Assembly (NCBI RefSeq): GCF_003334335.1
Contig: NZ_QOWQ01000222.1
Strand: one strand, 5' to 3'
Length of the DNA: 300 bases
Source: Escherichia coli
GTDB lineage: Bacteria > Pseudomonadota > Gammaproteobacteria > Enterobacterales > Enterobacteriaceae
In this document: positions 1 through 300 of the stretch, in pieces
How positions within the stretch are numbered: position 1 is the stretch's first letter
How the letters are laid out: the number at the start of each line of letters is the position of its first letter
Program-made: the position numbers and the translations under genes
The notes under the pieces: generated by a model
Seen by the model: the letters and a program-made list of their open reading frames with translations, nothing else
Told to the model about the DNA's origin: nothing
Database searches by the model: none

Positions 1-1
1 T

Positions 2-77
2 TGGTGGGTCGTGCAGGATTCGAACCTGCGACCAATTGATTAAAAGTCAACTGCTCTACCAACTGAGCTAACGACCC
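2..77 (-). tRNA. tRNA-Lys (anticodon UUU), complete, 76 nt with encoded CCA
   Basis: The reverse complement of 2-77 reads GGGTCGTTAGCTCAGTTGGTAGAGCAGTTGACTTTTAATCAATTGGTCGCAGGTTCGAATCCTGCACGACCCACCA. It folds by hand into a canonical cloverleaf: acceptor stem GGGUCGU/ACGACCC, D-arm GCUC-AGUUGGUA-GAGC, anticodon stem GUUGA/UCAAU with loop CUUUUAA (anticodon UUU, complement of + 42-44), variable loop UGGUC, T-arm GCAGG-UUCGAAU-CCUGC, discriminator A, then CCA. It matches the E. coli-type tRNA-Lys sequence as I recall it. Which lysT-family paralog (lysT/W/Y/Z/Q/V) cannot be told from this window, so no symbol is given. Confidence 0.95.
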
Positions 78-111
78 ATACGGGTGTTACCTGAAAGATT
101 TTTACTCGGGG

Positions 112-128
112 CCAATCTTTAAGATTGG
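112..128. other. 17-bp perfect palindrome CCAATCTT-T-AAGATTGG overlapping the orphan CCA end
   Basis: + 112-119 ccaatctt is the exact reverse complement of + 121-128 aagattgg, with a single central base (t120). As RNA it could form at most a 6-bp stem with a 5-nt loop. A third copy of the motif, aaagatt at + 94-100, can pair with aatcttt at + 114-120 instead, so two mutually exclusive pairings exist. Confidence 0.55.
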
Positions 129-143
129 TGGGTCGTGCAGGAT
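126..143 (-). repeat. orphan tRNA-Lys 3'-end fragment (tRNA positions 59-76: AUCCUGCACGACCCACCA), third copy of the tRNA 3' terminus
   Basis: + 126-143 (tggtgggtcgtgcaggat) is identical to + 2-19 and + 224-241, i.e. the last 18 nt of the tRNA including CCA. The flanking base 125 (t) also matches position 1. Identity stops abruptly at 144 (g, versus t at position 20), which is inside the T-loop, and nothing resembling the rest of a tRNA lies upstream of it. Confidence 0.85.
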
Positions 144-168
144 GACTCGCTTCGCTCGCCCTACGGGC

Positions 169-184
169 CGTTGCTGGCGCAACG
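169..184 (-). other. inverted repeat / predicted RNA hairpin, 6-bp stem and 4-nt loop
   Basis: + 169-174 cgttgc is the exact reverse complement of + 179-184 gcaacg; the loop is 175-178 tggc. It sits in the GC-rich centre of the spacer and no U-tract follows. Confidence 0.5.
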
Positions 185-197
185 TTATCCTTCACGC

Positions 198-220
198 TTA
201 ACATCTGAGTTTGATGTTAA
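198..220 (-). other. inverted repeat / predicted RNA hairpin, 8-bp stem and 7-nt loop, starting 3 nt downstream of the upstream tRNA's CCA
   Basis: + 198-205 ttaacatc is the exact reverse complement of + 213-220 gatgttaa; the loop is 206-212 tgagttt. In the minus-strand transcript this is UUAACAUC-AAACUCA-GAUGUUAA. The stem is AU-rich (6 of 8 pairs) and no U-tract follows on either strand. Confidence 0.6.
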
Positions 221-223
221 AAC

Positions 224-299
224 TGGTGGGTCGTGCAGGATTCGAACCTGCGACCAATTGATTAAAAGTCAACTGCTCTACCAACTGAGCTAACGACCC
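224..299 (-). tRNA. tRNA-Lys (anticodon UUU), complete, 76 nt with encoded CCA
   Basis: Positions 224-299 are 76/76 identical to 2-77, checked base by base, giving the same cloverleaf; the anticodon UUU is the complement of + 264-266. The 5' end is at 299 and the CCA is encoded at 224-226 (as tgg on the + strand). Only one base of 5' flank (300) is visible, so the upstream neighbour is unknown. Confidence 0.95.
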
Positions 300-300
300 G

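Follow-up and report, generated by a model that had tools for sequence, protein, structure and literature searches.

The lysY-lysZ segment of the lysT operon

We analysed a stretch of 300 nt of Escherichia coli DNA, hereafter the window, which is identical to E. coli K-12 MG1655 at 300 of 300 positions (L001 3208-3507). The window is the segment of the K-12 lysT tRNA operon that comprises lysY, a spacer and lysZ, a locus that is already known and thoroughly characterised. The operon is flanked in K-12 by cpoB and nadA, and in window coordinates its transcription runs from right to left. The genes and the elements discussed below are collected in Table 1.

Both tRNA genes are called by ARAGORN with the anticodon (ttt) at tRNA position 34, and each yields a cloverleaf match to the Rfam tRNA model (RF00005) well above the gathering score of 29. 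A repeat finder run on the window aligns them at 76 of 76 positions with a start-to-start spacing of 222 nt, a match that cannot be due to chance. Each gene ends in ACCCACCA, so that CCA is encoded in both, and the base just 3' of each CCA differs, being t at position 1 and c at position 223 of the + strand. An earlier note, made from the sequence alone, had described this pair as tandem, fully identical tRNA-Lys(UUU) genes with a 222-nt period, encoded CCA ends and diverging flanks, and it had tentatively placed them in the lysT operon. Its description holds on every point, and the assignment is correct: the exact match to K-12, the gene names, the gene order and the cpoB and nadA flanks all agree with the annotated operon. 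The recognition of a tRNA operon at that first stage is thus borne out.

Table 1 Features of the 300-nt window, in window coordinates.
Feature	Position	Strand	Basis and remarks
lysZ, tRNA-Lys(UUU), 76 nt including CCA	2-77	-	ARAGORN; Rfam tRNA 79.2 bits; b0748 (NC_000913.3 annotation), L001 3209-3284
lysY-lysZ spacer proper, 48 nt	78-125	-	lysZ 5' leader; the sole spacer in strain 2D
Hairpin CCAAUC-UUAAA-GAUUGG	112-128	-	fold; overlaps the CCA of the TLR tail
tRNA-linked repeat (TLR), short form, 98 nt	126-223	-	Rfam RtT (RF00391); absent in strain 2D
TLR tail AUCCUGCACGACCCACCA, 18 nt	126-143	-	exact copy of tRNA-Lys nt 59-76
Closing helix, 3' strand	134-143	-	10 nt at the start of the tail; paired with 187-196 at 9 of 10 positions
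Junction GAGUC	144-148	-	follows hairpin D
Hairpin D, GC-GAA-GC	149-155	-	compensatory changes GC/AU/CG/UA
Hairpin C, GCCC-GUA-GGGC	158-168	-	comparative alignment, fold, RNAalifold
Hairpin B, CGUUGC-GCCA-GCAACG	169-184	-	comparative alignment, fold, RNAalifold
Closing helix, 5' strand CGUGAAGGAU	187-196	-	single-sequence fold, RNAalifold
Hairpin 0, UUAACAUC-AAACUCA-GAUGUUAA	198-220	-	fold; lineage-specific 5' part of the unit
lysY, tRNA-Lys(UUU), 76 nt including CCA	224-299	-	ARAGORN; Rfam tRNA 79.2 bits; b0747 (NC_000913.3 annotation), L001 3431-3506

Previous work has established that the seven tRNAs of the operon are carried on one transcript of ~1100 nt from the lysT promoter, and that the six lysine tRNA genes of E. 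coli are all identical (PMC4176162). RNase P removes the terminator first and then frees the pre-tRNAs singly in the 3'-to-5' direction, the 5' end of each lys tRNA being an RNase P cleavage site; the lys pre-tRNAs lose their long 3' trailers to RNase II and PNPase and then to RNase T, while RNase E cleaves in the long spacers, including that between lysY and lysZ, only when RNase P is defective (PMC4176162). We considered a promoter or terminator inside the window and rejected both: promoter-like sites are absent, and the terminator-like hits are all antisense to the operon, so that none lies in the direction of its transcription. This is consistent with a polycistronic precursor and is expected of the interior of an operon. 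Matches to the window are present in all 5426 complete E. coli genomes, at 3 to 11 places per genome.

A tRNA-linked repeat behind lysY

The spacer holds a third copy of the tRNA 3' end (126-143) and, with it, a tRNA-linked repeat (TLR), both of which the earlier note had overlooked. TLRs were first seen by Egan & Landy in 1978, and Rudd listed 22 copies in ten K-12 loci in 1999; their hallmark is a 3' end of 18-19 nt that exactly repeats the 3' end of the stable RNA gene immediately preceding them (PMC8144298). The tail of the window unit has this property, being identical at 18 of 18 positions to 224-241 in lysY as well as to 2-19 in lysZ, and it spans T-loop nucleotides 59-60, the 3' strand of the T-stem, the 3' strand of the acceptor stem, the discriminator base and CCA. 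The unit starts at the base that follows the CCA of lysY (223), ends at 126 and lies on the same minus strand; it is bounded by an 18-nt direct repeat, made up of the lysY 3' end and the tail.

The match of the element to the Rfam RtT model scores 54.4 bits, above the gathering score of 45, with reported limits of 126-292 that overshoot the real element because the 5' part of the alignment sits on the body of lysY. This 5' third to half is forced onto the tRNA gene with several non-canonical pairs and a 44-nt insertion, and the portion of the model that is truly matched in the window is its 3' two-thirds only. The period of 222 nt is the sum of 76 nt of tRNA, 98 nt of TLR unit and 48 nt of true spacer, and it is 222 instead of 124 because the TLR is present. 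The intergenic region thus comprises an ancestral spacer of 48 nt and a TLR of 98 nt. A TLR-type element follows each of the five tRNA-Lys genes of the K-12 operon, and the units behind lysW and lysY differ at 5 of 98 positions.

The family extends far beyond this operon. Searching one genome of each species with a degenerate pattern for the core returned at least 120 loci, so that the family ranges at least as widely as the matches listed, which include Enterobacterales, Thioalkalivibrio, Amphritea, Marinobacterium, Salinisphaera, Chromatiaceae, Gilliamella and others. TLRs stand behind at least 11 tRNA species across Gammaproteobacteria. Among the matches listed, the tRNAs followed by the module are those for Lys, Tyr, Arg, Ser, Pro and Gln, the junction always being GGUUCGA-module-AUCC, and the short form is confined to Enterobacteriaceae, where only Lys and Arg(ACG) tRNAs precede it. 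Genuine phages and mobilisable plasmids are essentially free of TLRs. Carriage of the unit by phages or plasmids was rejected, since the phage hits are mis-filed contigs of the Salmonella chromosome and the plasmid hits come almost entirely from megabase-size, non-mobilizable records.

The tail follows the neighbouring tRNA throughout this range. Among the 88 TLRs with a nearby upstream tRNA, which represent 11 anticodon classes and 18 distinct tails, the tail equals the 3' end of that tRNA at 18 of 18 positions in 74. The 5' strand is likewise more complementary to its own tail than to foreign tails (sum 141.3, compared with 127.1 +/- 2.5), in a test that excluded the upstream tRNA and in which none of 20000 permutations reached the observed sum.

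Predicted structure of the repeat

Read in the direction of transcription, the unit would consist of a lineage-specific hairpin (hairpin 0), a closing helix that encloses three small hairpins, and the exact 18-nt tRNA tail. The closing helix has one mismatch (A x G, at 192/138), and its 5' strand CGUGAAGGAU agrees at 8 of 10 positions with the 5' strand of a tRNA-Lys minihelix, CGU+GCAGG+UU. When folded in isolation, the TLR unit has a z-score of -3.52, and none of 200 shuffles folds as well.

The comparative data point in the same direction. RNAalifold applied to 20 short-form elements found the closing helix and hairpins B and C independently, and in the short-form alignment 94.7% of cells are paired, as against 28-47% in slid controls, with four pairs that show compensatory change; the covariation statistics are modest because the short-form alignment consists of close relatives. 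Compensatory changes affect the closing helix (UA to GC between Lys and Arg elements), hairpin B and hairpin D. Across 110 diverse elements, hairpin B is kept with 45 distinct stems and hairpin D with 27, both longer than in shuffles. These models argue for a conserved secondary structure of closing helix and internal hairpins in the window TLR. When the spacer is folded as a whole, its minimum free energy structure has GAAGGAUA paired with the lysZ leader downstream, and the closing helix is not formed; we set this fold aside in favour of the comparative structure, the isolated-unit fold and RNAalifold. Two terminator-like hits on the + strand, antisense to the operon, coincide with hairpin B and with a hairpin of the leader.

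Presence and absence of units among E. coli genomes

At least 80% of the window is found in one place in 4272 of the 5426 complete E. coli genomes, so that about 21% are devoid of a full-length match, a figure that rests on this coverage threshold. At the level of single bases, the absence of the TLR was verified in one genome, strain 2D. The lysT operon of this strain carries the same seven tRNAs with long spacers of 35, 51, 48 and 33 nt, each exactly as long as the spacer sequence behind the respective TLR tail in K-12, and its alignment with the K-12 operon contains four precise internal gaps of 100, 98, 98 and 99 nt. Once 126-223 is removed, the window equals the lysZ to lysY interval of strain 2D except for four substitutions, all of them in the 48-nt spacer; the tRNAs do not differ, and the period there is 124 nt. 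In a further E. coli genome (L071), the units of lysT and lysW are missing and those of lysY and lysZ are kept.

Counterparts of the lysY unit that share its hairpin 0 are found at similar positions in Kluyvera, Citrobacter, Pluralibacter, Enterobacter, Pseudescherichia and Klebsiella, and the units are therefore old. The missing units probably reflect deletion between the 18-bp direct repeats, which would permit the clean loss of a TLR unit as in strain 2D; rttR has likewise been lost sporadically among E. coli lineages (PMC3318445). The TLR units of the lysT operon are thus clean presence/absence polymorphisms, which offer natural isogenic-like comparisons among E. coli strains.

Why the two tRNA genes are identical

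The identity of lysY and lysZ probably results in the main from very strong purifying selection on tRNA-Lys. The 76-nt sequence of E. coli is unchanged in 24 fetched loci from many enterobacterial genera, and the tRNA-Lys genes of other lineages differ by single substitutions. Because the identical tRNA-Lys spans so many genera, purifying selection suffices to account for the pair. The earlier note had instead seen a fit to concerted evolution or gene conversion that homogenises the gene bodies while the flanks diverge. Such homogenisation, be it by gene conversion or by unequal crossing-over, is neither required by the data nor more than weakly supported, and we consider it unlikely. Recombination within the array does occur, as follows from the varying number of matches per E. 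coli genome (3 to 11) and from whole TLR units that come and go. Moreover, within one operon of C. youngae the TLR tails bear the allele of their own upstream tRNA (GACCC or GCCCC), which implies that sequence is copied locally from one repeat to another ~100 bp away. The units behind lysW and lysY are nearly alike, and gene conversion among the tRNA bodies may have acted in E. coli itself.

Single operons that combine two alleles, U4/A69 and its compensated counterpart G4/C69, speak against array-wide homogenisation; they are found in C. werkmanii (2+2), Kluyvera (2+1) and C. youngae (1+1). In C. werkmanii as well as in Kluyvera, the gene next to the terminator is of the G4/C69 type, as befits diverged paralogues rather than a concerted array, and this indicates that homogenisation across the array is inefficient. 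A concerted array should show paralogues closer to one another than to orthologues, with species-specific variants in all copies, and neither was found; with one sequence shared across genera, homogenisation is also not needed. On our reading of strong purifying selection, recombination within the array would contribute changes in copy number at most.

Possible origin of the repeat

In Photorhabdus caribbeanensis, P. asymbiotica and one Enterobacteriaceae MAG, a 64-nt module lies between T-loop nucleotides 58 and 59 of copies that are otherwise full-length, tRNA-Lys-like and arranged in arrays. After in-silico removal of the module, ARAGORN calls a 76-nt tRNA-Lys in 16 of 16 Photorhabdus copies, of which two are identical to the real tRNA-Lys of that genome, while others show mismatches in the acceptor stem or the anticodon CUU. 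In E. coli, the tyrT units likewise read AAGGUUCGA, then the module, then AUCCUUCCCCCACCACCA. Judged from such sequence comparisons, TLRs are probably copies of tRNA genes that carry a conserved insertion in the T-loop. The window TLR would then be the decayed remnant of a tRNA-Lys copy with a structured module between T-loop nucleotides 58 and 59, whose short form may retain only the minihelix-like 5' strand of the tRNA copy. For the short form, this derivation from an interrupted copy draws on the other genera and on the 8/10 minihelix match.

The module may be an insertion element, or an intron-like element, of ~64 nt that targets the T-loops of tRNA copies, with the window TLR as a decayed relic, a possibility that we hold to be doubtful. 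The identical junction behind Lys, Tyr, Arg, Ser, Pro and Gln tRNAs speaks for it, as do the interrupted Photorhabdus copies, which excision turns into callable tRNAs, and the behaviour of TLR units as precise indels with 18-bp flanking repeats. Several genera, on the contrary, have orthologous units at one and the same place in the operon, which points to an old and vertically inherited element whose absence is explained by deletion between repeats; the module is essentially missing from genuine phages and mobilisable plasmids, and we saw no recent insertion. Nor did we detect any signature of a transposase, integrase or ribozyme, and Rfam at permissive E-values reports only RtT and tRNA. A hammerhead reading of the long-form motif GGAUGAG-stem-CGA, compared by eye with CUGAUGAG-stem-CGAAA, was rejected since three invariant core positions differ. 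The wider proposal, in which a module has colonised T-loops across Gammaproteobacteria and the E. coli TLRs are relics whose tails are kept matching by local gene conversion, is speculative as well; if true, it would give a mechanistic origin to a repeat family unexplained since 1978. The interrupted tRNA-Lys arrays of Photorhabdus suggest where the family may have originated and offer a direct experimental handle.

A different source for a partial tRNA copy would be site-specific integration. Integrases often target the segment of tRNA genes from the T-loop to the 3' end and leave a direct repeat. The 18-nt repeat of the window starts in the T-loop, as the att repeats of tRNA genes do, and could in principle be the attR scar of a phage or genomic island integrated in tRNA-Lys. 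This reading is refuted in practice and retains next to no probability: the interval between the repeats is only 80 nt and holds a conserved, structured module rather than island DNA, the surroundings consist of tRNAs, cpoB and nadA and contain no integrase, and the arrangement recurs five times in the lysT operon and behind 11 tRNA species.

Function of the repeat

The best reading of the window TLR is that of a transcribed, structured and probably dispensable part of the lysY 3' trailer. We consider it rather unlikely that the TLR is instead a functional RNA under selection, which directs 3' processing, protects the lysY trailer or yields a stable small RNA, in the last case after the manner of RtT or of the Hfq- and CsrA-binding RrA, RrB and RrF. 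A selected RNA would fit the conserved structure with its numerous compensatory changes, the covariation between the 5' strand and the tRNA-specific tail, to a degree reached by none of 20000 permutations, and the spread of the family across Gammaproteobacteria; the structural conservation and the covariation speak for some constraint on the RNA. In K-12 the rttR annotation ends exactly at a TLR tail (L002 2067), and RNAs from rrn TLRs bind Hfq and CsrA, as shown for the three rrn-linked members only (PMC8144298).

Other observations speak against such a role. Strain 2D has a lysT operon free of all four internal units, and about 21% of E. coli genomes do without the full-length window. Probes for the lysY-lysZ spacer detect nothing but precursors, and these in RNase P mutants only, with few intermediates in the wild type (PMC4176162), and this precursor-only Northern signal suggests that the spacer gives rise to no stable RNA product. 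The TLRs of tRNA operons have a predicted CsrA binding score below 0.01, the claim of a role for rtT in the stringent response was withdrawn, and 'TLRs have no known function' (PMC8144298). A literature search returned nothing relevant that links Hfq or an sRNA to lysY-lysZ.

We regard it as highly probable that these parts hold jointly, namely that the window is the lysY-spacer-lysZ segment of the lysT operon, that it is mainly purifying selection that keeps its two tRNA genes identical, and that the lysY trailer contains a dispensable TLR decayed from a tRNA copy. As this is a textbook locus, the finding carries little weight in itself. The notable by-products concern the origin and function of the TLR family and not the tRNA pair, and they include the observation that the tail and the 5' strand both follow the neighbouring tRNA across 11 anticodon classes.

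Comparison with known systems

The window does not differ from the K-12 lysT operon in any respect, be it the sequence over 300 nt, the gene order or the flanks; it is that locus. Like the attL/attR repeats of integrated elements, the window has a tRNA 3' segment repeated directly from the T-loop onwards; unlike them, it is accompanied by neither integrase nor island. Spacer RNAs of the 3'ETS-leuZ type resemble it in that they, too, stem from transcribed spacer or trailer sequence between or behind the tRNAs of an operon (PMC8144298), whereas for the lysY-lysZ spacer the literature search found no evidence of Hfq binding or of a sponge role.

RrA, RrB and RrF, which lie 3' of the 5S rRNA in rrnA, rrnB and rrnD, belong to the same repeat family according to the list of Rudd; they carry the 18-nt copy of the 3' end of the upstream stable RNA and are transcribed by read-through (PMC8144298). 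They contain GGA motifs and bind Hfq and CsrA, in contrast to the 19 TLRs of tRNA operons, including that of the window, with their low predicted CsrA scores (<0.01) (PMC8144298).

The prototype of the TLR/RtT family is rttR of the tyrT-tyrV operon. Compared with the tyrT units, the window unit is a short form that lacks the GAUGAGAACC...GGUUCGA segment and the first hairpin, scores 54 bits instead of 133-137 bits with the RtT model and has a Lys instead of a Tyr tail; no stable RNA product has been reported for it, unlike RtT. Nevertheless, the window unit likewise directly follows a tRNA gene with which it shares operon and strand, and the two have in common an 18-nt tail that copies the tRNA 3' end, hairpins B, C and D, the GAGUM/AUCC junction and the closing helix.

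A tRNA-linked repeat in the spacer

The spacer between lysY and lysZ carries a 98-nt tRNA-linked repeat (TLR) unit, which contributes 98 nt of the 222-nt period of the two tRNA-Lys genes and ends in 18 nt that repeat the 3' end of tRNA-Lys, the third copy of this end in the window. Neither the TLR nor this third copy figured in the earlier note. The start of the lysZ leader pairs with the CCA of the TLR tail in a 6-bp hairpin, which could mask the tRNA-like end of the TLR. A consensus scan of the window also returned two terminator-like matches, both antisense relative to the operon and overlapping TLR hairpin B and a second hairpin, in the leader; these are probably incidental.

Features identified in the window and in the compared loci
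Feature	Locus	Position	Strand	Remark
TLR unit, 98 nt	Window	126-223	minus	Rfam RtT
Hairpin CCAAUC-UUAAA-GAUUGG, 6 bp	Window	112-128	minus	
Terminator-like match	Window	169-184	plus	Consensus scan
Terminator-like match	Window	81-93	plus	Consensus scan
lysQ-distal TLR	L001 (E. coli K-12 MG1655)	2845-3000	minus	Downstream of lysQ
TLR-free lysT operon	L124 (E. coli 2D)	1092-1795		NZ_CP059003.1
Partly TLR-free lysT operon	L071 (E. coli SCPM-O-B-8794)	1330-2155		
Interrupted tRNA-Lys-like array	L008	about 6190-7870	plus	
Interrupted tRNA-Lys-like array	L104	about 4500-5330	minus	
Interrupted tRNA-Lys-like array	L105	8740-10260	plus	
Interrupted tRNA-Lys-like array	L067	2340-2620	plus	
Mixed-allele operons	L010, L117, L120			Citrobacter werkmanii, Kluyvera, C. 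youngae
tRNA-less core-pattern matches	L028-L030, L077, L088-L090, L043, L048 and others			

Presence, absence and possible duplication of TLRs

Within E. coli, the lysT operon occurs in TLR-free and partly TLR-free versions: the operon of strain 2D has spacers of 35, 51, 48 and 33 nt, and that of SCPM-O-B-8794 has all its units except those of lysT and lysW. In about 21% of complete E. coli genomes no full-length match to the window is present, a match being taken as at least 80% of the window in one place (4272 of 5426 pass). In the K-12 operon, valT-lysW-TLR (L001 3510-3888) and valZ-lysY-TLR (3209-3585) form a pair of similar blocks, apparently a segmental duplication some 303 bp in length. 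The TLR units of lysW and lysY have 5 differences over 98 positions, and those of lysT and lysZ make up a second similar pair. A duplicated block (18-nt tRNA end plus terminator ATGTAAAAAAGCGCCCTAAAGGCGCTTTTTTGCTAT) flanks the lysQ-distal TLR, which also contains an inverted T-arm copy (GATTCGAACCTGC). In the PGAP annotation this TLR is named 'RtT sRNA, processed from tyrT transcript', but it lies in the lysT operon.

TLR modules inside tRNA-Lys copies

In the interrupted arrays, a 64-nt TLR module splits every full-length tRNA-Lys-like copy precisely at T-loop nt 58/59. When the module was excised in silico, all 16 Photorhabdus copies regained a callable tRNA-Lys, and two became identical to the genuine tRNA-Lys gene. 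Without the module, some of these copies read as tRNA-Lys with a CUU anticodon (L104 4564 and 4922, minus strand), found in none of the intact tRNA-Lys genes of the fetched loci.

TLR cores and tRNA alleles in other genomes

Among the matches listed for the degenerate TLR-core pattern, at least about 30 have no nearby tRNA or CCA tail (for example ATCCAGTGGTTTCAA...CATGGATA), in genomes including Thioalkalivibrio, Thiohalobacter, Thiogranum and Budvicia. These may represent another repeat family with a common GCCCGAAGGGCGAG hairpin, or chance matches.

The U4/A69 and the compensated G4/C69 alleles of tRNA-Lys(UUU) share one operon in each of three Citrobacter and Kluyvera loci. The tRNA-Lys gene preceding the terminator is the G4/C69 allele in C. 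werkmanii and Kluyvera, and in C. youngae the allele of each TLR tail is that of its own upstream tRNA.

Follow-up and report, generated by a model that had tools for sequence, protein, structure and literature searches.

The spacer between two tRNA-Lys genes of the Escherichia coli lysT tRNA operon holds a short perfect palindrome, one arm of which carries the CCA of an isolated tRNA-Lys 3' end, and this raises the question as to whether the palindrome is a site in DNA or a structure in RNA. The window, by which we mean the whole 300-nt stretch that was analysed, reads on its minus strand as lysY, a 146-nt spacer and lysZ of E. coli K-12; the sense strand of the operon is thus the window's minus strand, and the two tRNA-Lys(UUU) genes found on it by ARAGORN and Rfam are identical (Table 1). 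The operon has cpoB and nadA as neighbours, and a single lysT promoter drives all seven of its tRNAs, which are transcribed as one RNA (Agrawal, Mohanty and Kushner, PMC4176162). The repeat search returned an inverted repeat at 112-119 / 121-128 (CCAATCTT / AAGATTGG) whose arms are 100% complementary with 1 nt between them, so that the 8+1+8 palindrome with the orphan CCA in its right arm was correctly located in the preliminary description. Read in the sense direction the CCA occupies 128..126, where it ends the orphan tRNA-Lys 3' end and starts the 5' arm of a hairpin. We propose, with a probability of roughly 55%, that this is the K-12 allele of a conserved stem-loop in the lysT primary transcript that caps a CCA end, an inferred masking of the RCCA motif being included in that figure.

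Table 1 Features of the 300-nt window, in window positions
Feature	Position	Strand	Sequence or remark	Basis
tRNA-Lys(UUU) lysY	224..299	-		ARAGORN, Rfam
RtT-type repeat, 98 nt	126..223	-	RF00391-like body + orphan tRNA end; absent here in CFT073	RtT model
Second perfect 8-bp hairpin	198..220	-	UUAACAUC-7 nt-GAUGUUAA; 5' end of RtT insert	repeat search, folding
Orphan 18-nt tRNA-Lys 3' end	126..143	-	AUCCUGCACGACCCACCA; 3' terminal direct repeat of insert	repeat search, RtT model
CCA-capping hairpin	112..128	-	sense RNA CCAAUCU-UAA-AGAUUGG	repeat search, folding, covariation
Native lysY-to-lysZ spacer, 48 nt	78..125	-		comparison with CFT073 and orthologues
Alternative partner for hairpin 3' arm + loop	91..100	-	sense AAUCUUUCAG	repeat search
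tRNA-Lys(UUU) lysZ	2..77	-		ARAGORN, Rfam

Folding of the minus-strand spacer, a check suggested at the outset, gives a 7-bp stem with a 3-nt loop at the palindrome in both the MFE and the centroid structure, and the hairpin 112..128 by itself has a dG of -6.0 kcal/mol. The local hairpin persists in the MFE and centroid of the full lysY-spacer-lysZ RNA, a fold that is uninformative on long-range structure since the identical tRNAs mispair in its MFE. When the 146-nt spacer was dinucleotide-shuffled 5000 times, 64 of the shuffles (1.3%) contained a perfect inverted repeat with arms of 8 nt and a loop no longer than 10 nt; the real spacer holds two. The second perfect hairpin (220..198) begins 3 nt past the genuine lysY CCA, and its stem recurs unchanged in the lysW copy (K-12 operon locus 2276-2305; loop GAAGACA vs AAACUCA).

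The Rfam RtT model RF00391 matches 292..126 on the minus strand with 54.4 bits against a gathering score of 45, and the match stops exactly at the orphan CCA, only 126-128 of the palindrome lying inside it. Five RtT matches of 46.7-60 bits are present in the K-12 operon, one behind each tRNA-Lys, and every one of them terminates in CAUCCUGCACGACCCACCA, which repeats the final 18 nt of tRNA-Lys. At the lysY site the 98-nt insert (223..126) is composed of a 79-nt body, a junction C at 144 and the 18-nt tRNA-end copy, positions 126-143 being identical to 224-241 in the repeat search. Six more E. coli genomes were compared with the window, and all five RtT-type segments (K-12 operon locus 1985-3200) proved to be presence/absence polymorphisms, each flanked by direct 18-nt copies of the tRNA-Lys 3' end. 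The lysY site is occupied in K-12 and O157 and vacant in CFT073; the latter has 0/5 of the segments and operon spacers of 35, 2, 51, 3, 48 and 33 nt. Duplication or deletion between the direct repeats is the simplest account of this polymorphism. Because CFT073 is without any of the five, the RtT(Lys) elements are dispensable, and their dispensability as indel polymorphisms constrains ideas on RtT element function.

In CFT073, whose lysY-lysZ spacer measures 48 nt, AUUUUAAACAUUGGUUCCGAG... comes straight after the genuine tRNA-Lys CCA; as this is the same sequence, the native lysY trailer accounts for 14 of the palindrome's 17 bases. In K-12 the palindrome is thus made up of 3 nt from the end of the repeat and the first 14 nt of the native spacer, which complete the hairpin, the remainder of the native spacer being the conserved block CCGAGUAAAAAUCUUUCAGGUAACACCCGUAU that forms the 5' leader of lysZ. 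As the repeat lies between lysY and the native spacer in K-12, the hairpin caps the orphan CCA, and the genuine lysY CCA is not the capped one.

RtT RNA and the RtT repeats of the tyrT operon were reportedly described by Bosl and Kersten in 1991. The lysY site resembles that family (RF00391) in two ways: the orphan CCA supplies the final three bases of an RtT-family repeat, the model ending at 126, and the repeat finishes, as in tyrT with its tRNA-Tyr, by copying the adjacent tRNA's 3' end, CCA included. It differs in that 14/17 of the palindrome bases fall in the native spacer and so beyond the RtT element, and the hairpin is also found at sites free of RtT; the repeats of the tyrT operon have instead a small palindrome, ACUUUCAAAAGU, 2 nt behind each CCA, with the CCA excluded. 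The tyrT repeats are also cited in PMC3318445, and PMC4176162 describes no stable RNA species released from the lysT operon. The RtT core AACGUUGCnnnAGCAACGnCCCGnAGGGCGAnnCG... is common to the Tyr (tyrT-tyrV-rttR, locus 780-1740) and Lys operons, and the copies end in the 3' end of their own neighbouring tRNA (CCUUCCCCCACCACCA in the Tyr operon vs CCUGCACGACCCACCA in the Lys operon), a pattern that needs explaining, for instance by target duplication or local conversion. In the K-12 operon the fifth RtT copy (locus 3008-3205) stands behind the lysQ terminator and in front of an identical duplicate of it; the direct repeat at this copy measures 54 nt (tRNA end plus AUGUAAAAAAGCGCCCUAAAGGCGCUUUUUUGCUAU), the empty form of the site is present in O157 and CFT073, and within the copy there is a piece of the tRNA-Lys T arm in inverted orientation (GATTCGAACCTGC).

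The preliminary description had taken the orphan end for a possible relic of integration, and one half of this idea stands, namely an indel-polymorphic repeat between direct copies of a tRNA end. As at att sites in tRNA genes, a direct repeat of the tRNA 3' end, 18 nt long and reaching 25 nt in O157-type strains because both junctions run on as AUUUUAA, flanks a strain-variable segment, and the orphan copy lies against the native trailer in the manner of an attR. The other half, a mobile carrier, did not hold. The insert is only 98 nt long and no integrase gene adjoins the operon, whose neighbours are those named above; searches with the RtT element plus spacer against phages and plasmids matched only chromosomal-type or mis-filed records. 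Five such inserts in one operon are likewise unlike tRNA-gene att sites, and att core-type repeats were rejected for the palindrome, which is for the most part outside the repeated segment and whose arm spacing is variable.

In order to follow the palindrome beyond E. coli, one genome per species was scanned with a palindrome-blind pattern (orphan end + 25-55 nt gap + tRNA-Lys 5' end), yielding 60 loci from Enterobacteriaceae, Erwinia, Photorhabdus and Xenorhabdus. From the scan and the E. coli loci, 32 distinct lysY-type trailers of about 20 genera were recognised by the block CCGAGUAAAAAUCUUUCAGGYAACACCCGWAU, 24 of them behind an orphan end and 8 behind a genuine tRNA-Lys. A contiguous stem of 5-9 bp from the first C of the terminal CCA is present in 30/32 trailers, each of the 30 stems with p <= 0.036 against shuffles of its own variable part. 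The stem pairs C74-C75-A76 in 32/32 and A73 too in 24/32, and the loops vary from 3 to 9 nt. The arms CCAAUCUU / AAGAUUGG of K-12 are replaced by CCAAUUU-U-AAAUUGG in C. koseri and Pseudocitrobacter, CCACUUU-A-AAAGUGG in E. cloacae, CCAAUU-UCG-AAUUGG in K. oxytoca, CCAAU-UUCG-AUUGG in K. spallanzanii, CCAUC-UAAA-GAUGG in Kluyvera georgiana and CCAUC-UUUA-GAUGG in Salmonella diarizonae, and C. amalonaticus has a 9-bp stem with a 9-nt loop. An enterobacterial-type arrangement of tRNA-Lys, RtT and trailer was also seen in CACSKA010000002.1, labelled Chryseobacterium sp. 18061, an assembly that is probably contaminated or mislabelled.

RNAalifold run on an unfitted MAFFT alignment recovers the CCA-anchored helix, with 84% of alignment cells paired as compared with 12-51% when the partner is slid. 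Both-side changes amount to 13 cells (shuffle mean 2.9) and the covariation score to 0.174 (0.057 in shuffles); neither value is reached in any of 500 shuffles, a control that is uncorrected for phylogeny. A structure-anchored tally gives AU 20, CG 4, UA 4 and GU 2 at the first variable pair and UA 23, UG 3, CG 3, AU 1 and GU 1 at the second, and G·U/U·G cells number 12 vs 1 for A·C, meaning that G·U is tolerated on the sense strand only. When the same anchored-stem test (score >=5) was applied to other trailers, 61% of the long Lys-to-Lys class had such a stem, and the proportion was far lower elsewhere (lysZ-to-lysQ type 2%, Lys-to-Val 8%, terminator trailers 5%). Unconstrained substitution of the arms had been named beforehand as the outcome that would speak against any role, and what we find across the 32 orthologous trailers is compensatory substitution. 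Variable loops, compensatory changes and strand-specific G·U together indicate an RNA hairpin of the sense transcript and not an operator or recombinase core, and its position behind the genuine tRNA-Lys CCA in the insert-free CFT073, Salmonella diarizonae, Pseudocitrobacter and C. amalonaticus shows that it is part of the native trailer and not of an integrated element. We consider 112..128 very probably to be a selected RNA hairpin of the native trailer.

Could such a hairpin arise without function, from an AT-rich trailer beside a fixed CCA, by template-switch quasi-palindrome mutation and through shared ancestry? The stem is short and AU-rich, the mismatch allele of CFT073 is common, RtT insertions shift the hairpin off the real tRNA with no obvious harm, and the shuffle controls are, as noted, phylogeny-uncorrected. 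A by-product of this kind is nevertheless improbable given at least 3 independent double substitutions at the first variable pair, a loop insertion in Citrobacter with the stem kept and lengthened to 9 bp, the 12 to 1 asymmetry of G·U over A·C, and the rarity of the stem in neighbouring trailer classes (2-8% vs 61% in the long Lys-to-Lys class).

The same data bear on the suggestion that the palindrome looks more like a dimeric-protein operator or the core-type inverted repeat of a site-specific recombinase, left as an att relic, than like an RNA hairpin. A perfect palindrome with a 1-nt centre is found in K-12, C. koseri, Pseudocitrobacter and E. cloacae, and it adjoins the direct repeat of a tRNA 3' end that bounds the indel-polymorphic insert. 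The one-base centre, however, exists because the U and A that end the UAA triloop happen to be complementary; it is limited to a few lineages, the hairpin loops of most genera being without self-complementarity. Both the sequence of the half-sites and their spacing vary among orthologues, with loops of 3 to 9 nt and arms that change by compensatory substitution, the palindrome is present at empty sites, and a T·G allele carried by 31% of E. coli genomes breaks the symmetry of the DNA and keeps the pairing of the RNA. To this can be added that no integrase lies nearby, that no true phage or plasmid carrier was found and that there is no promoter-like site to regulate, no sigma-70-like site being present on either strand of the window. 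A DNA-level site is thus extremely unlikely and already largely refuted.

An operator was rejected on the orthologue arms, which differ (CCAATCTT, CCACTTT, CCATC, CCAATT and others) and lie 3 to 9 nt apart, and an intrinsic terminator at the palindrome on finding no minus-strand terminator-like site there, the stem having 3/7 G-C pairs and being followed by CCCCGAG. Two terminator-like sites do occur on the plus strand, antisense to the operon, at 81-103 and 169-194 (0.3 expected in shuffles), one of them being the complement of the RtT hairpin AACGUUGC/GCAACG, and these are probably incidental.

Within E. coli, exact-word searches distinguish three alleles by the sixth pair of the stem. The perfect palindrome of the K-12 allele (C-G, -6.0 kcal/mol) occurs in about 2400 genomes, the O157-type allele (U·G, -3.4 kcal/mol) in 1686 genomes (31%) and the CFT073-type allele (U·C, with a 5-bp stem left and -1.5 kcal/mol) in 1065 genomes (about 20%). 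The outgroup Escherichia sp. E1V33 carries U·G, so that the perfect palindrome is probably a derived, strengthened state (U·G -> C-G), and the constrained part of the hairpin is its outer five pairs.

In the lysT operon RNase P alone separates the tRNAs, 3' end first and moving 5'. RNase II and PNPase then shorten the long lys trailers, which RNase T finishes; the long spacers, including lysY-lysZ, are cut by RNase E only with RNase P inactive, long 3' trailers result in poor RNase P cleavage, and the authors suggest secondary structure of the transcript as a possible delay to processing (PMC4176162). A covarying hairpin that buries RCCA is a concrete, mutable element that may bear on the 3'-end-first order of RNase P on the lysT and valU transcripts. 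RCCA is the motif with which, according to Kirsebom and Svard, RNase P RNA pairs through its P15 loop. Where the insert is missing the hairpin caps the genuine lysY CCA, burying A73-C74-C75-A76, which is the RCCA motif that the P15 loop would read. As it buries this motif, the most specific reading is that RCCA stays masked until the downstream RNA is removed: the buried 3' end would escape recognition until the downstream transcript has been cut off and the trailer trimmed, which may be one source of the 3'->5' order reported for RNase P in this operon, and on the orphan copy the hairpin would keep a decoy RCCA silent. We regard a link between hairpin and processing as plausible and an RCCA-masking function specifically as a tentative possibility, somewhat on the doubtful side. 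Against a strong claim of masking, the stem is weak (-6.0 kcal/mol in K-12 and -1.5 in CFT073) and about 20% of genomes carry the U·C mismatch allele. The native lysW trailer also buries its CCA (CCCACC/GGUGGG) and the native lysT and lysZ trailers do not; since only some trailers of the operon do so, the hairpin cannot be a general cause of directionality. A rule that every CCA of the operon is capped was rejected, the enrichment being specific to the long Lys-to-Lys trailer and, in part, to the RtT 5' ends.

Alternatively, selection may have kept the hairpin for other nucleases, as a stop or pause for RNase II/PNPase or as a means of positioning the back-up cleavage by RNase E. The covariation data apply equally here, the enzymes concerned are those that trim the lys trailers (RNase II/PNPase, then RNase T) or cut the lysY-lysZ spacer without RNase P (PMC4176162), and a conserved AU-rich block, GAGUAAAAAUCUUUC, proposed as a single strand for RNase E, follows just downstream of the hairpin. 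We think this unlikely, as it leaves the exact anchoring of the stem on C74-A76 in 32/32 trailers unexplained, and the stem is too weak for a lasting block to an exonuclease, for which the acceptor stem already provides a stop.

Among known structures the CCA-capping hairpin is closest in kind to the stem-loops of polycistronic E. coli pre-tRNAs, whether in trailers or in spacers, terminator hairpins and ITS/3'ETS elements among them, being a short hairpin right behind a tRNA 3' end in an operon processed by RNase P, and the valU trailer likewise has an ACUAC/GUAGU stem directly past its CCA. In the other trailers examined the stems mostly begin past the CCA, whereas here the CCA, usually together with A73, is itself the 5' arm, and this use of the CCA is maintained by covariation across genera. 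That spacers of tRNA operons can be functional RNAs is illustrated by the 3'ETS-leuZ sponge, as cited in PMC10455298. As far as the searchable literature shows, the hairpin has not been described before and falls into the ordinary class of pre-tRNA spacer/trailer stem-loops, with an unusual CCA 5' arm; 112..128 is a small ordinary spacer structure and not a protein or recombinase site.

The orphan end invites a second comparison. An external guide sequence for RNase P, as reportedly set out by Forster and Altman in 1990, consists of a complementary strand plus 3'-RCCA. The orphan ACGACCC-ACCA is alike in being exactly complementary to GGGUCGU of the downstream tRNA-Lys and then ending in ACCA. 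It is unlike such a guide in acting in cis and not in trans, as a candidate pairing only, and in that the hairpin would hide its RCCA and the orphan strand is mutated in several strains. The acceptor strand of the orphan, ACGACCCA (129-136), is perfectly complementary to the lysZ 5' end, UGGGUCGU (71-78), 50 nt downstream, and RNAalifold pairs the orphan GACCC with GGGUC of lysZ, the columns involved being invariant. Several E. coli strains carry point mutations in this strand at the lysY site (ACGACACACCA, ACGACAUACCA, ACGACCUACCA) with the CCA and the hairpin intact, and an exact-word search places a mismatch near the orphan acceptor-strand position in about 1400 genomes. These point mutations suggest weak constraint on the orphan itself, or possibly selection against its complementarity to tRNA-Lys. 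A bolder proposal, that the CCA-capping hairpin is a programmed RCCA mask in operons separated by RNase P alone, which would make a tRNA or a guide-like orphan usable only after the downstream RNA is removed, is in our view quite unlikely; if true, it would be a sequence-encoded explanation of the lysT 3'->5' processing order.

It had also been proposed that the 3' arm can pair in two mutually exclusive ways, and for K-12 this is borne out. The repeat search finds a second inverted repeat with arms at 91-100 / 114-123 that are 9/10 complementary, the corresponding fold has a dG of -6.6 kcal/mol, 1.2 kcal/mol higher than the MFE at -7.8, and when the duplex was tested sequence by sequence against shuffles of the downstream part, K-12 scored z = -2.6, better than 98% of shuffles. 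The alternative is not conserved, however, the duplex test over the 32 trailers having a mean z of -0.1 with K-12 as the only sequence below -2. On alignment A1 the alternative helix has 80% paired cells, although the AU-richness of both partners already brings slid controls to 55-60%. The fold is confined to Escherichia and one Kluyvera (Kluyvera georgiana) and absent from Enterobacter, Klebsiella, Citrobacter and Silvania. A conformational switch, in which the 3' arm would alternate between the CCA arm (128..121) and AAUCUUU (100..94) and so hide or expose the CCA, could draw on the small energy difference, the duplex score of K-12 and the pairing on alignment A1; given the slid controls, the single one of 32 sequences below -2 and the genera in which the fold is missing, we hold it to be very unlikely.

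Other pairings of these spacers were noted in passing. Within the native spacer the sense sequence CUUUCAGGU (89-97) has a nine-base perfect complementarity to ACCUGAAAG of RyhB (K-12 ryhB), for which the a priori chance with one sRNA is about 1%. The predicted RyhB duplex had very large interior loops and only the direct 9-nt complementarity was relied upon. Escherichia, Citrobacter, Kluyvera and Salmonella retain the motif, and Klebsiella and Enterobacter do not. Spacers of other tRNA operons are known to act as sRNA sponges, and a putative pairing of RyhB with the lysY-lysZ spacer is only a lead. In the valX-valY spacer (locus 428-476), CCACUU at valX is complementary to AAGU|GG, made up of the last four spacer bases and G1 and G2 of valY, and a similar spacer-closing pairing, CCAUCU...AGAU|GG, is found in the Lys-Lys spacers of Photorhabdus.

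Follow-up and report, generated by a model that had tools for sequence, protein, structure and literature searches.

Structured RNA cassettes that lie behind many enterobacterial tRNA and 5S rRNA genes have been known since 1978. They are named tRNA-linked repeats (TLRs) in PMC8144298, which credits their first description to Egan and Landy (1978) and their catalogue to Rudd (1999). For Escherichia coli K-12 this paper gives 22 TLRs over 10 loci, with one to five elements per locus. The hallmark of a TLR is a 3' end of 18-19 bp that is identical to that of the upstream tRNA or rRNA (PMC8144298). According to the same paper TLRs have no known function, and a stringent-response phenotype that had once been ascribed to the RtT of the tyrT locus was later retracted (PMC8144298).

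The tyrT locus carries tandemly amplified 178-bp repeats (rtT RNA, rttR), whose units end with the 19 3'-terminal nt of tRNA-Tyr and, behind them, the trailer of this tRNA. Bosl and Kersten reportedly detected a tyrT repeat RNA of 171 nt in 1991. The small RNAs RrA, RrB and RrF, which are encoded between the dual terminators of rrnA, rrnB and rrnD, are also members of the TLR family, and the repeat of the upstream gene defines their 3' end. They copy the end of the 5S rRNA, have GGA motifs and in vitro bind both CsrA and Hfq, whereas the TLRs of tRNA operons are predicted not to bind CsrA (PMC8144298).

We analyzed a stretch of 300 nucleotides of E. coli DNA (the window), which is 100% identical to K-12 and to many further E. 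coli genomes. It corresponds to the reverse complement of positions 2501-2800 of our K-12 lysT operon sequence (L001) and maps to the lysY-lysZ spacer of this operon, between cpoB and nadA. According to ARAGORN, the minus strand of the window carries a pair of identical tRNA-Lys(UUU) genes. The upstream gene, lysY in K-12, is at 224-299 (79.2 bits with the Rfam tRNA model) and is the one whose 3' end is copied; the gene at 2-77, lysZ in K-12, is also detected by Rfam and lies downstream of the copy. The two genes are separated by a spacer of 146 bp (78-223). Within this spacer, positions 126-143 (TGGTGGGTCGTGCAGGAT on the plus strand, ATCCTGCACGACCCACCA on the transcribed strand) repeat tRNA-Lys positions 59-76 without a mismatch (18/18); this copy begins in the T-loop, runs through the CCA and matches the ends of both genes. 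Its pseudo-CCA corresponds to about position 781,320 of MG1655. A sequence-only reading of this DNA had located and described the copy correctly, including its distance to the next tRNA-Lys, which is 48 nt from the pseudo-CCA on the transcribed strand. It had extended the copy to 19 nt by counting the flanking base; this base (125) agrees with the one that flanks the gene at 2-77, but not with that beside the gene at 224-299. Allowing up to two mismatches, the 18-mer occurs exactly three times in the window. An origin of the exact 18-mer by chance is not expected, because it did not occur in any of 200 dinucleotide-preserving shuffles.

A TLR (RtT in Rfam) in the lysY-lysZ spacer of the lysT operon has the 18-nt fragment as its 3' end. 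The Rfam model RtT (RF00391) matches positions 126-292 of the minus strand with 54.4 bits, compared to a gathering score of 45 (E = 3.7e-10), a match whose genuine part comprises only the 3' ~70 positions of the model (approximately 60-130), the 5' half being forced onto the tRNA. Moreover, the element is located directly behind the tRNA-Lys at 224-299, on the same strand and inside a tRNA operon, and it has the core hairpins of the family. Thus, the fragment is not an orphan that stands alone, as had been proposed, but the end of a conserved 73-nt element (126-198, minus strand), which belongs to a long-known family and is not new in kind. Since a copy of 18-19 nt of the upstream gene is the published hallmark of TLRs, the finding itself was already known. 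What distinguishes the window copy from the family at large is its length: it is a short form of ~73 nt without the helices P2 and P3, whereas the Rfam model is centred on a long form of 114-124 nt.

The likeness to the tyrT repeats, which had been suggested from the sequence, is correct, because the elements are homologous: they share the core, match one and the same Rfam family, RtT, and are both published TLRs (PMC8144298). The tyrT units differ in being of the long form and distal to the tRNA genes, whereas the Lys copy lies within an array of tRNA genes. The K-12 lysT operon contains five RtT matches, one for each tRNA-Lys that has a spacer or a trailer, and in all five the 18-mer follows the conserved core. 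The five elements that we find equal the per-locus maximum of the Rudd catalogue as cited in PMC8144298. PGAP/RefSeq annotates only the terminal element, behind lysQ, as RtT sRNA and leaves the other four of the K-12 lysT operon, including the window copy, without annotation.

The terminal element mirrors the terminator-TLR-terminator layout of rrA, rrB and rrF. In K-12 the intrinsic terminator of lysQ (AATGTAAAAAAGCGCCCTAAAGGCGCTTTTTTGCTAT) is exactly duplicated behind the terminal RtT (L001 3008-3044 and 3164-3200), an arrangement that resembles rrnA, rrnB and rrnD. The detailed lysT processing study PMC4176162 considers one terminator in its model and mentions neither the second terminator nor the TLRs.

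On the transcribed strand the element reads AG-CGUGAAGGAU-AA-CGUUGC GCCA GCAACG-G-CCC GUA GGG-CGAGC GAA GCGAG-UC-AUCCUGCACG-ACCCACCA and is predicted to form a four-way junction. The closing helix, P1, joins the 5' arm CGUGAAGGAU (187-196, minus strand as are all parts of the element) to the 3' arm AUCCUGCACG (134-143), which copies tRNA-Lys positions 59-68 and is the first part of the 18-nt fragment. Nine of the ten pairs of P1 can form in this copy, the exception being an A.G mismatch. Hairpin H1 (CGUUGC-GCCA-GCAACG, 169-184) has a near-invariant, 100% paired stem and a variable loop; H2 (CCC-GUA-GGG, 159-167) has an invariant stem capped by a GNA triloop; and H3 (CGAGC-GAA-GCGAG, 146-158) consists of a closing C-G pair, a tandem G.A/A.G, two Watson-Crick pairs and a GAA loop. 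The second part of the fragment, ACCCACCA (126-133), copies tRNA-Lys positions 69-76 including the discriminator and the CCA and is left as an unpaired 3' tail. Isolated elements fold into P1, the hairpins H1, H2 and H3 and this 8-nt tail. A tandem GA motif in RtT has also been noted in PMC7657543.

The remainder of the spacer consists of two parts. The lysY trailer (199-223, minus strand), delimited by sequence and by a fold of the whole spacer, forms the left part of the cassette and is for the most part occupied by a predicted hairpin (UUAACAUC/GAUGUUAA, 198-220) that reaches 1 nt into the element. On the other side of the pseudo-CCA lies the 48-nt leader of the downstream tRNA (78-125, minus strand). 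No promoter was detected in the spacer, and coding potential is unsupported, as the only open reading frames of at least 20 amino acids overlap the tRNA genes or the structured core. No intrinsic terminator, with a G+C-rich hairpin followed by a U run, is called on the transcribed strand; terminator-like calls in the window are confined to the untranscribed plus strand, and one of them is the H1 hairpin read backwards.

Two further features of the spacer were noted. When all 146 nt are folded, the 5' arm of P1 (UGAAGGAU, 187-196) pairs with AUCUUUCA in the lysZ leader (88-99, minus strand), which displaces the pairing with the pseudo-tRNA segment and is peculiar to the lysY-lysZ spacer. A perfect 17-nt palindrome, CCAAUCUUAAAGAUUGG (112-128, minus strand), also begins at the pseudo-CCA, which forms its first arm, and in strains whose spacer lacks the element the genuine CCA of the tRNA lies within an equivalent, shorter CCAAU/AUUGG hairpin.

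The predicted structure is conserved and covaries among homologues. For the short form (30 homologues, behind Lys and Arg-ACG genes), 94.2% of the alignment cells at paired positions can pair, compared to 88.1% in shuffles, none of 500 of which reached the observed value, and to 28-51% when the partners were slid against each other; compensatory changes are found in P1 and H3. For the long form (29 homologues, behind Tyr, Pro, Arg-CCG, Gln and Lys genes), the value is 91.3%, compared to 35-45% for slid partners, and 17 pairs show changes on both sides, six of them in P1. RNAalifold independently finds P1, H1, H2 and H3 as well as a covarying C-G/U-A pair that closes the tandem G.A. In the homologue alignments this closing pair of H3 alternates between C-G and U-A, and the inner pairs between GC, CG, AU and UA. 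The 5' arm of P1 covaries with the identity of the tRNA and with species-specific tRNA variants, a covariation that in part goes back to a small number of tRNA types and not to numerous independent events. Complementarity of the 5' arm was assessed with position-specific arms and alignments, after an earlier unpositioned test (best 12-mer anywhere within 118 nt upstream) had been uninformative, with 9.3 pairs for cognate versus 8.5 for non-cognate ends.

The 8-nt tail is as conserved as the paired part of the copy, with 11 mismatches in each among 100 elements from the matches listed. As the tail is not needed for P1 and yet is equally conserved, pairing alone is insufficient to explain the identity to the tRNA, which is therefore upheld by something more than P1, be it a processing requirement or recombinational homogenization. 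The long form adds two helices to the common structure: P2, in which an antisense copy of the T-arm pairs with a sense copy of the 5' strand of the T-stem plus UUCGA, and P3, a further hairpin that contains G.A pairs. From these sequences we infer that a partial copy of the tRNA would hold the conserved core exactly between its positions 58 and 59.

A scan of prokaryotic genomes, one per species, for the core motif GCAACGRCCYGNAGGGYGAR yielded at least 120 loci. G+C-rich chance matches have no tRNA nearby, and at least about 110 matches, from Enterobacterales, Gilliamella, Marinobacterium, Amphritea and a gammaproteobacterial MAG, are real. The real loci show the same order throughout, namely the core, a small variable hairpin, GAGU(A/C) and 18-19 nt of the upstream tRNA. 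Among the matches listed, the upstream tRNAs are Lys-UUU, Tyr-GUA, Arg-ACG, Arg-CCG, Pro-CGG, Pro-UGG and Gln-UUG, and 87 of the 106 elements that have an upstream tRNA (82%) are identical to its tail over all 18 positions. The junction is sharp and falls between tRNA positions 58 and 59 in all tRNA types, the identity extending over 18 nt in 53 and over 19 nt in 47 of the elements among the matches listed. Moreover, the copy follows lineage-specific changes of the tRNA, such as CCCGC in the tRNA-Lys of Hafnia, CCUCCUGG in the tRNA-Arg of Serratia and the Arg-CCG variants of Marinobacterium, whereas the flanking spacer cannot be aligned across homologues. A further variant among the matches listed lies behind 5S rRNA and ends in the 5S 3' end; it corresponds to rrA, rrB and rrF of PMC8144298.

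Six of the 5S-linked loci (L009, L046, L056, L061, L062 and L094) have a core that ends in AACUGCCAGGCAU and a complementary 5' arm, GGCAGUU; in L009 and L046 the element is located between the 5S rRNA and a tRNA-Thr(GGU). At four other loci, L020 (oriented position 1585), L029 (9367), L058 (4645) and L096 (2779), TLRs were found 76-90 nt upstream of a tRNA-Tyr, and no tRNA was found upstream of these TLRs. In their 3' part AUCCUUC is kept and then the sequence diverges, so that these leader-side or degenerate elements break the 18-nt rule.

Next to the comparison between species, we read the complete lysT operon directly in eleven E. coli genomes. Every Lys spacer falls into one of two classes, 132-149 bp long and containing the element or 33-51 bp long and lacking it; for S1-S4, numbered in operon order, the sizes are 135, 149, 146 and 132 bp when filled and 35, 51, 48 and 33 bp when empty. 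An empty spacer is exactly the sequence that lies 3' of the pseudo-CCA in the filled allele, so that in the lysY-lysZ case the 48-nt leader is the entire spacer and the trailer at 199-223 is missing along with the element. What is precisely present or absent according to the strain is thus a cassette of ~98-100 bp, bounded by the tRNA end and its copy, which together form a direct repeat of 18-25 bp around it (25 nt, CCA + AUUUUAA, in some alleles). With F for filled and E for empty S1-S4, and counting the units behind the last Lys gene, K-12 is FFFF with one terminal unit, FDAARGOS_944 and 025542-1 are FFFE with none, AR_0085 is FEFF with none, 042 is EEFE with two, ET846 is FEFE with one, AR_0104 and RM14723 are EEEE with none, E2348/69, which has an extra Lys gene, is EEEE with one, strain 139, which has one Lys gene fewer, is EEF- with none, and SCPM-O-B-8794 is EEFF with none. 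By megablast, the 146-bp spacer is present in at most 4,068-4,207 of 5,426 genomes, an upper bound because neighbouring pieces were joined. Filled Lys spacers, again in a mosaic, also occur in Citrobacter, Pseudocitrobacter and Pseudescherichia.

The filled alleles of any one spacer are orthologous, since their trailers are identical. Direct repeats of 18-25 bp around a hairpin-rich segment are classical deletion substrates. The simplest reading of the sequences is that an ancestral cassette was repeatedly and precisely deleted through its repeats and occasionally duplicated, although gain may have occurred as well. The filled and precisely empty spacers and the zero, one or two terminal units agree with the suggestion that unequal recombination acts on the copy or gave rise to it. 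In the filled lysY-lysZ alleles of 025542-1 (L141) and AR_0085 (L142) the exact 18-mer is gone, and in 025542-1 the tail reads ACACACCA. Identity to the tRNA is therefore not absolutely kept within E. coli. Individual cassette copies are dispensable, and substitutions in the tail together with the loss of cassettes in many strains mean that any function is non-essential. The E. coli strains provide natural and precise knock-outs of every cassette, so that the role of TLRs, a question 45 years old, can be tested directly. The two terminal RtT units of 042 are arranged in tandem (L143 2144-2425), as compared to one unit in K-12 and none in several strains.

Taken together, we think it likely that the copy is the 3' end of a TLR which folds into a P1-closed junction, is transcribed in the tRNA precursor, is cut at the pseudo-CCA and takes part in repeat-mediated recombination. 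The cassette would be transcribed inside the polycistronic precursor. Because of its tRNA-like end and the A/U-rich stretch behind it, the element would be cut after the pseudo-CCA by the machinery that matures tRNA 3' ends, with RNase E acting just 3' of the CCA and exonucleases trimming the product. Such a cut would free a by-product RNA and separate it from the leader of the downstream tRNA. At the level of the DNA, cassettes would be deleted, duplicated and homogenized as the tRNA end recombines with its copy or as slippage occurs between the two.

Published data bear on several of these steps. The lysT cluster is transcribed as a single precursor, and Northern probes for the lysY-lysZ spacer detect large precursors only, in RNase P and RNase E mutants (PMC4176162). 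No stable small RNA from this spacer is mentioned in that study. RrB, a 5S-linked TLR, has its 5' end 3 nt past the 5S end and its 3' end 3 nt past the repeat, and its processing has been attributed to RNase E (PMC8144298). That RNases may take the pseudo-CCA for the end of a tRNA, as had been suggested, is also the published proposal for TLRs, the direct evidence for which concerns RrB and not this copy. None of the five lysT pseudo-CCAs has an RNA 3' end in the Term-seq tables of PMC7815308, from which near-identical, multi-mapping ends may have been dropped; the ends listed there are at valT, valZ, lysZ (+3/4) and lysQ. Thus, the search for a transcript end that coincides with the pseudo-CCA returned none from these tables, in which multi-mapping could hide such ends. 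The terminal elements lie behind a strong intrinsic terminator, so their expression needs read-through. In being by-products of tRNA precursor processing by RNase E, the predicted RNAs would resemble 3'ETS-leuZ and other small RNAs from tRNA spacers. However, 3'ETS-leuZ is unrelated in sequence and structure and acts as a base-pairing sponge, and no such target is known for the Lys TLR.

A released RNA could in principle go beyond a by-product and act in trans, as a regulator or decoy that titrates proteins recognizing tRNA 3' ends or that works like the Hfq- and CsrA-binding 5S TLRs. The invariant core, with H1, H2 and the tandem G.A, does suggest a conserved binding partner, the unpaired ACCCACCA tail is conserved, and RrA, RrB and RrF bind Hfq and CsrA in vitro (PMC8144298). 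We nevertheless consider such a role unlikely, since the 19 TLRs of tRNA operons score below 0.01 for CsrA binding in the analysis of PMC8144298, the phenotype claimed for the tyrT RtT was withdrawn, natural strains exist that lack all four internal Lys TLRs, and a stable RNA from the spacer is reported neither in PMC4176162 nor in the tables of PMC7815308.

The strain mosaic can also be read in terms of gain. One such proposal, which is speculative and in our estimate improbable, is that the TLR cassettes are no passive by-products but actively cycling, site-specific modules of stable RNA genes that consist of a conserved core, at the 58/59 join of the element's own copy of the tRNA 3' part, and a host-matched antisense arm. 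If so, the cassette would either spread to further stable-RNA 3' ends or attract a conserved partner that acts on tRNA or 5S 3' ends, and the filled/empty polymorphism of E. coli would reflect ongoing gain as well as loss. A related proposal makes the element a non-autonomous mobile element that inserts at stable-RNA 3' ends with an 18-19-nt target duplication, so that filled spacers are insertions and not the ancestral state. In its favour, four independent spacers are precisely filled or empty, in a mosaic among strains, the 58/59 junction is sharp in all tRNA types, and one core is present beside unrelated host genes. However, no transposase or recombinase is associated with the element, and the complementary internal arm needs more than a target duplication. 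Orthologous filled alleles at each spacer, as observed, are predicted by repeat-mediated deletion in descendants of a filled ancestor, filled Lys spacers are shared with Citrobacter, Pseudocitrobacter and Pseudescherichia, and the repeats that flank the hairpin-rich cassette suit deletion. All this makes mobility quite unlikely.

It is very unlikely that the copy is a chance or decaying, neutral remnant of a duplication, free of constraint or role. The dispensability of individual cassettes and the substitutions in the tail of some alleles are compatible with decay, but an exact 18-mer is not expected by chance, about 100 elements among the matches listed retain the arrangement, 82% of them at 18/18, next to spacers that cannot be aligned, the helices contain compensatory changes, and the copy tracks lineage-specific changes of the tRNA. 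Conservation had been named as the relevant check, and the arrangement recurs in these ~100 elements across Enterobacterales, Gilliamella, Marinobacterium and others.

The 3' ends of tRNA genes are common integration targets. With the attB/attR repeats that integrases leave there, the window shares a directly repeated 3' segment of a tRNA gene. A scar left by a tyrosine-integrase element that once entered the tRNA-Lys 3' end, duplicated it and was later lost, as had been proposed, is extremely unlikely, since in the eleven E. coli operons the interval contains no integrase, prophage or island and no remnant of one, only a ~80-bp TLR core plus trailer (a cassette of ~98 bp) or nothing at all, and since the same structured core recurs beside seven tRNA species and behind 5S rRNA, with an internal arm complementary to the copied end that integration does not explain. 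In phage and plasmid collections the matches are large chromosomal records or small fragments, with host flanks or chance coding matches and no genuine association; of 15 matches to viral contigs, four lie close to contig ends and are TLRs of the Tyr or Lys type, and the others are coincidences in coding sequence. Thus, the sequence-only reading is partly supported: it was reasonable on tyrT homology, repeat-mediated rearrangement and tRNA-end mimicry, and wrong on the integrase scar.

One of the viral contigs, IMGVR_UViG_2660238126_000002 (L125 4569-4588), has a Tyr-type TLR that is cut off inside P3 and has unrelated sequence upstream; this boundary within a TLR may be that of a rearrangement or of a prophage. 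Two other identities for the element were tried and rejected. It is not a tRNA gene or pseudogene, as ARAGORN and the Rfam tRNA model call only the two flanking genes; the four-way junction is of tRNA-like size, but its arms are unlike those of a tRNA. A retroviral primer-binding-site-like origin by reverse transcription (such copies are also 18 nt long) does not apply either, because it is positions 59-68, and not the CCA end, with which the 5' arm can pair.

The cognate-end rule, the covarying 5' arm and the mosaic of filled and empty spacers among strains are useful documentation of a known family. Some further observations concern its other loci. Pantoea (L081) and a Klebsiella species (L024) have at least three tandem units, each with its own terminator. 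In E. coli SK1144 (L002 1801-2003) the tyrT-tyrV spacer is 33 bp long and the RtT repeats are absent, so the tyrT array of TLRs is polymorphic too; the tRNA genes of this strain are followed by fatty-acid and sterol desaturase genes and not by the usual narI side. Finally, the CpoB/ybgF thermometer (RF02782) was found with 129-150 bits near cpoB at every enterobacterial locus scanned (L028, L048, L054, L081, L098, L110, L115 and L122), ~1-1.5 kb upstream of the lys operon and unrelated to the 18-nt copy.

Follow-up and report, generated by a model that had tools for sequence, protein, structure and literature searches.

A GC-rich segment of the lysY–lysZ spacer of Escherichia coli as the probable core of a short RtT-family repeat unit

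Between two tRNA-Lys genes of Escherichia coli lies a spacer whose middle, positions 144–197 of the 300-nt stretch of DNA that we analysed (the window), is richer in G+C than the sequence on either side. The initial annotation of this DNA took the spacer for a mosaic and the segment for an insert within it, with an orphan tRNA end at its boundary. Is 144–197 such an insert, and what is it? We conclude, with a probability of roughly 80%, that it is the core of a short-form repeat unit of the RtT family (Rfam RF00391), tied to a tRNA gene and lying in the transcribed lysY–lysZ spacer. The element is of an already catalogued kind, rediscovered here from raw sequence, and the finding is an ordinary one: this is a copy of a repeat family with an Rfam model, one that the NCBI pipeline already marks in this operon.

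Layout of the lysY–lysZ spacer

The window covers the lysY–lysZ spacer region of the lysT tRNA operon in E. coli K-12, which is read from the minus strand; it matches positions 2208–2507 of our locus L001 in that operon, which is placed between cpoB and nadA. The names lysY and lysZ were assigned from operon order and the spacer lengths in PMC4176162. Its features, in the order of transcription, are as follows.

224..299, minus strand: tRNA-Lys(UUU), the upstream gene, lysY by operon order (ARAGORN; Rfam tRNA, 79.2 bits)
198..223, minus strand: AT-rich linker past the lysY CCA with an 8-bp hairpin (arms 213–220 and 198–205), within the 98-nt polymorphic block (inverted repeat I6; spacer MFE fold)
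187..196, minus strand: 5' strand of the closing stem P1, RNA CGUGAAGGAU (RNAalifold and single-sequence centroid fold)
169..184, minus strand: hairpin H1, CGUUGC-GCCA-GCAACG, the stem-loop of the initial annotation (inverted repeat I18; the <<<<<<____>>>>>> helix of Rfam RF00391)
158..168, minus strand: H2 element, GCCC-GUA-GGGC, a predicted hairpin inside the most conserved motif of the family, ACGRCCCGNAGGGYGAG
146..159, minus strand: remnant of hairpin H3 (GC-GAA-GC, 149–155) with conserved GCGAG flanks (comparison with relatives)
126..143, minus strand: orphan copy of tRNA-Lys nt 59–76, AUCCUGCACGACCCACCA (direct repeat D2 with 224–241), of which 134–143 is the 3' strand of P1 and 126–133 the single-stranded ACCCACCA tail
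126..223, equivalently 144..241, no strand: 98-nt block present or absent among E. coli lineages (comparison with strain E2348/69; repeat spacing 98)
78..125, minus strand: AT-rich lysZ leader, retained in unit-less strains, where an inverted repeat (112–119/121–128) overlaps the orphan CCA (I1, I5)
2..77, minus strand: tRNA-Lys(UUU), the downstream gene, lysZ (ARAGORN; Rfam tRNA)

The repeat unit itself comprises 126–196 (minus strand), about 71 nt, with 144–197 forming its core. A tRNA gene or pseudogene was considered and rejected: apart from the two flanking genes, ARAGORN and the Rfam tRNA model detect no tRNA, and the tRNA-derived part amounts to only 18 nt.

The features that first drew attention to the segment are present. 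G+C content is 0.648 in 144–197 against 0.396 in 78–125 and 0.269 in 198–223; the hairpin lies where it had been placed (cgttgc 169–174, loop tggc 175–178, gcaacg 179–184), as do the ctcgc direct repeats (146–150 and 155–159). Judged singly, hairpin and repeats are statistically weak, and it is comparative data that make both real: when the 54-nt region was shuffled with its dinucleotides preserved, 238 of 5,000 shuffles (4.8%) contained a perfect hairpin of 6 bp or more and 2,117 of 5,000 (42%) a 5-nt direct repeat within 10 nt, and the unit folded alone gives z = −1.83. On comparison with related sequences, the ctcgc repeats (GCGAG on the RNA strand) are the conserved flanks of a variable hairpin, H3, which is nearly degenerate in the window copy.

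Relation to the RtT family

Each of the five tRNA-Lys genes in the operon has an RtT-type unit after it. Five RtT matches (46.7–60 bits) were found in the operon, and PGAP labels the terminal unit 'RtT sRNA'. The window copy scores 54.4 bits against a gathering score of 45, but with model positions 1–45 aligned onto the upstream tRNA itself; the spacer alone reaches 41 bits, below the gathering score, with E = 3.8e-7 and model positions 46–130 only. When the paralogous spacers are aligned, the conserved block runs from CGTG through CCACCA and the flanks vary. The mosaic spacer proposed initially therefore survives as a discrete conserved module, GC-rich core plus orphan tRNA-Lys end, between flanks that are unconserved among the operon's paralogous spacers.

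The founding member of the family is rtT/rttR of the E. coli tyrT operon, reportedly described by Bosl & Kersten in 1991. The window unit shares with it a homologous core, consisting of H1, the ACGRCCCGNAGGGYGAG motif, H3 and GAGUNAUCC. Both lie downstream of a tRNA in one transcript, the window unit between lysY and lysZ in the same transcription unit, and both end in the last 18 nt of the upstream tRNA, CCA included; here, 143..126 equals tRNA-Lys nt 59–76, from T-loop position 59 to the CCA, at 18 of 18 positions (k = 18). Both use this copy of the tRNA end in a closing stem, which in the window joins a 5' strand to the tRNA-derived 3' strand with 9 of 10 positions paired and covaries with tRNA type, and both occur as repeated or tandem units. 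The centre of the window unit carries the family hairpin CGuuGC...GCaaCG, then the CGgCCCGaAGggCGA motif and GAgUaAUCC, aligned to the model with posterior probability '*' at about 66–130.

There are also differences. The 5' domain of the RtT model (about 24–60: a GAGAA linker, a T-arm-like hairpin ending GGUUCGA and a GAGCG-AGCGAGA hairpin) is absent from the window unit, in which AA and H1 come straight after the 5' strand of P1. Compared with the tyrT units, the window unit, at about 71 nt, lacks model positions 1–45 (the GAGAA linker and a hairpin reproducing the cognate T-stem plus UUCGA) as well as the GUCGAGCG-AGCGAGA hairpin, and it scores 41 bits alone against their 133–138. It stands between tRNA genes, whereas the tyrT units follow the last one; and rtT of tyrT is annotated as an RNA product, whereas the window unit is known here from its sequence alone. 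The missing 5' domain defines a short form, common to Arg(ACG) units in other Enterobacteriaceae.

Fold of the unit and covariation

In the predicted fold, CGUGAAGGAU pairs with 143..134 (AUCCUGCACG) at 9 of 10 positions to form P1, with one A·G mismatch that is conserved, and P1 encloses the three hairpins H1, H2 and H3; all four helices were recovered by RNAalifold. Pairing holds in 94.4% of cells, with a covariation score of 0.125; shuffles gave 0.051, and 0 of 500 reached the observed score. In an alignment of 124 distinct homologous units, H1 is paired in 96.5% of cells and shows double compensatory changes at four of its six pairs. Covariation was counted on an alignment fitted to the model, with related sequences (many are paralogues), so that the shuffle control overstates significance. 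H3 is paired in 100% of cells and covaries at all three pairs (124 distinct units); relatives have GGC-GAA-GCC, GAC-GAA-GUC, UCG-AAA-GA, GGCC-GCA-GGCC and others at this place, where the window copy is 2 nt shorter.

The H2 motif is invariant in every operon copy and in the tyrT RtT units. Its conservation across the matches of our genome scan (described below) was forced by the search pattern, and its inner three base pairs are unusable for covariation because that pattern required them; the outer pair is frequently A·C in long forms. The motif may be either a local hairpin or a single-stranded binding site. The long-range pairing that Rfam draws between the CCCGAAGGGCG motif and the 5' domain is inapplicable to the short form, since the domain is absent there.

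P1 varies with the tRNA that the unit follows. Its 5' strand is CAGGGAGGAU in Arg units, GGGGAAGGAU in Tyr units, and GGAGGUGGAU and GGAGAAGGAC in variant Tyr units; these strands pair with their own tRNA end at 8.11 of 10 positions and with the ends of other tRNA types at 6.85 of 10, and they follow species-specific tRNA variants (loci L084 and L096). The minimum-free-energy fold of the whole spacer instead pairs the 5' strand of P1 with the downstream lysZ leader rather than with the orphan end. We set this pairing aside: the leader is unchanged in strains that have no unit, and the pairing of P1 with the orphan end covaries across tRNA types. Outside the unit, the linker hairpin (198–223) is also kept in relatives by compensatory changes (AACGUC/GACGUU in L042; UCAACAU/AUGUUGA in L104).

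Presence and absence among E. coli

The enteropathogenic strain E2348/69 does not have a 98-nt block of this spacer (126–223, equivalently 144–241). Its lysY–lysZ spacer is only 48 nt, corresponding to window positions 78–125, and all four internal units of the operon are missing from it; the tRNA genes are the same, with spacers of 33–51 nt. An 18-nt direct repeat, formed by the lysY tRNA end and the orphan end at a spacing of 98, brackets the block. Among 5,426 genomes, 4,068 carry at least 80% of the spacer and 1,219 gave no match. The unit-less state of E2348/69 is best read as a deletion between the 18-nt repeats, and as loss rather than gain because units are present in related genera.

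The idea of an insert is borne out to the extent that E. coli lineages either have the module as a whole block or lack it; the module is not peculiar to this spacer, as all five tRNA-Lys genes and related genera have it. Alignment with paralogous and related spacers, proposed in the initial annotation as a check, did reveal an indel block, but one of 98 nt (126–223 or 144–241) and not 144–197. An edge at 143/144 is tenable because the block can slide through the direct repeat to 144–241; it is no break in conservation, however, because the orphan tRNA end forms the 3' strand of the closing stem and the conserved unit continues to 126. The other proposed edge, near 197, is untenable: the block ends on the right at 223/224 or 241/242, and the AT-rich hairpin segment 198–223 lies inside it.

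Since E2348/69 is without all internal units, the units are dispensable. We conclude that the unit is a real structured RNA module, without which some E. coli strains exist.

Distribution across tRNA types and genera

A genome scan with a core-only pattern that included the H2 motif gave 171 matches, whose upstream tRNAs were Lys (55), Tyr (36), Arg (28), Pro (15), Ser (6) and Gln (3). In nearly all of them the 18-nt tail is the upstream tRNA's own end, species-specific variants included. The core thus follows at least six tRNA families in Gammaproteobacteria, each with a matching 5' strand, and is recognisable from Enterobacterales to Thioalkalivibrio and Marinobacterium. Related genera have units in the same kind of place, and some units form tandem arrays past the last tRNA and past the terminator.

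Units of the same type inside one genome share 0.87 identity, which indicates concerted evolution, and units of different types are no more alike within one genome than between genomes. In 100 of 122 cases, the most similar core from a different genome follows a tRNA of the same type, and no recent movement of cores between tRNA types was seen in this clustering analysis. In phage and plasmid collections we found almost only chromosomal records filed there, some annotated "RtT RNA"; genuine phage and plasmid records are all but free of the unit. In Citrobacter and Phytobacter, some tRNA-Tyr-like sequences have a T-loop that passes directly into an RtT core.

For annotation, the internal copies of the lys operon are unannotated in the K-12 records that we examined, and the label "intergenic spacer" conceals a conserved folded module. 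For the function of RtT, a question raised since 1991, the results offer three handles. The closing stem follows tRNA identity in at least six tRNA families, the smallest unit measures about 71 nt, and natural E. coli strains without any internal unit provide ready-made isogenic-style comparisons. In the searchable literature we found no description of P1 co-varying with tRNA identity in six tRNA families, nor of the precise 98-nt presence/absence polymorphism. A preprint on pseudouridine mentions rtT only in regard to an antisense sRNA near tRNA-Tyr, and the latest version of the CoCoNuT preprint no longer mentions RtT.

Transcript and processing

The lysT operon is transcribed as one polycistronic RNA, in which RNase P works 3'-to-5' and poorly on long 3' trailers, such trailers being cleared by RNase II and PNPase; the authors attribute the protection of the nascent transcript to transcript structure and treat the spacers by length only (PMC4176162). 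The unit would be co-transcribed with the tRNAs. After RNase P had cut at lysZ, it would stay on pre-tRNA-Lys as a structured 3' trailer, which might then be degraded or, by analogy with the 171-nt rtT RNA of tyrT, be released as an RNA of about 90–100 nt with a tRNA-like CCA end. The annotated rttR runs from 7 nt past tyrV to the orphan CCA. The closing stem of the window unit resembles a T-stem plus part of an acceptor stem, leaving ACCCACCA single-stranded at the 3' end. The repeats could also promote unequal recombination, and so change the number of units and of tRNA genes. Any function would be modulatory and not required for tRNA supply, because all internal units can be lost.

Possible roles and origins

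What, then, might the unit do? One possibility, to which we hold only tentatively, is that the excised unit is a stable small RNA that mimics a tRNA end in trans. The minihelix-like closing stem and NCCA tail would compete for a factor that handles tRNA 3' ends, such as RNase P, the CCA-adding enzyme, 3' exonucleases, a synthetase, RelA with the ribosome or a toxin, and would tune tRNA maturation or the stringent response, as proposed for rtT. Consistent with this, P1 covaries with tRNA identity, a single-stranded NCCA tail is kept in six tRNA families, and the core is conserved across orders of Gammaproteobacteria. The tyrT operon has an annotated rtT RNA of 171 nt whose 3' end is the orphan CCA, RtT-family RNAs beside tRNA-Asn and tRNA-Lys genes of Actinobacillus were detected on Northern blots (PMC4986893), and published work cites rtT as linked to the stringent response. 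Against it, E2348/69 has none of the four internal Lys units, no binding partner is known, and a Northern study of lysT with probes against this spacer (probe positions unchecked) describes no small stable species in the wild type (PMC4176162). The Lys P1, with only 10 bp and a conserved mismatch, would moreover make a poor minihelix.

The comparison with minihelices can be made closer. Acceptor/T-arm minihelices are model substrates of RNase P and the CCA-adding enzyme, and tmRNA has a tRNA-like domain. Like a minihelix, the RtT unit has a helix containing the T-stem 3' strand and acceptor 3' strand, then the discriminator base and CCA, and in Arg units the 5' strand copies the acceptor and T-stem 5' strands (GCACCAG+GGAGG against GCAUCCG+GGAGG in the tRNA). 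In place of a T-loop, however, there is a three-hairpin insert of about 45 nt; Lys units form only three acceptor-stem pairs, so that 8 nt and not 4 are single-stranded at the 3' end; and the unit has conserved mismatches and goes unrecognised by ARAGORN and by the Rfam tRNA and tmRNA models. Another comparison is with 3'ETS-leuZ and the metZWV internal spacers, which reportedly act as sRNA sponges (Lalaouna et al. 2015). There, too, the nucleases that process tRNAs free an RNA segment from a polycistronic precursor, and the segment may act in trans. Those spacers are single-copy sequences that use Hfq and base pairing with RyhB and RybB, whereas RtT units are repeated, end in tRNA-derived sequence and share a conserved fold.

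A more specific form of action in trans, which we offer as a doubtful conjecture, is that RtT units are selected, ancient, tRNA-identity-matched mimics of the acceptor/T-arm that act on a factor reading tRNA 3' ends (a processing nuclease, the CCA-adding enzyme, RelA with the ribosome or an acceptor-end toxin) and so exert isoacceptor-specific control. Three features would be retained in every unit: a closing helix complementary to the 3' strand of its own tRNA, an unpaired NCCA end, and GGCCCGNAGGGCGAG (H2), which is nearly invariant. The short Lys and Arg forms would then represent the smallest version that still functions.

It is likewise doubtful that the unit acts in cis, with the orphan end, to set the order or efficiency of RNase P and exonucleases on the polycistronic transcript, whether it insulates identical tRNAs from mispairing, pairs transiently with the next tRNA's 5' acceptor strand or holds up 3'-to-5' exonucleases. 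The unit does lie between identical tRNA genes, and ACGACCCA of the orphan end is complementary to the lysZ 5' acceptor strand 50 nt downstream (inverted repeat I3); the 3'-to-5' action of RNase P on lysT, its poor action on long 3' trailers and the protection ascribed to transcript structure (PMC4176162) would suit such a role. Such an element is not needed, however, in E2348/69, which has the same tRNA genes and 33–51-nt spacers with no units, and tandem arrays that follow the last tRNA and the terminator have no downstream tRNA to process.

We consider it unlikely that the unit is a by-product without function, either the scar of a recombination event or the decayed remains of a partial tRNA duplicate, carried along and kept uniform by unequal crossing-over between the 3' ends of tRNAs. 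Its structure would then be only apparent, inherited from tRNA stems and GC-rich sequence. The precise presence/absence polymorphism between 18-nt direct repeats, the 0.87 identity of same-type units within a genome (concerted evolution) and the dispensability of the units fit this account, and P1 could reflect descent, given that a perfect complement of a tRNA 3' strand must resemble the tRNA's own 5' strands. H1 and H3, however, have no tRNA counterpart, yet their pairing is kept through compensatory changes; the 5' strands of P1 track species-specific tRNA variants; and a core recognisable from Enterobacterales to Thioalkalivibrio and Marinobacterium is hard to square with neutral decay.

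Very improbable, and largely refuted, is the remnant of a mobile or integrative element: a miniature element that entered at the tRNA T-loop and rebuilt the 3' end of the tRNA, in the manner of attL and attR of integrase-borne islands. Integrative elements are said to use tRNA-gene att sites, with a T-loop class of sublocation (Williams 2002), and the likeness is evident in a layout of tRNA, insert and orphan 3' end starting inside the T-loop at position 59, in a bracketed block present or absent as a whole, and in the T-loop-to-core junctions of Citrobacter and Phytobacter. But the block is only 98 nt long, within a tRNA operon between cpoB and nadA, and no integrase or other gene is associated with it. 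An att scar was rejected on these grounds: the neighbours are tRNA genes, cpoB and nadA, genuine phage or plasmid carriers are essentially absent, and the cores cluster vertically by tRNA type (100 of 122) and not by genome. The units of related genera, moreover, point to loss in E2348/69 and not gain.

Almost no weight attaches, finally, to an intrinsic terminator or attenuator hairpin or a small protein-coding region, both of which we rejected: a consensus scan flags 169–184 with its T-rich tail as terminator-like on the plus strand, but that strand is antisense to the operon, H1 is followed on the transcribed strand by GGCCCGUAGGG with no U-run, and transcription of lysZ and lysQ must pass through the hairpin; a 54-aa open reading frame (40–204, minus strand) crosses the unit, and the tyrT RtT region has an annotated tpr ORF, but the frame extends into lysZ, is not kept among paralogous units because these differ in length by 2 nt, and lies in sequence whose conservation and variation follow base pairs and not codons.

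The lysY–lysZ spacer carries a putative short-form RtT unit

All 300 bases of the window match E. coli K-12 exactly, at 2208–2507 of the K-12 locus (L001), in a tRNA operon flanked by cpoB and nadA. The two tRNA genes are identical in sequence and, because both lie on the minus strand, we read the features of interest on that strand, within a single polycistronic pre-tRNA:

224–299, minus, tRNA-Lys(UUU) (ARAGORN and Rfam)
2–77, minus, tRNA-Lys(UUU) (ARAGORN and Rfam)

The RtT model (Rfam RF00391) scored 54.4 bits on the window, above its gathering score of 45, in an alignment that takes the 5′ third of the model from the tRNA itself; the spacer alone scored 41 bits (E = 3.8e-7, model positions 46–130). 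One RF00391 match follows each of the operon’s five tRNA-Lys genes (46.7–60 bits); the last is the PGAP-annotated ‘RtT sRNA’, and the window copy carries no annotation in the K-12 records examined. The founding RtT units at tyrT scored 133–138 bits over the full model and have their core in common with the window unit. Alignment of the five lys-operon spacers revealed a single conserved block, CGTG(A/T)AGGATAACGTTGC-loop-GCAACGGCCCGnAGGGCGAG-(H3)-CGAGTCATCCTGCACGACCCACCA (H3 being a hairpin), which spans window 196 down to 126 between unrelated flanks. The stretch 144–197, flagged in the initial annotation as a GC-rich insert, is therefore the core of an RtT-type unit, and on sequence grounds the window copy appears to be a short-form member without the 5′ domain of the model. 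The family itself is already known: it is modelled in Rfam, annotated by PGAP in this same operon and present in the literature, where RtT is reported in tyrT and other tRNA operons and adjoins tRNA-Asn and tRNA-Lys genes in Pasteurellaceae (PMC4986893).

The hairpin cgttgc/tggc/gcaacg at 169–184 (H1 below), both copies of ctcgc (146–150 and 155–159) and the compositional contrast (G+C 0.648 in 144–197 versus 0.396 in 78–125 and 0.269 in 198–223) are all present as first annotated. Taken alone they carry little weight: when the 54 nt were shuffled with dinucleotides preserved, 4.8% of the shuffles contained a perfect hairpin of 6 bp or more and 42% a direct repeat of 5 nt within 10 nt, and the unit folded in isolation gave z = −1.83. 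Related sequences are what establish them as genuine. The ctcgc repeats are conserved flanks of H3 (reduced to GC-GAA-GC in the window copy), and the orphan tRNA end at 126–143 is an integral part of the RtT-type unit, not a neighbour of the core.

RtT units end in a copy of the upstream tRNA

We scanned one genome per species with a pattern confined to the core, leaving both the tRNA-derived end and H1 unspecified; about 3 matches were expected by chance. At least 120 loci were recovered and, with two E. coli loci added, 171 matches were listed, mainly from Enterobacterales; other hosts among them were Marinobacterium, Amphritea, Neptuniibacter, Alteromonas, Gilliamella, Nevskiales, Thioalkalivibrio and a Mariprofundus MAG. 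The nearest same-strand upstream tRNA in these 171 was Lys (55), Tyr (36), Arg(ACG or CCG) (28), Pro(CGG or UGG) (15), Ser (6) or Gln (3), with no tRNA within the fetched piece for 28. For nearly all tRNA-linked matches listed, the 18 nt after the core (AUCC...NCCA) equal nt 59–76 of the upstream tRNA, an identity that extends to species-specific variants of Lys (ACGCCCC in Citrobacter and Budvicia) and of Tyr (Tatumella and a Pseudomonadales MAG). Four core matches had neither a recognizable tRNA-derived tail nor an upstream tRNA in the fetched piece (L079, Tahibacter; L092, Alcanivorax; L050, Mariprofundus MAG; L102, Alteromonas) and could be units that have diverged or decayed, or coincidental matches.

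Long units (Tyr, Pro, Ser, Gln and terminal Lys) have one additional hairpin, a copy of the cognate T-stem plus UUCGA; in short units (internal Lys and Arg-ACG), the window copy among them, the 5′ strand of the closing stem runs directly into H1. Beyond an operon’s last tRNA, units often stand in head-to-tail arrays of 2–4 copies, seen at loci L014, L030, L032, L034, L043, L044, L053, L075, L103, L122 and L002, with periods of ~156 nt (Lys, Klebsiella and Pantoea), 166–168 nt (Pro), 173–178 nt (Tyr) and 183 nt (Ser), every copy terminating in the tRNA’s 3′ end. The K-12 terminal Lys unit (L001 1800–2003, minus), downstream of lysQ, lies beyond the operon’s terminator, and a second, identical terminator comes after it (AAAAAAGCGCCCTAAAGGCGCTTTTTT stands downstream of the lysQ CCA and again of the orphan CCA), so the repeat period there includes the terminator; its H1 is swapped for a GCCGC-UC-GCGGC hairpin with tandem G.A on the flanks.

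In Citrobacter and Phytobacter, a tRNA-Tyr-like 5′ part precedes a normal tRNA-Tyr gene by ~42 nt:

L006, ~9300–9410, minus, tRNA-Tyr-like 5′ part
L027, ~1500–1630, minus, tRNA-Tyr-like 5′ part
L117, ~2700–2820, minus, tRNA-Tyr-like 5′ part

Its T-loop (…AAGGTTCGA) runs straight into an RtT core, then ATCCTT and non-tRNA sequence. Either a tRNA T-arm has recombined with a long-form GGTTCGA box, or this is a relic with the core as a T-loop insertion.

A predicted fold closed by the tRNA-derived end

RNAalifold on 41 distinct short units predicted four helices:

196–187 with 143–134, minus, closing stem P1
184–179 with 174–169, minus, H1, the hairpin first annotated
168–165 with 161–158, minus, H2
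Between the two GCGAG boxes, minus, H3

In this structure 94.4% of cells were paired, with a covariation score of 0.125 versus 0.051 for column shuffles (none of 500 reached it) and no more than 0.048 with partners slid. A covariance model from the 41-unit alignment aligned 138 units, 124 of them distinct. Among the latter, 96.5% of H1 cells were paired and four of its six pairs showed compensatory double changes; for H3 the figure was 100%, all three pairs covarying. These values, like those for H2, are biased towards the structure, since the alignment had been fitted to the model and its sequences are related to one another. The inner 3 bp of H2, which the scan pattern had demanded, were invariant; its outer pair was unpaired in 33 of the 124.

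With its 5′ strand anchored on pairing-independent motifs, P1 formed 8.11 of 10 pairs with the end of its own tRNA and 6.85 with the ends of other tRNA types; over the 6 variable positions the values were 4.42 and 3.16.

P1 strands by tRNA type
Tyr: GGGGAAGGAU / AUCCUUCCCC
Tatumella Tyr: GGAGAAGGAC / AUCCUUCUCC
A Pseudomonadales Tyr: GGAGGUGGAU / AUCCACCUCC
Gln: ACGGCAGGAU / AUCCUGCCGU
Arg: CAGGGAGGAU / AUCCUCCCGG
Lys: CGUGAAGGAU / AUCCUGCACG, with a conserved A.G mismatch (U.G in the lysW–valZ copy)

In the modelled fold, P1 is in effect the T-stem plus part of the acceptor stem, with the three-hairpin core standing in for the T-loop and a single-stranded tail ending in CCA.

A 98-nt block is absent from some E. 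coli

The spacer comparison proposed in the initial annotation gave a clear indel in EPEC O127:H6 strain E2348/69 (L123). Its lys operon spacers (35, 51, 48, 33 and 33 nt) each equal the K-12 spacer portion downstream of the orphan CCA, and at the window site it reads CCACCA|ATTTTAAACATTGGTTCCGAGTAGAAATCTTTCAGGTAACACCCGTAT|GGGTCG, in which the sequence corresponding to window 125..78 abuts the tRNA. The block it lacks measures 98 nt, the spacing of the 18-nt direct repeats: window 126–223, or 144–241 by sliding through the repeat. It holds the AT-rich hairpin at 198–223, the core and one tRNA-end copy, so the proposed mosaic stands in substance but its boundary at ~197 does not. Among 5426 complete E. 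coli genomes, 4068 had 80% or more of this spacer and 1219 gave no megablast match. Because related genera (Citrobacter, Pluralibacter, Pseudescherichia, Enterobacter and Phytobacter) carry short Lys units in the same kind of spacer, the unit-less state is best explained by deletion between the 18-nt repeats.

Across L123 1650–2480, compared with L001 2000–3100, all four internal units are missing; the operon has six Lys and two Val tRNA genes, one tRNA-Lys more than K-12, and a duplicated 33-nt lysZ–lysQ-type spacer. E. coli thus varies in both unit number and tRNA gene number. In the searchable literature, which does not include the founding RtT paper, we found no description of this precise polymorphism, of systematic P1 covariation with tRNA identity or of the minimal short form common to Lys and Arg units.

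Possible roles of the unit

Homology establishes family membership; the tRNA-end rule, the fold with its covariation and the DNA-level polymorphism are likewise established. We give most weight to an RNA module that is conserved yet not essential and that also serves as a substrate for recombination. The unit is presumably co-transcribed with the lysT tRNAs. RNase P cuts that transcript at every tRNA 5′ end, 3′ side first, leaving on pre-tRNA-Lys 3′ trailers that can reach about 150 nt and are then removed by RNase II and PNPase, and RNase E cleaves within spacers only under RNase P inactivity (PMC4176162). These trailers are the spacers carrying units, so the folded unit would be a structured trailer. 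By analogy, it may be freed as an RNA with a tRNA-like CCA end; RttR is annotated as 171 nt, starting 7 nt after tyrV and ending exactly at the orphan CCA. With its spacer probes, the lysT study describes no such lys product (PMC4176162).

Two refinements of the module reading are live though unproven: the unit could act in trans, mimicking a tRNA end, or in cis, modulating processing. Since the E2348/69 spacers lack units, tRNA-Lys and tRNA-Val can be made without the internal ones, as a purely neutral scar would allow, but such a scar is at odds with the compensatory changes in H1 and H3 and with the depth of conservation. Origin as a mobile element is unlikely, with no associated genes, no genuine phage or plasmid carriers, and cores that group by tRNA type, not genome (in 100 of 122 cases a unit and its nearest neighbour in another genome shared their type). 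Units of different type were 0.637 identical within one genome versus 0.660 between genomes; same-type units within one genome were 0.872 identical, which argues for concerted evolution.

Neighbouring features

The AT-rich linker after lysY (198–223, minus) forms an 8-bp hairpin, UUAACAUC / GAUGUUAA, kept with compensatory changes in the lysW–valZ spacer and several genera (AACGUC/GACGUU, UCAACAU/AUGUUGA); the linker of the other two K-12 lys spacers is unrelated. At 112–128 an inverted repeat, CCAAUCUU / AAGAUUGG, takes in the orphan CCA, and the equivalent E2348/69 sequence, CCAAUUUUAAACAUUGG, lies directly 3′ of a genuine tRNA CCA; this hairpin would sequester the CCA and trailer start and may be relevant to 3′ processing. 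The orphan end ACGACCCA (129–136) is complementary to the lysZ 5′ acceptor strand UGGGUCGU (71–78), 50 nt downstream, and could therefore compete with lysZ acceptor-stem formation in the precursor.

Below-threshold Rfam matches on the plus strand at 4–77 and 226–299 (Plastid-ycf2, Plastid-psbI-rps4, YrlA and permuted tmRNA) all lie on or antisense to the tRNA genes and were rejected as by-products of tRNA-like sequence. A 54-codon ATG ORF (40–204, minus) running from the linker through the entire unit into lysZ is probably without meaning; the tpr ORF (‘protamine-like’), annotated in the tyrT RtT region, is on the same strand as the tyrT units.

Follow-up and report, generated by a model that had tools for sequence, protein, structure and literature searches.

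RtT RNA, reportedly first described by Bösl and Kersten in 1991, is annotated in RefSeq as a small RNA processed from the tyrT transcript. In the tyrT-tyrV operon, the RtT core lies in a tRNA-operon spacer or trailer, contains CGUUGC/GCAACG and GCCC/GGGC hairpins, and has at its end a copied 3' terminus of the preceding tRNA, CCA included; this copy pairs with the start of the core (GGGGAAGGAU/AUCCUUCCCC). Comparison of E. coli K-12, which has four annotated copies, with E. coli SK1144, in which tyrT and tyrV are 33 nt apart and no RtT is annotated, indicates that the RtT repeat content of the tyrT locus varies within the species.

Lalaouna et al. reportedly described, in 2015, the 3'ETS-leuZ and metZWV spacers as tRNA-spacer sRNA sponges. 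These are non-tRNA parts of polycistronic tRNA precursors with a potential life after processing. 3'ETS-leuZ is said to end in a terminator, to bind Hfq and to contain a conserved single-stranded pairing site. It is released by RNase E (PMC5222698).

The lysT operon is a published case of unusual processing, with RNase P acting in the 3'-to-5' direction and RNase E being nearly dispensable (PMC4176162). Agrawal, Mohanty and Kushner found that the operon is expressed as one ~1100-nt transcript, from which RNase P first takes off the terminator and then splits the tRNAs 3' to 5', so that tRNA-Lys still carries the complete spacer as a 3' trailer, which has to be removed afterwards (PMC4176162). 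Removal of the long lysine trailers by RNase II and PNPase was proposed, with final trimming by RNase T (PMC4176162). RNase E cuts the long spacers, including the lysY-lysZ spacer, only when RNase P is inactive, thus acting as a backup, and its inactivation alone (rne-1, RNase P active) produced no new intermediates (PMC4176162). For Northern probes in the lysY-lysZ spacer, the text of that paper describes only full-length species in RNase P mutants and makes no mention of a discrete 100-150-nt RNA; neither RtT nor a stem-loop at this position appears there (PMC4176162).

The published model leaves open the removal of the ~130-150-nt trailers on four of the five tRNA-Lys. A hairpin whose pairing is conserved 1-3 nt from the CCA offers a defined target for mutation at this step, and it adds to the RtT family a lineage-specific extra domain with real covariation, of which the core has almost none. 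The finding is modest, a conserved structural detail within an already catalogued spacer element; on the covarying hairpin domain, we found nothing in the literature searched on lysT-spacer sRNAs and RtT.

A hairpin next to the lysY CCA

The window, which is the whole 300-nt stretch of DNA analyzed here, is the lysY-lysZ part of the E. coli K-12 lysT tRNA operon. It is 100% identical to E. coli K-12 and was matched in 5,426 of 5,426 complete E. coli genomes. ARAGORN and Rfam identified two identical tRNA-Lys(UUU) genes, both on the minus strand, which is the transcribed strand, so that transcription runs from high to low window coordinates. A sequence-only reading of this DNA had the same orientation, with a 146-nt spacer after an upstream tRNA, and ARAGORN, Rfam and the K-12 annotation bear it out, the upstream tRNA being lysY and the spacer 78-223. 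The features, in the order of the RNA, are as follows.

224-299, minus strand: lysY, tRNA-Lys(UUU), the upstream tRNA (ARAGORN; Rfam tRNA, 79.2 bits; RefSeq K-12 annotation)
226-224, minus strand: CCA of lysY (same basis as the gene)
78-223, minus strand: lysY-lysZ spacer, 146 nt (sequence)
221-223, minus strand: linker GUU between CCA and stem (sequence; 1-3 nt in 49 of 49 aligned homologues)
213-220, minus strand: 5' arm of the hairpin in the RNA, UUAACAUC (inverted repeat, fold, covariation)
206-212, minus strand: loop AAACUCA (sequence and length vary among homologues in the alignment)
198-205, minus strand: 3' arm of the hairpin in the RNA, GAUGUUAA (inverted repeat, fold, covariation)
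144-197, minus strand: RtT-like core (Rfam RtT match; RNAalifold on 43 modules; fold, -25.5 kcal/mol)
196-187, minus strand: 5' strand of the closing helix, CGUGAAGGAU, 0-1 nt after the hairpin (RNAalifold; fold)
126-143, minus strand: pseudo 3' end, the last 18 nt of tRNA-Lys, AUCCUGCACGACCCACCA (direct repeat D2)
112-128, minus strand: second small hairpin, CCAAUCU-UAA-AGAUUGG (inverted repeat I5; folds)
78-111, minus strand: rest of the spacer, the later 5' leader of lysZ (sequence)
2-77, minus strand: lysZ, tRNA-Lys(UUU), the downstream tRNA (ARAGORN; Rfam; RefSeq)

The hairpin is an inverted repeat (198-205/213-220) with 8-nt, 100% complementary arms that are 7 nt apart, exactly the 8-bp stem and 7-nt loop, 3 nt past the CCA, that had been read from the sequence. 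In the RNA, CCA (226-224) is followed by GUU (223-221), UUAACAUC (220-213), AAACUCA (212-206), GAUGUUAA (205-198) and then GCGUGAAGG. A ninth pair, U221·G197, is possible and would shorten the linker to 2 nt. Folding of the sense-strand RNA gave -6.1 kcal/mol for the hairpin (z = -3.6; equaled by 0 of 200 shuffles), and the hairpin formed an independent domain in folds of the 146-nt spacer, the 98-nt module and the 298-nt precursor. When the spacer was shuffled 5000 times with dinucleotides preserved, a perfect hairpin of at least 8 bp arose anywhere in 44 shuffles and no more than 5 nt from the CCA in 3.

Only two of the eight stem pairs are G-C, and the next sequence, GCGUGAAGG, lacks a U-tract. 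No terminator-like or promoter-like site was found on the minus (transcribed) strand of the window. On these grounds an intrinsic terminator, which the earlier reading had also discounted, and an internal promoter were both rejected. A search of 198-223 against Rfam families other than RtT returned only one meaningless match (E = 7.6). A 54-aa open reading frame at 40-204 on the minus strand starts with an AUG within the hairpin's 3' arm, crosses the core and extends into lysZ; it was rejected as a gene because it overlaps lysZ and because the AUG is missing in homologues that have GGUG or GAUA there.

The tyrT trailer differs from the lysY trailer in carrying an unrelated hairpin, ACCACA-GCGA-UGUGGU, which starts 6 nt after the CCA, and inspection of the tyrV repeats by eye revealed no comparable hairpin. 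The lysV and lysQ terminator hairpins, like the lysY hairpin, begin a few nucleotides past a tRNA-Lys CCA in the same operon pair and have to be removed before final trimming (PMC4176162). These terminators are G+C-rich, possess a U-tract, lie at the operon end and are removed endonucleolytically by RNase P, whereas the lysY hairpin is A+U-rich and internal, lacks a U-tract and is followed by another structured element.

Covariation of the hairpin across Enterobacteriaceae

We scanned 100,044 species-representative genomes in one pass with the pattern CTGCACGACCCACCA-N(18-48)-GGATAACGTTGC, which yielded 85 stretches with 145 trailers, 118 of them distinct. Enterobacterial names stand on all but one of the scan records listed. 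A record titled Chryseobacterium sp. 18061 (locus L064) contains typical enterobacterial lysT-operon modules and is probably a mislabeled or contaminated assembly. The variable parts of the 118 distinct trailers were sorted by similarity scoring into three classes: class B (50 sequences), which is the type of the window and also follows lysW; class A1 (48 sequences), the lysT type; and class A2 (20 sequences), the lysZ type.

Alignment of 49 distinct class B trailers from many genera with MAFFT allowed a 10-pair helix to be scored. In this helix 92.2% of the cells were paired, compared with 35-45% in slid controls, and both-side changes were found in 8 of the 10 pairs (26 cells), the homologues being related so that cell counts exceed the number of independent events. 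None of 500 shuffles reached the observed value on any of five covariation measures. The double changes differ in kind and fall in different genera, with compensatory arm pairs UUAAUAUC/GGUAUUAA, UUAAUGUC/GACAUUAA, UCAACAU/AUGUUGA, UUAACACC/GGUGUUAA and CUAAUAUC/GAUGUUAG, and RNAalifold predicted the same helix unprompted on 43 whole modules. Its placement is constant, with a linker of 1-3 nt from the CCA to the stem and a junction of 0-1 nt from the stem to the core helix in all aligned sequences. The lysW paralogue has an identical stem with the loop GAAGACA instead of AAACUCA. Distant lineages carry unrelated hairpins in the same place with their own compensatory changes, as in Enterobacillus (TCATCTG/CAGGTGA versus TCATTTG/CAGATGA).

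The cells of the nine outer pairs were Watson-Crick in 382 cases, G·U on the tRNA-sense strand in 46 and A·C in 5, the A·C cells being would-be G·U pairs on the opposite strand; without the terminal pair, the G·U and A·C counts were 27 and 5. The transcribed strand thus tolerates G·U about nine times as often as A·C, which indicates an RNA structure rather than a DNA palindrome.

These results bear on the possibility that the element lacks an RNA function and is an inverted repeat at the DNA level: a palindrome bound by a protein, or a quasi-palindrome whose complementarity is kept by template-switch mutation and gene conversion among the operon repeats. The sequence is an AT-rich palindrome, the many repeats of the operon undergo concerted evolution, and template switching can create double changes without selection. 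However, no DNA-level mechanism predicts the excess of G·U over A·C, the arms drift from any fixed half-site consensus and yet remain complementary, and the minus strand of the window contains no promoter-like site. A DNA palindrome is disfavored by the asymmetry, and we regard a purely DNA-level origin as extremely unlikely. Judged by sequence comparison, the hairpin is clearly more than chance and an RNA structure under selection, the covariation in the 49 distinct homologues being decisive for its reality. The view that the hairpin acts at the RNA level, as part of a precursor trailer, was thereby strengthened.

The hairpin as a predicted 5' domain of an RtT-type module

Rfam identified an RtT match (RF00391) at 126-292 on the minus strand, with 54.4 bits (E = 3.7e-10) against a gathering score of 45. 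The operon contains five RtT matches, one following each tRNA-Lys; the four spacer copies scored 54.4-60 bits and the copy after lysQ 46.7 bits. RefSeq annotates the last copy of the operon as 'RtT sRNA', and annotates none for the lysY-lysZ spacer, in contrast to the stable RNA annotated for tyrT. The hairpin at 198-220 falls outside the RtT model, within a 44-nt insertion left unaligned by cmscan, indicating that the spacer is an RtT member and that the hairpin is an extra domain.

The unit that follows the CCA consists of ~28 variable nucleotides, the core GUGAAGGAUAACGUUGC..AGCAACGGCCCG.AGGGCGAG.CGAAG.CGAGUC, and an exact 18-nt copy of the tRNA-Lys 3' end. As in the tyrT-tyrV operon, the core contains CGUUGC/GCAACG and GCCC/GGGC hairpins, together with a small GAA-loop hairpin, and its start is complementary to the copied tRNA 3' end (GUGAAGGAU/AUCCUGCAC for Lys), which produces a closing helix. 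The copy in the window is part of direct repeat D2 (119-143 versus 217-241); within it, the closing helix takes its 3' strand from AUCCUGCACG, and ACCCACCA is predicted to be single-stranded. All five operon copies finish in ATCCTGCACGACCCACCA. RNAalifold on 43 modules from many genera found the core to be nearly invariant and almost devoid of covariation, which suggests constraint at the sequence level. From this architecture, the hairpin appears to be the 5' domain of an RtT-type module, composed of the hairpin, an invariant core and a tRNA-Lys 3'-end copy, that follows lysW- and lysY-type genes in Enterobacteriaceae.

Several minor features of the modules were also observed. At columns 82-90 of alignment A2 (window ~148-156), the core contains GGC-GAA-GCC with G-C to A-U changes (GACGAAGUC) in 3 of 43 modules, and this hairpin is one pair shorter in E. 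coli lysW and lysY. The 112-128 hairpin pairs the pseudo-CCA with a downstream UGG; CCA...UGG hairpins with other middles, such as CCACUUU-AAA-AGUGG and CCAAUCA-UU-AGAUUGG, occur in many genera. Downstream of lysQ (L001, 1310-1500, minus strand), two copies of the terminator AAAAAAGCGCCCUAAAGGCGCUUUUUU flank the fifth RtT copy and a pseudo tRNA-Lys 3' end, and this RtT copy includes GATTCGAACCTGC, which matches the reverse complement of the tRNA-Lys T-arm.

Trailers with and without the hairpin

We compared the post-CCA segments of the three classes with their shuffles. The class B segments had a median free energy of -7.4 kcal/mol and a median z of -4.7, with 96% at p ≤ 0.05, whereas those of classes A1 and A2 had median z values of -0.9 and -0.2 and were not above shuffles. 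The autonomous hairpin therefore belongs to one module type. Among the five modules of the lysT operon it is found only in those of lysW and lysY, and the lysT and lysZ modules, two of the four spacer modules of the E. coli operon, lack it. The notion of a hairpin after every CCA of these modules was rejected, as trailers of the lysT and lysZ types are no more structured than shuffles. The tRNAs whose trailers lack the hairpin still mature, so tRNA-Lys processing does not generally require it.

The lysT and lysZ trailers (L001, 2495-2523 and 1681-1708; classes A1 and A2) frequently contain GGUGG ~8-10 nt after the CCA. This motif is complementary to CCACC of the real and the copied tRNA 3' end; CCACC never varies, which places the pairing beyond a covariation test.

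RNA ends in the operon

The Term-seq table in the supplement of PMC7815308 (K-12, 780842-781652) places discrete in vivo 3' ends 3-4 nt past the lysZ CCA, one apparently 3 nt past the lysT CCA, and one at the mature lysQ CCA. It also contains the 3' ends valT+CC and valZ+CUC, which are RNase P products at the sites before lysW and lysY (PMC7815308). In this table the four long spacers contain no 3' end, and lysW and lysY have none assigned to them. Because the trailers of these two genes share their first 11 nt exactly and the cores are nearly the same, multi-mapping may hide ends there, making the missing Term-seq ends weak evidence. No tRNA-Lys entries were found in the TIER-seq supplements on RNase E cleavage or in the RNase E-CLASH supplements.

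Candidate roles of the hairpin in trailer processing

From the placement and conservation of the hairpin, we consider the chances about even that it is a cis-acting trailer element that fixes the detachment of the trailer from the tRNA and then caps the excised fragment. The hairpin would fold directly after the tRNA, leaving only a 1-3-nt A/U linker exposed between the mature 3' end and the compact trailer. This exposed linker would fix the point at which the trailer is detached, or at which trimming must finish. The linker could be processed by RNase E, cutting at AG|UUU, by RNase P, cutting at the 5' base of the helix, or by exonucleases, with RNase T acting last. Once the trailer is detached, the excised RtT-like fragment would carry the hairpin as its 5'-terminal stem-loop. 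If the cut is at the linker, the fragment would start with a stem-loop after 0-2 unpaired nucleotides, as do RNAs with ompA-type 5' stabilizers; those stabilizers are stronger than the lysY hairpin, and the 5' end of the lysY fragment is putative. Passages in PMC3985628 state, from references cited there, that 5'-terminal stem-loops protect RNAs from 5'-end-dependent RNase E attack. Counting against a cis-acting role, two of the four spacer modules lack the hairpin although their tRNAs mature, neither the Term-seq table nor the Northern text has a 3' end or a stable fragment from this spacer, and disruption of the stem in silico left predicted tRNA folding unchanged.

A more specific possibility is that the helix marks an RNase P site, where the enzyme would sever the trailer in one step by cutting 1-3 nt past the CCA, at the hairpin's 5' base. 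Processing of the operon depends on RNase P, which reportedly cuts 2-3 nt past the lysV CCA, just upstream of the terminator hairpin, a position comparable to that of the lysY helix (PMC4176162). However, the site lacks a G at +1, no RCCA follows the helix, a T-loop mimic is missing from the 8-10-bp stem, and A-type trailers have no helix at this position, so that a role as an RNase P mark appears quite unlikely.

The sequence-only reading had proposed a different mechanism, in which the hairpin blocks 3'-to-5' exonucleases until RNase E cuts an AU-rich stretch, and stabilizes a spacer sRNA that might act as a sponge like 3'ETS-leuZ. A match to the RNase E core motif RN|WUU, as defined in PMC5222698, is present right after the CCA (A224-G223|U222-U221-U220), RNase E can cut the lysY-lysZ spacer when RNase P is inactive (PMC4176162), and the spacer is a member of the RtT family. 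The uridines of the motif lie partly in the stem, suggesting that the hairpin could hinder rather than guide RNase E. The published data assign the separation of the tRNAs to RNase P, and the lack of new intermediates upon inactivation of RNase E with RNase P active argues against the RNase E step (PMC4176162). The first barrier that 3'-to-5' exonucleases would meet is the RtT-like core (-25.5 kcal/mol), which lies 3' of the hairpin and is reached first, not the hairpin itself (-6.1 kcal/mol, two G-C pairs); the weakness of the hairpin and its position behind the core weaken the idea of an exonuclease block.

A sponge role was likewise not upheld for the hairpin. The loop, its sole single-stranded part, is not conserved among the 49 homologues, and the minus strand of the window contains no terminator-like site that would provide a U-rich 3' end of the Hfq-bound kind, both of which make such a role unlikely. 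3'ETS-leuZ differs from the lysY spacer in these respects and in its release, as RNase E is minor here (PMC4176162). We therefore judge the combined mechanism of exonuclease block, RNase E cleavage and sponge formation improbable.

The further suggestion that the spacer is a candidate for a stable spacer-derived RNA fared in two ways. Annotation of RtT as a tyrT-derived sRNA makes it a reasonable lead, and membership of the spacer in the RtT family favors it; the Northern text of PMC4176162 reports no discrete RNA. The discrete 100-150-nt species and RNA ends that had been proposed as a check are not reported, as the Northern text mentions only full-length species and Term-seq has no ends in the spacer, with the caveat of multi-mapping. 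Overall, the earlier interpretation was partly supported.

A stable RNA also figures in a second alternative, in which the hairpin protects, as a cap, the 5' end of an RtT-like RNA that acts autonomously and in trans and is composed of the hairpin, the core and the ACCCACCA tail. Each lysW or lysY trailer would release such an RNA, and the tRNA-like 3' end would confer a separate function on it. The module is built as a stable RNA would be: a stem-loop lies 1-3 nt from the putative 5' end, the core is compact, and the 3' end is the same as that of a tRNA; a function at the sequence level could explain the near-invariant core across genera, and the RefSeq annotation of the RtT family as a processed sRNA points in the same direction. 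Against it stand the lack of a discrete spacer RNA in the text of PMC4176162 and in the Term-seq table, the lack of any entry in the RNase E cleavage and CLASH supplements searched, and the A-type modules, which have no cap. Such an RNA is, in our view, unlikely. Still more tentatively, and with quite a low probability, each lysW or lysY trailer could give rise to a ~98-nt autonomous RNA whose free ACCCACCA tail acts in trans as a decoy for readers of tRNA 3' ends. The tail would imitate the 3' end of uncharged tRNA-Lys, and the targets could be, for instance, 3' exonucleases, the CCA-adding enzyme or the stringent-response machinery. If this were true, the decoy would be made in fixed stoichiometry with tRNA-Lys.

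Predicted effects on tRNA folding

Finally, the hairpin might serve as a folding insulator or spacer that keeps the core segment GUGAAGGAU out of the T-arm of lysY; the complement of this segment, AUCCUGCAC, occurs in the real tRNA and in the pseudo copy alike. When the hairpin was deleted in silico, the predicted mispairing with the real tRNA was 0.37 instead of 0.05 and the T-stem probability 0.54 instead of 0.93, and the three trailer classes resemble one another in the spacing between CCA and core. When one arm was scrambled with the length kept, however, nothing changed (0.04 mispairing, 0.92 T-stem). Deletion thus matters in silico and stem disruption does not, which would explain a constraint on spacing but not a selected pairing, and structure-specific insulation of the tRNA was rejected. 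Equilibrium folding of unmodified tRNA is, moreover, a poor model of co-transcriptional folding. We consider a role in insulation very unlikely, and a cis-acting role in trailer detachment is the reading that we prefer.

In the minimum-free-energy fold of the whole window, the 5' end of lysY pairs with the 3' end of lysZ, which we take to be an artefact of the identical repeats. In equilibrium folds of 2-299 and 126-299 (minus strand), the 5' acceptor strand of lysY pairs not with its own 3' end but with a downstream 3'-end copy, either the pseudo end or that of lysZ, and we explain this in the same way. The 3'-end copies can in principle compete for the lysY acceptor strand.
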